From Eubacteriales bacterium (lineage in GTDB: Bacteria > Bacillota > Clostridia > Oscillospirales > CAG-272), in the NCBI GenBank assembly GCA_045576815.1, contig JAZNHD010000051.1:995-64994 (forward strand): a stretch of DNA of 64,000 bases, given 5' to 3'. The notes beneath the pieces were generated by a model. It saw only the letters and a list, made by a program, of their open reading frames with translations. It was not told the origin of the DNA and ran no database searches. Position numbers and translations under genes: made by a program. This document shows, piece by piece, positions 1-64,000 of the stretch (within the stretch, counting starts at the first letter, position 1; every line of letters begins with the position of its first letter).

Positions 1-1
1 A

Positions 2-1159
2 TGGGGACTTTCCAACGAGATTTCCATCGGCGGCTCAGACGAGGATCTTCTAGAAAACCACAGAATATTAAATGACCTCTGTCACAAGATGGATAAGACG
101 AGAAAGACCACAATTGCCGCAGTTTCGATGTGCAAGATGGACGACCCGTATCTTCTTATCCCCGACGTTGTATCCTACAACCACTACTTTGGCTGGTACG
201 GCGGCGACACCTCGATGAACGGCCCGTGGTTTGATAAGTTCCACGAGACGCACCCGAATATTCCCATCGGCTGCTCCGAGTACGGCTGTGAGGCGCTTAA
301 CTGGCACACCTCTAATCCTAAGCAGGGCGACTACACCGAGGAGTATCAGGCATACTACCACGAGGAGCTTATAAAGCAGCTCTTCACCCGCAAGTATATG
401 TGGGCAACTCACGTATGGAATATGTTTGATTTCGGCGCTGATGCACGTGCCGAGGGCGGCGAGAACGGACAGAACCATAAGGGGCTCGTTACCTTTGACA
501 GAAAGTATAAAAAGGACGCCTTCTATGCATATAAGGCATGGCTATCTGACGAGCCCTTCGTTCACCTTGCCGGTAAGAGATACGTTGACAGGGTAGAGGA
601 CGTAACCCGTGTTACCGTTTACTCGAATCAGCCTGAGGTTGAGCTTTTCGTAAACGGCGAGTCTATTGGCAAGAAGAGCGCAGAGGACCACTTCTTCTAC
701 TTTGACGTAAAGAATGAGGGAGAGTCCACGATAGTTGCCAAGGCGGGCGAGCTTTCCGACGAGGGTAAGATTCGCAAGGTTGACGAAATGAATATGGACT
801 ACGTCCTTGTTGAGAAGGGCGCTGTCCTCAACTGGTTTGATATTGACGCACCCGCAGGCAGATTCTCGCTTAACGATACTCTCGGCGAGATTATGAAATC
901 CTTCTGGGGCAAGCTTTGGTTCATTCGCCTCGGCTTGAAGCTCAAAAAGAAGGCTGCCGCAGGGCAGAAGGGCGAGAAGAAGTCTGGCGGCTTTGAGGTA
1001 AATCTTAAGGACGCAGGCGGCGGACTTATGCAGATGATGGGCGGCTTTACTGTGCTTCGTCTTACCTCTATGATGGGTATGATGAACATCTCCTTCACCA
1101 AGGAAGAGCTTCTCAAGCTGAATAAGCAGCTCAACCGCATAAAAAAGCCTAAAAAATAA
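2..1159 (+). CDS. GH2 glycoside hydrolase, probable beta-glucuronidase (5' truncated by window edge)
   Basis: Frame open from nt 2 (WGLSNE acid/base motif); SEYG nucleophile, WNMFDF and NHKG (NxKG) motifs. Confidence 0.88.
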   Translation, partial: WGLSNEISIGGSDEDLLENHRILNDLCHKMDKTRKTTIAAVSMCKMDDPYLLIPDVVSYNHYFGWYGGDTSMNGPWFDKFHETHPNIPIGCSEYGCEALNWHTSNPKQGDYTEEYQAYYHEELIKQLFTRKYMWATHVWNMFDFGADARAEGGENGQNHKGLVTFDRKYKKDAFYAYKAWLSDEPFVHLAGKRYVDRVEDVTRVTVYSNQPEVELFVNGESIGKKSAEDHFFYFDVKNEGESTIVAKAGELSDEGKIRKVDEMNMDYVLVEKGAVLNWFDIDAPAGRFSLNDTLGEIMKSFWGKLWFIRLGLKLKKKAAAGQKGEKKSGGFEVNLKDAGGGLMQMMGGFTVLRLTSMMGMMNISFTKEELLKLNKQLNRIKKPKK

Positions 1160-1172
1160 GGTTTATAACACA

Positions 1173-1205
1173 AAAGCAGACGGCTAAATCAGCCGTCTGC
1201 TTCTT
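1173..1205. terminator. Intrinsic terminator between convergent genes
   Basis: agcagacggct-aaatc-agccgtctgct hairpin with A/T-rich flanks. Confidence 0.65.
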
Positions 1206-1377
1206 CTTTGTCCTCGGATAAGCTGTCAAGAGCAACTCGCACTGCTTCAATAACGAAAGCACTGAAAGAGCAGTCAGTGTCCTTGATTGCTTCCTCTACG
1301 CTCGATATAACATCGTTAGGGAATCTTATGCATTTGCTTGTGCTCTGTGGCACAACAGGAATCTTGAATTTTTTCAT
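1189..1377 (-). CDS. Ribbon-helix-helix protein (YlcI/YnfO-like)
   Basis: 62 aa, KCIRFPNDV...SFSAFVIEAVR pattern; GAGGTG RBS. Confidence 0.7.
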   Translation of the reverse strand: MKKFKIPVVPQSTSKCIRFPNDVISSVEEAIKDTDCSFSAFVIEAVRVALDSLSEDKEEADG

Positions 1378-1491
1378 ATAATCACCTCTGTAATACTATT
1401 GTATAAAAAATAGTATTAGTTGTATGCATTACAAAATGTATTGCATATTTCGTGAAACAGTGTTATAATTATCTTGTGAGCGAGGTGAAAA

Positions 1492-1779
1492 ATGAATAGA
1501 GAAAAGGTTTGTGTTATTTTTGCTGTACTGCTAATTGTGTTTTTTCTTTTTTGCAGTCCATATTTACATAGCGAAGAGGACGGATTATGTGAAAGCGAAA
1601 AAGAAAGAGCATCGGTAGAAAACTCGGGATTTATTGTAAATATGCGTAGCAAAAAATTTCATACCGAGGATTGCTTTTGGGGTTCTATAATAAGCGAGAA
1701 AAATGAGGAGCGATACAACGGAGACCGAAGGTACTTGATTGAAAAGGGATTTTCTCCTTGTAAAAGATGTAATCCTTAA
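1492..1779 (+). CDS. Membrane-anchored protein with Ada-like zinc-binding C-terminal domain
   Basis: Hydrophobic N-terminus; NxxSKKFHxxxC...GFSPCKRCNP; GAGGTG RBS. Confidence 0.65.
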   Translation: MNREKVCVIFAVLLIVFFLFCSPYLHSEEDGLCESEKERASVENSGFIVNMRSKKFHTEDCFWGSIISEKNEERYNGDRRYLIEKGFSPCKRCNP

Positions 1780-1858
1780 TTAAACTTTACAAAACCCGTT
1801 GAACTTTTCGGCTTTTTGTGCTATTATATAACTGTAAATCAAACAAAGGAGAAACATT

Positions 1859-2350
1859 ATGAGAAAAATAAAGGTTGAGGCACTAACAAAGGAGGCCTTT
1901 GCTCCCTTTGGCTTATACTACGATATGGAAAACCCCGAGGGCTATCCTCTTTCAGGTGAGATTCACCGTTTCTTTCCCGACAGGGTTACGTCATACGAGG
2001 GTCATAACGTTGCATTCTCGCCGATTCTTGTAAAACGTCCCGAGGAGATGAAAATCACGCAGGTTGAGTATCACACGACCACCTCGGAGATAATTCTGCC
2101 TCTTAACGACGATATGATTCTGCACGTCGCGCCCCCCTCGGCAGGCAAGCCCTTGCCCGAGTATACCCACGCTTTCCTCGTGCCCCGTCACACCCTCGTT
2201 AAGATGAACGCGTGCGTTTGGCACCTCGCCCCCCTTCCCGCAAACGCGCCCGAGCTTGCCGCAATGATTGTCCTCCCCGAGTGCACATATATGAACGACT
2301 GCACCGTGGTTGACCTTTCTGCCGACGAGCAGTTTGTGATAGAGAAGTAA
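1859..2350 (+). CDS. Ureidoglycolate lyase family (cupin) protein
   Basis: LTKEAFAPFG, EYHTTTSE and VWH motifs. Confidence 0.75.
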   Translation: MRKIKVEALTKEAFAPFGLYYDMENPEGYPLSGEIHRFFPDRVTSYEGHNVAFSPILVKRPEEMKITQVEYHTTTSEIILPLNDDMILHVAPPSAGKPLPEYTHAFLVPRHTLVKMNACVWHLAPLPANAPELAAMIVLPECTYMNDCTVVDLSADEQFVIEK

Positions 2351-2471
2351 AACGAAAAAGAGATAACCATAGGGTTGTACCCTAAAGGACAGTTTTGAGA
2401 ACAGATTACCTACCGACAGGAGATAATACTTTTTCCTGTTGCAAAAAGCTCTAAAAGACACAAACCGCAGA

Positions 2472-2499
2472 TTGACTTTCTGCGGTTTGTTTGCTATAA
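2472..2499 (+). promoter_or_regulatory. sigmaA-like promoter with a 10-bp inverted repeat around the -35
   Basis: TTGACT...TGcTATAAT; caaaccgcag/ctgcggtttg flanks the -35. Confidence 0.55.
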
Positions 2500-2596
2500 T
2501 AGTTGTGTGTCATTGGCACGATACAAAAAATGGTATGATAAATAAGAATTTACAGGATGAATTGATAATCCAAATTAAGTAATGGAGTGCTTAAAA

Positions 2597-3268
2597 ATGA
2601 ATATAAAGGAACAGTTTAATATTATAGCACAAGAGTACGATAGTAATCGAAAAAAGTTCATACCTTGCTTCAATGATTATTACGAAAATACAACAAAATT
2701 TATTATTTCCAACATTGAAAAACCTAAAAGAGTTTTAGATTTAGGCGCAGGAACAGGACTGTTATCTTATTTTTGGTATCAGGAATGTTCATCGGCAGAA
2801 TATATATTAGTGGATATAGCGGATGAAATGTTGAATGTCGCCCGCAAGAGATTTGATGGCATAAGTAGCATATCATATCAAGTGTTGGATTACTCAAAAG
2901 AGTTGCCGAGCGGAGATTTTGACGTGATTGCATCAGCTTTATCGATTCATCATTTGGAGAATGAGGATAAGCAAAAGCTTTTTTCACAAATATATGATAA
3001 ACTGCCAAATGGAGGCTTGTTTGTAAACTACGATCAGTTTTGCGGTAGGCATCCCGAGATGGGCGAGTGGTTTAATTCTTATTGGGAAAGTCAATTGGCA
3101 ACAAGTGGATTGAGCGAACACGATATAGAATTGTGGAGAAAGCGACAAAAACTGGACAGGGAATGCTCTGTAGAAGAAGAAATCGAAATGCTTCGCAAGA
3201 GTGGATTTAATACAGTTGAATGCGTGTATTCTTACCAAAAATTCTCGGTAATCGTAGCTATAAAGTAA
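2597..3268 (+). CDS. Class I SAM-dependent methyltransferase
   Basis: VLDLGAGTG motif I; SALSIHHL; GGAG RBS before ATG 2597. Confidence 0.9.
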   Translation: MNIKEQFNIIAQEYDSNRKKFIPCFNDYYENTTKFIISNIEKPKRVLDLGAGTGLLSYFWYQECSSAEYILVDIADEMLNVARKRFDGISSISYQVLDYSKELPSGDFDVIASALSIHHLENEDKQKLFSQIYDKLPNGGLFVNYDQFCGRHPEMGEWFNSYWESQLATSGLSEHDIELWRKRQKLDRECSVEEEIEMLRKSGFNTVECVYSYQKFSVIVAIK

Positions 3269-3440
3269 AGTTAAATCCAATTTCACGAGCTTTTATTATG
3301 TTCATATATGCCTTGTCATTTTTCCTGACAAGCACTGCATTTGTATCCACAAACGCAAAATACGGCACAGCTCTTTCGAGATATGCCGTATTTTTGAAAA
3401 CTGTCCTATAGGGTACAACCCTATGGTTATCTCTTTTTCG

Positions 3441-3848
3441 TTATCGTCTTGCTTCAATCTCTCTGATTAGCTCGTCGTTATCCCTGACGCTGACCGACAC
3501 GATATCAAAGGTGTTGTACTTGATGTTCACGTGCTCGAGCGAGTTTTTCAGCGAGAGCATGGAGTCGGAATAGAACCTTCGCTCTTTTGAGAATCCTCTT
3601 ATTTTCGAGTAGGGAATCTCTCTTTTCAGGAAAATACCGAACCTTATGAAAACCGAACACTCTCCGAGCTCCACGTATCCGAACAGCGGGGAGACAAGAA
3701 AATAAAGAATGAAAAGGTCGGTAGGAATTATGACCCACAGCGTCACAGGCTCAAATACCGACATGACGGTAAGGCCTATTATAACAAGAAGCAAAACGGT
3801 AAAAATTATATAGAAGAACTTATCTAATTTTGGCCGAAATCTTTTCAT
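3441..3848 (-). CDS. Membrane protein with bacterial PH domain
   Basis: Two TM segments followed by IRFG...EIPYSKI...SVRDNDELI. Confidence 0.65.
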   Translation of the reverse strand: MKRFRPKLDKFFYIIFTVLLLVIIGLTVMSVFEPVTLWVIIPTDLFILYFLVSPLFGYVELGECSVFIRFGIFLKREIPYSKIRGFSKERRFYSDSMLSLKNSLEHVNIKYNTFDIVSVSVRDNDELIREIEARR

Positions 3849-3862
3849 AAGCCCTACCCGTG

Positions 3863-5101
3863 TTAATTATACGCCTCGGGCAACGTCATATCAACACCGT
3901 CGTCGAGATGGTCGTAAATGTCGGAATAGTAATTTGAATAGCGGAGCTGTCCCTCGCCCTCGGCATCTACGGTGAGAAGCGTACAGCCGCGTTGATAGCC
4001 CGTGCCGCCCGCGTATGCCGAATAATCAATGCTGTACCCGTAGGCGAGAAGCACACCCTCGTATGTAAATCGCAGGCTGTTTAAGTGGTCGTGGCCAAAG
4101 AAGATGCCCTTCGTGCTTCCAATCTCTACAACCGTCTCAAAGAGCATATCGGGATATTCTGATGAATATACGACCTGCCCGCCCTCGCCCACAATGCCGT
4201 ATACGTTGCGGTCGGAAATGTCACCGCCCTTCGCCTCGTTATATGCTTTTAGCATTTCCTCGGGCGGTATGTGCATATACATATAGCTTAAAATCGCGTT
4301 GGAATTAAAGCCCTCGGGGCGCTCACTATCGTCGAGAGAATTATATACCGTGTTGTTTTTTTCGGTGTAATACGCTATTGTTTCTCTGTACCACTCTATC
4401 TGGTCGGCATGTACGTTGTCGTAGTCGCCGAGGAAGCCTAAAACGTTGCCTTCCTTATAAGCGTTTGAGTCTATCATAACGTAGGACGAGGTGATAAGTC
4501 CGAGGCTGTTTTTAACCGTTATTATATGGTTACACTCACCGAATATATCCTCGGGACCGGGGGAGAAAAGACAGTACTCGAGTGCCTCGTCAGAGTACAT
4601 ATCTGCAACCGCCGCGCGATTGTGGTAGTTATACACCTCGGAGTCGTGATTACCAAAGGTAACTGTATAGTAAACACCAAGGTTTTCCATAAGGCGTGTG
4701 AAATATCCGTGCGCTACGGAGTTGTCGAGCGTGCCCGCCCACGGCACGGCAAAGGAGATATCCCCCGTCACGATAACGAGGTCGGGCTTTTCTACCTCTA
4801 TCATAGCTGCTACTGCATGAATGGCCTTTCTGTCACCGTCAGCGAAAAGAAAGCCGCCGCCAAGATGCACATCGGTCAGCTGCATAACCTTAAAGTCGCC
4901 GTCGGTTACAAAATAGTAATTTCCTCGCTCGTCGACGTTCGGTGTAAGCTGACCCTCGTATTCAACCCTTTCAAAGCTGTCTATGTAGGCCTCCATATTA
5001 TCTCTGTGAACGGCATTCGCGATAAGGCAGGTGAGGTAAATAACAATCACCACGCCGGCAATTATGGCAAGAACCGTAAGTAGTCTCTTTAATGCTTTCA
5101 T
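3863..5101 (-). CDS. Membrane-anchored calcineurin-like metallophosphoesterase
   Basis: DVH, GD, GNHD, GHDH motifs; AAGGAG RBS. Confidence 0.88.
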   Translation of the reverse strand: MKALKRLLTVLAIIAGVVIVIYLTCLIANAVHRDNMEAYIDSFERVEYEGQLTPNVDERGNYYFVTDGDFKVMQLTDVHLGGGFLFADGDRKAIHAVAAMIEVEKPDLVIVTGDISFAVPWAGTLDNSVAHGYFTRLMENLGVYYTVTFGNHDSEVYNYHNRAAVADMYSDEALEYCLFSPGPEDIFGECNHIITVKNSLGLITSSYVMIDSNAYKEGNVLGFLGDYDNVHADQIEWYRETIAYYTEKNNTVYNSLDDSERPEGFNSNAILSYMYMHIPPEEMLKAYNEAKGGDISDRNVYGIVGEGGQVVYSSEYPDMLFETVVEIGSTKGIFFGHDHLNSLRFTYEGVLLAYGYSIDYSAYAGGTGYQRGCTLLTVDAEGEGQLRYSNYYSDIYDHLDDGVDMTLPEAYN

Positions 5102-5238
5102 AATTTTCTCCTTGTGTAGTCGCAAGCCGTAGGGCTTATGTGTTCCACTCCGCTACGGCTAAAGCGAGTAAAATTATTATAACATAAATCGACAAAGTTT
5201 GCAAGGGAGTTTCTTGTAAAGACGGGGGTGGAAACCCG

Positions 5239-5418
5239 TTATCCGCCCTTGTTGTCGTTCTTTCTTACCAACCGATATTCGTCGCTTTTAATGAGCAGTC
5301 CCTCGGGTATTACAATATGCTCAACGGTTTTGCCAAGCCCAAGTCTTTTTCTTATTTCTTTTGGAATTTGAAGACGCCCTAAAGAATCTATCTCCTTTAT
5401 AATACCGATTATTTTCAA
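5239..5418 (-). CDS. AbrB/MazE/SpoVT family small DNA-binding protein (absent from ORF track)
   Basis: TTG start with GGAG RBS; MKIIGIIKEIDSLGRLQIPKEIRKRLGL (59 aa); homologous to ORFs at 38677 and 39374. Confidence 0.85.
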   Translation of the reverse strand: MKIIGIIKEIDSLGRLQIPKEIRKRLGLGKTVEHIVIPEGLLIKSDEYRLVRKNDNKGG

Positions 5419-5530
5419 AACAAAACTCCAAATTTTACTTATTGCACTTATATGGGTGCAATAAAATTATATCACGCATTTATAATTATGTCAAGAGTTT
5501 GCTCTTAAATAGGTGCGAGGTATAACTAAA

Positions 5531-5761
5531 ATGAATGCAGCAACCGAGAGGAAGATAGGGAAGAATATACGAAAGCTGCGAGAGCGGGCGAGCTTGACGC
5601 AGGAGCAGGTGGCGGCAAAGCTTCAGCTTAACGGGTGTGATATAACCAGAAGTGCTGTTGCAAAAATAGAGGTAGGGCAAAGGCATCTTTACCCTGACGA
5701 AATAATTCTTTTAAGAGAAATATTATCAGCATCCTACGAGGAAATTTTTGATGTAAAATAA
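5531..5761 (+). CDS. XRE-family HTH regulator
   Basis: IGKNIRKLRE...LTQEQVAAKL...AKIEVGQR. Confidence 0.88.
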   Translation: MNAATERKIGKNIRKLRERASLTQEQVAAKLQLNGCDITRSAVAKIEVGQRHLYPDEIILLREILSASYEEIFDVK

Positions 5762-5766
5762 TGAGA

Positions 5767-5792
5767 AAACCCCGACACGTGTCGGGGTTTTT
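5767..5792. terminator. Bidirectional intrinsic terminator
   Basis: aaaaccccgacac-gtgtcggggtttt palindrome. Confidence 0.75.
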
Positions 5793-5808
5793 ACTTTTTA
5801 GAAAACAT

Positions 5809-6192
5809 TTACTGTTCAGAAGAAACCTTGTTGAATACGGCTCCGTTTGCAACCTCGAGGTACATAAAGTTTGTGGAGTCCTCCTCGATGAACACGAGCT
5901 TATCTTCCTTTACGGTAAAGAAGTTTTCGAACTTCAGTGAGGGATATTCACGGTCCTTTAGCCGAAGTACGCCGTCATCCATAGTCCACTCGCCGACACC
6001 GGCATAGCTCGCAAGCAATCCAACAGAGTAAGAAAAGCTGCCGTCCTCTGAAATGGTAATATAAAAATCACCGCCGAAGCCTTCTTTTTCGTAGATATAC
6101 GTTCCCACGGGAGAGGGCTCTTTTCCCGTACAGGAAGAAAGTGCGCCGAGCATGACTATAAGGCAGAGGGAAAGCGCAAAAATCTTTTTCAT
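5809..6192 (-). CDS. Lipoprotein, unknown function
   Basis: MKK signal peptide with LSSC lipobox. Confidence 0.75.
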   Translation of the reverse strand: MKKIFALSLCLIVMLGALSSCTGKEPSPVGTYIYEKEGFGGDFYITISEDGSFSYSVGLLASYAGVGEWTMDDGVLRLKDREYPSLKFENFFTVKEDKLVFIEEDSTNFMYLEVANGAVFNKVSSEQ

Positions 6193-6239
6193 TCTAAACC
6201 TCCTGATTTTATCTAAAATATATTTGAAAAAGCTTCTAT

Positions 6240-6515
6240 TTAGTTAGTATTGTCGGCATCGCAAACAGGGCATTTGTCACCGACAAGAATGTAAGTACCC
6301 TCTGAGGCAAAGATAGAGCCGAGCTCCTTTGTGGTTACCTCTATTCCGCTATCGCTTTCATACCACGTTTCCACGGTATAGCAGCCGGAGAAGTGGTGGG
6401 TGTCAATATGTATCTTGGTGTAAGTATAATTGCCAAACCCCATGCTGTAATTACCGCAAGAGACGAGTGTGAGAAGAGAGATTATAAGAACTAAAAAAAG
6501 ACAAAATTTTTTCAT
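6240..6515 (-). CDS. Small lipoprotein with C-terminal CxxC
   Basis: MKKF...LVSC lipobox; KCPVC. Confidence 0.7.
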   Translation of the reverse strand: MKKFCLFLVLIISLLTLVSCGNYSMGFGNYTYTKIHIDTHHFSGCYTVETWYESDSGIEVTTKELGSIFASEGTYILVGDKCPVCDADNTN

Positions 6516-6580
6516 AATATACCGCCTAAAGTGTTGATATATACAGTATATCATAAAGTGAAGGGAAATGCAAGCGGGGG

Positions 6581-6907
6581 TTATCGCTCTAACAAAAACT
6601 GCTCGAGGTTTCTCTCGTGGTGATATTTTACCGACGCCTTTTTGTCTTTCTCTAAAATAACGTCTTGCAAATTGATGTGGTTTAATGAAGCAATCGCAAA
6701 GGCGTAATGAATAACGTCAACCAGCTCGTTTGCCAACTGCGAATTCAAATCCTCGCTATCAGAGGCTTTTCTTCCGTCTCGTTTATTTAGGATCTCCGCA
6801 ACCTCGCCCACTTCCTCAACCAGCTTCATAAACAAACCGGTGTCAATACCGTGGTTCTTGTAATGGTCATATAGGTATTCTTCATAGTCGTTAATGCTGA
6901 TTTTCAT
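6581..6907 (-). CDS. MazG-like nucleotide pyrophosphohydrolase
   Basis: KLVEEVGEVAE...ELVDV motif. Confidence 0.85.
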   Translation of the reverse strand: MKISINDYEEYLYDHYKNHGIDTGLFMKLVEEVGEVAEILNKRDGRKASDSEDLNSQLANELVDVIHYAFAIASLNHINLQDVILEKDKKASVKYHHERNLEQFLLER

Positions 6908-7029
6908 CGTGTTCCCTCGTCAGAGCTTTTTTGTCGCTATTGTACCATAGTTTTTTTCGAAAGTCAAGTTTTGCTTTTGCGATATTCTTTAGCCTCAGTG
7001 AGAACGTTTTCTGCTTCACTGTAAGTTGT

Positions 7030-7108
7030 AAAAGGTGCGCAGACGAAACCATGCACCGAAAAACGCAGCTTACGATCGTCTGATAAATTCAACAAAACAA
7101 TCTGGTTG
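7030..7108 (-). ncRNA. Candidate ~80-nt small RNA
   Basis: Consensus promoter upstream; terminator hairpin plus U-tract; 3' 50 nt homologous to 59681-59730. Confidence 0.4.
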
Positions 7109-7113
7109 ATAAC

Positions 7114-7156
7114 ATTATAACACCAAATGGTGTTATTTGTCAATACCAAATGGTGT
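7114..7156 (-). promoter_or_regulatory. sigmaA promoter with palindromic operator pair
   Basis: TTGACA-N18-TATAAT on minus strand; ATAACACCaaatGGTGTTAT between -35 and -10; second copy at 7143-7156. Confidence 0.7.
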
Positions 7157-7199
7157 TTTTTATATAATTATGGTACATAACTAATTTTTGGGGTGTGCT

Positions 7200-7406
7200 A
7201 TGTTTGTATATAGACGTATAAGAGATTTACGAGAGGACAACGAAAAAACTCAATCGCAAATCGCAAAAATGCTAAATATGCAGCTGACTGTTTATCAGAG
7301 ATATGAGCGAGGTGAAAGAGAAATTCCTTTTTGGGTTGCCATAAAGCTTGCTGATTATTATAAGGTTTCGCTCGACTATATTGCGGATAGAAGTTGCAAT
7401 AAATGA
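7200..7406 (+). CDS. XRE-family HTH regulator
   Basis: RIRDLREDNEKTQSQIA...YERGEREIP...VSLDYI. Confidence 0.88.
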   Translation: MFVYRRIRDLREDNEKTQSQIAKMLNMQLTVYQRYERGEREIPFWVAIKLADYYKVSLDYIADRSCNK

Positions 7407-7429
7407 AAAGGACGGCCACGAGGGGTTAT

Positions 7430-7580
7430 CCATCAAGGATTTTGCCCGTTGGGCAATATTTCCTCACTCTACGTCTGACAAGCGAGCTTGTCGATCTCCG
7501 AGTGGGAAATGCGAACCTTTTTCCTCAGCTTTGCTTCGGAAACAACGCACAGCGTTGCCTTGATGGTCCACCGCGGAAAC
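7430..7580. repeat. Structured module containing copies of the tRNA-Ile2 3' end
   Basis: Split direct copy at 7430-7441 and 7512-7519; inverted copy at 7558-7580 (22/23); internal hairpins. Confidence 0.65.
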
Positions 7581-7604
7581 AAAAAAGCCACCCGTTTGGG
7601 TGGC
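7581..7604 (-). terminator. tRNA terminator
   Basis: gccaccc-aaac-gggtggc followed by T6 on minus strand. Confidence 0.75.
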
Positions 7605-7611
7605 GTTTCCG

Positions 7612-7688
7612 TGGTGGACCATCAAGGACTCGAACCTTGGACCGACCGGTTATGAGCCGGTAGCTCTAACCAACTGAGCTAATGGTCC
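7612..7688 (-). tRNA. tRNA-Ile2 (CAT anticodon; elongator Met not excluded)
   Basis: GGACCATTAGCTCAGTTGGTTAGAGC...CTCATAA...GGTTCGAGTCC...TCCACCA; resembles Bacillota Ile2. Confidence 0.9.
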
Positions 7689-7810
7689 TTGTGTGTGACT
7701 TATGTATTATAGCAGATAAGTGTGAACAAACATTGAACAAAATATTAAAAAATAATAAATAGTTGTCGGTTGTCAAAAGATTTTTAGAGAGATGCATGGT
7801 GTTTATACAA

Positions 7811-7942
7811 GGTGAGGCGCTACCCGTGATTCGAGCAGACGTCGTTTCACTCCTTACTGTTCAAACGCTATCGCATTTGAAACCGGAAGCAAGCTATGCT
7901 TGCGCCGATACGAAGTTGGGAGTAGCAGCTCCCGACCACCCC
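7811..7942. repeat. Structured module containing copies of the tRNA-Thr 3' end
   Basis: Degenerate direct copy at 7819-7833; inverted copy at 7922-7942 (19/21); internal hairpins. Confidence 0.6.
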
Positions 7943-8012
7943 TAGACAAAGCGGTGCCGCCAAATTTCGCCAAAACAAACCAAAGCCCCGAGGTGTAAAC
8001 CTCGGGGTTGTC

Positions 8013-8088
8013 TGGAGCTGCTACCCGGATTCGGACCGGGGACCTCATCCTTACCAAGGATGTGCTCTACCAGCTGAGCCATAGCAGC
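8013..8088 (-). tRNA. tRNA-Thr(GGT)
   Basis: GCTGCTATGGCTCAGCTGGTAGAGCACATCCTTGGTAAGGATG...AGCAGCTCCA; cloverleaf pairs. Confidence 0.92.
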
Positions 8089-8146
8089 ATCTCACAAGGA
8101 TATTTCCCCGTGACGCAGATTATTATATCAAATATTTTTATGTTTG

Positions 8147-9073
8147 TCAATACATTTTCGAAAAAAAGTTTGAGGCGCTTTCTTTGTACCGAGAGCCCTG
8201 TGACTCACCTGTGCTACTCAGAGTCTCGTTTATTCTCTCAATAACCCTGTGCTTGTCTCGGCACCACGTGGGCGCAAGAAGCGCATCTTTAGGCGGGTCA
8301 CCGGTTATGCGGTGTATGACTGTGTCGGGATTTGTGCGCGAGATGAGGTATGCCGCACGGCGTACGTAATCCTCCTCTGTAATGGGGGTATATTCACCGC
8401 GCTCATACATCTCTGCAAGGCGGGTGCCCTCCATAACGTAAACCGAGTGTATTTTAATGCCGAAAAGATTAAAGCGGTCAAGGTAGTCGGCGGTTTCAGA
8501 GAGCTCCGCGTCTCCCTCGCCGGGTAGACCTATCATAAGGTGAACAACTGTGGGAATCTCGAATTTTTCAAGAATTCTGACCGTTTTTTCAAACACGCCT
8601 CGGGGGTAACTGCGGTTGATGAGCTGTGCCGTTTTTTCATTTGCCGTCTGAAAACCGAGCTCTACCCACACGTCAGAGCGTGTCTTATAAGAGGCGATAA
8701 GCTCTGCGATTTCCTCGGTAATGCAGTCGGGGCGAGTGCCTATCGCAAGGATTTTTATACGGCTGTCAATAAGAGCCGCATCGTACCTTTCGCGCAAGGT
8801 ATCCGCATCTGCATAGGTGTTCGAGAAATTCTGAAAATACGCGATAAAGCCGTCATCGACTCCTGCGCCATCCAGCGCCTTCCGCACGGTTTCTTTGATG
8901 CTGAGCGCTCTGTCTATATGCTCGCCGGCACCGCGCTCACCACAAAATATGCAGCCACCCGTGCCGCATTTTCCGTCGCGGTTGGGGCAGGAAAAGCCGC
9001 CGTCAATGCATATTTTCTTAAGCCTTTTTCCGTATTTTTTTCGTAAATACCCGCTTAGGTTTTTGTAGAGCAT
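8147..9073 (-). CDS. TIGR01212 (YtqA/YhcC) radical SAM protein
   Basis: GFSCPNRDG..G..GCIFC; YFQxFSNTY; GTRPDC. Confidence 0.9.
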   Translation of the reverse strand: MLYKNLSGYLRKKYGKRLKKICIDGGFSCPNRDGKCGTGGCIFCGERGAGEHIDRALSIKETVRKALDGAGVDDGFIAYFQNFSNTYADADTLRERYDAALIDSRIKILAIGTRPDCITEEIAELIASYKTRSDVWVELGFQTANEKTAQLINRSYPRGVFEKTVRILEKFEIPTVVHLMIGLPGEGDAELSETADYLDRFNLFGIKIHSVYVMEGTRLAEMYERGEYTPITEEDYVRRAAYLISRTNPDTVIHRITGDPPKDALLAPTWCRDKHRVIERINETLSSTGESQGSRYKESASNFFSKMY

Positions 9074-10347
9074 TTAGCTTGGCGCTCCTCTGATACAATT
9101 TTGTATAGCTCCTCGGTGGCAAGGCGCACCTTTGTAACGACATCTTCCTCTGTCTTCGGGAAGCAATAATAAAGCCGCTCGTGTGTGCCAATCGCTACGA
9201 CGTCGCCTATCTCGTAAAAATTGAAGTCGGCGCATACCGTATAGGATGCAAGCGGTTTTTGCTCATAGTCAAGCTCTCCGTCGCAGCCGGTGAGATGAAA
9301 GCCCTCCTTTGTATGCAAGAGCCTGCCGTCTCCAACTCGGTAAAAAGCCTTTGTGTCCACGGTCATAAGAATTTCTACCGGCAAATCAAGACGGTATTTA
9401 TCCGAAAGCAGCTCACCTTTTACGCACTCACGCTCCCACGCGTACCAGTCGGGCACGTGGTCAAAGCGTGTGTCACCGTCCTCGGCAGAGAGTGAGCCGT
9501 ACTCGTTAAGAATATATTTTTTCTCGCACGCGGTACAGGAAAGCGTCGTGCCAAGACCTACCATCTTGCCCTCGGCAAGACAGTGAGGGCACTTATAAAG
9601 CACGCGGTTAAGACCGTCGGCACGGAAAGGCTCGTCTATTTTTATACCGTTTTCCTTTTGCCACTTAAAAGCGTCAAAGTCAAACTCGCGAGAGATTACA
9701 CCCTGTATTTCCTCGGCGCTCATTTTCCTTATTTGCTCAGAGGAGAGCAGCAGCTTTTCGGTAGCCGAAACGTTCACCTTTCTTACCTGAAGATTATTAT
9801 AGAGCGGGTCGCGCGAGAACGCTCCGTCGGTGTGAATGCTTACGACGGGTATGCCAAGCATTTTTGCAAGACGGCTTATAGTGTCGGGCACAACGGTTGC
9901 TTTGCCGTCAAAGCTATATCCCGCCTCGGGAAAGATTACTACCGAGCTTTTCAGCTTCTTAACGGTGTAAATTATATCCCTCACAAGAGTCGGGTCGCTG
10001 ACAAACTTCGTTGTAGGGATACAGCCGATAAGGCGCATAAGCGTCTCCTTACCTATAAATGCATCTGTTGTTGCAACAATATTAAAGGGACGGGGATAAA
10101 GCACCGACGACACAATCTCAAGGTCGATAAAGCTCGAGTGATTCATAATTATGAGGCAGGGCTCTCGTTTTCCAATCCCGTTCATGCCTACCCGTGTGCA
10201 TTTAAAGCGAGATTTTATTACGTCGGGCAGTGAGACGAGCTTGAGTAGCGTTCTGAAAAGTATATCGGGGCGATGCGGTTTCTTGTGCTTTCCTCTTGGG
10301 ATTGCGAGCACCTCGCTATACTTTTTATCAATTATCTTCGTTTTCAT
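9055..10347 (-). CDS. PlsC-like lysophospholipid acyltransferase
   Basis: NHSSFID and FPEA motifs; C-terminal CxxC domain. Confidence 0.8.
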   Translation of the reverse strand: MKTKIIDKKYSEVLAIPRGKHKKPHRPDILFRTLLKLVSLPDVIKSRFKCTRVGMNGIGKREPCLIIMNHSSFIDLEIVSSVLYPRPFNIVATTDAFIGKETLMRLIGCIPTTKFVSDPTLVRDIIYTVKKLKSSVVIFPEAGYSFDGKATVVPDTISRLAKMLGIPVVSIHTDGAFSRDPLYNNLQVRKVNVSATEKLLLSSEQIRKMSAEEIQGVISREFDFDAFKWQKENGIKIDEPFRADGLNRVLYKCPHCLAEGKMVGLGTTLSCTACEKKYILNEYGSLSAEDGDTRFDHVPDWYAWERECVKGELLSDKYRLDLPVEILMTVDTKAFYRVGDGRLLHTKEGFHLTGCDGELDYEQKPLASYTVCADFNFYEIGDVVAIGTHERLYYCFPKTEEDVVTKVRLATEELYKIVSEERQAKCSTKT

Positions 10348-10399
10348 CGGTTAACCTCCGAAAATTTTTGTCATAAGAATTGACAGACTCAAGTTCTTG

Positions 10400-11116
10400 T
10401 CAATTTTCTACACCCGAGATGTCACGTATTACCTCACCGGCAAGAATAAGACCGGCGACAGATGGCACGAACGAGCAGCTTGCTGGCGCGCGGCGTCCGT
10501 CACACTTTTCACCGCACTCGCAAGCGGGGTGGCGAGGCGGCTCTGTCGAATATACAACGCGCAGACGGTTTATCCCCCGTTTTCTCAGTCCTATGCGCAC
10601 GGCGCGCGCAAGGGGACATACCGAGGTTTTAGATATATCCGCGACTTTTAATGCCGTCGGGTCAAGCTTTGCGCCCGTGCCCATAGAGGATATTATTTTT
10701 ACTCCATCTTTTACACATGATTCGATAAGGTATATCTTAGCTCCTACCGAGTCAATTGCGTCGATAACGTAGTCGTAGTCTTTGAGATTTATTTTCTCAG
10801 AACACGACTCGTCATAAAAAATGTTATAGCAATTAACGGTAATATCGGGATTAATATCACTTATTCTATCTCTTGCTGCCTCGGTCTTGTACTGTCCGAC
10901 GGTGGAGTCAAGAGCGATTATCTGCCTATTGATGTTTGATACCGACACCTTGTCCGAGTCGATAAGGTCGAGTGTACCCACACCTGCGCGAGCAAGCGCC
11001 TCAACGGCGTATCCACCGACGCCGCCAATGCCGAAAATCGCAACACGGGCTCGCTGTAAGCGAGCGAGACCCTCCTTGCCGATAAGCGCTTCGGTCCTCG
11101 TATAACGGTTCTCCAT
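10400..11116 (-). CDS. tcdA: tRNA threonylcarbamoyladenosine dehydratase (ThiF family)
   Basis: GIGGVG, SNINRQ, DAID, VVYSTE motifs. Confidence 0.88.
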   Translation of the reverse strand: MENRYTRTEALIGKEGLARLQRARVAIFGIGGVGGYAVEALARAGVGTLDLIDSDKVSVSNINRQIIALDSTVGQYKTEAARDRISDINPDITVNCYNIFYDESCSEKINLKDYDYVIDAIDSVGAKIYLIESCVKDGVKIISSMGTGAKLDPTALKVADISKTSVCPLARAVRIGLRKRGINRLRVVYSTEPPRHPACECGEKCDGRRAPASCSFVPSVAGLILAGEVIRDISGVEN

Positions 11117-12171
11117 TACACCTCTCCCCGTGCAATAGCGCGAACAAGATTAAAATTCTTATCAACTATAATGAAATCGGCATCATAGCCAACCTCTATT
11201 TTGCCCTTGTTAAGCCCCATAAGCCTTGCGGGATTTTCGCTCGCCATTTTCACGGCCGTCTCCTCGGGAATACCGAAGGAGATAGCGCATTTAACACAAT
11301 TGAAAAGGGTGGAGGTCGAGCCGGCGAGGTTGCCACCTTCGGTGTAGGCGCGACCTTCTGTAACGGTTATTTTCTGACCGCCGAAATCATAAGTTCCGTC
11401 GCCAAGACCTGTCGCTCGCATAGCGTCGCTTATGAGGACGGTTTTATCCTCGCCGTAGAGCTTAATCAGCATACGCACCGCAGCGGGATGTACATGCACG
11501 CCGTCTGAGATAAGCTCGGCGTAAGCGCCGCACTCAGCACCTGCAGGTATAGGACCGGGGGCTCGGTGGTGAATACCGGGCATGACGTTATAAGTATGCG
11601 TCAGAGAGGTGGCACCCGCCAAAAACGCAGCACGGGCGGTATCGTAATCGGTGTCGGTGTGTCCTATCGACACCTGCGCAGGACAAGCCTTTATAAATTC
11701 AAGCGCACCCTCGACCTCGGGGGCAACGGTAATTCTTTTAACGTTCTTGCACTTGTTGAAAAGCTCCATTGTGGGCGCAATAACGTATTTTTCGTTCTGT
11801 GCACCCTTGTATTTTACGTTAATAAACGGGCCTTCCATATGAAAGCCTGGGATATTAGCGCCGTGACCGAAGTTAATGTCACCCTCGCACGCGGCAATAA
11901 TATCCTCCTCGCTCATAGTCATAGTGGTGGGATACCACGTGGTTGTACCGTTTGCAAGCTGGTAGTCCGCCATAACGGGAAGGCCGCCATCCATTGTATC
12001 GTTACCTATGTAGCCGTGACCGTGCAGGTCTATAAGACCGGGGTAAATTTTGCACCCTCCAAAGTTTGTGCCCGTCTCGTCTGTTTTATCTATTGACACG
12101 ATTTTGCCATCCGAGACGGTAATATCTGTTATTTTTCCGTAGAGATTTACGTTTTTAATTACGGCTCTCAA
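11116..12171 (-). CDS. nagA: N-acetylglucosamine-6-phosphate deacetylase
   Basis: PGLIDLHGHG, HMEGPF, KGAQ, DGVHVHP, LAGS; TTG start inferred from RBS. Confidence 0.92.
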   Translation of the reverse strand: MRAVIKNVNLYGKITDITVSDGKIVSIDKTDETGTNFGGCKIYPGLIDLHGHGYIGNDTMDGGLPVMADYQLANGTTTWYPTTMTMSEEDIIAACEGDINFGHGANIPGFHMEGPFINVKYKGAQNEKYVIAPTMELFNKCKNVKRITVAPEVEGALEFIKACPAQVSIGHTDTDYDTARAAFLAGATSLTHTYNVMPGIHHRAPGPIPAGAECGAYAELISDGVHVHPAAVRMLIKLYGEDKTVLISDAMRATGLGDGTYDFGGQKITVTEGRAYTEGGNLAGSTSTLFNCVKCAISFGIPEETAVKMASENPARLMGLNKGKIEVGYDADFIIVDKNFNLVRAIARGEV

Positions 12172-12317
12172 AACAGTCCTCCAAAAAATTCTCACCTTAA
12201 TTATATAATCATTATATAATTTCCGCGGGTAAAAGTCAATATGAGAATTTTCTATTGCATTTGAGAATCGGATTATGTATAATAAAGATGTAGAATTTTC
12301 TTGACTCGGAGGACGTT

Positions 12318-13862
12318 ATGCTCTCAAAAATTTACAGCTGCGGCGTATTTGGAATAGACGGATTTGAGGTAACGGTGGAGTGCAGTGCGTGGGATAGGAT
12401 TCCGCGCTTTGAGCTCGTCGGGCTGCCCGACGCGGCGGTTAAAGAAGCAAAGGGACGGGTACAGTCCGCGTGTGAAAACAGCGGTTTTTCTTTTCCCGCA
12501 CTCGATATAATGATAAATCTCGCGCCGGCTGACGTCAAAAAAGAGGGCTCGGCGTTTGACCTTGCTATACTCGCCGCTATTTTGCAGTGTGATAGAAGAA
12601 TTCCCTCCGAATACGATTTTTCGGATAAATGCATCGTAGGTGAGCTCTCTCTGTCGGGTGAGGTACGCCCGATAGGCGGTGTTTTACCTATGGCGCTTGC
12701 CGCGCGCGCGGCCGGAAAGCGCGAGATTTTCGTACCTCTTGCCAATGCAGGTGAAGCATCGGTGGTAGACGGAATTACCGTTTACGGAGTTTCCACGGTA
12801 AACGAGCTTATTAATCATATCAAGGGCGTACAGGCGCTCTCTCCTACAAGATTTGACAAAGCGAGCTTTGATCTTTCTGCCCGTATTGGCGGCCCTGATT
12901 TTTCTGAGGTCAGAGGACAGCTTAAGGCAAAGCGCGCGCTTGAGGTTGCAGCCGCGGGCGGTCATAACGTGCTTATGATAGGCCCTCCGGGCGCGGGAAA
13001 GTCAATGCTTGCAAAAAGGCTCTCTACAATTTTGCCGAATATGTCCTTTGAGGAAGCGGTAGAAACCACAAAAATACAGTCGGTTGCGGGCACTCTGCGC
13101 ACTAATCTCGTGACCGAACGTCCCTTTCGCTCTCCTCACCACACGGTGAGTGTTGCAGGGCTCGTTGGCGGCGGCACTGTGCCTCGCCCCGGTGAGATAT
13201 CACTTTCTCATAACGGTATACTCTTCCTTGACGAGCTTCCTGAGTTTTCAAAATCTGTGACCGAGTCGCTCCGTCAGCCGCTTGAGGACGGGCGCGTGAC
13301 CGTGACGCGCGCAAACGCGAAAATTACATACCCCTCAACTTTTATGCTCGTTTGCGCTATGAACCCCTGTAAGTGCGGCTACTTCGGAGACCCGTCAAGA
13401 CAGTGCACCTGCTCGCCTGCCGCGAGGACTAAGTATCTTGAGCGCGTTAGCGGACCGCTGCTTGACAGAATTGATATCGAAATAGAGCTGCCTTCGGTTT
13501 CCTATAACGAGATTTCCGGCATTACTGCGGGAGGTGAGCCGTCGGAGAAAATAAGAGAGAGGGTGAATGCGGCACGCGCCTTTACCGACAAAAGACTCCG
13601 CTCGGGCGGAGACAAAGCGGGAACGCTTAATGCTAATATGACTCCCGATATGCTTCACAGATACTGTGTGCCGACGGAAGAGGGCAGAGAGCTTTTGCGT
13701 GAGGCGTTTGACACCCTCGGACTTTCTGCGCGCGGACACGACAGAGTCTTAAAGGTAGCGAGGACTATCGCCGACCTTGACGGTGCTATAGAAATTGGTG
13801 CCGACCATATTGCAGAGGCGATAATGTACCGCTCGCTTGACAGAAAGTACTGGAGAAGATAA
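12318..13862 (+). CDS. comM: YifB/ComM Mg-chelatase-like AAA ATPase
   Basis: VGLPDAAVKEA, GPPGAGKS, FRSPHH, LFLDELPEF. Confidence 0.92.
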   Translation: MLSKIYSCGVFGIDGFEVTVECSAWDRIPRFELVGLPDAAVKEAKGRVQSACENSGFSFPALDIMINLAPADVKKEGSAFDLAILAAILQCDRRIPSEYDFSDKCIVGELSLSGEVRPIGGVLPMALAARAAGKREIFVPLANAGEASVVDGITVYGVSTVNELINHIKGVQALSPTRFDKASFDLSARIGGPDFSEVRGQLKAKRALEVAAAGGHNVLMIGPPGAGKSMLAKRLSTILPNMSFEEAVETTKIQSVAGTLRTNLVTERPFRSPHHTVSVAGLVGGGTVPRPGEISLSHNGILFLDELPEFSKSVTESLRQPLEDGRVTVTRANAKITYPSTFMLVCAMNPCKCGYFGDPSRQCTCSPAARTKYLERVSGPLLDRIDIEIELPSVSYNEISGITAGGEPSEKIRERVNAARAFTDKRLRSGGDKAGTLNANMTPDMLHRYCVPTEEGRELLREAFDTLGLSARGHDRVLKVARTIADLDGAIEIGADHIAEAIMYRSLDRKYWRR

Positions 13863-15907
13863 TGAAAAGGTTAAGTGAGTTGCCGGAGCTTCTCGCCCCG
13901 GCGGGAGATTTTGAAAGCCTCGTTGCCGCCGTAAGCGCAGGTGCTAATGCGGTTTACGTCGGAGGGAAGCGCTTTGGTGCAAGAGCCTATGCTAAAAATT
14001 TTGATACCGATGAGCTTTCCCGCGCTGTGAGGTACTGCCATCTTCACGGGGTAAGGCTTTACGTCACCGTAAACACCCTCATCTATGATAAAGAGATGGA
14101 CGAGGTTGTGAATTTTGCGCGCACGCTCTACGAGATAGGTGTTGATGCGCTTATTATTGCCGATATTGGCGCGATATCCGAGATACGTCGTGCTGTTCCT
14201 AACCTTGAGCTTCACGCATCAACTCAGATGTCGGTGCATAATACGCCGGGGGCGGATGCCGCGGCAGAGCTTGGCTGCAGCCGTGTTGTGCTTGCGCGCG
14301 AGCTTTCGTATTCTGATATAGTTAGCGTTACGGAGAGCTGCATTGCCGAGGTTGAGGTGTTTTTACACGGTGCGCTATGCGTGTGCCATTCCGGTCAGTG
14401 CCTGTTTTCCTCTCTTGTCGGGGGTAGGAGCGGCAACAGGGGAGAGTGTGCCCAGCCGTGCAGACTTCCGTATAATGGGTCGTATCCTCTCTCGCTTTCC
14501 GACCTTTCGCTCGCGGATCACATTTCGGAGCTTATAGATTCGGGCGTGGCTTCGCTTAAAATCGAGGGGCGGATGAAATCTCCTGACTACGTATATACCG
14601 TTACGAAAATTTACCGTTCGCTTCTCGATGCTCGCCGTATGCCGACGCCGGAAGAGAAGAGAGAGCTGCGCTCAGCCTTTTCCCGAGGAGAATTTACCGA
14701 CGGATATTTTACGGGTAAAATAGAGAAAAGGATGACCGGCACGCGCACGGATGAGGACAAGGGGCTCTCGAAAAACCGAGAGAGCCGTTCATTTGAGATA
14801 GAGCGGATACCCGTTAAAGCCAAGGTTACAATGCGGCTTGGTGAGCCATCGGAAATGACGCTCTGCGGCAGCGGCCGCTCAGTCACTGTCAGAGGCGCTG
14901 TACCCGAGGCGGCAAGACAGTCACCGCTTTCGCGCGAGACGGTATTAGAACGGCTTTCGAGGATGGGAAACACCTTTCTTTCGCTTGCCACGTGTGATAT
15001 AGAGCTTTCTCTTGACGAGGGCATAAATCTTTCTCCCGCTGCGATAAACGCGTTAAGGCGCAAGGCGTCAGATGCATTTGAATATACGGGAAGAGAGCCT
15101 GCTATGTCTTTTCCGGGACGGAAGCATGCGAAAAAGACAGGAAAAAGACTTAGAACTGCTCTTTATCTTGACGAGTGCGCCTTTCATGAGTCAAAGGGCT
15201 CACAGGACGAAAATATAGACGTATCCTTTTTGCCGCTTTTCTCGGAATCGTTTGAGGGTGCAAACGGAGTATATCTTCCGCCCGTGATTATGGAGTCGGA
15301 GATAATGGCGGTCAGAGAAAGACTTGAGGCGGTCAAAAAACAGGGCGTTTTGTATACTTTGGTTGGCAATATTGGTGGTATTTCGCTCTCGAAGGAGCTT
15401 GGATTTATTCCGATAGGTGACTTTAGGCTTAACGTTACAAACTGCTCATCTGCCGCCGTATATGCAGAGATGGGAGTAGAGGACTTGATACTGTCTCCGG
15501 AGCTCACACTCCCGCAGGCGCGAGATATCGGCGGTGCCGTAATCAGCTACGGCAGAATACCTCTTATGATAACCGAGCGCTGCTTTGTACGCGATAAGGC
15601 GGGCTGCTCCGCTTGCGGTAAATTCTCGCTTGTTGACAGGCTCGGCGAGAGATTTCCGATAATAAGAGAGTGGGAGCACCGAAATCTTATTCTTAATTCG
15701 CGCCTTACCTATATGGGTGATAAAAAAGACGAGCTTTCCGTCCTTGGACTTTCCTCGCACCTTATATTCACTACTGAAGATGCTGAAGAAATTCGAGATG
15801 CGAAAAGCAGAATTTCAAAAGGGCAGACACTTTCCGCCACCGAGATACGCAGGGTTGGCAAGAGAGCCGGCAAAAGCCACACAATCAAAAAAATTAAGAG
15901 AAAATGA
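13862..15907 (+). CDS. U32 family protein (RlhA-like, long form)
   Basis: PELLAPAG, HASTQ, RSGNRGECAQPCR, KIEGRMK. Confidence 0.88.
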   Translation: MKRLSELPELLAPAGDFESLVAAVSAGANAVYVGGKRFGARAYAKNFDTDELSRAVRYCHLHGVRLYVTVNTLIYDKEMDEVVNFARTLYEIGVDALIIADIGAISEIRRAVPNLELHASTQMSVHNTPGADAAAELGCSRVVLARELSYSDIVSVTESCIAEVEVFLHGALCVCHSGQCLFSSLVGGRSGNRGECAQPCRLPYNGSYPLSLSDLSLADHISELIDSGVASLKIEGRMKSPDYVYTVTKIYRSLLDARRMPTPEEKRELRSAFSRGEFTDGYFTGKIEKRMTGTRTDEDKGLSKNRESRSFEIERIPVKAKVTMRLGEPSEMTLCGSGRSVTVRGAVPEAARQSPLSRETVLERLSRMGNTFLSLATCDIELSLDEGINLSPAAINALRRKASDAFEYTGREPAMSFPGRKHAKKTGKRLRTALYLDECAFHESKGSQDENIDVSFLPLFSESFEGANGVYLPPVIMESEIMAVRERLEAVKKQGVLYTLVGNIGGISLSKELGFIPIGDFRLNVTNCSSAAVYAEMGVEDLILSPELTLPQARDIGGAVISYGRIPLMITERCFVRDKAGCSACGKFSLVDRLGERFPIIREWEHRNLILNSRLTYMGDKKDELSVLGLSSHLIFTTEDAEEIRDAKSRISKGQTLSATEIRRVGKRAGKSHTIKKIKRK

Positions 15908-15980
15908 AAACAAAAAGAAGCGAAAGATGACACGTCCCTCGGCAAATGGCCATTAGGTTCGTTCATTTTCGCTTCTTTTT

Positions 15981-17195
15981 TCAGTTATGCTCCTTCTCAG
16001 TTGTGCCCATGCCGCTTGTTATCGTTGCGGAGACAGTGTGAGTTGCGCCCCCGCGCTCTATAACTAGAGTTACGGTGCCCTCAGGGCGTGCCCAAAACAT
16101 CATTTCATTGATGTGATAGAGTGCGGTGACGGGCATTGATTTACCGTCCACTGTGATTTCGGTTATTGAGTCGCCAACCTGAACGGAAGCGTAAAGTGGC
16201 GAATTTCTCTGAATACCGGTTATCACCACGCGAGCCTTGCTCACTATTTCACCGTTCTCGTCAACTTCAATGGAGCGCTCTGCCTCGGACAACGTGACAC
16301 GGAGAGTGTACGTGCACAGTCCCTTATGATCTGCATTCTCGTGATAAATAAGGTTTTCGACAATTGCAACAGCGAGATTTATAGGTATTGCGTAGGCGAT
16401 GTTATCAACCTTTTCTCCTATCTTTTTTGCATTTACGATGCCGACGAGTTTGCCCTGTGAATCAAACAGTCCTCCACCCGAGTTACCCTCGTTTACCGGT
16501 GTGTCAATTCTCATAACCCGTACAGTTATGTCGGTGTAGCCGTCAGCACCGTCCATAGTGAGCTCTTCCGAGGCAACGCTTATCGAGCCCTTTGTCGCCG
16601 AGATGCCTTCTCCCTCGGCATTGCCTACTGCTATAACCGATTCGAGAACACGCAAGTCATCCGAGTCACCGAGCTCCGCTGCGCGCACCGGAGCTTCCTT
16701 TAAAAGCTGACTACCCGTAACCTTAAGCACGGCTATATCGTAATAAAACGAGCCGCGAACGTATTCAGCCTTGATAGCATAGGGCTCTGCCTCAAGTCCA
16801 TAAAGATAAATTTCTATGTCTTGGCTGATTTTTTTATAGGCTTTGGCTTCCCGGTAATAAACAACGTGATAATTGGTGATTATATAGGCGTCTCCCGTAT
16901 CCTTGTCAAGCTTGTAAATTACACCGCTGCCTGCCATGGTGCGTGTTTTATCGATGTTGGTTTCAAAGCTTGCGAGAACAGCTACCGAGGATAAAAGCGT
17001 GCTTCTCTGCGCGGTAAGGTTGTCACCATTGTTATCCGTATTGTCACCGCCATCTGTTGCGCCGTCATTCAGCTTGTCAAGCACGCTATCGAAAAAACCA
17101 AGCGTATAAGAGCAGGATGAAAGCGAAAGTGTCGAGCCTAAGAGGAGTGATAGAGTGAGTATAAGTGTGACAAATTTTTTTAAATACGTTTCCAT
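15981..17195 (-). CDS. HtrA/S1C serine protease lipoprotein with PDZ-like domain
   Basis: ITNYHVV, DIAVL, GNSGG catalytic triad; LSSC lipobox. Confidence 0.88.
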   Translation of the reverse strand: METYLKKFVTLILTLSLLLGSTLSLSSCSYTLGFFDSVLDKLNDGATDGGDNTDNNGDNLTAQRSTLLSSVAVLASFETNIDKTRTMAGSGVIYKLDKDTGDAYIITNYHVVYYREAKAYKKISQDIEIYLYGLEAEPYAIKAEYVRGSFYYDIAVLKVTGSQLLKEAPVRAAELGDSDDLRVLESVIAVGNAEGEGISATKGSISVASEELTMDGADGYTDITVRVMRIDTPVNEGNSGGGLFDSQGKLVGIVNAKKIGEKVDNIAYAIPINLAVAIVENLIYHENADHKGLCTYTLRVTLSEAERSIEVDENGEIVSKARVVITGIQRNSPLYASVQVGDSITEITVDGKSMPVTALYHINEMMFWARPEGTVTLVIERGGATHTVSATITSGMGTTEKEHN

Positions 17196-17366
17196 AGAAT
17201 ACTCTCCGGGGAAAATACTGTTAGAAATATTATACACTATCTTTGTTAACTTAATGTTAATAAAACAAATTTTTTCTTTCCTTTAGAGAAAAAGACCTTT
17301 TGGCTTGACAGGACGCTCGTAAAATGGTATACTAAAGTAGTAAAAAATACGAAAAGAGGTTTTTAG

Positions 17367-18152
17367 ATGTCGGTCGCAATAATAACCGGAGCATCAAGCG
17401 GAATTGGTGCGGAGTTTGCCCGTCAGCTTGCATCGCGCGGAATAGACGAGCTCTGGCTTGTAGCAAGGCGACGGGAGCGAATGGTGTCGCTCGGAGAGGC
17501 GCTCGGAGTAAAATACAAGATAATAGAGGCAGACCTTGCCACACGCGAAGGAATAGATGAGGTAGCGGCAGCGCTCGAAAAAGATAGACCCCGTGTTAAA
17601 TTTTTCATAAGCGCCGCAGGGTTTGGAGATTTCGGCAGCTTTGATGAGATAACTTTCGAATGCGTGGAAAAGATGATAGACCTTAACGTCAAGGCGAGCG
17701 TCACACTCACCCATGCGGTTGTTCCGTATATGGAAAAAGGCGGACGAATAATAACGCTCGGCTCGGGCTCTGCATTTACACCGTTGCCGTATTTTAACGT
17801 TTACGCGGCGAGTAAGGCGTTTATTCTTCATTACACAAAGGCATTAAACTATGAGATAAAGAAATACGGACTCAGGGCCACCTGCTTTTGTCCAGGATGG
17901 GTAGATACCGAGTTTATAGAAAAGGCTTCAGAGCGCTCTGACGTCACGATGCCAAAGCCGTCGGCATTTCATCCGCTTCTTAATTGCCGACGCGTAGTTA
18001 AAGGCTGCATTCGCGCAGCCGAGCGCGGAAAATCAATGTACGTTACGGGGCTATTTACCAAAATGCAGCACGTGCTATATAAGCTAGTGCCCGATTCCAT
18101 ACTTTCTCGCGCGTGGCTCACGATGCTAAAATCGCCCGAGGAAAAGAGATAG
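17367..18152 (+). CDS. SDR family oxidoreductase
   Basis: TGASSGIG; YAASK. Confidence 0.9.
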   Translation: MSVAIITGASSGIGAEFARQLASRGIDELWLVARRRERMVSLGEALGVKYKIIEADLATREGIDEVAAALEKDRPRVKFFISAAGFGDFGSFDEITFECVEKMIDLNVKASVTLTHAVVPYMEKGGRIITLGSGSAFTPLPYFNVYAASKAFILHYTKALNYEIKKYGLRATCFCPGWVDTEFIEKASERSDVTMPKPSAFHPLLNCRRVVKGCIRAAERGKSMYVTGLFTKMQHVLYKLVPDSILSRAWLTMLKSPEEKR

Positions 18153-18183
18153 AAGCCCACTTAAAAAACAAGAGGAAAAGGCT

Positions 18184-18858
18184 ATGAAAAAGAGAATTTC
18201 GCTTGCCCCCGGCGCCTTGACGGCACCGCTGCCCCCCGTTCTCGTCACGGTAGGCGCTGGTGAGAGGGCAAATATGATAACGATAGGCTGGACGGGAATT
18301 TTGGCAACCCAGCCGCCGAAAACCTATATATCGGTAAGACCTACGCGTCACTCGCATTCGCTGCTTTCAGAGACACCCGAGTTCGTTATAAACCTGCCGA
18401 CCGAGGAGCTTGCGCGCGAGGTGGACTACGCAGGAATATACACCGGCGCCAAGGTGGACAAGTTTAAAAACACAGGGCTAACGAGAATAGAAAGCGACAA
18501 GGTCGCTCCGCCCTCGATAGCCGAGTGTCCTCTGTCTATAGAGTGCCGTGTGTGTGAGGTTGTGACTATGGGCTCTCACGATGTATTCATTGCGGATATA
18601 GTTGGCGTTAGCTGTCGCGAGGATATAATGGATGAGGCGGGAAAAATAAGACTCGACAGAGCAAGGCTGCTTGCCTACGCGCACGGCGAGTATTTTGCGC
18701 TCGGGGAAAAGCTCGGTAGATTCGGTTTTTCAACCGATAAGCCGAAAAAGGACACACCCCGTGTTAAGAAAAACTGCAAAGCAGTGTCGGATAAGGGTAA
18801 ACCGCACGGTCCGCGTGCCAAGGCCCGTCGCGCGAGAAGGGAAGGTAAAGAGCTGTGA
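18184..18858 (+). CDS. Flavin reductase family protein
   Basis: PLPPVLVT, EFVINLP, ECPLSIEC, GSHD. Confidence 0.88.
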   Translation: MKKRISLAPGALTAPLPPVLVTVGAGERANMITIGWTGILATQPPKTYISVRPTRHSHSLLSETPEFVINLPTEELAREVDYAGIYTGAKVDKFKNTGLTRIESDKVAPPSIAECPLSIECRVCEVVTMGSHDVFIADIVGVSCREDIMDEAGKIRLDRARLLAYAHGEYFALGEKLGRFGFSTDKPKKDTPRVKKNCKAVSDKGKPHGPRAKARRARREGKEL

Positions 18859-19253
18859 GGACAGAAAACACCGAAAGCATAAGGGAGCGAGTACTCTCGC
18901 TTATAGAGTCGGAGTTTGAAAGTGATGCCGCCTTTGAGCGAGAGATTGGACTTGCTGAAAAGACAGTAAATAATTGGCGGAGAGGACGCTCGGCATCGTT
19001 TATGAGAATGTTGCCAAGGCTATCCGAGATGTTCGGAGTTAATGTCGGAGAGCTACTCGACATACCGCTTCGCCGCGACACCTCCGAGCTCTCCGACGAG
19101 GAGCTTCACCTACTCCATCTTTATCGCAAGTCACGCACTCTCTCGCAAAAAATGAGAAATGCCTTGAGAGAAACCATTGAGATGACAATAAATCTTTACA
19201 TACAGACGCGTGATGAGGAAAAGGCGAGAACGAAATCACGAAAGCGCTCATAG
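18855..19253 (+). CDS. HTH (XRE-like) regulator
   Basis: EKTVNNWRRG...LSEMFGVNVGELL; LSDEELHLLHLYR. Confidence 0.75.
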   Translation: MRTENTESIRERVLSLIESEFESDAAFEREIGLAEKTVNNWRRGRSASFMRMLPRLSEMFGVNVGELLDIPLRRDTSELSDEELHLLHLYRKSRTLSQKMRNALRETIEMTINLYIQTRDEEKARTKSRKRS

Positions 19254-19292
19254 CTATTGACAAAACGGTCAAGGTCGTGTATAATATTTTCA

Positions 19293-19420
19293 TATCCCGA
19301 GCCTGTCCGATGAAGCGTGCTTCATAATTCCTAGCAGGGAAAGGCGGTGCAAATCCGCCGCAACAGCCATTGCCGTGAAGAGTCGCAGCCGACTCAAGCC
19401 GGAAGGCCTGCCGGATGGGA
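19293..19420 (+). promoter_or_regulatory. Cobalamin riboswitch
   Basis: AGGGAAaggCGGTGCAAATCCG...GCCGTGA...AGCCGGAAGGCCTGCC B12 box, downstream of TTGACA-N17-TATAAT (19257-19285). Confidence 0.88.
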
Positions 19421-19590
19421 AAAGGTAATATTCCTTGGGCAAACGAAGGAAAAACCGCGTATCAGGGCAGCGCTTAATGGGTGCTGTCCGTGTACTCGCA
19501 TGCGCCTTGCCCAAACCGACACTTCGGTAGGCAGGCGCTTTTCTCTTACTCTCCAAAGCCTTCGGGACTAAAAGAAAGGCGGAAAGAAAA

Positions 19591-20091
19591 ATGAAAAATG
19601 AAAAAATCACAAAACTTCTGGCTATACTTGTCGTTATAGCAATCGCGATTGTAGGGCTTGTATCCTGCGGTGGCAACGTCGCTTCGAGCGGCACGGCTTA
19701 TATAGTTATTGAAAACGGCGCGGGAGCCGACGAGCCCTACACCGTATACGAGGTGGAGCTCTCAAAGGTAGAGAACAAAACCGAGGGCGCTATGGCGCTG
19801 CTTGAGTATATTGCGTCGCAAAATGACAGCACGCTCTATTACAGCATTAACTGGGGCGGAGGCTACGGCGCATACGTTAACAGTATTGGTGCTCTTACTC
19901 CCGAAGGAGCAGAGTTTATTGCAGTCTATACCTCAAACGAAACGGATTTTGCAACCCCCGATGCATATATGCCGGTGGTAAGCACCGCGGAGTATAACGG
20001 TGTTACGCTTACCTATTCCGGCTTTGGAATTAGCCAGATGAATATAAAGGACGGAACGGTGGTGCTTTTCCGTCTTGAGAGCTACTCGTGA
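19591..20091 (+). CDS. Lipoprotein, putative corrinoid-binding (DUF4430-like)
   Basis: LVSC lipobox; YGAYVNSIG and GISQMNIKDG; lies under the B12 riboswitch. Confidence 0.6.
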   Translation: MKNEKITKLLAILVVIAIAIVGLVSCGGNVASSGTAYIVIENGAGADEPYTVYEVELSKVENKTEGAMALLEYIASQNDSTLYYSINWGGGYGAYVNSIGALTPEGAEFIAVYTSNETDFATPDAYMPVVSTAEYNGVTLTYSGFGISQMNIKDGTVVLFRLESYS

Positions 20092-20627
20092 TGGAGAAAA
20101 GAAAATTTTCATCGGCAAAGGCACTCGCGCTCGTCGGTATCTCGGCTGCTACCGTCGAGTGCGGTAAGCTCGTGCTTGCATCGCTTCCAAACGTTGAGGT
20201 CGTAACGCTTCTTTTAGCTCTTTACGGCTATTGCTTTGGAGCGCTCGGAGTGCTTTCTGCCGTGGTGTTCGTATGCATTGAGCCTCTTATATGGGGCTTT
20301 GGACCGTGGGTTATCACCTACATAATCTACTGGCCGCTTGTGGCACTTAGCTTCTGGCTGATTCGCACTGCAAAGCTGAAAAACAGATGGGTTATAACTG
20401 CCGCAGCGGTGATTTTGACCGTGTTTTTCGGAGTGTTTTCGTCGCTTGTTGACGTCGGACTGTTTACCGGCTTTTTCGATAGCTTTTTTGAGAGATTTGC
20501 GATATATTATGCCAGAGGAGCCGTGTTTTACGCGGTAGAGCTCGGCTGCAACGCCGTGCTTTTTCCGCTTTTGTTTCCGTTTTTGTCCGAAAAGCTTGAA
20601 ATAATGAGACAAAGAATTTACCGTTAA
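20088..20627 (+). CDS. ECF transporter S component, CbrT-like
   Basis: LPNVEVVT motif, WGFGPW, hydrophobic; riboswitch context. Confidence 0.75.
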   Translation: MMEKRKFSSAKALALVGISAATVECGKLVLASLPNVEVVTLLLALYGYCFGALGVLSAVVFVCIEPLIWGFGPWVITYIIYWPLVALSFWLIRTAKLKNRWVITAAAVILTVFFGVFSSLVDVGLFTGFFDSFFERFAIYYARGAVFYAVELGCNAVLFPLLFPFLSEKLEIMRQRIYR

Positions 20628-20747
20628 TAAGCAGGCTGTCCGACTTCAGAACTGTGTTGGACGGCCCTTATTTTAAAATATTCTTGACAACGCATAAAAA
20701 CTATGTTAGAATTAGTAAATATTAAAGCGTTTTATGGGGGTGCGCGC

Positions 20748-21776
20748 ATGAGAGGCGGAAAATCAATCGCAAGGCGCGTCGCGGCGCTCTTAATAGTGGC
20801 GGTTTTGTTTACGGCTCTCGTTTCGTGTGACGGGCCTGCTTCCGATGTGCGCGAGAGATACTTCTTTAACAAATACTTTGATACTCTGACAACGCTACAG
20901 GATTTTTCGGGTGGTGACGAGGAGGATTTTAACCGCCGAGCCACGCGGGTTGAAGAAATTTTCGACTATTACCACAAGCTCTTCGATATTTACGAGGAAT
21001 ATGATGGCATAAACAATATTGCAACACTCAACCGCCTAGCCGGCAAAGGTCCTGTTAGTGTACCCCGAGAGCTTATTGATTTTCTCCTCTTTTGTAAGGA
21101 AATGCACGAGCTTACGGGGGGAGAGGTAAACGTTGCTATGGGCGCTGTGCTTTCCATATGGCACGAGCACCGCACCGCTGAGGGAGAAAAGACACTGCCT
21201 GATATGAATGAGCTTCGTTTCGCGGCAGAGCACACGGATATAGACGACCTTGTAATTGACAGAACGGCGGGGACGGCGGAGCTTCTTGATCCCGAGATGA
21301 GACTCGACGTCGGCGCTATGGCAAAGGGTTATGCCGTTGAGCGAGCCGCAGAGTATCTTTATTCTGATAGGGCCGACGGCTTCGTTATCAATGCCGGGGG
21401 AAACCTGAGAACGATTGGGAAAAAGCCCGACGGCACCGAATGGAAGAGCGCTGTAAGAAACCCTGACCTATCTGACTATGAAAACAGGTACGTCTATTCA
21501 TTCTTTTTCTCTGACGGCTCGGCGGTGACCTCGGGAGATTACGAGAGGTTTTTCGTCGTTGACGGAGTGAGGTATCACCACATAATCGACGGTGACACTC
21601 TGATGCCTTCGGCACACTTTTCGTCGGTTACGGTTATAACGGCTGACAGCGGAGTTGCCGACGCGCTTACGACAGCGCTTTTTAATATGGATTATCCGTC
21701 CGGCAAGGCTCTTATAGAGTCTCTTGACGGTACACGCGCCGTTTGGATAACCAGAACGGGCGAGATACTTGAATAA
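20748..21776 (+). CDS. apbE: FAD:protein FMN transferase lipoprotein
   Basis: LDVGAMAKGY, NAGGN, TSGDYER, HHIID, ADALTTA. Confidence 0.92.
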   Translation: MRGGKSIARRVAALLIVAVLFTALVSCDGPASDVRERYFFNKYFDTLTTLQDFSGGDEEDFNRRATRVEEIFDYYHKLFDIYEEYDGINNIATLNRLAGKGPVSVPRELIDFLLFCKEMHELTGGEVNVAMGAVLSIWHEHRTAEGEKTLPDMNELRFAAEHTDIDDLVIDRTAGTAELLDPEMRLDVGAMAKGYAVERAAEYLYSDRADGFVINAGGNLRTIGKKPDGTEWKSAVRNPDLSDYENRYVYSFFFSDGSAVTSGDYERFFVVDGVRYHHIIDGDTLMPSAHFSSVTVITADSGVADALTTALFNMDYPSGKALIESLDGTRAVWITRTGEILE

Positions 21777-21796
21777 AATCGAAAGGACGAAAGAAA

Positions 21797-22276
21797 ATGG
21801 AAAAAATGTTAGCGCTTATGGAGTCCGATGCCACGCTTACTCCGAAGGAGATTGCTCTCATGATGGGAAAGGAAGAGGGCGACGTTAAGAAAATGATTGA
21901 GCGCCTTGAGCGTGATGGTGTTATCCTCGGCAGACAGACTGTTATAGATTGGGATAAGACCGATCGCGAATATGTAGACGCGCTTATTGAGGTTAAGGTT
22001 ATGCCTCAGCACGACGACGGCTTCGACAGAATTGCTGAGAAGCTGCTTGCGTATCCCGAAATAAAGGGACTATATCTTATGTCAGGCGGATTTGATTTTA
22101 CCGTTCTCATTGAGGGTAAGACCATGCGAGAGGTGGCATATTTCGTTGCCAGAAAGCTTGCCCCGGTTGAGTTCGTTACCTCGACTGCTACTCATTTCGT
22201 TCTCAAAAAATACAAGGATAAGGGCGTAATTTATAAGGCGACCGAGGAAGACGCAAGGGGTAATCTGATATTATGA
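21797..22276 (+). CDS. Lrp/AsnC family regulator (AlaR/YugG-like)
   Basis: YLMSGGFD; TATHFVLKKYK. Confidence 0.88.
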   Translation: MEKMLALMESDATLTPKEIALMMGKEEGDVKKMIERLERDGVILGRQTVIDWDKTDREYVDALIEVKVMPQHDDGFDRIAEKLLAYPEIKGLYLMSGGFDFTVLIEGKTMREVAYFVARKLAPVEFVTSTATHFVLKKYKDKGVIYKATEEDARGNLIL

Positions 22277-23442
22277 TGGATTATAAGAAGCTGCTTTCAA
22301 GCACTCTTGTCGATATAAAGCCGTCGGGAATACGAAAGTTTTTTAATATGCTATCTGAGATGACCGACGTTACGGCGCTTACAGTGGGCCAGCCGGACTT
22401 TGTCACTCCGTGGCATATAAGAGAGGCGGCTATAGATTCGCTTGAAAAGGGAAAAACGTATTATACCTCGAACGCAGGCACGGTAGAGCTGCGCTCGGAG
22501 ATATCTAAATATATGGAGCGCCGCTTCGCGCTTAAGTATTCGGCCGACGACGAGATTTTCGTTACCGTCGGCGGTAGCGAAGCGATTGATATCGCCATTC
22601 GCGCGGTTGTTAACCCCGGGGATGAGGTCATAGTGCCTATGCCGTCGTTCGTTTGCTACGAGCCCATCGCAAGAATGGCGGGAGCAAATGTCGTTACTAT
22701 TGAAACCCGTGCGGAAAACGAGTTTAAGCTCACTGCCGACGAGCTTCGTGCGGCAATAACTCCGAAAACGAAGCTGCTTGTGCTCCCTTTCCCGAACAAT
22801 CCAACGGGTGCGGTCATGGAAAGAGATGATCTTGAAAAAATCGCCGAGGTTCTCCGCGGCACCGATATTCTCGTCTTATCCGACGAGATATACGCAGAGC
22901 TTACTTATACCGGCGCGCACGTCTCGCTTGCGAACATTCCGGATATGTGGGAGCGTACCATCATCGTCTCTGGCTTCTCCAAGACGTATGCTATGACCGG
23001 CTGGCGACTTGGCTACCTTCTTGCCCCGGCGCCACTTCTTTCTGAGATGCTAAAGCTCCATCAGTACGCAATAATGTGTGCGCCTACGGTGTCACAGTTT
23101 GCGGCAGTCGAGGCACTTCGTGCAGGAGACTCTGATATAGAAATGATGAAGGCCGAGTATAACCGTCGCCGTACACTTATTTACGAGGGGCTTCGTGACA
23201 TTGGAATTGAATGCTTTGAGCCTCGCGGTGCGTTTTATATATTCCCTAAAATCGGGAAGTTCGGGCTTTCGAGCGAGGAGTTTTGCGAGAGGCTTCTTTA
23301 CGAGCACAGGTGTGCCATAGTGCCGGGAACAGCCTTTGGAAAGGGCGGAGAGGGCTTTGCAAGAATTTCATATGCATATTCTGTAAAGCATATAAAGGTC
23401 GCTCTTGAAAAAATCAAAGAATTCGTGGAAACGCTCAAATAA
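22273..23442 (+). CDS. Class I/II aminotransferase (AlaT/YugH-like)
   Basis: PSGIRKFF, PNNPTG, SDEIY, SKTYAMTGWRLG. Confidence 0.9.
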   Translation: MMDYKKLLSSTLVDIKPSGIRKFFNMLSEMTDVTALTVGQPDFVTPWHIREAAIDSLEKGKTYYTSNAGTVELRSEISKYMERRFALKYSADDEIFVTVGGSEAIDIAIRAVVNPGDEVIVPMPSFVCYEPIARMAGANVVTIETRAENEFKLTADELRAAITPKTKLLVLPFPNNPTGAVMERDDLEKIAEVLRGTDILVLSDEIYAELTYTGAHVSLANIPDMWERTIIVSGFSKTYAMTGWRLGYLLAPAPLLSEMLKLHQYAIMCAPTVSQFAAVEALRAGDSDIEMMKAEYNRRRTLIYEGLRDIGIECFEPRGAFYIFPKIGKFGLSSEEFCERLLYEHRCAIVPGTAFGKGGEGFARISYAYSVKHIKVALEKIKEFVETLK

Positions 23443-23459
23443 GCAAACAAATATTTGCA

Positions 23460-23497
23460 AAACCACCCGTCAAGCAATCCTTGACGGGTGGTTTCTT
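23460..23497. terminator. Bidirectional terminator
   Basis: aaaccacccgtcaag...cttgacgggtggttt. Confidence 0.8.
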
Positions 23498-25905
23498 TAT
23501 AGCTTTTCAATTTTCAAAACGATGACGCTCATGTCGTCGCGACAGCGTGTGTGGGCCTTGGCTTCTTTAAGTATCAGGTCTGCGTATGCTCTTGGCTCGG
23601 TCGGCGCAGGCCTTGAGAGCAGCTCGAGCAGCCAGGGTGCATCCTCTGCGGATTGGCAGATGCCGTCGGAAAGCATAATTACAAAATCCTCACCTTTTAC
23701 CTCAACCGCTATTCTTTCGGTATCTATTTTTTTCATAAGGCCTATCGGTGCCGTCTGGGAGCGCAGACGGAAAATTGACGAGCCGCGCTTTACAAAGGAT
23801 GGAGCGGCACCGCTTTTTAAGAAGATTGTAGAGCCATTTATTAAATCAAATTCAAAAAGGTCGACAGAGGCAGAGCACTCCTCTCCTCTGCGCCTTATTG
23901 CTTCGCTGAGCAGTGCTAACACGGTTTCCTTCGTAGCCCCGTGAGAGAGAGCCTTCTCTATGAAGCTTGCTGCAAATGAGGAGGTTTCCTTTGCTACCTC
24001 GCCTCTTCCCATTCCGTCGGATATGAGAGCGTAGAAGCGGTCATCGCAAGACTCAAATACGCTTACGGTATCACCGGACACCTCGTCCCCCTCGCCGGCA
24101 GTAAGGGCGGAGGCGCACAGAATTCTATACGAGCGCGCCGCTCCGCACTCAAGCAACGCCATCTTTCCTCGCTTGAAGAATTCAGGCACACCGAGCCTTA
24201 TACCTAGTCTGGACTCGATATCCTCTCTGAGCTTTCTTGAGGCTATCCTATCACCGCTATCGTCCTCTGCCGCTATTATGACGTGCGGCCGCCTTTCGCC
24301 AAAAACCCGAGCCACTCCGTCAGATAGACCGTTTGCCTTCAAGGTGTCCGACAGTAATTCGGATAGAGTAGGATTGTGTGCGGTTTCTCTTTCGTCGGAG
24401 AGGCGAGATTCGTTTATCAGCTTTGAGATGAGCTCGTATTCGTCAGCCGATGAGCTGCGTTCGCTGATTTTGTATTTTTCGCGCTCCGCCTCTGCGACGC
24501 GCTTCCCGATTCTCTCAGCAAGGGACTGTGCGCAGTGGCAAAACTCGTCCTCGCCGTTCATATCCTCTGACGTAAGGCGCTCACCCCTCAGGAGCTTACT
24601 TGCAATTTTTTTGACACCCTTTTGGGCGGGAAAAATATTCTCCTTTTCGCAAAGTGTCCTCTCGGTGCAGGTCGAACACTGCTCGTTTGCCGTATCAATA
24701 ATTATAGCCTCGTATTCCTCAGCGGATAGCGATGCTCGTTCGCCGGCAAAGCCTCTTACTATTCCGCCGAGCGAGGATAGAGATTCCTCAAGCGCGAGAA
24801 GGCCGCCGCGGTATTTGTTTTTGTAATTAAGAGCCACCGTGCCGACCATATCCTTTGCGTTGTCACCGCATTTTTCCGCTTCTCCATCACTCATCTCCGT
24901 AGAGAGGTTTTTCAAGAGAGGTGCGACGAGCGTCGCTGCTATCGCATATTCCGGAAGAGTGGATACAAATCCGAGAACTCCGCCCGAGTATGCGCTCCAA
25001 GCCGAGAGTGCCGCACCGCCGCCGACAAGGGCGTAAAGCGGTCCGAGACCGAAAAGAAGACCGGATGAAAGCCCTGCAAGAGCAAAGGATACTGCGTACG
25101 AGCCCGACACTCCGAGTGAGGATACAAAGCCAACCGCAAGAGCGCGCGCTGCGCCGAACCTCCTTGCTACAAGCAGCGTTATAAGAGAGACGAAAACATA
25201 GGCGAGATTTATCCCGAAAAGCTCAAAGGAAGCGAGGGACATCGTGAGGAGCAAGAGAGAGAAGAGCGCTGAGCCTTGAAAGAAAAGGAGCTTATACTTC
25301 TTGGCCTCGTCAACACCGGAAAGTGAAAAAATAGGCCGTTTTTCATAAAGCAACTCGCTAACACCTATTTCTGAGCCAAAAACACCCGAGAAAACGAACA
25401 CGAGCGCCGGCGGCACAAGGACCATTGTTGCGCCAAAAAGCACTCCCTCGACAGTGAAGCCGGATAAAAGCAGCTCGTATGCTGCCGTTATAAAGCCACC
25501 GATAATCGCGGCAGAGGCACGCAAAAGATAACCTTCACCAAAAAGCCTTGCCGCCCCCTTTTTATCAGCACCCGATGTTATTATCCGAAGAAAAACTGTC
25601 AGAAGAGACGTGACTCCGTAAATTATACCGTCAGCCCCAAGAGTCAGAGAGCCGAGAGCGGCACCGATAAGCGCGGAGAATACTCGCGTAGGAAGAGCCG
25701 CTACAAACGCAATACCTATCGGATAAGCACCAAAGATGAAGTGACATCTTGCGAATAGGAGGGCGACGGTCAGCGAGGCAAGCTCATATAAAAGCCCACC
25801 GCCTCTTTCGGTACGTAGGCCCTTTGTCAATGAGCCGAATTTTTCAAAAATACCGGGGCGTCTTTCCTCGGTGCGCTCGGTTGTTTTTTCCGTTGTTTTG
25901 TTCAT
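23497..25905 (-). CDS. spoIIE: Stage II sporulation protein E (PP2C phosphatase)
   Basis: Multi-TM N-terminus, CxxCxxxxxC, VSGD, ISDGMG, KSGAAPSF, SDGI, DDMS. Confidence 0.85.
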   Translation of the reverse strand: MNKTTEKTTERTEERRPGIFEKFGSLTKGLRTERGGGLLYELASLTVALLFARCHFIFGAYPIGIAFVAALPTRVFSALIGAALGSLTLGADGIIYGVTSLLTVFLRIITSGADKKGAARLFGEGYLLRASAAIIGGFITAAYELLLSGFTVEGVLFGATMVLVPPALVFVFSGVFGSEIGVSELLYEKRPIFSLSGVDEAKKYKLLFFQGSALFSLLLLTMSLASFELFGINLAYVFVSLITLLVARRFGAARALAVGFVSSLGVSGSYAVSFALAGLSSGLLFGLGPLYALVGGGAALSAWSAYSGGVLGFVSTLPEYAIAATLVAPLLKNLSTEMSDGEAEKCGDNAKDMVGTVALNYKNKYRGGLLALEESLSSLGGIVRGFAGERASLSAEEYEAIIIDTANEQCSTCTERTLCEKENIFPAQKGVKKIASKLLRGERLTSEDMNGEDEFCHCAQSLAERIGKRVAEAEREKYKISERSSSADEYELISKLINESRLSDERETAHNPTLSELLSDTLKANGLSDGVARVFGERRPHVIIAAEDDSGDRIASRKLREDIESRLGIRLGVPEFFKRGKMALLECGAARSYRILCASALTAGEGDEVSGDTVSVFESCDDRFYALISDGMGRGEVAKETSSFAASFIEKALSHGATKETVLALLSEAIRRRGEECSASVDLFEFDLINGSTIFLKSGAAPSFVKRGSSIFRLRSQTAPIGLMKKIDTERIAVEVKGEDFVIMLSDGICQSAEDAPWLLELLSRPAPTEPRAYADLILKEAKAHTRCRDDMSVIVLKIEKL

Positions 25906-25964
25906 ACTGATTTCCCTTTCAAAGAGGATATATGAGTATTCTAATACAGACCTGAAAAGAAAAA

Positions 25965-26005
25965 GGTCGAAGTCGGTCTGTCGCAAAGTCAACTCGTCTG
26001 TCGAG
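25965..26005. promoter_or_regulatory. Putative Spo0A boxes
   Basis: GGTCGAA, TGTCGCA and TGTCGAG (consensus TGNCGAA) clustered upstream of spoIIE. Confidence 0.45.
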
Positions 26006-26162
26006 AGGGAAAGAATTTTTCGTAAATTTTCACACGGGTAGGTCTTTTTGTCCGCTTTTTTCGGAATTTGCGAAAAGTTTACGGAATAAAAAGGCCGCCT
26101 TTTGAGTACAATTTGCAATTTCGTAAAAAAAGGAAGCATCCGTACAGGATGCTTCCTTTTCA

Positions 26163-27521
26163 TCAGTTTTTAAGCGAGTGTATCGGTGCCGGAATTCTTC
26201 CGCCGCGCTCAACAAACGCCTTGCAGGATTCCTTATGAACCGGCATTATAGGTGCATAGCCGAGAAGACCGCCAAACTCGGCAGATTCACCGACGCCCTT
26301 GCCCCATACGGGGATAACGCGTACTGCAGTGGTTTTCGTATTAACGACACCTATCGCGATTTCATCGGCAATAATTCCGGAGATGGTAGAGGCGTCGGTG
26401 TCGCCGGGAATTGCAATCATGTCAAGTCCGACGGAACATACCGCGGTCATAGCTTCGAGCTTTTCAAGGGTGAGAACACCCAGCTCTGCCGCCTCAATCA
26501 TTCCTCTGTCCTCAGACACGGGAATAAATGCGCCCGAAAGGCCTCCAACGTGGCTTGATGCCATAACACCGCCTTTTTTCACCGCGTCGTTGAGGAGTGC
26601 GAGAGCTGCCGTTGTGCCGTGCGTGCCGCAACGCTCGAGGCCCATGTTTTCAAGTATCTCGGCAACCGAGTCACCTGCCGCAGGTGTGGGAGCAAGCGAG
26701 AGGTCGACTATGCCGTAGGGAGTGCCGAGCCTTCTCGCAGCCTCGGAGGCGATAAGCTGTCCGACTCTCGTGATTTTGAAGGCTATCTTCTTTACCGTGT
26801 CGGCAAGGGCAGAGAAGTCGCAGCTTCCTGCCTCTTTGATTGCCGCAGCAACGACACCGGGGCCGCTTACACCGACGTTAATGACCGTGTCGGGCTCACC
26901 CATTCCGTGAACCGCACCCGCCATAAAGGGGTTGTCCTCGGGAATGTTCGCAAATACCACAAGCTTTGCACAGCCGATAGAGTCGTTGTCCTTTGTGAGA
27001 TATGCGGTTTCCTTGATAATTTCGCCCATGCGCCGTACGGCATCCATATTGATGCCTGCCTTGGTCGTAGCAACGTTTACCGAGGAGCAGATGCGGGTGG
27101 TCTCAGATAGTGCCTCGGGAATAGCCTCTATAAGATTTTCGGCTCCGCGGATAGCACCCTTTTGCACGTGGGCGGAAAATCCGCCGATGAAGTTTACTCC
27201 AAGCTCGCCTGCCGCACGCTCAAGCACCTTGGCAAGTCTGACAAAGCCCGAAGGTGAAAGTCCTGCGCCAATATAAGATATAGGCGTTACGGATATGCGC
27301 TTATTTACAATTGGAATACCGTAGGTGCGCTCAAGCTCCTCGCATACCGATACGAGATTTTTTGCAGAGTTGGTGATTTTTTCGTATATCTTCTCTTCGA
27401 GGCGTGTGGGGTCGTCGGATATGCAATCGAAAAGGGATATACCCATAGTAACCGTTCTGATATCGAGGTTTTCCTCGCGTATCATACGTATAGTTTCGAG
27501 AATGTCGGTCGTATTAAGCAT
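26163..27521 (-). CDS. PFL family protein (UPF0210/DUF711)
   Basis: [34 protein letters not shown]. Confidence 0.9.
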
Positions 27522-27533
27522 CAGGGCGCTCCT

Positions 27534-27803
27534 TTATATCTTGTGCATTGAGTTGAAGATATCCTCGTGCATTATACGGATATCAACGCCGTTTTCGTCG
27601 CCGATTTTCTTCATCTCGTCGGAGAACTTCGAAAAATCAACTCGGAGACCGTCTATCTCGACGAGCATAATCATAGTGAAATATTCCTTCATTACCGTCT
27701 GGCTTATGTCAATGATGTTTACCCCGTATTTTGCACACTCTGTGCTTGCCATGGCGATAATTCCAACCTTATCCTTGCCTATAACCGTTATAACAGCCTT
27801 CAT
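27534..27803 (-). CDS. ACT domain protein (UPF0237)
   Basis: ITVIGKDKVGIIA, DISQT, HEDIFNSMH. Confidence 0.9.
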   Translation of the reverse strand: MKAVITVIGKDKVGIIAMASTECAKYGVNIIDISQTVMKEYFTMIMLVEIDGLRVDFSKFSDEMKKIGDENGVDIRIMHEDIFNSMHKI

Positions 27804-27930
27804 AGCCTTCTCCTCGTCTTGTGGTTTTGAGTGTATTTTATCATATTTTCCCGATATTTACAAGGGCTTTGCTTGAAATTCTTATGTTTTTATGTTAAAA
27901 TAAAAGAGCAAGATGTTTCCGGAGGATCTT

Positions 27931-28818
27931 ATGAAAAACGGTGTAGTGATAATAAATAAAGAAGCGGGCATGACCTCGCAGACGGTCGTTAACTGCGTGA
28001 AGCGCCTTTTCGGTGTTGATAAGGCAGGGCATACCGGCACGCTTGACCCCATGGCGACGGGAGTATTGCCCGTGCTTGTCGGTCGGGCGGTAAAGGCGAG
28101 TGAGTTTATGCTCACCGATGATAAGCATTACGTGGCAACACTCACACTTGGTGTAACCACCGACACCGAGGACGTGACGGGCAAGGTTTTGTCGACCGCA
28201 TTACACCTGCCGAGTGAAGAGGAGGCGCTTTCTGCAATAAATAGCTTCGTCGGAGAATATATGCAAACACCGCCTATGTATTCGGCGCTTAAGGTCGGAG
28301 GAAAAAAGCTCTATGAGCTTGCAAGACGCGGAGAGGTTATAGAGAGGGAGGCAAGATTGGTAAAGATATACTCGATTGCCGCATCTAAAATCGACGAAAA
28401 AAACTACAGGCTCGACGTGCACTGCTCGAAGGGTACGTATATCCGTACGCTGTGTGCCGACATAGGTAAGAAAATAGGAGTCGGCGGCGCTATGGCAAGT
28501 CTTCTGCGCGCCGAGGCGGCGGGATATACGCTCACCGATGCTTACACCCTCGGTGAGCTTGAGGCTATGAGTTTGGAGAAGAGGGAGGAAAAGGTCTTTC
28601 CAACAGAGCATATTTTCAGAGAGCTCCCTGCCGTTACGCTCACCGATTTCTTTTCAAGGCTTGCGAGGTCGGGGCTTGAAATTTATCAGAAAAAAATAGG
28701 CACTTCTTATGATACCGGCACCCGTGTTGCGTTTTTTGATAAAAACGGTTTTTTCTCGGTAGGAGAGGTGCGCGAGTATGAGGGCGGCAGCGCCATAAAG
28801 CCGATACGGCAATTTTAG
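27931..28818 (+). CDS. truB: tRNA pseudouridine(55) synthase
   Basis: GHTGTLDPMATG; CSKGTYIRTL. Confidence 0.95.
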   Translation: MKNGVVIINKEAGMTSQTVVNCVKRLFGVDKAGHTGTLDPMATGVLPVLVGRAVKASEFMLTDDKHYVATLTLGVTTDTEDVTGKVLSTALHLPSEEEALSAINSFVGEYMQTPPMYSALKVGGKKLYELARRGEVIEREARLVKIYSIAASKIDEKNYRLDVHCSKGTYIRTLCADIGKKIGVGGAMASLLRAEAAGYTLTDAYTLGELEAMSLEKREEKVFPTEHIFRELPAVTLTDFFSRLARSGLEIYQKKIGTSYDTGTRVAFFDKNGFFSVGEVREYEGGSAIKPIRQF

Positions 28819-29025
28819 AGCTTTTACACATAAACAAACAAATTTTTACATGTTTTTCCATTTTGTGTTTACAAATTAGGAAAAAGTGTCAAATAAAGGA
28901 CAGAAAACCACAAATTTCTGTTGCATAATGCGCTCGCGTGCGATAAAATAAAGGAAGTAGTGCGCGAGCGCTTTTTGCGCATTCGCGTGGTGTGATTAAA
29001 TACACAAAACAAAACAGAGGTTTTT

Positions 29026-30669
29026 ATGAGTACTTCTAGACTTGACGGTAAAATGTTAAAGCAAATGCTTATCGGCGGTGCCGAGAGTATTCGCTCTAAT
29101 ATGGCTGAAATTAACGACCTTAACGTTTTCCCTGTGCCCGACGGCGATACGGGAACAAATATGACAAAAACCATCGAAGGCGGTCTCTCGGAGATAGTAT
29201 CGGGCGATTCCGACAGCGCCTCGACTGTTATTTCTAAGTTTGCTCACGGTATGCTTCTCGGTGCGAGAGGCAACTCCGGTGTTATTCTGTCACAGATTTT
29301 CGCCGGAATAAAGGCGGGGCTTGATAAATATGACACGGTTGGCGCTGTAGAGCTTGCCGAGGCGTATAGGAGCGGTATAGAGAAGTCCTACTCTGCGGTC
29401 AATAACCCCACGGAGGGTACTATTCTCACGGTTTTCCGTGAGAGTGTTGAGTATGCGGCAAAGAACATAAATTCCGAGTCCTCACTCGACGATTTTTACA
29501 GGCTTCATATAGAAGAAGCAAAGCGCTCGCTAGAGCGTACGAAGGAGCTGTTACCGGTGCTTGCGGAGGCAGATGTGGTTGACTCGGGCGGAGCCGGATA
29601 TCTTGCGATAGCGCTCGGTATGTACGCGTCGCTCTCGGGCAAGGTAAAGGCGGACTCCTATAAGTTTGACTCCCAGTCTGCGAGCCTATCTGTAAATCTT
29701 GACGATTTCACACGCGATTCAGTGCTTGAGTTTGGATATTGCACCGAGTTTTTGCTCCGTCTTATGAGCGCCAAGGTCGACCCCGACGCGTTTTCTGTTG
29801 ACGAGGTTACAGATGTGCTTGAGTCGCTTGGCGGAGAGAGCGTTGTTGCCTACAAGGAGGGCGATATAGTAAAGGTGCACGTTCACACCCATACCCCCGG
29901 CGATATTCTTTCTGCCTGCCAGCGCTTTGGAGAATTTCTTACCGTGAAAATAGAAAATATGTCGCTCGGTCACAGCGAGGCTGCCCCGAAAAAGAAAAAG
30001 CCGAAGAAGCTCTCGGTGCTTGCGGTTGCATCGGGAGAGGGAATTTCCGGTCTCTTTACAGATATGGGCGCTGATGGTATAATTTCGGGCGGACAGACTC
30101 AGAACCCCTCGGCAGAGGAGTTTATTGAAGCGTTTAAGAGCCACGAGGCCGAGAACATTATAGTTTTACCTAACAACAAAAACGTCATTCTTACAGCAAA
30201 GCAGGCGGCAGAGCTTTACGACTCGTCAAGGATTCATATAATCCCCACTGCAACTCTTATGGAGGGCTATGCGGCGCTGTCGGTTCTAACCCCCGGTGTA
30301 ACTGACGTGAATTCGCTATGCGACAGTCTTACCCGTGCGGCAAAGAACGTGGCGGGCGGCGAGGTCACGCGCGCGGTGCGCGACGCTACGGTGTCTGGCG
30401 TAGAGGTGAAATGCAGTCAGTACTTTGCGATAGTGGACGGCAAAATTCTTGCCGTGTCAGACGACAGGGAAGAGACCCTTCTCGGTATGCTTGCGGCCAT
30501 TGAGGATATTGATGAGCGAGAGATAATTTCTCTTTTCGTAGGACGAGAGGTTGACGACGACACCCGCGCGGATATAACCGAGCGCATTGAGGAGCTCTAT
30601 CCCGATTTTGAAGTTATCGTTTATAAGGGCGGACAAGAGGTTTACGACTACCTCGTTGCCGTTGAATGA
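29026..30669 (+). CDS. fakA: DAK2 domain fatty acid kinase catalytic subunit
   Basis: LNVFPVPDGDTGTNM, GARGNSGVILSQ, GGQTQNPS. Confidence 0.9.
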   Translation: MSTSRLDGKMLKQMLIGGAESIRSNMAEINDLNVFPVPDGDTGTNMTKTIEGGLSEIVSGDSDSASTVISKFAHGMLLGARGNSGVILSQIFAGIKAGLDKYDTVGAVELAEAYRSGIEKSYSAVNNPTEGTILTVFRESVEYAAKNINSESSLDDFYRLHIEEAKRSLERTKELLPVLAEADVVDSGGAGYLAIALGMYASLSGKVKADSYKFDSQSASLSVNLDDFTRDSVLEFGYCTEFLLRLMSAKVDPDAFSVDEVTDVLESLGGESVVAYKEGDIVKVHVHTHTPGDILSACQRFGEFLTVKIENMSLGHSEAAPKKKKPKKLSVLAVASGEGISGLFTDMGADGIISGGQTQNPSAEEFIEAFKSHEAENIIVLPNNKNVILTAKQAAELYDSSRIHIIPTATLMEGYAALSVLTPGVTDVNSLCDSLTRAAKNVAGGEVTRAVRDATVSGVEVKCSQYFAIVDGKILAVSDDREETLLGMLAAIEDIDEREIISLFVGREVDDDTRADITERIEELYPDFEVIVYKGGQEVYDYLVAVE

Positions 30670-30683
30670 TTTGGAGGTGTCCT

Positions 30684-31649
30684 ATGTATAAGATAGCTAT
30701 TGATACAATGGGCAGTGACAGAGGCCCTGAGATGATTGTGGCGGGCGCAAAGCTCGCGCTTGAGAGGCACGCGGAGCTCGAGGTGTGCCTTGTCGGCGAT
30801 TGCGATTTCCTTGCCGCCGAGTGTGAAAAGCAGGCGCTTCCCGCGGGGCGTGTTGAAATTTTACACGCATCCGACGTAATAACGAACTACGACAGTCCTG
30901 CGGCAGCGATTTTCGGGAAGCCTGACTCGTCGCTCGTTGTGGCGCTTAAGGCTGTTTCGGAGAGAGAGGACCTCGTAGGCCTTATAAACGCGGGCTCGAC
31001 GGGCGCACTCCTTGCCGGAGCCGTAAGATTTCTTTCTACTCCCGAGAGGACAAGACCTGCTCTTGCGGCAGTGCTTCCTGCGGCGGACGGCAGCTTTACC
31101 TGCCTTGTAGATACGGGTGCTACCATCGACTGTACCGCAAGTCAGCTCATTCATTTTGCAAGACTCGGACGCGACTTTATGAAAAGACTTTACAGTCTTG
31201 AAAATCCAAGAATAGGACTTTTATCAAACGGAGCGGAGGATACGAAGGGCAATGCTCTTGTTAAAGAAACCCACGCGCTTCTCCGCGCGGCAGAGGATAT
31301 TAACTTTGTCGGCAACATCGAGGGTACGGGTGCGCTTTCCGGCTCGTGTGACGTGCTTGTATGCGACGGCTTTGCCGGAAATCAGGTGCTTAAGGTGTCC
31401 GAGGGCATAGCAAAGAGAATTATTACCGATATCGTTAAGTATGCAAGGAAGACCGGAAGAGAGGATTATATGCAGCTTGTCGGGCACCTTATGGCGCTTT
31501 ACGACTTTAACTCGCTTGGCGGCGGCATCATTCTCGGTACGAAGAAAACGGTTATAAAGGCACACGGTGCGGCAAACGAGGCTTCGATTATGAATACCGC
31601 GGGTATGCTTCTCAATCTTGCAAAAAACAGGCAAGTTTTTGAAACTTAA
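30684..31649 (+). CDS. plsX: Phosphate acyltransferase
   Basis: IAIDTMGSD, AGSTGA, RPALA, GNIEG, DGFAGN, KAHG. Confidence 0.88.
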   Translation: MYKIAIDTMGSDRGPEMIVAGAKLALERHAELEVCLVGDCDFLAAECEKQALPAGRVEILHASDVITNYDSPAAAIFGKPDSSLVVALKAVSEREDLVGLINAGSTGALLAGAVRFLSTPERTRPALAAVLPAADGSFTCLVDTGATIDCTASQLIHFARLGRDFMKRLYSLENPRIGLLSNGAEDTKGNALVKETHALLRAAEDINFVGNIEGTGALSGSCDVLVCDGFAGNQVLKVSEGIAKRIITDIVKYARKTGREDYMQLVGHLMALYDFNSLGGGIILGTKKTVIKAHGAANEASIMNTAGMLLNLAKNRQVFET

Positions 31650-31682
31650 GTTTACATATTTACACAAAAAGGAGAGTAAAAG

Positions 31683-32579
31683 ATGAAAACCAAAGTTATG
31701 TGCACCTCTACGGGTTGTATTGAATATGCTCCTGAAAGATACAGAGAGCTCGGAATTGATATTATAAGAGTTCACGTTCACTTTGCAGGAAAGGAGTATC
31801 TTGAGGGCTTTGACCTTGACCCTGTTGATTTTTACAATCAGCTCGAGGCTCTTAAAAATCCTAAGGACAATCTTCCCTACACGAGTATGCCTACTCATCA
31901 GGAAATTTGTGAGCATTTTGAAGGCGCTATTGCCGAGGGCTACGACGAGGTTATTGTTTTTGCTATAAGCTCCGGACTTGGCGGTACATATAATGAGATT
32001 CGTCTTGTTGCAAAGGACTTTGAGGACAGAATAAGGATACACGTTGTTGACACCAGAATAACCAGCTTCGGCGAGGGCTTCCTTGCTATCCGCGCGGCAG
32101 AGATGGTGCGTGATGGTGTGCCCACCGAGACTATACTTAAAGAGGTTGCCTGGATGATGGAACGTCAGGAGTTTATGGGCGTTGATGGCAAGCTCGACTA
32201 CCTAATTTACAATGGCAGACTTAAGGGCGGTAAGGCGTTTCTCGGTCAAATGTTCAATATTTGCCCCGTTGTTCACTTCAATCGCGCTGGAGAGTGCGTT
32301 GCTCTCGAGAGCGTCAGAACACAGAAGAAGGCGCTTATGCGCACTTGCGAGATAATCAAGGAAAGGATAGGAGACAGAGCCCCCGAGGATTATAAGCTCT
32401 GGCACGTTTACACAGGTCCCTCGCTCATTGCTACTCTTAAAGAAATAGAGAAGAAGTATGGCATCGAGACTAATCACGAGGATGTAATTATGTCTCCCGT
32501 CAGCGGTGCACATAACGGACCGTGGCTTGCAGGCTACGGACTTGCATTCCTTCGCCGCGACGACGAGCCTCTTGAGTAA
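31683..32579 (+). CDS. fakB: DegV family fatty acid-binding protein
   Basis: PYTSMP, ISSGLGGTY, YLIYNGRL, GAHNGP. Confidence 0.85.
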   Translation: MKTKVMCTSTGCIEYAPERYRELGIDIIRVHVHFAGKEYLEGFDLDPVDFYNQLEALKNPKDNLPYTSMPTHQEICEHFEGAIAEGYDEVIVFAISSGLGGTYNEIRLVAKDFEDRIRIHVVDTRITSFGEGFLAIRAAEMVRDGVPTETILKEVAWMMERQEFMGVDGKLDYLIYNGRLKGGKAFLGQMFNICPVVHFNRAGECVALESVRTQKKALMRTCEIIKERIGDRAPEDYKLWHVYTGPSLIATLKEIEKKYGIETNHEDVIMSPVSGAHNGPWLAGYGLAFLRRDDEPLE

Positions 32580-32592
32580 GGGCGGTATAGCT

Positions 32593-33714
32593 ATGGTAAA
32601 TATAAAAGAGGTTAAGGCAAAAAGAGATATAAAGGAGTTTATAGAGTTTCCTCTTCGCCTTTACCGCGGCTGTGAGTTTTTCGTGCCGCCGCTTTATGCA
32701 GACGAGAAGAGACTCATAGAGAATAACCCGAACGCTGATATTGCAGATAGCGTATATTACCTTGCTGAGCGTGACGGAGAGACTGTCGGACGTATACAGG
32801 GAATAATTCAGCATCAGTATAATGAGAAGAATTCTGCTCGCCGCGTGAGATTTACGCGCTTTGATTCGATAAACGACACCGAGGTGTCGGGAGCTCTTTT
32901 TGCTGCCGTCGAAGCATGGGGCAAGGCGCATGGCATGGATACCATATGCGGCCCTCTTGGCTACAGCGACCTTGACAGAGAGGGGCTTCTTGTGGAGGGC
33001 TTCTCGGAGAACTCCACCTTTGAGGAGCAGTATAACTACGAGTATTACGGCGCACTCTGCGAGGCAGCAGGACTTACGAAAGAGGTAGACTGGCTTGAGT
33101 TTGAGCTTCGCGCTCCGGAGAAGAGAAACGAGATGCTAAAGAGGGTTGCCGAGCGTGCGCTTGAGTTAAATAAGCTCCACGTGGTAAATACAGACGGTAT
33201 CTCGAAAAAGGACTACATAAATAAGTATAAGGACGGTATTTTCGACTGCATTGACGAGTGCTACAGCAAGCTCTACGGTACAGCCCCTATCTCACCCAAA
33301 ATGCGCGAGGAGCTTATCGACCAGTTTATGCTTATCGTAAATAAGGAATTTCTTTTCCTTATCTGCGACGAGAACGAGAGGGTTGTTGCGTTCGGTCTTT
33401 GCTTCCCCGGCATAGGAGACGCTCTCAAGCGCTCGGGCGGCAGACTTACTCTCCCCGCGCTCATAAAGCTGCTCAGCCTTGTGAAAAAGCCTAAGGTTAT
33501 TGACCTGGGGCTTGTCGCGGTGCTCCCCGAGTATCAGAACTCGGGCGTCAATGCCGCAATAGTGAACGGACTTGTTGAAATGCTGCTTTCGGGCAGGGCA
33601 GAGGCGTGCGAGACTAACCTCAATCTTGAAACCAACACTGCGGTTATCGCACAGTGGAAGCATTTTACCAAAAGACAGCATAAGCGCCGCCGCGCGTACG
33701 TTAAGAATATATAA
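32593..33714 (+). CDS. YghO-like GNAT acyltransferase, similar to bacterial ceramide synthase
   Basis: FIEFPLRLY, VGRI, GPLGYSDLDREGLLVEGF, YNYEYY, AVLPEYQNSGVNA, HKRRRAY. Confidence 0.72.
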   Translation: MVNIKEVKAKRDIKEFIEFPLRLYRGCEFFVPPLYADEKRLIENNPNADIADSVYYLAERDGETVGRIQGIIQHQYNEKNSARRVRFTRFDSINDTEVSGALFAAVEAWGKAHGMDTICGPLGYSDLDREGLLVEGFSENSTFEEQYNYEYYGALCEAAGLTKEVDWLEFELRAPEKRNEMLKRVAERALELNKLHVVNTDGISKKDYINKYKDGIFDCIDECYSKLYGTAPISPKMREELIDQFMLIVNKEFLFLICDENERVVAFGLCFPGIGDALKRSGGRLTLPALIKLLSLVKKPKVIDLGLVAVLPEYQNSGVNAAIVNGLVEMLLSGRAEACETNLNLETNTAVIAQWKHFTKRQHKRRRAYVKNI

Positions 33715-33728
33715 GGAAGGAAACCGAT

Positions 33729-33947
33729 ATGTTAGAAAGACTTAAGGAAATTCTTGCGAAGGTCACACCCGACACCGATATGTCTGCCGTTACAGAGGAG
33801 TCAAGACTTGTCGAGGACCTTGGCTTTGACTCGCTTGCCATTATGATGATGGCGATGGAGATTGAGGACGCGTTTAACTTTAAATTTACTGAGATGGTGC
33901 GCTTTGTCACCGTCGGCGACGTTTGCCGCTATCTCGAGAGTCGTTAA
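33729..33947 (+). CDS. Acyl carrier protein
   Basis: DLGFDSL phosphopantetheine site. Confidence 0.9.
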   Translation: MLERLKEILAKVTPDTDMSAVTEESRLVEDLGFDSLAIMMMAMEIEDAFNFKFTEMVRFVTVGDVCRYLESR

Positions 33948-33948
33948 A

Positions 33949-34638
33949 ATGCTGTTAAAAGGACTTCAGAAGCTGACGCTTCTCGACTTTCCGGGCAGAC
34001 TCGCAGCTACCGTGTTCGTCGGCGGCTGCAATTTCCGTTGCCCGTTTTGCCACAACGCATCACTCGTTTTGCCAGAGAAATTTGGGCCGACCTTGCCCGA
34101 GGAGGAGTTCTTTTCCTTTCTTGAGTCGCGCAAAGGAAAAATTACCGGTGTGTGCGTTAGCGGCGGTGAGCCTACGCTCCACGCTGAGCTGCCCGCGTTT
34201 TTAAAAAGAATAAAGGATATGGCTCTTGCGGTAAAGCTCGACACCAACGGCTATCGCCCGGACGTGCTCCTCTCGCTCATTGACAGAGGACTTGTCGATT
34301 ACGTGGCGATGGATATAAAGAACTCACCCGACAGGTACGGTGAGACTGTCGGTATAGAAAACTTTGACGTGTCTCCTATCAAAAAAAGCGTCGAAATTCT
34401 CCTTTCCGGTCGGGTGGAGTACGAGTTCCGCACCACTGTGATGCGTGAGCTTCACACCGAGAGGGATATTATCGAGATGGGCAAGCTGTGCGAGGGAGCG
34501 AAAAAATATTTCCTTCAGAGCTTCAAGGACTCGGGCGACCTCATCGGAGAGGGCTTTACGGCTTATTCCGAGGCAGAAATGAATGCCCTACAAAAAAGCC
34601 TTGCCGAGTTTGTTCCTTTTGCACAAACAAGGGGTTAA
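33949..34638 (+). CDS. nrdG: Anaerobic ribonucleotide reductase activating enzyme
   Basis: GCNFRCPFCHN, GGEPTL, KLDTNG; adjacent to nrdD. Confidence 0.9.
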   Translation: MLLKGLQKLTLLDFPGRLAATVFVGGCNFRCPFCHNASLVLPEKFGPTLPEEEFFSFLESRKGKITGVCVSGGEPTLHAELPAFLKRIKDMALAVKLDTNGYRPDVLLSLIDRGLVDYVAMDIKNSPDRYGETVGIENFDVSPIKKSVEILLSGRVEYEFRTTVMRELHTERDIIEMGKLCEGAKKYFLQSFKDSGDLIGEGFTAYSEAEMNALQKSLAEFVPFAQTRG

Positions 34639-34674
34639 AGGCAAAAAATTCCAAAAAGCCGAAACTCATTGAAA

Positions 34675-34759
34675 ACACTATATCTTGTGGCGAATTTTGT
34701 AAAAATCTACAATATTTTGCGTTTCTCCTGTTGACAAACCGATTTATTTGTGATATGAT
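34675..34759 (+). promoter_or_regulatory. Tandem NrdR boxes and nrdD promoter
   Basis: ACACTATATCTTGTGG (34675) and CTACAATATTTTGCGT (34707) 32 bp apart; TTGACA-N17-TATGAT. Confidence 0.8.
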
Positions 34760-34836
34760 AATAACGCACACTCTTCGTGCTACTTGCGTTTTTTAACATA
34801 TCAAAATAAAGAATTTGAAGACAGGAGAAGCTTTTT

Positions 34837-37224
34837 ATGTACACAGTCGTTAAAAGAGACGGTAAGATTGTAGACTTTAATCTTACCAAGATTTCAGAAG
34901 CTATCACCATGGCGTTTGATGCGCAGGAAAGAAACTATAATCAGGACATTATTGATTTCCTCGCTCTTAAGGTTACTGCCGATTTTGAGCCAAAAATCAA
35001 AAACCAGCATATAGCAGTTGAGGATATTCAGGACAGCGTTGAGTCGGTTCTCGTTCAGGCAGGATATGCAGACGTTGCAAAGGCGTATATCCTTTACCGC
35101 CGTCAGAGAGAGAAGCTCCGTAACGTTAAGTCCACCGTGCTTGACTATAAGTCCATCGTTGACAGCTACGTTAAGGTTACCGACTGGCGCGTTAAGGAGA
35201 ACTCCACCGTTACCTACTCGGTAGGCGGTCTTATCCTTAATAATTCGGGCGCTATCACCGCTAACTATTGGCTCTCCGAGGTTTACGATGACGAGATTGC
35301 TAACGCGCACAGAAATGCCGATATACATATTCACGTCCTCTCGATGCTTACGGGCTACTGCGCAGGCTGGTCCTTGAAGCAGCTTATCCAAGAGGGACTT
35401 GGCGGAGTTACCGGCAAGATTACCTCTGCCCCCGCAAAGCACCTTGCAACCCTTTGCAACCAGATGGTCAACTTCCTTGGTATTATGCAGAACGAGTGGG
35501 CAGGCGCGCAGGCATTTTCCTCTTTCGATACCTACCTTGCCCCCTTTGTAAAGGTTGATAACCTTTCCTACGATGCTGTAAAGAAGTGCATAGAGTCCTT
35601 TGTTTACGGTGTTAATACTCCGTCCCGTTGGGGTACGCAGGCGCCCTTCTCGAACATCACTCTTGACTGGGTAGTTCCGAATGACCTGGCAGAGCTCCCC
35701 GCTATCGTTGGCGGCAAGGAGATGGACTTCAAGTATAAGGACTGCAAGCGCGAGATGGATATGATTAACCGCGCCTTCATTGAGACGATGATTGAGGGCG
35801 ATGCTAACGGCCGCGGCTTCCAGTATCCTATCCCCACCTACTCGATAACCAGCGACTTTGACTGGTCGGAGACCGAGAACAACAAGCTCCTTTTCGAGAT
35901 GACCGCAAAGTACGGTACTCCCTATTTCTCGAACTACATCAACAGCGATATGGCTCCTAGCGACGTGCGCTCTATGTGCTGCCGTCTCCGTCTTGACCTG
36001 CGCGAGCTCAGAAAGAAGTCGGGAGGCTTCTTCGGCAGCGGTGAGAGCACCGGTTCTGTCGGCGTTGTTACCATCAATATGCCGAGAATTGCATATCTCG
36101 CAACCGACAAAGAGGACTTCTACAAGCGCCTTGATCGCATGATGGACATCTCCGCACGCAGCCTTAAGGTTAAGAGAACGGTTATAACTAAGCTTCTTGA
36201 AGAGGGACTTTACCCCTACACAAAGCGTTATCTCGGTACATTTGCAAACCACTTCTCGACCATCGGTCTTATCGGTATGAACGAGGTTGGCCTTAATGCG
36301 AAGTGGCTCGGTAAGGATATGACTCATAAGGAGACTCAGGAGTTCACCAAAGAGGTTCTCAACCATATGAGAGAGCGCCTTTCCGATTATCAGGAGGCGT
36401 ACGGCGACCTTTACAACCTCGAGGCAACCCCCGCAGAGTCTACCACCTACCGTCTTGCAAAGCACGATATGCGCCGTTATCCCGACATCATCACCGCGGC
36501 TGACACGGCAAAGGGCGAGACTCCTTATTACACCAATTCCTCTCACCTTCCCGTTGGCTATACCGACGATATCTTTGCGGCTCTCGACATTCAGGACGAG
36601 CTTCAGACTCTCTACACCTCGGGTACTGTATTCCACGCATTCCTCGGTGAGAAGCTGCCCTCTTGGAAGTCGGCTGCAACACTTATCCGTACGATAGCAG
36701 AAAACTATAGACTTCCTTACTACACTCTTTCTCCCACCTATTCGGTATGTAAGAACCACGGATATCTTTCCGGTGAGGTTTATACCTGCCCGCACTGTGG
36801 CGAGAAGACCGAGGTTTACAGCCGCATCACCGGCTACTACCGCCCCGTTCAGAACTGGAACGACGGTAAAACTCAGGAGTATAAGGACAGAGTGGTCTAT
36901 ATTCCCGAGAAGTTTGGCTCAAAGTCGCCTATCGGTAACAAGATTGCCGATGAGGATAAGGCAGAAATGACCGCATCGGGCGAGGACAGAGTTCTTCTTT
37001 TCACCACCGCAAATTGCCCTAAGTGCAGAATGGCAAAGGCGTTCCTTGATAAAGCAGGTATTTCTTACGAGGTGCTGCTCGCTGAGGAGAGCGTCGAGCT
37101 CGTTAACCTCTACGGCATTAAGGAGGCTCCTACGCTTATTGTTATTTCGGGTGGTGTAGCGGAGAAGATTGCGAACCCCTCTAACATCAAGGCCTTCTGT
37201 GAGAAGGTTGGAACTATCGCGTAA
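34837..37224 (+). CDS. nrdD: Class III ribonucleotide reductase with N-terminal ATP cone and C-terminal glutaredoxin-like domain
   Basis: VVKRDG cone, SMCCRL, YSRITGYY glycyl radical loop, C-terminal CPKC. Confidence 0.93.
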   Translation: MYTVVKRDGKIVDFNLTKISEAITMAFDAQERNYNQDIIDFLALKVTADFEPKIKNQHIAVEDIQDSVESVLVQAGYADVAKAYILYRRQREKLRNVKSTVLDYKSIVDSYVKVTDWRVKENSTVTYSVGGLILNNSGAITANYWLSEVYDDEIANAHRNADIHIHVLSMLTGYCAGWSLKQLIQEGLGGVTGKITSAPAKHLATLCNQMVNFLGIMQNEWAGAQAFSSFDTYLAPFVKVDNLSYDAVKKCIESFVYGVNTPSRWGTQAPFSNITLDWVVPNDLAELPAIVGGKEMDFKYKDCKREMDMINRAFIETMIEGDANGRGFQYPIPTYSITSDFDWSETENNKLLFEMTAKYGTPYFSNYINSDMAPSDVRSMCCRLRLDLRELRKKSGGFFGSGESTGSVGVVTINMPRIAYLATDKEDFYKRLDRMMDISARSLKVKRTVITKLLEEGLYPYTKRYLGTFANHFSTIGLIGMNEVGLNAKWLGKDMTHKETQEFTKEVLNHMRERLSDYQEAYGDLYNLEATPAESTTYRLAKHDMRRYPDIITAADTAKGETPYYTNSSHLPVGYTDDIFAALDIQDELQTLYTSGTVFHAFLGEKLPSWKSAATLIRTIAENYRLPYYTLSPTYSVCKNHGYLSGEVYTCPHCGEKTEVYSRITGYYRPVQNWNDGKTQEYKDRVVYIPEKFGSKSPIGNKIADEDKAEMTASGEDRVLLFTTANCPKCRMAKAFLDKAGISYEVLLAEESVELVNLYGIKEAPTLIVISGGVAEKIANPSNIKAFCEKVGTIA

Positions 37225-37299
37225 ATCAAGACCAAAACAAAAGTATTCGGCAGCCTGTGGGCTGCCGAATACAAATATATAGCAATGGGAGCGAAACAT

Positions 37300-38220
37300 A
37301 TGTACGATATAATTGTTATAGGCGCAGGCCCTGCAGGGCTTACCGCCGCAATATACGCGCGCCGCGCTGAAAAGAGTGTACTGGTTATAGAGAAGGATAC
37401 CTTTGGCGGTCAGATTACTCACTCGCCGCGAGTGGAAAACTATCCCGGCTTTCTTGCGATGAGCGGCGTGGAGTTTGCCGACAAGCTCATAGAGCAGGCA
37501 ATGGAGCAGGGGGCTGAAATCGAGCTTGATACCGTCACCGGTATAAAAGGTGAGGCGGGTAATTACACCGTCAGATGTGAGGGTGGCGAGTTCATCGGCA
37601 AGACGGTTATAATAGCCACCGGCTCAAAGCACAGAACACTTGGCATTGAAGGTGAATTTCGTTACACGGGTGAGGGTGTTTCCTACTGTGCAGTCTGCGA
37701 TGGAGCATTCTATCGCGGCAAAACCGTTGCGGTAATCGGTGGCGGCAACTCCGCGCTTCAGGACGCAGTGCTTCTCTCCGAGAGTTGCCCAAAGGTATAT
37801 GTGGTTCAGAACCTCGCGTTCTTAACTGGTGAAAACAGACTTCGTCAGATACTCGCCTCACGCGACAACGTTGAGATAATTTACTCCACCGTCGTCACCG
37901 AGATTCTTGGTGACGGGGAGTTTCGCGGTATAAAAATAAAGAACACCGAAAGCGGCGAGGAGTCCACTCTTGCGGTTGACGGTATGTTCGTCGCGATAGG
38001 TCAAGTACCCGAAAACGAGCCGTTTGCCGACAGGGTTACTCTCAACGACTACGGCTATATTATCGCGGGTGAATCCTGCACGCCCGAGGGCGCTGACGCC
38101 GGTATCTTCACCGCAGGCGACTGCCGCACTAAAGCGGTAAGGCAGATAACCACTGCTACCGCTGACGGCGCTGTTGCAGCGCTTGCGGCCATCAGATTTA
38201 TCGACTCTCTTGGTGCGTAA
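37300..38220 (+). CDS. trxB: Thioredoxin reductase
   Basis: GAGPAGLTA, SYCAVCDG, GGGNSA, AGD. Confidence 0.9.
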   Translation: MYDIIVIGAGPAGLTAAIYARRAEKSVLVIEKDTFGGQITHSPRVENYPGFLAMSGVEFADKLIEQAMEQGAEIELDTVTGIKGEAGNYTVRCEGGEFIGKTVIIATGSKHRTLGIEGEFRYTGEGVSYCAVCDGAFYRGKTVAVIGGGNSALQDAVLLSESCPKVYVVQNLAFLTGENRLRQILASRDNVEIIYSTVVTEILGDGEFRGIKIKNTESGEESTLAVDGMFVAIGQVPENEPFADRVTLNDYGYIIAGESCTPEGADAGIFTAGDCRTKAVRQITTATADGAVAALAAIRFIDSLGA

Positions 38221-38283
38221 TCACACCCCGTGTTAAAAACAAAAGACTCAGGCACCGCCTGAGTCTTTTGTTTCGTTTTAAGA

Positions 38284-38451
38284 TTAACTCTGTGTCCAGC
38301 CGTTAGGGTCGATGTTGGGGCCGTCCTCATCTCCGCCACCGCCCTCTATGCCGGGGTCGTCGGGATAAATCGGGTCGTCGGGCGGCGTGCAGGAAAAGCA
38401 CGCAAACGCGGAAATCGCGAGTATCAGTAAAAGTGCTAAAAGCTTTTTCAT
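38284..38451 (-). CDS. 55-aa small lipopeptide (absent from ORF track)
   Basis: GGAG RBS; MKKLLALLLILAISAFACFSC-TPPDDPIYPDDPGIEGGGGDEDGPNIDPNGWTQS. Confidence 0.72.
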   Translation of the reverse strand: MKKLLALLLILAISAFACFSCTPPDDPIYPDDPGIEGGGGDEDGPNIDPNGWTQS

Positions 38452-38676
38452 AATAATCTCCATTCTGCCGCCGTAGGCGACTGCACAAATTATTGATGAA
38501 TTTTCGGAATCGCGCTATGCGCGACGATTTGGAATAAGGCTCCAAATCGCGGAAATTCCGGCGTGAAATCCGCTATTCATTAAAATAGATGTTACAGCAC
38601 TTTCACGCTAGACATCTTTCCTTAAAGAAAAATATCTCATCAACATTTTAACATAAAGCGCGCGGTAAGTCAAGAG

Positions 38677-38874
38677 TTATTTGTCATTTGTCAAGGACTC
38701 ATCAAGCGCGTCCTCTACCCTGACAAGCACAAGCTCGGGATTTTTTATAAGCACGCCGTCCTTTGTCGCGATAAGCTCAACGGCTTTCCCGAGTCCAAAG
38801 CGCTCTCGCAGCTCCTTTGGAATAACCAGCCGCCCAAGACCGTCTATTTCCTTTACAATTCCTATTTTATCCAT
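38677..38874 (-). CDS. AbrB/MazE/SpoVT family protein (copy 1)
   Basis: GIVKEIDGLGRLVIPKELR. Confidence 0.88.
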   Translation of the reverse strand: MDKIGIVKEIDGLGRLVIPKELRERFGLGKAVELIATKDGVLIKNPELVLVRVEDALDESLTNDK

Positions 38875-38995
38875 AACAGCTCTCCCAAAAGTCCTTATAT
38901 CAATATTATAGTGACTGATGAGTCGCTTTTCAAGAGGGGGTTTGAAAATTGTGATATAATTTTTCAAAATCGCAAGAGATTTGGAGGGAAGCTCG

Positions 38996-39214
38996 TTGTA
39001 TACTTATCAACGATTAAAGGATTTGCGCGAGGACAAGGATATGACACAAGCGCAGATTGCAGAAATACTCGGTACCGCGAGAGAGCAATATAACAAGTAC
39101 GAGCTTGGCAAGCAGGAAATACCGTTTCATCACGTTATAACGCTTGCAAAATTCTATAACGTTAGCATTGATTATATTGCGGGAATTTCCGATTCTCCAA
39201 AGAAAATTAAATAA
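38996..39214 (+). CDS. XRE-family HTH regulator
   Basis: RLKDLREDKDMTQAQIA...YELGKQEIP; TTG start after GGAGG. Confidence 0.88.
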   Translation: MYTYQRLKDLREDKDMTQAQIAEILGTAREQYNKYELGKQEIPFHHVITLAKFYNVSIDYIAGISDSPKKIK

Positions 39215-39251
39215 AAGAAGCGCCGCATATCAATTTTGCGGCGCTTCTTTT
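39215..39251 (+). terminator. Terminator, repeated at 39943-39980
   Basis: aagcgccgcatatcaattttgcggcgcttctttt present twice. Confidence 0.8.
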
Positions 39252-39268
39252 ATTCCCCGTCGAGCAGA

Positions 39269-39294
39269 GTAGGGCGGGGGTTTATCTCCCACCG
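39269..39294 (+). repeat. GTAG-type REP-like palindrome
   Basis: GTAG followed by imperfect hairpin ggcggggg-tttat-ctcccacc. Confidence 0.4.
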
Positions 39295-39373
39295 TTTTCT
39301 CTATCTAAACCGTTCGTTTTTAGCGGCAGCAAGCCATAATTTTTTCCGATACGAGTGCGAGGCAAGTCAAGAG

Positions 39374-39571
39374 TTATTTGTCATTTGTCAAGGACTCATC
39401 AAGCGCGTCCTCTACCCTGACAAGCACAAGCTCGGGGTTTTTGATAAGCACACCGTCCTTTGTCGCGATAAGCTCAACGGCTTTCCCGAGTCCAAAGCGC
39501 TCTCGCAGCTCCTTTGGAATAACCAGCCGCCCAAGACCGTCTATTTCCTTTACAATTCCTATTTTATCCAT
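39374..39571 (-). CDS. AbrB/MazE/SpoVT family protein (copy 2, identical protein)
   Basis: Differs from copy 1 at 3 synonymous positions. Confidence 0.88.
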   Translation of the reverse strand: MDKIGIVKEIDGLGRLVIPKELRERFGLGKAVELIATKDGVLIKNPELVLVRVEDALDESLTNDK

Positions 39572-39693
39572 AAAACCAAAGCTCCGCTTTTGATAATTTT
39601 TGTTTTGTCTTGTCATAGGACAATCTTTTTCCAAAATTAGTTTATCATAAAACGTGTCTTATGTCAAGACAAAACTCGTTTTGGAGATTTATT

Positions 39694-39939
39694 ATGGCAC
39701 GAATTATTGACGGAGAAAAGATGAATTTGATAGGTGGCAACCTCGCACGAATCAGAAAAAAGGCGAAAATTAGCCAGCAGACCCTTTCCGCAAAGCTTGA
39801 ACTTATGGGCGTTTACGTATGTCGCGGCTCGATTTCAAGGATAGAGGATTATCAGCGCACTGTTACGGACATAGAGTTGTTTGCTTTTGCCGAGGTGTTG
39901 GGGGTTGATGTAGGAGAGCTTTGTAGGAAAGATAATTAA
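39694..39939 (+). CDS. XRE-family HTH regulator
   Basis: NLIGGNLARIR...ISQQTLSAKL...ISRIE..QRTVTDIEL. Confidence 0.88.
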   Translation: MARIIDGEKMNLIGGNLARIRKKAKISQQTLSAKLELMGVYVCRGSISRIEDYQRTVTDIELFAFAEVLGVDVGELCRKDN

Positions 39940-39978
39940 ACGAAAAGCGCCGCATATCAATTTTGCGGCGCTTCTTTT

Positions 39979-40923
39979 TTATTCTTTTGTTTTATCCTTC
40001 GGCTGATAATTAAGCAGCAGTATTCCTGCCGATACAAGCACGAGGGTGATTACGAGGTTTATGGGCTGGGTGCCGCTCGCCTCGTCAGCGAGCATTATCA
40101 TAGAGAGGAGCGTGCCGAAAATCGGAGTCGTAAAGCTGAAAATCGACACACGGGATACGGGATTATACTTAAGGAGCATACCCCAAACGGCATAAGCTAC
40201 GGCCGAGAGGATTGCGAGATAGAGAAGCACAAGAAGTCCTGATACGTCGGTGAGCTTGATATTACCGCCAAGGCATAGACCGAGTACCACCATAAATATG
40301 CCGCCCACAATAAACTGATAGCCGCTGATTACGACGGGGTCCTCATTCTTTGAGAAGCGCTTCATAAGCACCGAGGAAAAGGCGTAGGAAATTGTCGAGA
40401 AGATAACGAAGCCGTCACCGAGAAAATTCATAGTAAGCTCGAGTCCGTTGAGATTTACGACTACGATACCTGCAAATCCGAGCACGCAGGCGAGTATTTT
40501 CTTAAATGTGAGCTTCTCCTGCCTGAAGATAAGGCTCGCGATAAGCACGCAAAAGAATGCCGACGAGCCGCTGGCTATTGTGCCCTTGACTCCGGAGGTG
40601 TTAGCAAGACCGATATAGAAAAATATGTATTGAATAACCGTCTGAAAGACGCTGACTGTGAGCACCTTCGGCACACTCGATGCCTTAGGGTAAAGCACAC
40701 GCCGTCTTGCTATGCTGTAAATTGCGACGGTGATAATGCCCGCAAGGGTAAAGCGCACGCCTGCAAAGAGTATTGTCGAGGGCACGCCCGACACTTCCAT
40801 AAGCTTATAACCGGTCTTGATAAACGGCGTTGCGCTGCCCCAGAGCGCACAGCAAAGGAGCGCGAGCAGGGTTATGATTATAGGATTTTGAAAAACACTT
40901 TTTCCGTTTTCTGAAAGCTTCAT
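39979..40923 (-). CDS. DMT/EamA family transporter
   Basis: LWGSATPFIK, FAGVRF, about 10 TM segments. Confidence 0.88.
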   Translation of the reverse strand: MKLSENGKSVFQNPIIITLLALLCCALWGSATPFIKTGYKLMEVSGVPSTILFAGVRFTLAGIITVAIYSIARRRVLYPKASSVPKVLTVSVFQTVIQYIFFYIGLANTSGVKGTIASGSSAFFCVLIASLIFRQEKLTFKKILACVLGFAGIVVVNLNGLELTMNFLGDGFVIFSTISYAFSSVLMKRFSKNEDPVVISGYQFIVGGIFMVVLGLCLGGNIKLTDVSGLLVLLYLAILSAVAYAVWGMLLKYNPVSRVSIFSFTTPIFGTLLSMIMLADEASGTQPINLVITLVLVSAGILLLNYQPKDKTKE

Positions 40924-41105
40924 TTTACACCTCAAAATTTTTTACACAGTCCCCGATATTATACTACATCGCGCGAAAAAAGTCAAGGCTTTCCTCTTAT
41001 TGCGCCGCCGCTACAACGGATATTCTCATATCTCTCTTGACTTTTGCCTTTCCTTTGTATTATAATAATGATGTTAATAAAAACCGAAAGGGTAGGAAAA
41101 TTTTT

Positions 41106-41843
41106 ATGCAAATGCTTGAAATGCTATATGATGAAATCCAGGATGCAGTGGATAGAAAGGTGCCGTTCATAATTCCCATCGGCACGCTTGAGTATCACGC
41201 GCGCCACGCTTCCTGCGGTACCGATACGCTCGTTATCACGGGCTGCCTTCGCGAGCTTGAAAAGGAGAAGGAGATAGTCGTTTGCCCTCCTCTTTGGTAC
41301 GGCGTTGCGTCCTATGCCGTATGCGGTCCGAAGCCCAGCCACTTCCACGTGGACGAGGACGCTTATGCAAACTATCTCTACTGCATACTTAAGTCGATGA
41401 TAGAGGCAGGACATAAGAACATTTATCTTATCGCGCACCATCAGACCGAGGGCGCAGGCCTTATGCCTATGACCATCGCCTGCCACAAAGCCGCTAAAAA
41501 GGTAACCATGGAATATATGGAAGAAAAGCTTGGTAAAGGTTGGTGGGGCAGTGATGCCTATGCGTCCTACTACGAGGATATGGGCAGCGAGGACGACCCC
41601 TTCTCTTACATAAAGGTTATTCCTCTTATCGGTGCTGACGCGCAGATTAAGTGTGGCGGCTTTGACCACGCAGGCAAGTGGGAAACTAGTCTTATGATGG
41701 GCACCTATCCCGAGCTTGTAGACCTCTCCCGTTGCGAGCGCAACACCGAGTGGTTTGCCGAGAGCGCAAAGGAAGCAAGCGCCGAAACCGGCAAGCATAT
41801 GGTTAACTGCACGCTCGAATGGCTCAGAAAGACTATTGTATAA
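41106..41843 (+). CDS. Creatininase family protein
   Basis: PIGTLEYH, GTD, DHAGKWETS. Confidence 0.82.
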   Translation: MQMLEMLYDEIQDAVDRKVPFIIPIGTLEYHARHASCGTDTLVITGCLRELEKEKEIVVCPPLWYGVASYAVCGPKPSHFHVDEDAYANYLYCILKSMIEAGHKNIYLIAHHQTEGAGLMPMTIACHKAAKKVTMEYMEEKLGKGWWGSDAYASYYEDMGSEDDPFSYIKVIPLIGADAQIKCGGFDHAGKWETSLMMGTYPELVDLSRCERNTEWFAESAKEASAETGKHMVNCTLEWLRKTIV

Positions 41844-41913
41844 GAAATAAAATAAAAAGGCTATCTCAGCATGCTTGAGATAGCCTTTTTGTCGGCAAAC
41901 CGAAAAAGCCTTA

Positions 41914-42669
41914 TTAACACTTCATGGCAAAGCGCTTTTCTAAGATGCGCTCGCAGATTTCGAGATCCTCCGGGGTGTTAATTCCGCGAAGATCGTCTCC
42001 GTCCTCGGTAAAGTAGGTTTCTACCTTCATTCCGTGCTTTACCATAAGCTCCGGTATTTCCGTGATATAGTATTCCTTTTGTACGTTGGAGCAGTTCAGC
42101 TCGGGTAAAAGGCGAAAGAGCGTCTTGCTACTAAAAACCATAACGCCTGCAAACAACTCCTTGATGGTTGCTTCCTCGGGGGAGCAATCCTTTCCCTCTA
42201 CAATTTTCAAGAAACGGCCGTTTTCATCACGAACGACACGCGCCCAGAGGCTCAGCGATTCGTTTGACGCAGTCATAAGAGTACAGTCTGCACGGCTTTC
42301 ATCGTGTAAACGGCACATAGCCTCCATTTCGCTTTTTCGAAAAAGCGGCATATCTCCGAAGGTTACCAAAACACTGCCGTCAAATCCCGCAAAGCAATCA
42401 GCACATTCCATAACGGCATGTCCGGTGCCAAGCTGCTGCTTCTGTTCAACGTAATGATAGCGGTCGCCAAGATGCTCTATGATTTTCTCTTTGCCGTAGC
42501 CCACTACTATGTATGTGTTTTTTTCGTCAATAAAAGATATGTTTTCCAAGACAAAATCCAACATAGGCCTTTGGCCCACCTTGAACATAGCCTTGGGTAG
42601 ATCCCCGCTGATTTTCTGGAGGCGGCTACCTTTTCCGGCAGCGGGTACTATTGCTCTTATCTCTTTCAT
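41914..42669 (-). CDS. Sugar-1-phosphate nucleotidyltransferase (stand-alone GlmU N-terminal-like domain)
   Basis: AAGKGSRL..PK, QLGTGHAV, GDMPL, NVQKEYYITE, GINT; no hexapeptide domain. Confidence 0.82.
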   Translation of the reverse strand: MKEIRAIVPAAGKGSRLQKISGDLPKAMFKVGQRPMLDFVLENISFIDEKNTYIVVGYGKEKIIEHLGDRYHYVEQKQQLGTGHAVMECADCFAGFDGSVLVTFGDMPLFRKSEMEAMCRLHDESRADCTLMTASNESLSLWARVVRDENGRFLKIVEGKDCSPEEATIKELFAGVMVFSSKTLFRLLPELNCSNVQKEYYITEIPELMVKHGMKVETYFTEDGDDLRGINTPEDLEICERILEKRFAMKC

Positions 42670-42698
42670 TTTGTGTCCATTCTGCTATGCGCTTGTTT

Positions 42699-43865
42699 TT
42701 ATAAAACCTTGGCGTCAAGCTCTAAATCGTCATATATTTTTTGAAGAATCTTGCGTATTTCGGGTAGCTTTTTTTCCATATCCGCAACCAGCTTCAGCTG
42801 TGTGCGAGCCCTGTCAAGATTCTGATCCGGATAGGAAATCTTATAGTACGTATCTCCGTTTATATAATCCATAAGGAAACGGATACCGTCCTCCGACGTA
42901 ATGATGAGGGAAGAATAGGGCAAAAGCTCCAGCTCCTCTTTTGTCAGGATATCACCGCAGGCTTCAAGATAACCTCTGGCATACGTTTCATAAAGCTCAA
43001 GGTTGCAGGAAACCTTGGTTAGGTCCTTCTCGTCGTCTGTTGCGGTGTTGGTGCCTATTCTCATGCTATCACCGAAATCGTAAAGTGGAGAGGAAGGCAT
43101 GACGGTATCTAAATCTATAATTGCAACAGGGAGATGTGTGTCTTTATCAAACAGAATATTGTTGAGATTGCTGTCGTTATGACATACCCGTGTCGGAATT
43201 ATGCCGTTTTCCAAGGGCTCTGATATTTTCCCGTACAGGTCGGCGTGTAAACGGATAAAGTCAATTTCATTCTTTACGCTCTCTACTCTTTTTTGAGGAT
43301 CGTGCGAAATAGCAGACTCAAGATCCGAATACCTGCGTTTAGTGTTATGGAAATTTGGAATAACCTCACCGATCCTAGCGGCCTCAATCGAACTCATTTC
43401 TTTTAGGAATCGTCCAAAGGAAACGCCTGCATAATAAAAGGTTTCCGGCGAATTCGGAATATCTAACGAATACACGTTGTCAAAAAAGGTCAAGAGGCGC
43501 CAGCAAGCTCCTTCTGATTCGAAATACATTTTTCCGTCCTTTGTCATTCGAAGCATTTGGACGGTTCCGCGGCTATGCTCTCCCGGCATTTTAAGACGGC
43601 TTCGCAAATGATCTGTGGTTATTTTGAAATTATTCATCAGCATATCAACGTCCGGAAATACGTTTGTGTTTATGCGTTGCAAAAGGTATTGATGAATATG
43701 ATTATTTTCAGACAGAGTTTCCACTTTGTAGGTGGAGTTAATATATCCTCTGTTAATTTTTTCAATGCTCGTAATATCGCCGTTAATGCAAAACTGCCCT
43801 ACGACGTTTTCCAAATTTTTTATGTCTTGCATGCCGTCTCCGATGCCTTTCGTAATGCTTTTCAT
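42699..43865 (-). CDS. N-acetylhexosamine 1-kinase-like (APH fold)
   Basis: GYINSTY, LQRINT.VF, IPNFHNT, HNDSNLNN, IDLDTVMP, RFLMDYINGD.YY. Confidence 0.8.
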   Translation of the reverse strand: MKSITKGIGDGMQDIKNLENVVGQFCINGDITSIEKINRGYINSTYKVETLSENNHIHQYLLQRINTNVFPDVDMLMNNFKITTDHLRSRLKMPGEHSRGTVQMLRMTKDGKMYFESEGACWRLLTFFDNVYSLDIPNSPETFYYAGVSFGRFLKEMSSIEAARIGEVIPNFHNTKRRYSDLESAISHDPQKRVESVKNEIDFIRLHADLYGKISEPLENGIIPTRVCHNDSNLNNILFDKDTHLPVAIIDLDTVMPSSPLYDFGDSMRIGTNTATDDEKDLTKVSCNLELYETYARGYLEACGDILTKEELELLPYSSLIITSEDGIRFLMDYINGDTYYKISYPDQNLDRARTQLKLVADMEKKLPEIRKILQKIYDDLELDAKVL

Positions 43866-44130
43866 GGATACAAGGAATAAATTAAACTGGGGACTTATAT
43901 TATTATACCATAAATAAGAATATTTTGCAACATATTTTATAAATTACATTTTAATTACAATTTAATCCAAGAAATTCTCCCAAATGTTTCCAATAAAACA
44001 TAAGAATTCACGTAAAAAGACCTCGAATTGTCATTTTTTGATGAAACGAGGTCTTTTTTAGTGCATTTTGCTTAGGCAATAAAAGCCTTATTCTTTTGTA
44101 GCATAATTTGCTTTTACCGAAATAGATGTA

Positions 44131-45132
44131 TTATTCCCACTCGATAGTTCCGGTGGGCTTCGGAGTAAGGTCGTAAAGCACACGATTGATGCCCGCTACC
44201 TCGCTTGTTATACGAGATGTGATTTTATGAAGCACGGGGTAGGGGATATCCTCTACGGTTGCGGTCATCGCGTCCTTGGTGTTAACGGCGCGCAGTATTG
44301 CGGGCCAACCCTCGTAACGGCTATCGTCCTTTACGCCGACACTCTTAATATCGGGGATTACTACGAAATACTGCCATACCTTTTCTGCAAGCCCTGCATT
44401 ATCAAACTCCTCGCGCAGAATTGCATCAGCCTCGCGAAGCGCTGCAAGTCTGTCGCGAGTGATAGCACCGAGACAGCGCACTCCAAGTCCGGGGCCGGGG
44501 AACGGCTGGCGGTAAACCATAGCGTGAGGAAGGCCGAGCGCCTCACCGACAACTCTAACCTCATCCTTATAGAGAAGCTTTATAGGCTCGATAAGAGAGA
44601 ACTGCATGTCCTCGGGAAGCCCCCCAACGTTGTGGTGCGACTTAACTGCCTTTTTGCCCTCGGCCTGCTTTATACTCTCAAGAATATCGGGGTAAATCGT
44701 GCCTTGCGCGAGAAAGGAAATGCCGTCGAGCTTTGCAGCTTCCTCGTCAAACACGCGAATGAACTCACCGCCTATGATCTTGCGCTTTTTTTCAGGCTCG
44801 GAAACACCTGCGAGAAGATCGAGGAAGCGGTCGGTAGCGTCGACGTAAACGAGGTTTGCGTCAAGACCGTTTCTGAATACTTCGATAACCTGCTCTGATT
44901 CGCCCTTGCGCATAAGACCGTGGTTAACGTGTACGCACACGAGCTGCTTTCCTATCGCCTTAATGAGAAGTGCTGCAACAACCGAGCTGTCAACACCGCC
45001 GGAGAGGGCGAGAAGAACCTTTTTGTCACCGACCGTGCGTCTTATGCCGGCAACCTGCTCATCAATAAAGCTGTCTGCAAGTGCCTTTGTGGTGATGCGT
45101 GCCATGGTGTCGGGCCTTTTGTTAGAGTCCAT
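44131..45132 (-). CDS. guaA: GMP synthase, ATP-pyrophosphatase subunit only
   Basis: [32 protein letters not shown]; no glutamine amidotransferase domain. Confidence 0.9.
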
Positions 45133-45281
45133 TTTATTTTACCTCCAAAACCTTTAAAAAACTAATTTTTTGATATTTATATTATACAACTAGATAATGA
45201 AAATTGCAATACGTATTTTAACAAAAATCTTCGCTTTACATAGTTTATTATTATATTAGTAATCAGATACAAGGAGAATTT

Positions 45282-45812
45282 ATGCTTGTTACAAAACCTT
45301 ACAAGAGAGAGAATGCGGTAGCTTATGCTAAAAAGTATGCTTTTTCACAAAATTCAAACTTTGCGAGCTTTGCGGGGATAGGCGGAAACTGCACAAACTT
45401 CGTGTCGCAGTCGATTTATGCCGGCACGTGTGAGATGAATTACACCCCGACCTTCGGGTGGTACTATATATCTCTTGATGATAGGTCGCCGTCGTGGACC
45501 GGAGTCGAATACTTTTATAATTTCATGATAGAGAATACGGGTGTCGGACCCTTTGGCCGAGTTGCCGCCTCTGACGAGCTTGAGCTTGGCGACGTAATAC
45601 AGCTCGGTCGCGAGGACGAGGGATATTACCACACACTGCTCGTTGTTGGCTTTGACGGTGAGGACCTTTTGGTTGCGGCACAGACTGATAATGCTTATGC
45701 AAGACCTCTGTCAACCTACACCTACGATTTTGCGCGGTATATAAAAATTCTCGGAGCAAGATATGAAGCGCCTGACAGCTACCAATGCTTCGAGAGGCTT
45801 ATGGAGGGATAA
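45282..45812 (+). CDS. Amidase_6 domain protein
   Basis: YKRENAVAYA, GGNCTNFVSQ, GDVIQ, YH. Confidence 0.8.
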   Translation: MLVTKPYKRENAVAYAKKYAFSQNSNFASFAGIGGNCTNFVSQSIYAGTCEMNYTPTFGWYYISLDDRSPSWTGVEYFYNFMIENTGVGPFGRVAASDELELGDVIQLGREDEGYYHTLLVVGFDGEDLLVAAQTDNAYARPLSTYTYDFARYIKILGARYEAPDSYQCFERLMEG

Positions 45813-45857
45813 ACAAGCCCCGATTTGTAATGTTTGGTTTACAAATCGGGGGATTTT

Positions 45858-46922
45858 TTAAATGTTGATTTTGTTTTCTACGGTATAAAGCTCGAGCATC
45901 TTAGCTTCTTTTCTCGCGATTTCAGCCTTCATCTTATCAACCTCGTCGTCCGTGAGCCTCGCGCGCTCCTCGTCGGTGAGCGTGCCCTTATACATCTTGT
46001 CAAGAGCGAGAGCGTATCTTATCTCTGTAGATATGATATTGCCGTCGCGTTCGCAGATAACGAGGTTGGAGTTGCCGCGAAGAAGCTCTTCGACCGCTGC
46101 AACGCCCATTCTTGACGCGAGAACTCTGTCGCGCAGAGTCGGGTTGCCTCCGCGCACGATGTGCGCAAGCCTTGCAAACTTTGTCTCAACGCCGGTCGTA
46201 GCTTCAATTTTTTTAGCGAGCACGGGAGCATAACTCGAGCCGACGCCCTCGGATACTACTACGATAAAGTTGCGCTTGCCAATATCACGGCCCTTGCGTA
46301 TCTTCTTGCATAGAGACTCGTCGTCGTGAGGAAATTCCGGTATAACGACCTGCGTTGCGCCGGAAGCGATACCGGTGTAAAGAGCAATGTCGCCGGCACC
46401 TCTGCCCATAACCTCAACTACGTTACATCTCGCGTGAGATTCGCAGGTGTCGCGCAGCTTGTCGATAAGCTCGGTGACCGTGTTCATGGCGGTATCGAAG
46501 CCTATAGTTGAATCGGTAGACGTGATATCGTTATCAATCGTGCCGGGGATGCCAATGCAGGGAATACCGTGTGCGGTAAGGTCCGTCGCACCGCGGAACG
46601 TGCCGTCTCCGCCAATGGCAACGATGCCGTCGATGGAAAATCTTCTACAGGTCTCAACGGCGCGAGCCATGCCCTCCTCGGTCTTGAACTCGGGGCAACG
46701 GTCGGAATACAGCATAGTGCCGCCCTTGTTTATTATATTCGATACGTCGCGGAGCTCAAGAGGCTTAATATCACCGTCAATAAGTCCCGAATATCCGCGG
46801 AAGATAGCCATAACCTCAACGCCGCGCGCAAGCGCCGTGCGTGCTACGGCTCTGATTGCTGCATTCATTCCGGGAGCGTCACCGCCCGACGTAAGTACAC
46901 CGATTCGTCTGAATTTGCTCAT
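45858..46922 (-). CDS. pfkA: 6-phosphofructokinase
   Basis: TSGGDAPGMN, GGDGT, TIDND, EVMGR. Confidence 0.95.
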   Translation of the reverse strand: MSKFRRIGVLTSGGDAPGMNAAIRAVARTALARGVEVMAIFRGYSGLIDGDIKPLELRDVSNIINKGGTMLYSDRCPEFKTEEGMARAVETCRRFSIDGIVAIGGDGTFRGATDLTAHGIPCIGIPGTIDNDITSTDSTIGFDTAMNTVTELIDKLRDTCESHARCNVVEVMGRGAGDIALYTGIASGATQVVIPEFPHDDESLCKKIRKGRDIGKRNFIVVVSEGVGSSYAPVLAKKIEATTGVETKFARLAHIVRGGNPTLRDRVLASRMGVAAVEELLRGNSNLVICERDGNIISTEIRYALALDKMYKGTLTDEERARLTDDEVDKMKAEIARKEAKMLELYTVENKINI

Positions 46923-47181
46923 TTTCTATATCTCTTTCAAAAAATAATTTGCGAACGCCTCTATTATACAACATAAAGCGTCATTTTACAATAGCAAATA
47001 TTAAAAATTATTAACTTTTTTCAAAAAATTTCCGCATTCGAGCAACGCGCACTCAAAATGTTTAGATAATCATTGACAAAACGCTGATATAGTGCTATAA
47101 TATTTTCACGGGTTATACCCGTGGCTCGACAGATTCGGCGGAGTGTCCTCCGGCGAGCTTTTTCGAGAGGAGGAATTCGGA

Positions 47182-47613
47182 ATGTATATAGCAATCATAG
47201 CAGACGACAACAAAAAGGAGCTTATGGCTCAGTTTTGTATAGCATATTGCGGTATTTTAAGCCGTCATAATCTTTGCGCGACTCACTCAACCGGCAGATA
47301 TATTTCTGATGCGACCGGTCTTGAGATAGAGACATTTATGTCGGGTGACGCAGGCGGAGTGGAGCAGATAACCTCAAGGGTTTCTTATAACGAGATAGAT
47401 CTCGTTTTCTATTTCAAAAGCACTGATGCGGGCAAGGAGAGCTACGAGGCAGATCTTAATCTGCTTCGGCTTTGTGACGTTTATAATATTCCCCTTGCTA
47501 CCAATATAGCAACGGCGGAGGTACTCGTTACAGCGCTTGAGGCAGGCAATCTTAACTGGAGAGATTTCATAAATCCCATAAGCGAGTATAATCAGAGAAA
47601 AAAGAACAAATGA
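47182..47613 (+). CDS. Methylglyoxal synthase-like protein (degenerate active site)
   Basis: IAIIA.D.KK, SG..GG..QI, LRLCDVYNIPLATNIATA. Confidence 0.8.
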   Translation: MYIAIIADDNKKELMAQFCIAYCGILSRHNLCATHSTGRYISDATGLEIETFMSGDAGGVEQITSRVSYNEIDLVFYFKSTDAGKESYEADLNLLRLCDVYNIPLATNIATAEVLVTALEAGNLNWRDFINPISEYNQRKKNK

Positions 47614-47674
47614 CGAAAACAAAAACGGCAGTTTCGCGCTACCGTTTTTGTTATTTTAAAAAAGGAGGTGTGCC

Positions 47675-48109
47675 GTGAGAGAAGCAGATATTGTAATACA
47701 TTCGGTGATAGAAAATTCTGACGGCACAGGTGAGCTGGAGCGCGCCCACACCGAAACCGCGGGCGAGCTGTCCTTTACGGAGGACGGCGCACGGCTTTCT
47801 TGGCGCGAGACTAACGAGGGTGGCAGCACGGAGTCGACTCTGACTGTTGCGGGTGACACGGTCTCGGTAGTGCGCCGCGGAGCGATAGAGAATACGTTCA
47901 ATTTCAAAGAGGGAGTTTCTTCGGAGTCGCTTTACAAAGCAGGTCCATACTCCTTCGACTCCTGCGTTAAGACGAGGCGCGTCAGAGCTACCGTTGGGGA
48001 GAACGGTGTGTCTGTTACGGTTATTTACGATATGGAGCTCGGCGGTGCCGTGCGGCTTGTTAAGATGAAGATAAGAGCAACGTGCCACTCGGAGGGATGC
48101 GATGCTTGA
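47675..48109 (+). CDS. DUF1934 (YwiB-like) protein
   Basis: Beta-rich sequence; V.RRGA...F.EG...SLY...PY. Confidence 0.65.
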   Translation: MREADIVIHSVIENSDGTGELERAHTETAGELSFTEDGARLSWRETNEGGSTESTLTVAGDTVSVVRRGAIENTFNFKEGVSSESLYKAGPYSFDSCVKTRRVRATVGENGVSVTVIYDMELGGAVRLVKMKIRATCHSEGCDA

Positions 48110-49133
48110 GCTAAAAGGTTTTACGGCAAGCCTTAAGGCCGGTAGCTTTGGCGGAGTTTACGTTTTTGCGGGCGAGGAGGAGTACCTTAAGAGATATTAT
48201 CTCGGAGAGCTTCGCACGAGAGTTGTCACCGATGAGGCATTTGCAGTGTTCAACAATCCCGTCTTTGACGGCGAGGAGATTGACTTTGCGGCGATTTCGG
48301 AGGCTGTAAAGGCGCCGCCGGTTATGAGTGAATATAAGCTTATAGAATGGAGGCGCGCGAGTTTTACCGCTCTTTCTGAAAAAGGACTTTCCGCTCTCGA
48401 GGAATTAGCAGAGCTTTGTAAGGAATATCCGTACGCTACGATCGCGTTTGTTGCGGCGGCCGGTGGCCTTGACTTCGGAGCCGGCAAAAGACAGAGCAGG
48501 TTTATAAACCGCTTTGATAAGATACTTAAAATTGTAAGGCTTGACAAATCGGGAGATAAGCAGCTCCTCGGCTGGCTTAAGCGGCATTTCGACTCCCGCG
48601 GGGTTGAGGTTAGTCTTGATTCGCTGAACGCACTCATCTCGACATCGGGCAGGTCGATGGACGTGCTTATAGGTGAGGTTGAAAAGCTCTCGGCGTTGGC
48701 ATACTCGCGCGGACAACGCGCTATAAGCGTGAGGGACGTTGCGGAGATTGCCTCACCCGTGCCGGAAAGCGAGGCGTTTGCCCTTTCCAATGCAATTGTT
48801 GATAAGAACAGGGTCGGTGCCTTTTCGGCTGTTTTTGAGCTGAAGTCGCGCAGGGTTGAGCCGAGCATTGTCGTCGGCATGATAGCGCGTTGCTTTGGCG
48901 AGCTTGCATCGGTCGGTACACTTGCCTTTGAGGGACTTGGCGCGGGGGATATTGCCGCCGTGCTCGGCATGGCTCCATATAAGGTGGGGCTATGCGTTTC
49001 GGGCGCTAAAAGGTATGGGAGAGATGCTCTCGTAAAAATCGTAGCGGAAATAACGAGGGTTGATGCCGAGTCAAAGTTTGGGGGGCTTGCAGGATATACG
49101 GCAATAGATCTTTTTATAGCAAAATATATATAA
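48102..49133 (+). CDS. holA: DNA polymerase III delta subunit
   Basis: YVFAGEEEYL, P.MSEYKLI, EVEKL, AFALSNAI. Confidence 0.85.
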   Translation: MLELKGFTASLKAGSFGGVYVFAGEEEYLKRYYLGELRTRVVTDEAFAVFNNPVFDGEEIDFAAISEAVKAPPVMSEYKLIEWRRASFTALSEKGLSALEELAELCKEYPYATIAFVAAAGGLDFGAGKRQSRFINRFDKILKIVRLDKSGDKQLLGWLKRHFDSRGVEVSLDSLNALISTSGRSMDVLIGEVEKLSALAYSRGQRAISVRDVAEIASPVPESEAFALSNAIVDKNRVGAFSAVFELKSRRVEPSIVVGMIARCFGELASVGTLAFEGLGAGDIAAVLGMAPYKVGLCVSGAKRYGRDALVKIVAEITRVDAESKFGGLAGYTAIDLFIAKYI

Positions 49134-49168
49134 ACGAAAATAAAAGTTTACAAAAGTGAGGAAATAAC

Positions 49169-49915
49169 GTGAAAAAAATCATTTCTTTGTTCTTGACGGT
49201 TGCACTTGTATGCATGGCGCTTTCATCCTGCGAGGATGTGGCGAAATCGAATACTATGGGCACGGGCGCGTGCGAGTACCTCGACACCCGAGATATAACG
49301 GGCAGGGAAATCACATACGTGGAATTCTGCGTTAAAAATTACGGTAGATTTGTTGTCCTGATTGACGCCACGACTGCACCGAAAACCGCCGAGAATTTTC
49401 TCATACTCGTTGAAAGCGGCTTTTACAACGGCAAGACCTTTCACAGAGTCGTGGAGGACTTTATGATTCAGGGCGGAGATCCCAATGCGGACGGCAGCGG
49501 CTTGCTTACAAGCACCGTCTATGGAGAATTTTTCTCAAACGGTTATTATGGCAACGATATGAAGCACTTGCGCGGAGTCATATCCATGGCCAGAAGCGAT
49601 GATCCTAATTCCGCGTCCTGTCAGTTCTTCATTTGCAATACAACATCTGAGGGACTTGACGGCGATTACGCCTCCTTCGGATACGTGGTTGAAGGATTGA
49701 GCGTTATTGATGATATTATAGAGACAACCTTCCCGAAAACCGCCTATGCCGATTATTACGGTAACAATACTCAGCACCCTGAATATTACGGCTACACTTA
49801 TCACGAGGTTTGGGGCTATCTTGGCAACGGTGCGCTTGAAAACAAAGCTGATCAGCCTGTCATAAAATACGCTAAAATTCTTGAGAGCTGGTCTCCCTCG
49901 CCGGACGGGGAGTAA
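49169..49915 (+). CDS. Cyclophilin-type peptidyl-prolyl isomerase lipoprotein
   Basis: LSSC lipobox; FHRVVEDFMIQGGD, ISMAR, QFFI. Confidence 0.9.
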   Translation: MKKIISLFLTVALVCMALSSCEDVAKSNTMGTGACEYLDTRDITGREITYVEFCVKNYGRFVVLIDATTAPKTAENFLILVESGFYNGKTFHRVVEDFMIQGGDPNADGSGLLTSTVYGEFFSNGYYGNDMKHLRGVISMARSDDPNSASCQFFICNTTSEGLDGDYASFGYVVEGLSVIDDIIETTFPKTAYADYYGNNTQHPEYYGYTYHEVWGYLGNGALENKADQPVIKYAKILESWSPSPDGE

Positions 49916-50002
49916 TTTTAAAAAAGCGTATTGACAATCCGCGCGCGTTGTGTTAGAATATGTTTTAATATAAAAAGATAAGAAAATCCAAGGAGTAAAA
50001 GA

Positions 50003-51508
50003 ATGGCTACTTATTTTACCGAACCCTCTCACACCTTTAGTGAGTATCTTCTCGTTCCCGGCTACACTGACGAGCGTTGCGTACCTGCAAATGTGTCGCT
50101 CCGCACGCCTCTCGTTAAGTACAGAAAGGGCAAAGAGGAATGTCCGATTATGATGAATATTCCTATGACGAGTGCTATTATGCAGTCGGTATCCGACGAC
50201 AAGATGGCTATCGCTCTTGCTAAGGAGGGCGGCATTTCCTTCATTTACGGCAATCAGTCGATTGAGTCCGAGGCGGCTATGGTCGCAAGAGTTAAGGGCT
50301 ACAAGGCGGGCTTTGTCGTCAGCGATTCTAATCTTACTCCTGAAAATACACTTCTTGATGTGCTTGAGCTCGTAGAGCTTAACGGACACTCCACTATGGC
50401 GGTTACTGATGACGGCACCGCAAACGGAAAGCTGCTTGGTATCGTTACCGGCAGAGATTACCGCGTGTCGAGAATGTCTACCGACGAAAAGGTGGCTGAC
50501 TTTATGACCCCTCTTGCAAAGCTGGTTACCGCACCCGAGGGTACTACTCTTAAGGAAGCAAACGACATCATTTGGGACCATAAGCTCAACTCTCTTCCTA
50601 TCGTTGATAAGGATGGCAATCTTAAGTATTTCGTATTCCGCAAGGACTACTCGCAGCACAAGGAGAACCCACAGGAGCTCCTCGACAAGAATAAGAGCTA
50701 CGTAGTTGGCGCGGGCATTAACACCCGTGATTTCGCAGAGAGAGTACCCGCACTCGTTGAGGCCGGTGCTGACGTGCTTTGCATAGACTCATCTGAGGGA
50801 TATACCGTATGGCAGAAGCGTACTATTGACTTTATACGCGAGAAATACGGCGACACAGTTAAGGTTGGAGCAGGCAATATCGTTGACAGAGAGGGCTTCC
50901 GTTTCCTTGCAGAGGCAGGCGCTGATTTCATTAAAATCGGTATTGGCGGCGGCTCTATATGTATAACCCGTGAAACGAAGGGTATCGGTCGCGGTCAGGC
51001 AAGCGCTGTGATTGAGGTTGCAGCAGCGCGCGACGAGTACTACAAGGAGACCGGCATCTATATTCCGATTTGCTCTGATGGCGGTATCGTTCACGACTAT
51101 CACATGACGCTTGCGCTTGCTATGGGCGCTGACTTCATGATGCTCGGCAGATATTTCGCGAGATTTGACGAGTCGCCCACACCCAAGATTATGGTTAACG
51201 GTCAGTACGTTAAGGAGTATTGGGGCGAGGGCTCTAACAGAGCTAGAAACTGGCAGAGATACGACCTTGGCGGCAAGGCAAAGCTTTCCTTTGAGGAGGG
51301 TGTTGACTCTTACGTAACCTATGCGGGACCTCTTCACGATAATGTTGAGCGCTCGCTTTACAAGGTTAAGTCTACTATGTGTAACTGCGGTGCTATCACC
51401 ATTGAGGAGCTTCAGGAGAAGGCGAAGCTCACTCTCGTTTCTGCAACGAGTATCGTTGAGGGCGGATATCACGATGTAATGCTCCGTTCTACCACGGGAG
51501 TAAAGTAA
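50003..51508 (+). CDS. guaB: IMP dehydrogenase
   Basis: [14 protein letters not shown] domains, SDGGI. Confidence 0.95.
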
Positions 51509-51561
51509 AAATATAAAAACGCGGCACCCCGTGTCGCGTTTTTGAATTAAAGGTAATAAAT

Positions 51562-52569
51562 ATGAGTAAACTCTTTATACCAGAAAACTATCAGTCACAG
51601 CGTGACGTTTACAGGACTCAAAAGGCAATATCATTTATAAAGCGTACCTTTCAGGATAGACTTGCAGAGGCATTAAATCTTAAGCGTGTGTCAGCACCGC
51701 TTTTCGTTACCGAGTCCTCGGGACTTAACGATAATTTAAACGGCACAGAGCGTCCTGTGGCGTTTGATATTCCCGCGGTTGGTGAGGTCGGCGAGGTGGT
51801 TCACTCGCTTGCAAAATGGAAGAGGCTTGCGCTTAAGGAATACCACTTCTACGTCGGCAACGGTCTTTATACCGATATGAACGCCATTCGCCGCGATGAG
51901 GAGCTTGACAACATACATTCAATATACGTTGACCAGTGGGACTGGGAGAGGGTTATCACAAGGGAGGAGCGCACACTTGATTATCTCATAGAGACGGCGA
52001 GGAAAATCGTCGGAGTTATATGCGATACTCTCGAGCTCTTGCGTGTGGATTTTCCTGAGGTGAAGGTAAAACTAAGCCGTGAGCTGTTTGCGATAACCAC
52101 CTCACAGCTTGAGGATATGTATCCGGATCTTACTCCTAAGGAGCGCGAGGATGCCATAACGCGCGAGCACGGTACTGTACTGCTTATGCAGATAGGCGGC
52201 AACCTTAAAAGCGGAAAGCCTCACGACGGCAGAGCGCCGGACTACGACGACTGGGAGCTTAACGGAGATATTCTTTTTTATAATGAGGTGCTCGGTCACG
52301 CGTTTGAGATTTCGTCAATGGGTATACGAGTTGACGAAAAATCGCTTGACCGTCAACTAACTCTTCGCGGCTGTGAGGACAGACGCACGCTTCCTTTCCA
52401 CAGCATGCTGCTTCGCGGTGAGCTTCCGCTTACCATTGGTGGCGGTATAGGTCAGTCGCGGCTTTGTATGCTTATGATGGGCTGCGCTCATATCGGAGAG
52501 GTGCAATCAAGCATCTGGGATGAGGCAACGAAGAGAGGATGTCTTGAGGCAGGAATAAGACTTCTTTAA
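51562..52569 (+). CDS. asnA: Aspartate--ammonia ligase
   Basis: VHSLAKWKR, VDQWDWE, RAPDYDDW, GGGIGQSR. Confidence 0.96.
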   Translation: MSKLFIPENYQSQRDVYRTQKAISFIKRTFQDRLAEALNLKRVSAPLFVTESSGLNDNLNGTERPVAFDIPAVGEVGEVVHSLAKWKRLALKEYHFYVGNGLYTDMNAIRRDEELDNIHSIYVDQWDWERVITREERTLDYLIETARKIVGVICDTLELLRVDFPEVKVKLSRELFAITTSQLEDMYPDLTPKEREDAITREHGTVLLMQIGGNLKSGKPHDGRAPDYDDWELNGDILFYNEVLGHAFEISSMGIRVDEKSLDRQLTLRGCEDRRTLPFHSMLLRGELPLTIGGGIGQSRLCMLMMGCAHIGEVQSSIWDEATKRGCLEAGIRLL

Positions 52570-52619
52570 TACACATAAAAAGCGCACGGGTCGGAAAATC
52601 TCCGACCCGTGTTAAGTTT

Positions 52620-53111
52620 TTAAAGAAAAGGTGTTGTGAAAATGACACCGACGACACCGCTTATGACACCGAGCATAGAGCCTGCTACAACGTCGCGGAT
52701 AAAGTGTATGCCGCACAGCACGCGACTGACACAGAGAAGGACGCCCAAAAAGAGCATAACAACGCCGAGCAGCGGGTATACGAAAGTCATAACAGTACCG
52801 ATGACGAAAACCGAGAAGGCATGGCGACTCGGAAAGGATGAGCCTTTCTTTTTCTTTGGTGCGCGCTCGTAAAAGTCATAAAGCTCGTAGGGGCGAGGAG
52901 CGTTTATAAGGCGTCTCGCGAGAGTGACGATAACAAACGGCACACCGCATATTACGCACACCTTAACTGCCGAGAGAGGTGATATGGTGTAGCCCTTCCA
53001 CACTATAATGATAAATGCAGGCAGGGTTATTACGACTATTATCTTTGATAAAATCATCAGTGCTTTGTAAAGCGTGGGTGCTGAATATACTTTTTTGATT
53101 AGATTTTCCAT
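52620..53111 (-). CDS. PAP2 family membrane phosphatase
   Basis: R....RP, SFPSRH, SRV..GIHF..D. Confidence 0.85.
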   Translation of the reverse strand: MENLIKKVYSAPTLYKALMILSKIIVVITLPAFIIIVWKGYTISPLSAVKVCVICGVPFVIVTLARRLINAPRPYELYDFYERAPKKKKGSSFPSRHAFSVFVIGTVMTFVYPLLGVVMLFLGVLLCVSRVLCGIHFIRDVVAGSMLGVISGVVGVIFTTPFL

Positions 53112-54004
53112 TATCCAAGCCGCCTTTCGTAAAGCTCTATAAAATCTTCTTTTTCGGTACCGCCTCTGCTCATCGGTGCAAGGTATTCGCCGCCGCGGTG
53201 CATATAGCCGCCAAGCGGGCCGGTATGGTCGGTGCCACCGAGCTTGTAAAGATGTTTTTCCAAGCAAAGCGTACGGAAAAGACCGCATTCAACGTCGGTG
53301 AGGTCGGGGTGGCGCACCTCAAATCCAAGAATGCCGCCTGATATAAGGTCGAGTGCGTATTTATACTGTCCGTGAGGATGGGCAATAATTGGCACTCCGC
53401 CGGCTTCTCTTATAATCTTCGCAACCGTCAAAACATCGGGCAACGTGGGGGAGTGCGCTCTGAAAAGCCTATCTTCTATGGGTAAAGTTGCAGAATTAGA
53501 GAAGTTTTCTCTCATAAAGTGGGGATAGTCGTCATCCGAAAGAGCTCCTCGCGCCTTAAGAGTGAAAAAGACCTGCGTATAGCAGAAAAAATCGTTTTCC
53601 GGAAAATCAGATAGCACGTCATTCCATGTAATCTCTTTTATCCTGCCGCACTCTACCGCATAATCAAATGTGATTTTAGTATGCACTGTGGCGCGCTCGG
53701 CGCTATCTGAAAGCAGAGCTTGCATTTTCGGGTGCGAGGGGTCAAAGTCATATCCGAGCAGATGAAAGACCGCTCCGTCAAATCCTGCGGTAGAAAACTC
53801 GCAGCCGAGAGTAGAGAGCATTCCGGCACTTCGCGCCGCCTCTAACATGCGTTTCTGCCCCGCGACGGTATCGTGGTCGGTGAGCATTATAGCACCGTAG
53901 CCGTAGCTTTTGGCGCGCGCGACGATTTCCTCGGGCCAGAACGCACCGTCGGAAAAGCGCGAGTGGTTATGGCAGTTTGCAAAATAAGGAGCTTTTTCTA
54001 TCAT
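53111..54004 (-). CDS. PHP domain protein
   Basis: HNHS..SDG, TDHDT, HLLGY, AHP, GGTDH. Confidence 0.88.
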   Translation of the reverse strand: MIEKAPYFANCHNHSRFSDGAFWPEEIVARAKSYGYGAIMLTDHDTVAGQKRMLEAARSAGMLSTLGCEFSTAGFDGAVFHLLGYDFDPSHPKMQALLSDSAERATVHTKITFDYAVECGRIKEITWNDVLSDFPENDFFCYTQVFFTLKARGALSDDDYPHFMRENFSNSATLPIEDRLFRAHSPTLPDVLTVAKIIREAGGVPIIAHPHGQYKYALDLISGGILGFEVRHPDLTDVECGLFRTLCLEKHLYKLGGTDHTGPLGGYMHRGGEYLAPMSRGGTEKEDFIELYERRLG

Positions 54005-54153
54005 TTTATCCGCCTCTTTTAAGCTTATAATTCAATTATCACATAAAATGGAACTGTTGTCAAGAATTTTTTCGGCAAGGGGCGGCTTTTCGGTTGACAA
54101 GAGGGTATATTTATGTTATATTATTCATTGATATTCTTTTATGGAGGTCACTT

Positions 54154-56523
54154 ATGGAACCTAAAGAAAAGGTTATTTGCGAGGAGGAGATCCGCGGTCT
54201 TACCTCGGCAGAGGTTGAGCAGCAGAGAGCGCTTGGCAACGTTAACGTCGTTACAGAAAAGGTCGGAAAGAGTTATTTTGAAATAGTTAAGGATAATCTT
54301 TTTACCTTCTTTAATTTCGTGTGGGCGGTTGTTGCCGTTATGCTTATTGCGATAGGCTCGCCCGGAAACCTTACATTCTTATTTATTGTTATACCGAATA
54401 TCTTGATTGCGATAATTCAGGAAATCCGAGCGAAGCGCACGGTGGAAAAGCTCTCGGTAACAACAGAGCCCAAAGCAACGGTTATGCGCGACAGCGAGCT
54501 TATAGAGATTGACGTATGCGACATCGTCGTCGGTGATGTTATGAAAATCGAGATGGGCAAGCAGGTGCTCTCAGATGCCGTGGTTCTTTCCGGCTACGCA
54601 GAGGCAAACGAGAGCATGCTCACAGGCGAGTCCGACGCGATAAAAAAGCAAGAGGGCGATACCGTCCTTGCGGGCAGCTTTCTTGTCAGCGGCAGTATTT
54701 TCGTTAAGGTTATAAGAGTCGGACAGAACAACTACGTACATAAGATTGAAAAGGCGGCAAAAGGATTTAAAGCTCCTGCCTCGAACCTTTTCCGAGACAT
54801 GAACCGGCTTATTAAATACATAGGTATTTTTATGGTGCCCATGACGGCGATAATGGCAGTGGCGAATTATTTTGCATACGGCAAGGACCTTCAGCTCTCG
54901 CTTATCAAGACTGCGGGCTCGGTTATCGGTATGATTCCTGCGGGAATATATCTTCTCGTTACTATTACTCTTACGCTTAGCGTTATTTTGCTTGCAAGAA
55001 AGCGTACACTCGTGCAGGATATGTACTCCATTGAGATGCTTGCGGCGGCAGACGTCCTCTGTCTTGACAAGACGGGTACTATCACTGACGGTACTATGTG
55101 CGTTACGGCATTTGAGGCGCTTGACGGCACCCCGTGTGAGGAAATCAAGAGAATTATGGCTCTCGTTGAGGGTTCTGAGGAGAGTATTAATAATACCTCT
55201 CGTGCACTTATTGAGTATTTTGGACGCGAGAGCTCTATGGTAGTAGACAAGGTGCCATTCTCCTCGAAAAGAAAATACTCGGCGGTAACTCTTGAGGGTG
55301 TCGGCACTTACGCTATCGGTGCACCTCACTTCGTACCCTGTCCTGTATCAGCGGAGCTTGAAGAAAAAATCAAGGCTCACGCAGCGGAGGGCGAGCGCGT
55401 GCTTATCCTCGCAAGACTTGACAGCCTTGAGGCTATGGGTGAGGCGGTCGCCATGGTTGCGATAGCCGACAGAATAAGGCCTAATGCAAAGGAAACTATT
55501 GCAAAGTTCCAGGAGCAGGGCGTTACCGTAAAAATCATCTCCGGCGACCACGCGGCAACTGTATCTACGATTGCGGCAAGAGTAGGGGTTATCGGCGCTG
55601 AAAACTATATTTCCTGTGAGAATATAAGCGACGAGGAGCTCTCCTCGGTTGCTGAAAAATATACCGTTTTCGGCAGAGTTACTCCTGAGCAAAAGGTTAT
55701 TCTCGTTAAGGCTCTCAAGGCAGCCGGGCATACCGTTGCCATGACGGGTGACGGTGTGAACGATACTCTTGCTCTTAAAGAGTCCAATTGCGCGATAGCA
55801 ATGGCTGACGGCAGTGAGGTGGCAAGAAAGGTGTCGCAGATAGTTCTTCTCGACTCCGACTTCGGCACGCTTCCCGACGTCGTAAGAGAGGGTAGACGCT
55901 GCATCAACAACGTGCGCGCCTCGGCGGTGCTTTATCTTATGAAGACCGTGTTCGTTATCTGCCTTTCGCTATTTGCAGCGGTCACCGTCTCGGGCTATCC
56001 TCTTGAGCCGAAGCAGATGATGCTTATCGAGCTTTTCGTTATCGGTATCTCCTCGGTGCTCCTCGCTCTTGAGCCAAACAACAAGCGTATTGAGGGAGAT
56101 TTCTTAAAGAGTGTTATTATAAGGAGCGTTCCGAACGCGATAGCGCTATTTTTGCCCGTGCTTATTACGATGCTCGTTGGCACGGCAAATATTGTGTCGG
56201 CGGAATGCCGCAACGCCGTGATTATGGTTATTATCACGGTTGTCGGTTACATCAACCTCGTTTCTATATGCCGTCCGTTTACAAAATGGCGTGTCGGCGT
56301 TTGCGGACTTGTCGGTGCGGGAATATTGCTCGTTGGCGGCCTTAGCATTCCGCTCGGACCCATTATTTCTCTTGTTGCCTTTGGTCTTCCTGCGGCGGCG
56401 GAAAACCTTGCGTTCCTTTTCATAGCGCTCGGTGCATCGGTGGTATTTGCGCTTGTTTTACATATTTTCAGAAACAAGCTCGAAAGGCTTATATTCAGTC
56501 TTCTTGATAAAAAGAAGGTGTAA
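54154..56523 (+). CDS. P-type ATPase (CtpE-like)
   Basis: TGES, DKTGT, GDGVND motifs. Confidence 0.92.
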   Translation: MEPKEKVICEEEIRGLTSAEVEQQRALGNVNVVTEKVGKSYFEIVKDNLFTFFNFVWAVVAVMLIAIGSPGNLTFLFIVIPNILIAIIQEIRAKRTVEKLSVTTEPKATVMRDSELIEIDVCDIVVGDVMKIEMGKQVLSDAVVLSGYAEANESMLTGESDAIKKQEGDTVLAGSFLVSGSIFVKVIRVGQNNYVHKIEKAAKGFKAPASNLFRDMNRLIKYIGIFMVPMTAIMAVANYFAYGKDLQLSLIKTAGSVIGMIPAGIYLLVTITLTLSVILLARKRTLVQDMYSIEMLAAADVLCLDKTGTITDGTMCVTAFEALDGTPCEEIKRIMALVEGSEESINNTSRALIEYFGRESSMVVDKVPFSSKRKYSAVTLEGVGTYAIGAPHFVPCPVSAELEEKIKAHAAEGERVLILARLDSLEAMGEAVAMVAIADRIRPNAKETIAKFQEQGVTVKIISGDHAATVSTIAARVGVIGAENYISCENISDEELSSVAEKYTVFGRVTPEQKVILVKALKAAGHTVAMTGDGVNDTLALKESNCAIAMADGSEVARKVSQIVLLDSDFGTLPDVVREGRRCINNVRASAVLYLMKTVFVICLSLFAAVTVSGYPLEPKQMMLIELFVIGISSVLLALEPNNKRIEGDFLKSVIIRSVPNAIALFLPVLITMLVGTANIVSAECRNAVIMVIITVVGYINLVSICRPFTKWRVGVCGLVGAGILLVGGLSIPLGPIISLVAFGLPAAAENLAFLFIALGASVVFALVLHIFRNKLERLIFSLLDKKKV

Positions 56524-56624
56524 AATAAAAGGGACTCGCGTCGGTATTTGTCGCGAGTCCTTGATTTTTTTAAAAGATTGTGTTATACTTAAGTAAATGA
56601 AATTAAAATCTTTGGGAGGAGAGT

Positions 56625-58595
56625 ATGGTAAGGCTTAAAATAAAAGATTTTTTCACCGAAACCTCGGGACAGAGAGTCTCTTTGCGAGCACCGTACTCGG
56701 CCGAAGAGGAAATCACGGTTGTCGCACCGGTCAGAATAAGCGGCACTATGATGGATAGAAAATATGCCTATCTTTCAGTGTCGGGTATCGTTGGCGAGGC
56801 GGAAATTTTCTTTGGAGAGGCATCTCTTGGTAAGATTTTAAACGGAGAGCGGAAAAATTACGATATAAAGCAGCTTTTATCTATAGGTGAGTGTGAAATT
56901 AAAATAACGCTCTCCTGCGGTGCTGCGATTGTTGAGCCCCCCACTCTCCTTTCTTTTAACAGTGCTGTTATAGACGGCGTACACGTTACAGAGCGTCACG
57001 AGGGAGGCGCGGTCACGCTCGACATAAAGCTACGCACGCTCGGAAGCTCGGATGGAGTTAAGGCCATAGCAACCCTCGTGTCAGGGGCAGGGCAGATTTA
57101 TTACGGCGGAATAACCAGAGGTTACGGCTCTATAAAGGTAAGAGATCCGCTTTATTGGTGGCCGAGGGGGCTAGGAGTGCAGAATCTTTATAGACTGACG
57201 GTTAACCTTTACGGTGAGAGTGATGTGGAGGATACCGAGGAGCTTTTGGTTGGACTTCGCTCGGCATCGGTTCTACGTGAAGGTGGAACAAGGCTTTCCT
57301 TTAATGACCTTGCGTTTGTGCCTATGGGTGCGCTTTATACACCGCCAATAGCTGACGGTATTGAAGACAGGATATCCGTGGAGCTAACGTCTCTCGCGAA
57401 GGGAGGGGCTAACGCTGTTTTTCTTGACTCTTCGGTAAAATACATCCCGAGCTCGATTTTGGAGCTTTGCGACAGAGAGGGACTTGTACTTATCAGAGAG
57501 ACCGGAGAGCTTAAAGCAGAGGGGGCGGAGCTTGAGCGTCTTTCAAATCATCCGTCGCTTGCCTTTCTCATCATTCCCGAAGGGGAAAATCAGGACGCAC
57601 TTTACACCGCAGCAAGAGGCTCGGCACCTGATGTCGCAATTATCCTCGGCAGAGAGTTTGAGGGTGCTATTATAGAAACCTTACCGTCAGTGCCGGAGGA
57701 GAAAACTATTGAGGCAATCGGTGACGCGCGGGAGAGAAATCCCCACTCAAGCAAGATGCTGTTGCTTGGCGGTGACGCTTACCGAGATACACTTCTTCGT
57801 GTAGCTGATGAATATCTTTTCCCCTCGGGACCGGCCCAGCTAGGGTATCTCACGAGGCTTTTGCAGGCAAAGGAGGCTCAGCGCAAAATCGTTGAGGCGA
57901 GACTTTCCGGAGGAGAGGAGCTTCCCTTTGCCGTGTATTCCGAGCTGTGTGACAGAGTGTGCGCTCCGTCACATTCGGCGATTGACTCGCTTGGCAGAAA
58001 AAAGCTGCTTTACTTCATAGCCTCGCGTGCGCTCTCTCCTGTTTGTGCTACGGCAAGGCGTACTGATTCGGGCGCTGATATAACGGTTATAAACCAACGC
58101 AGAAGAGAGTTTTCCGGCAGAGCATACTATAGGGTGCTCGATTCCTCGAATAATCTCGTTTATAATTATGCAGAGGAGATTACCGTGCCTCCGATGTCTT
58201 TTGTAACGCTTGAAGCTAGGCTTGACGAGCTCATTGCGGGGAGAGAAGCTGGGTGCTATCTTGAATACGGCTTAAGCTCGTATGACGCGCAGTACAGCGA
58301 CACTCTTCTTTTCGTAAAGCCAAAGGACTTTACCTTTGAAAAGCCAAATATAAAGGTTAAGGTAGACGGGGCGGGCACTGATTTTACGGTTACGCTTTCC
58401 TCGGATAAGTTCGTTGCGGGCGTTGAAGTACTCTTTGACTTGGCAGAGGTAGAGCTTTCAGATTCCGGCTTCGACCTTACCTCGTCAGCACCCGTAAAGC
58501 TCTCTGCAAAGCTGCACACAGGGAAGCTCACGGCAGAGGAGCTGGAGAAAATGATTAGAATAAATTATCTAAATAACATAGGATTTGAAAACTAA
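56625..58595 (+). CDS. Degenerate GH2 beta-mannosidase-like protein
   Basis: P.YWWPRGLGVQNLY, CDREGL, RLSNHPSL, mannosidase-like Ig tail. Confidence 0.65.
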   Translation: MVRLKIKDFFTETSGQRVSLRAPYSAEEEITVVAPVRISGTMMDRKYAYLSVSGIVGEAEIFFGEASLGKILNGERKNYDIKQLLSIGECEIKITLSCGAAIVEPPTLLSFNSAVIDGVHVTERHEGGAVTLDIKLRTLGSSDGVKAIATLVSGAGQIYYGGITRGYGSIKVRDPLYWWPRGLGVQNLYRLTVNLYGESDVEDTEELLVGLRSASVLREGGTRLSFNDLAFVPMGALYTPPIADGIEDRISVELTSLAKGGANAVFLDSSVKYIPSSILELCDREGLVLIRETGELKAEGAELERLSNHPSLAFLIIPEGENQDALYTAARGSAPDVAIILGREFEGAIIETLPSVPEEKTIEAIGDARERNPHSSKMLLLGGDAYRDTLLRVADEYLFPSGPAQLGYLTRLLQAKEAQRKIVEARLSGGEELPFAVYSELCDRVCAPSHSAIDSLGRKKLLYFIASRALSPVCATARRTDSGADITVINQRRREFSGRAYYRVLDSSNNLVYNYAEEITVPPMSFVTLEARLDELIAGREAGCYLEYGLSSYDAQYSDTLLFVKPKDFTFEKPNIKVKVDGAGTDFTVTLSSDKFVAGVEVLFDLAEVELSDSGFDLTSSAPVKLSAKLHTGKLTAEELEKMIRINYLNNIGFEN

Positions 58596-58616
58596 AGTTT
58601 ACATAAAGGAGCAGAC

Positions 58617-59180
58617 ATGAGAAAATTTTGGGAAGATTTTAAGAAATTTATCAAACGCGGCAACGTGGTTGATATGGCGGTCGGTGTTGCGGTTGCAACT
58701 GCCTTCACCGGAATCGTTACGGCGTTTACAAAGGGCTTTATAACTCCGCTTTTAGCACTTCTTACAGGAAATGCGGCAACGGCAGAGCTCAAGTGGATTG
58801 TTCGTCCTGAGGTCGTTGATGAGGTGACTGGCGAGGTAATTACCGCAGAGGTTGCTATTTTGTGGGGCGGATTTGTGCAGGCGATTATAGATTTCATTAT
58901 TGTCGCATTCGTTCTCTTCGTGATTATGCGCATCGTATCACAGATAGGGAAGCGTGTTGCGGGATTGCTTACAGATGAAGCTAAGCTTGCAGCCGAGAAG
59001 GCGGCAAAGGAAAAGGCGGAGGCAGAGGAAGCTGTAGCAAAGGCAGAGGCCGAGCGCATAGCGGCTCTGGAGGCTGCAAGGCTCGCTGAGGAATGTGCAA
59101 AGGAAAAGGCGCGAGTAGAGCATGAGGAAGCACTTCTCGTTGAAATCCGCGACTTACTCCGCGAGATAAAAAAGGGTTAA
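58617..59180 (+). CDS. mscL: Large-conductance mechanosensitive channel
   Basis: FKKFIKRGNVVDMAVGV; LL.EIRDLL. Confidence 0.92.
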   Translation: MRKFWEDFKKFIKRGNVVDMAVGVAVATAFTGIVTAFTKGFITPLLALLTGNAATAELKWIVRPEVVDEVTGEVITAEVAILWGGFVQAIIDFIIVAFVLFVIMRIVSQIGKRVAGLLTDEAKLAAEKAAKEKAEAEEAVAKAEAERIAALEAARLAEECAKEKARVEHEEALLVEIRDLLREIKKG

Positions 59181-59315
59181 AACAGCAAAAATGCACACGC
59201 ATTAGGGTCGTACCCTAAAGGACAGTTTTGAAAGAATACGGTATATCTCAAATGAGGCATGCCGTATTTTTGCATTTGTCAGGAAAATTGACAAGTCATA
59301 GATGAACATAAAAAA

Positions 59316-59440
59316 GGCTCCCTTGTGTAAAGGGAGCTGACGCCGAAGGCGGCTGAGGGATTGTTTATTTATAAAATTCAACGCTTTACAATCACTCCGT
59401 CACGTCAAGCCGTGCCACCTCCCTTTACACAAGGGAGGCT
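59316..59440. repeat. REPIN-like element (inverted pair of palindromes)
   Basis: ctcccttgtgtaaagggag ... ctccctttacacaagggag with inner gagggattgt/acaatcactc. Confidence 0.75.
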
Positions 59441-59520
59441 TTTTCGTACTGCCCGGAAGGTAATTGAATAAATTTTACTCAATATATTTACAAACTGAAA
59501 AAACTGTGATATAATGATAG

Positions 59521-59732
59521 TGTCACACAAACTGAAAAATCGGTATTAGGGGTATTTTCTGCTTTAGGGATACTATACCCTTTTTTTGAACATACCTAAA
59601 TTTATGGACTTGGTAAAAACGCAGGCTCCTCTAATTTAGGTATGGCTGAAATATTCCTATTCCGATTAGTTTGTGTGACAACAATCGGGGTTTGCGTTTT
59701 TCGGTGCGTGGCTTCGGTTGCGCACCTTTTTT
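59521..59732 (+). ncRNA. Candidate ~210-nt structured RNA
   Basis: TTTACA-N17-TATAAT upstream; nested inverted repeats; C(UUCG)G terminator. Confidence 0.45.
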
Positions 59733-59751
59733 ATATGCTGATGGGGGATAT

Positions 59752-59958
59752 ATGAACAAGAACATTCAAGAAAAGATCATAGACATTACCGGTATTGAGC
59801 TTATGCCGGGAAGCCCTACCGTTTGCTTTGGTAACGGCGAGATAGGCTTTGAGTGTTGTTGCGACGAGTGTGATTACTTTTTGCTTTGTTTTCCCGAATT
59901 TGATGTTCAAATCAAAGAAGAAAATATTGCTACAAGTAAAGATAATACTACAAAATAG
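59752..59958 (+). CDS. Small Cys-rich hypothetical protein
   Basis: GGGGG RBS; LMPG.P.VCFGNG...ECCCDECDY...C. Confidence 0.6.
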   Translation: MNKNIQEKIIDITGIELMPGSPTVCFGNGEIGFECCCDECDYFLLCFPEFDVQIKEENIATSKDNTTK

Positions 59959-60074
59959 TCAAAAAATGACAGAGAATGTAAAGTGTTCTCTGTCATTTTT
60001 GTCGGTAAATAAGATATTATTTTTAAGTTAAAAAACTGTCCTTAAGAACACATCCCCTTGCCCGTGTGCATTTT

Positions 60075-61046
60075 TTATTCTCCATAAAGCGCAGAGCCTT
60101 TTAAAATCTCTTCAACCTCAGTGTAAGTTGAGCTTCTGTTTATAGCGGCTCTTATTGCGGCAGCTCCTTTAAAGCCTTTCAGATAGAGGGCAATCTGCTT
60201 TCTTGACTCGGGGATGGCAACCGACTCGCCTTTATCAAGCCTTGCGAGATTGAGCTGGCAGAGGGCGGTGTCTATTCTTTCTTTTGGCGAGGGCGGTGTA
60301 TATTTTTCGCCCAAGAGCGAGGCGCGTATCTCTTCGAAAATAAATGGGTTGCCTATAGCACCGCGTCCTATCGCGATAGCATCAGCGCCGGTTACTTTTA
60401 ACATATCGAGTGCCTCGTCGGCTGAGGTGATATCTCCGTTTGCTATAAGCGGTATTTTTACGGCATTTTTAACGCGTGCTATAAGAGCCCTGTCAGCTCT
60501 GCCACCGTACATCTCTACACGGGTGCGGCCGTGTATGCAAACCGCCGATGCACCGCCTGCCTCTGCGGCGAGTGCGCATTCCACTGCGTTGCGACAGCTT
60601 TCGTCTATTCCGGCGCGCAGCTTTACGGTAACCGGCTTGTCGGTCGCCAGCCTTATCGCTTCTGTGATTTTTTCTATAAGACGGGGATTTTTCATAAGCG
60701 CCGAGCCCTCGCCGTTTGAAAATATCTTCTTAACGGGACATCCCATATTTACGTCAATTGCAACAGCCTGCCTGCTTACCGTTTCCGTGAGGATTTTTGC
60801 AGCCTCAGCCATAATCTCGGGCTCCTTGCCGAAAAGCTGGATTGCGACTTCTCCCTCGTCCTCACATACTTTTGCAAGCGCTGCCGTTTTTTTGTCGTTA
60901 TAGACTACTGCCTTTGCACTTATCATCTCGGTGACTGTGTACTCCGCGCCGTGCTTGCGGCAGATGAGGCGCATGGCCCTGTCGGTATAACCGGCCATTG
61001 GCGCGAGTATAAGGCCGTGCGTAAGCTGTGAAAATCCGATTTTCAT
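60075..61046 (-). CDS. dusB: tRNA dihydrouridine synthase
   Basis: LAPMAGYTD, NMGCP, HGRT, ANGDI, GRGAIGNP. Confidence 0.93.
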   Translation of the reverse strand: MKIGFSQLTHGLILAPMAGYTDRAMRLICRKHGAEYTVTEMISAKAVVYNDKKTAALAKVCEDEGEVAIQLFGKEPEIMAEAAKILTETVSRQAVAIDVNMGCPVKKIFSNGEGSALMKNPRLIEKITEAIRLATDKPVTVKLRAGIDESCRNAVECALAAEAGGASAVCIHGRTRVEMYGGRADRALIARVKNAVKIPLIANGDITSADEALDMLKVTGADAIAIGRGAIGNPFIFEEIRASLLGEKYTPPSPKERIDTALCQLNLARLDKGESVAIPESRKQIALYLKGFKGAAAIRAAINRSSTYTEVEEILKGSALYGE

Positions 61047-61181
61047 ACCGACACCTCCCGTGCGTTTGTCAATAATATTTTATCACAGTCTGTGGAATTT
61101 TGCAAGCAAAATAGATATTGTTACTTGAAATACGGCTCTTTTTATGTTAAAATGTAGGTAAAATACACGGGAGGTGGCAAT

Positions 61182-64000
61182 ATGGCAGAAAGACGCTGGA
61201 CAGACGAGCAAATGTCGGCTATAAATACAAGAGATAAAACCTTGCTTGTATCCGCTGCGGCAGGCTCGGGAAAAACAGCGACCTTAACCGAGAGGATTAT
61301 ACGCTCTCTTACCGACTCTGAGTCGAGAGTTGACATAACCTCGCTGCTTATCGTCACCTTTACGAATGCGGCGGCAAACGAGCTGCGTTCCAAAATTTCA
61401 GCGGCACTTGAGGCAGCGGTTATAGCCAACCCTGAGGACAAGCTTCTCTCGCGCCAGCTTTATCTTTTGCCTGCTGCCGAAATTTCCACCATAGACTCGT
61501 TTTGCAACGAGCTCGTGCGCAAGAACGCCGACAGAGTGGGGCTTATGCCGGGGTACAGAATTGCCGACGAGGCGGAGCTTATAATACTTGAGCATTCGGT
61601 GCTTGACGGACTTATTGATGCACTTTATTCGGGAGAGCTTCCTATGGTTGCAGAGCCGGAGGCCTTCGACGAGCTTTGTGACTGCCTTACCGATTCAAAG
61701 CGCACCGAGGACCTCGCGGACGTTCTTCGTACGATATATGGCAAGTGCTCTACGGCTGAGGAAGGGGTTGGCTCGCTTCTGCCTCTCATTGAGGAATATA
61801 ATCCCGACAAATTCGTATCGGTTGAGAAAACTCGACACGGGGCATATCTTATGCAAAAGGTAAGGGAGGTTTGCCACCACTTTAGTCAGGAGCTTTTAAG
61901 CTACAGAGATATGATTTTTCCCGATATGCCGTCTGGTGTGAAATGGAGAGATATGGCGGCAACGGATGCTGACGCGCTCTTACTTATAGAGAGATGCAAG
62001 ACTTATGAAGAAATGAGAGAGCGTATGTCCTCTCTTTCTTTTAAGACGAAGCCGTCTGTTACCGACGACCCTACGGGACGCCTCTCGGAGCTGTCACGTC
62101 TTCGCGACCTTATGAAAGAGGATGTTAAAGCCTTTTCGGATTACTTTAAATTTGATGAAGAGCATTGGCGCACGACCTTCGAGGGCTTTTATCGTGTTTT
62201 CTCGGTTCTATACAAAGTGCTTCTTTGCTTTGACCGTCTTTACCGTGAGGAAAAGCGACGTCGGGGTATAGCCTCATATAACGATATTGAAAGATACGCA
62301 TACGAAATTCTTTGGCAGGGCGGCACTCGCACCGACGTAGCAAAAAGCCTGATGAATAAATACGCTGCAGTATATATTGACGAGTATCAAGACGTAAACA
62401 GTCTGCAAAACAAGATATTCGAGGCTCTCTCGCGCCCCAATAACAGATTTATGGTCGGAGATATAAAGCAGAGCATCTACGGCTTCCGCAGTGCAAGGCC
62501 TGAGATTTTTGCAGCGATGAAATCGGAGTTTCCGCCGCTTTCCGAGGCGACAGGAGATACTGCCACGGTCTTTATGTCAAACAACTTCCGATGCGACGAG
62601 GCTATCGTTGATTTTGTCAACTCGGTTTTTGATAAGATGTTTTCGCTTACCCGTGAGAGCATAGGCTATGAGGATGGTGACAGGCTGGTGTTTGCGAAGA
62701 CCGAGAACACCGCGAGTGAGTATGTTCGCCCCTCGGTGTGCATGGTCAGCAAGGGCGGTGCTCTTTTGGGCGAGACGACCGTGTCAGAGCCGCAGCTTGT
62801 TGCACTCAAAATCAAGGAGCTTTTAAGCAACGGAAAGCTCAACGACGGCTCTCCGGTAAAGCCGTCAGACATAGTAATAATTATGCGTAATATGAAGCAC
62901 AGTGCGGAGTATGCCGCGGCGCTTGCCGGAGTGGACGTTCCTTCTGTCATTTCTGATGAGAAGAGCTTTTTCCTCTCACGCGAGGTGCTTCTTGCGCTCT
63001 GCCTTTTAAACTCGATAGACAATCCGCGACGTGACGTATATCTTGCAGGTCTTATGTGCTCGCCTCTTTACTCGTTTACTCCCGACGATCTCTATTTAAT
63101 CAGACACGGGGGTGGGGGTGAGACTCTTTACGAGGACCTTGTTGCCTACGCTTCTTCGCATCCCGATTTTGCAAAAGGACAGGATTTTCTTGCTTCACTC
63201 TCACACTACCGCGCTATTGCCGAGGGGATTAGCATTGATAAGCTGCTGTATAGGCTTTATTTGGAAACCGGGCTTTTGGCTCTTGCGGCAAGGAGCGGCG
63301 GCAAGGATAATCTTATGCTGCTTTATGATTGGGCGCGCACCTTTTCAGTGGGTAGTTATAAGGGACTTTACAGCTTTCTTACTTTTATTAACAGTATCGT
63401 AGGCGAGCGCACGACCTTTGACGATAGCCGTGAGAGTGGAGAGCGCTGCGCGGTTGAGATTATAACCTGCCACAAGTCAAAGGGACTTGAATATCCGATA
63501 GTATTTCTTGCCGAGTGCGGCGCGTATTTCAAAAATCACGATGCGGGTAATAGGCTTGCATTTGCTGAGGACTTCGGTATATCAGTAAGATTGCGTACCC
63601 CGTCGGGACTTGCGCTCGTCAACAATCCGGTGCAGGGAATAGTCAATCACTATATCTCCAAAAAGGATTACGAAGAGGAGCTTCGCGTACTTTACGTTGC
63701 GATGACGAGAGCAAGAGAAAGGCTTTATATAACTGGCGAGTGTCCGAGGAAAAATCGCGAGGATTACGAGAGCCATACAGCGCTTTTGCGTAAGACGCTA
63801 TCTCCCTACTCAGCAAGGACGTTTTCTTCTTATCTTGAAATTATTCTTGCGACCGGTGACGAGCGTGCGATAGTGAGCGAGGAGGCATTTGTATCTGAGC
63901 TGCCCGATACGGCAAGCGAAGCTCTTGAGCGCACCGAGACAAAAAGCCCTTCCAGCGACGAGGGTGCGGTGAGCGCCGAGGAATATCTTTACCGTTTTAC
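61182..64000 (+). CDS. addA: AddA helicase-nuclease subunit (3' truncated; absent from ORF track because there is no stop)
   Basis: WTDEQ...LLVSAAAGSGKT, DEYQD, VGDIKQSIYGFR, NNFR, HKSKGLEYP, LYVAMTRA. Confidence 0.92.
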   Translation, partial: MAERRWTDEQMSAINTRDKTLLVSAAAGSGKTATLTERIIRSLTDSESRVDITSLLIVTFTNAAANELRSKISAALEAAVIANPEDKLLSRQLYLLPAAEISTIDSFCNELVRKNADRVGLMPGYRIADEAELIILEHSVLDGLIDALYSGELPMVAEPEAFDELCDCLTDSKRTEDLADVLRTIYGKCSTAEEGVGSLLPLIEEYNPDKFVSVEKTRHGAYLMQKVREVCHHFSQELLSYRDMIFPDMPSGVKWRDMAATDADALLLIERCKTYEEMRERMSSLSFKTKPSVTDDPTGRLSELSRLRDLMKEDVKAFSDYFKFDEEHWRTTFEGFYRVFSVLYKVLLCFDRLYREEKRRRGIASYNDIERYAYEILWQGGTRTDVAKSLMNKYAAVYIDEYQDVNSLQNKIFEALSRPNNRFMVGDIKQSIYGFRSARPEIFAAMKSEFPPLSEATGDTATVFMSNNFRCDEAIVDFVNSVFDKMFSLTRESIGYEDGDRLVFAKTENTASEYVRPSVCMVSKGGALLGETTVSEPQLVALKIKELLSNGKLNDGSPVKPSDIVIIMRNMKHSAEYAAALAGVDVPSVISDEKSFFLSREVLLALCLLNSIDNPRRDVYLAGLMCSPLYSFTPDDLYLIRHGGGGETLYEDLVAYASSHPDFAKGQDFLASLSHYRAIAEGISIDKLLYRLYLETGLLALAARSGGKDNLMLLYDWARTFSVGSYKGLYSFLTFINSIVGERTTFDDSRESGERCAVEIITCHKSKGLEYPIVFLAECGAYFKNHDAGNRLAFAEDFGISVRLRTPSGLALVNNPVQGIVNHYISKKDYEEELRVLYVAMTRARERLYITGECPRKNREDYESHTALLRKTLSPYSARTFSSYLEIILATGDERAIVSEEAFVSELPDTASEALERTETKSPSSDEGAVSAEEYLYRF

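Follow-up and report, generated by a model that had tools for sequence, protein, structure and literature searches.

A YghO/bCerS-family acyltransferase within a second FakAB-PlsX-ACP gene set of a clostridial genome, with possible N-acylation of salvaged sphingoid bases

A window of 64,000 nt (contig JAZNHD010000051.1 of assembly GCA_045576815.1, positions 995 to 64,994, forward strand) was found to contain a five-gene operon, fakA-plsX-fakB-GNAT-acp, in which a ceramide-synthase-family acyltransferase is encoded among genes for fatty acid activation (Table 1). By sequence homology, the GNAT is a member of the YghO/bCerS protein family. The reading that we tentatively favor, at somewhat under an even chance, is that the operon supports acyl-acyl carrier protein (ACP)-dependent N-acylation of a salvaged sphingoid base, by way of a second, remodelled fatty-acid activation line.

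Table 1. Genes of the operon at 29026-33947 of the window, from ORF calls and profile matches
Feature	Position	Strand	Remarks
fakA, fatty acid kinase catalytic subunit	29026..30669	+	547 aa; second copy in genome
plsX, acyl-phosphate:ACP transacylase	30684..31649	+	321 aa from Shine-Dalgarno ATG; second copy
fakB/DegV, fatty-acid-binding subunit	31683..32579	+	298 aa
YghO/bCerS-family tandem-GNAT acyltransferase	32593..33714	+	373 aa, start ATG 32593
acyl carrier protein, atypical	33729..33947	+	72 aa

The five genes are co-oriented and tightly spaced, as the initial annotation had described them, with intergenic gaps of 14, 33, 13, and 14 nt when plsX is taken to start at the ATG at 30684. 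This ATG is preceded by GGAGG; the longest plsX ORF begins at 30666 and overlaps the fakA stop. Although nrdG starts 1 nt past the acp stop, one close relative has it in the opposite orientation and others lack it, so that it lies outside the operon unit; nrdG/nrdD and truB were rejected as members, their presence and orientation varying among relatives. A promoter and terminator scan was uninformative at its thresholds, giving no sigma-70-like site 5' of fakA and no clear terminator past acp; its best promoter-like site preceding any gene was at 34731, upstream of nrdD.

The GNAT matched PF00583 (E 2e-6) and, over its full length, E. coli YghO (27% identity over 381 columns, E 2e-35) and a homologue from Bacteroides finegoldii (39%, E 8e-91), with identities of 28% and 25% to homologues from Rubrobacter and Roseomonas, respectively. 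Seven aligned family sequences, three of them proteobacterial or actinobacterial, shared 34 invariant positions. No bCerS model was matched in the NCBIfam search. In the tree, the protein was placed within a Bacteroidales-type subfamily as a clade of its own. Its grouping partner (FastTree 0.99) was the protein of B. finegoldii that is encoded upstream of parE-coaD, a conceivable orthologue of BF9343_4218. The family assignment first made from motifs was thus upheld by full-length homology and tree placement, but the motifs themselves are shared only in part. All four were found (GPLGYSDLDREGLLVEGF at 120-137, YNYEYY at 147-152, AVLPEYQNSGVNA at 309-321, and QHKRRRA at 362-368) and are common to the Bacteroides homologue with substitutions, but they are poorly matched in YghO and in the Roseomonas and Rubrobacter homologues and therefore mark the subfamily. 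The family is also broad, with stand-alone members in many Bacillota and two to four paralogues per Bacteroidales genome, so that membership is no proof of ceramide synthesis.

Known members, variously named bCerS, CerS, or aca, are Caulobacter CCNA_01212/CC_1154, E. coli YghO (ECD_02850), and B. fragilis BF9343_4218; the sequences compared included YghO and the homologues from B. finegoldii, Rubrobacter, and Roseomonas. The E. coli yghO gene has spt, acp, an epimerase gene, and an acyl-AMP ligase gene as neighbors, and YghO is given as an orthologue of the N-acyltransferase aca (PMC9386255). The AlphaFold2 model of the GNAT (mean pLDDT 89.6) is a soluble tandem-GNAT without transmembrane helices, which fits bCerS as a peripheral cytoplasmic protein (PMC11087976). 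The best structural matches (Foldseek with re-alignment) were tandem GNATs of the same two-lobed fold: glucosamine N-acetyltransferase of C. acetobutylicum (5KF1; Z 21.2, rmsd 3.8 A over 295 residues), the clavulanate tandem GNAT 2WPW, and MshD (1OZP). Identities to these were 10-13%, and the fold is uninformative on substrate. A PDB sequence search gave no match under E 0.15, and an ESM Atlas search returned only generic GNAT clusters; cluster names were uninformative.

The other four products matched the expected families, with changes in FakB, PlsX, and ACP that are clade-wide. FakA carries the Dak2, FakA_M, and FakA_C domains and scored 527 bits against TIGR03599 (cut-off 396), above the YloV subfamily cut-off and under the FakA equivalog cut-off. 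PlsX scored 248.7 bits against the TIGR00182 equivalog (cut-off 243.4). Its membrane hairpin segment is 37 aa, 5 aa shorter than the 42 aa of Firmicutes PlsX, and its polar tip (ARKTGRED, compared with TSKLAAAVL in B. subtilis) lacks the KxGA-hydrophobic sequence of a membrane-inserting tip. FakB/DegV (209 bits against TIGR00762, cut-off 100) retains T67, R179, R212, and H277, the equivalents of T61/R170/R202/H264 in Firmicutes FakB, and alignment offsets suggest Gly100 at the position of Ser93. The carboxylate-binding residues of FakB are T61, S93, R170, and H264. The ACP matched PF00550 (E 2e-9) and retains the attachment site Ser35, but at 41 bits it fell below the TIGR00517 cut-off of 70 for a housekeeping ACP, and its helix II, DSLAIMMMAMEIE, is without acidic residues following the serine.

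The dedicated ACP proposed in the initial annotation was borne out as part of a second FakAB/PlsX/ACP set, since housekeeping fakAB, plsX, and acp are present elsewhere in the genome. The operon FakA is 42% identical to the other copy (contig C49), PlsX 36% to the housekeeping copy adjoining rnc/smc (C13), and ACP 35% to the other ACP (C38). At least two plsX genes were found in 16 of the 26 genomes with a GNAT at least 44% identical, compared with 0/24 with a stand-alone GNAT and 1/30 without the GNAT. The operon was therefore rejected as the housekeeping phospholipid set for the window genome and most relatives, which have the extra copies; the exceptions were two genomes (G211, G286) in which the operon plsX was the only one found. 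These exceptions would suit a quite improbable alternative, in which the genes form an additional salvage set that serves another fatty acid class and feeds ordinary glycerolipids, with the GNAT an O-acyltransferase or a passenger. The putative Gly at the Ser93 site of FakB is also consistent with it, as is the scarcity of FabF, found in 3/50 GNAT-positive versus 10/30 GNAT-negative genomes, from which it appears that the GNAT-positive cells rely on salvage. However, the window genome already has PlsY, two PlsC-family genes, and the housekeeping set, and the GNAT stays with the operon genes across several rearrangements and moves into spirochaete and Bacteroidales genomes. No FASII genes were found in the 81%-complete assembly, and PlsX is reversible (PMC10146087). 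Both points would be compatible with a system run in reverse, in which acyl groups of dietary or host ceramides would be transferred to ACP and so nourish a fatty-acid auxotroph, but amide-to-thioester transfer is uphill and FakAB would be superfluous in the same operon, making this highly improbable.

The linkage was conserved, as had been asked of the annotated operon: in 61 of 80 named GTDB loci the GNAT gene has a fakA, fakB, plsX, or acp neighbor, in several gene orders. It was seen in 28/29 loci with a GNAT at least 44% identical and in 3/39 below that value, these three having a DegV gene only. Kin among the compared genomes are not independent, so these counts overstate the support. 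The most constant neighbor was FakB rather than ACP, fakB adjoining the GNAT gene in 60/80 loci and acp being in the unit in 39/80 (some contigs are cut). Acyl-phosphate is thus a live alternative donor: the GNAT could receive the acyl moiety straight from FakB-held acyl-phosphate, the donor used by PlsY, with PlsX and ACP an optional buffer and the acceptor perhaps still a long-chain base. Four genomes of one genus (G169, G223, G236, G295) have fakA-fakB-GNAT with no adjoining plsX or acp and a single plsX elsewhere, as this would predict. They can, however, draw on housekeeping PlsX and ACP; GNAT folds normally use pantetheine thioesters; and in the window's clade the ACP gene lies directly behind the GNAT gene in most loci and has diverged together with it. 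Direct use of acyl-phosphate is accordingly judged improbable.

In the known biochemistry, a free fatty acid held by FakB is phosphorylated by FakA, after which PlsX passes the acyl group to ACP. In the favored reading, FakAB and PlsX would load scavenged fatty acid onto the operon ACP, the altered PlsX and ACP would hold this acyl pool separate from phospholipid synthesis, and the GNAT would use the acyl-ACP to N-acylate an imported sphingoid base, yielding a dihydroceramide-type lipid. The weakest step is the acceptor, which may be a long-chain base from the diet, the host, or neighboring microbes. An external base is proposed because the clostridial genomes of the clade (the window genome and 35 further) have an SPT-like gene in 0/36 cases, while many sister-clade genomes carry one of Bacteroidota type (9/14 and 11/18 in two counts). 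Set against 35/256 GNAT-negative genomes of the same order with an SPT-like gene, these sister-clade counts speak for a link to sphingoid synthesis. The initial annotation had noted no SPT gene in the window; none was found in the whole 81%-complete assembly either, and two CerR queries gave no tblastn match in it. A hidden KdsR was also rejected, the best SDR scoring 122 bits and not being SPT-linked, compared with 211-242 for SPT-linked SDRs (cut-off 400); the SPT-like and KdsR-like genes of relatives themselves score under NCBIfam cut-offs.

The same 0/36 count indicates that the acceptor may have changed. In the main rival explanation, which we consider unlikely though the most serious of the alternatives, the same acyl-loading line serves a GNAT that N-acylates another amine (an amino acid, ethanolamine, biogenic amine, amino sugar, or aminolipid) to give a fatty acid amide. 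FakB, PlsX, and ACP are remodelled in the same SPT-less clade, many Bacillota have the family as a stand-alone gene, and the solved structures nearest in fold belong to enzymes acting on amino sugars and other small amines as acyl acceptors. On the other hand, the loci compared showed no linked gene for supplying an amine, ceramide is the product of the only family members that have been tested, and both spirochaete members of the clade (2/2) keep an SPT-like gene, which in one (L195) lies 1.5 kb downstream of the operon on the same strand. SPT-like genes were absent from seven sister genomes with a stand-alone GNAT. Of the 35 GNAT-negative genomes with an SPT-like gene, 33 were still negative for the GNAT by family profile and the other two gave short matches (E 0.004-0.007); the two genes are therefore not obligate partners. 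Ceramidase was rejected as a supplier of the base, as the distribution of ceramidase-like N-terminal domains does not follow the clade (8/37 clade genomes, 7/34 GNAT-negative); the window genome has one weak match (C46, 39 bits).

A broader version of the favored reading is possible but doubtful: fatty-acid-auxotrophic gut Clostridia would make ceramide-type lipids, sister lineages de novo with a pair of SPT and KdsR-like genes in addition to the operon, while in the window's lineage SPT would have been lost and the remodelled FakAB-PlsX-ACP-bCerS line retained, re-acylating dietary, host, or Bacteroidota sphingoid bases. If true, Gram-positive commensals would have a pathway for sphingolipid salvage alone, one that had spread horizontally to spirochaetes and Bacteroidales. 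Gut sphingolipid synthesis is attributed to Bacteroidota and some Proteobacteria (PMC10191378), and in mice Bacteroides made up ~99% of the gut bacteria labelled through sphinganine (PMC7910519), which counts against the favored reading.

Compared with bCerS systems, the GNAT has a Gram-positive host and is encoded within a fakA-plsX-fakB-acp operon, in a genome without a detected spt, cerR, or kdsR-like gene. Gut Clostridia reportedly make fatty acid amides with a condensation domain and a thiolation domain (a pathway credited to Chang et al. in 2021); the operon has no genes for either. Scavenged fatty acids and amines are joined there too (PMC10191378), and such amides from gut Clostridia, made by another route, would also suit the other-amine explanation. 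FakA, FakB, and PlsX match the families of the Firmicutes route for exogenous fatty acids (PMC10146087, PMC10848957), but the operon set is paralogous and has its own ACP and acyltransferase. Like AasR-AcpR-Spt of Rhodobacteria (PMC9386255), it would load free fatty acid on a specialised ACP for a non-phospholipid product; FakAB and PlsX take the place of an adenylate-forming synthetase as the loader, the consumer encoded alongside is an N-acyltransferase and not SPT, and the ACP shares just 23% identity with E. coli AcpR. A ceramide-synthase-family GNAT running on fatty-acid salvage would make common uncultured Clostridia Gram-positive producers or consumers of ceramides that act on the host, or of an undescribed amide lipid, and the five-gene, cofactor-simple system lends itself to reconstitution in vitro or in a laboratory strain. 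The operon would be a third way to steer fatty acids to this enzyme family, after AasR/AcpR and AMP-ligase/ACP; two Bacteroidales loci combine an AMP-ligase, an ACP, and a member of the GNAT family.

The five-gene arrangement reported in the initial annotation, fakA-plsX-fakB-GNAT-acp, was present in the window, with its families backed by Pfam and NCBIfam. The genes are separated by gaps of 14, 33, 13, and 14 nt, in order from fakA to acp, have a GC content of 0.47 to 0.52, like that of neighboring genes, and find their closest named records in uncultured Clostridia/Eubacteriales genomes. Downstream, nrdG starts 1 nt past the acp stop and is followed by an nrdD whose product has an ATP-cone and, at its C terminus, a glutaredoxin domain; contig C51 carries another, distant nrdD-like gene beyond this pair. 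Two near-identical short ORFs, presumably AbrB/SpoVT-like, lie on either side of a small helix-turn-helix ORF and are a local duplication. A SpoIIE-family gene suggests that the host is a spore former.

Positions in the window of the operon genes and of surrounding features
Feature	Position	Strand	Assignment
SpoIIE-family gene	23497-26163		
fakA	29026-30669	+	FakA (Pfam/NCBIfam)
plsX	30684-31649	+	PlsX (Pfam/NCBIfam)
fakB	31683-32579	+	DegV/FakB (Pfam/NCBIfam)
GNAT	32593-33714	+	Weak GNAT domain (Pfam/NCBIfam)
acp	33729-33947	+	Carrier protein, under every ACP cutoff (Pfam/NCBIfam)
nrdG-nrdD	33949-37224		
Short ORF 1	38677-38967		
Short ORF 2	39374-39634		

Full-length homology to YghO and tree placement put the GNAT in the YghO/bacterial ceramide synthase (bCerS) family, as originally proposed. 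Escherichia coli YghO matched it over the whole length (27% identity, E value of 2e-35), and identities to a Bacteroides finegoldii protein and to Rubrobacter and Roseomonas homologues were 39%, 28%, and 25%, respectively. E. coli yghO neighbors spt (scoring over the NCBIfam cutoff for serine palmitoyltransferase [SPT]), acp, epimerase, acyl-AMP ligase, and lptFG genes, and the Rubrobacter homologue has an SPT-like gene on one side and a reductase on the other. In passages of PMC9386255, yghO is listed as orthologous to the N-acyltransferase of Caulobacter, and passages of a preprint (bioRxiv 10.1101/2023.05.23.541633) report 3-ketosphinganine accumulation upon deletion of the B. fragilis homologue. 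The AlphaFold2 model (pLDDT 89.6) is a tandem GNAT whose best matches among solved structures share 10 to 13% identity. In a YghO-rooted FastTree phylogeny of 170 family members, the GNAT and the Bacteroides protein grouped in a large clade (support 0.99), within which the GNAT fell in a smaller clade (support 0.92) where the gene order fakA-plsX-fakB-GNAT-acp predominates. The motifs first used to recognize the protein proved common to the Bacteroidales-type subfamily and are not marks of the proteobacterial YghO type.

Membership in the family, as judged from sequence, does not by itself establish function, since the family is broad: matches occurred in 69/401 genomes of the phylum, mostly at 25 to 30% identity, no spt, fak, plsX, or acp neighbor was found in the 20 of these 69 genomes inspected, and Bacteroidales carry two to four paralogues per genome. 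In one subclade of stand-alone GNATs (L039, L041, L042, L044, L047, and L091), the next gene downstream encodes a small membrane protein without an NCBIfam match at 1e-20, which is assumed to be GtrA-like. One Bacillota locus (L168) has three family members within 6 kb, adjoining what are taken to be two sugar-cation-symporter-like proteins and a glycosyltransferase.

GNAT homologues were found in 20/61 relatives and in 45/301 genomes of the order, and BLAST confirmed the GNAT at 68 of the 69 loci examined. Linkage was conserved: where the GNAT was at least 44% identical, a fakA, fakB, plsX, or acp neighbor was present at 28/29 loci (two of the 29 being halves of one gene), and such a neighbor occurred at 61 of the best 80 of 591 confirmed GTDB loci. 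Below 44% identity, a DegV gene alone lay nearby at 3/39 loci. By label, the hosts were Clostridia, Christensenellaceae, Lachnospiraceae, Erysipelotrichaceae, Spirochaetales, and Bacteroidales. Four Bacteroidales-labeled records (L222, L244, L247, and L253) contained a clostridial-type fakA-fakB-GNAT-plsX-acp operon, likely through horizontal transfer, plus one to three further paralogues. At two other Bacteroidales loci (L264 and L265), an AMP-ligase and an ACP precede a family member in a loader-carrier-acyltransferase arrangement parallel to that of the window. No report of a YghO/bCerS homologue linked to fak/plsX was found in the literature searched, most subscription papers lying outside the search. 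The operon is real and conserved; it gives a known enzyme family a new pathway context, and its product is a predicted one.

From known Fak/PlsX biochemistry, a fatty acid bound by FakB would be phosphorylated by FakA, and PlsX would convert the acyl-phosphate to acyl-ACP on the dedicated ACP. The GNAT would then join a putative acyl-ACP donor and a putative long-chain-base acceptor into an amide, which is the most likely route. Gene orders also include fakA-fakB-GNAT-plsX-acp, GNAT-fakA-fakB, plsX-GNAT-acp-fakB-fakA, fakA-fakB-GNAT, and fakB-GNAT; among the best 80 of the 591 GTDB loci, fakB adjoins the GNAT in 60 and acp lies within the unit in 39. Direct use of acyl-phosphate by the GNAT in place of acyl-ACP appears improbable.

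The assembly (1.49 Mb, 81% complete) also holds a further fakA-fakB pair (contig C49), acp (C38), and plsX (C13, beside rnc and smc), as well as genes for a phosphopantetheinyl transferase, PlsY, and two PlsC-family proteins. Searches of it for a ketoacyl synthase, FabH, FabD, FabZ, and AccA gave no hit. FabF occurred in 3/50 GNAT-positive versus 10/30 GNAT-negative relatives. At least two plsX genes were present in 16/26 genomes with a GNAT at least 44% identical, 0/24 with a stand-alone GNAT, and 1/30 without one. Next to these housekeeping genes, the operon is a second set; a purely glycerolipid role for it seems improbable, and amide formation from acyl-ACP is tentatively preferred.

The PlsX hairpin segment of the window's clade, wherever the search pattern matched, has 37 to 38 residues, compared with 42 for most others, and is missing the hydrophobic tip, described in passages of PMC10146087 and PMC6702220 as a membrane insertion element in Bacillus subtilis. 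The clade's FakB retains equivalents of T61, R170, R202, and H264, with Gly at the position inferred to correspond to S93 (reference residues from passages of PMC10848957), and the clade's ACP motif is DSLAxMMxxMEIE versus DSLDxLxLLMTxE in sister ACPs. The remodeled set may maintain its own, insulated pool of acyl groups, possibly drawn from an unusual fatty acid.

The initially noted absence of SPT from the window extended to the whole assembly: searches for spt and cerR, and for any alpha-oxoamine synthase, CerR, or KdsR-like gene, found none in this 81%-complete genome. Alpha-oxoamine synthases occurred in 25/58 GNAT-positive relatives, and 21/27 loci were SPT-like (58 to 100% to one query versus 33 to 41% to Kbl), 19 of the 21 with a KdsR-like SDR within 1.5 kb. 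The six SPT-like proteins examined scored highest against the Bacteroidota SPT model (521 to 551 bits, below the cutoff of 640) and three linked SDRs against the KdsR model (211 to 242, below 400). At one locus (L130, G141:C9), a single frame of ∼1,100 residues combines an AMP-ligase with an alpha-oxoamine synthase in one fusion and is followed by an SDR.

In one 300-genome draw, whose related genomes are not independent, SPT-like genes were present in 15/44 GNAT-positive versus 35/256 GNAT-negative genomes. A profile search left 33 of those 35 without any GNAT-family member, which argues against tight SPT-GNAT pairing; such genomes may produce sphinganine in free form or rely on a different acyltransferase. 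Across the clostridial order, a Bacteroidota-type SPT-like gene, usually beside a KdsR-like SDR, was seen in 50/300 genomes (L107-L128, L134-L153, and L266-L277).

SPT-like genes occurred in 9/14 sister-clade genomes, 11/18 additional genomes with a sister operon (including three from Bacteroidales), 0/7 genomes with a stand-alone sister GNAT, and 2/2 spirochaete members of the window's clade, and in none of 36 clostridial genomes of that clade (the window's, 12, and 23); the sister-operon, stand-alone, spirochaete, and 23-genome counts cover 50 of the 80 GTDB loci. One Spirochaetales locus (L195, 63-5539) carries, in this order and on a single strand, plsX, fakB, GNAT, acp, two genes taken to be nfeD-like and SPFH-like, and an SPT-like gene. 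The SPT association in sister clades and spirochaetes suggests that ceramide synthesis was the ancestral job of the system.

The clean absence of SPT from the clostridial members of the clade leaves either salvage of outside sphingoid bases, which is tentatively favored, or acylation of a new amine, which is less likely. According to passages of PMC7910519, nearly all of the dietary sphinganine in mice ended up in Bacteroides, and B. longum formed no long-chain dihydroceramide; passages of bioRxiv 2025.09.11.675017 report SPT in a gut community in E. coli and B. thetaiotaomicron only. A ceramidase-like N-terminal domain was present on contig C46 of the window's genome, and in 8/37 clade versus 7/34 GNAT-negative genomes. 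Two small genomes (G754 and G757) carried up to 12 ceramidase-N-terminal-like genes each.
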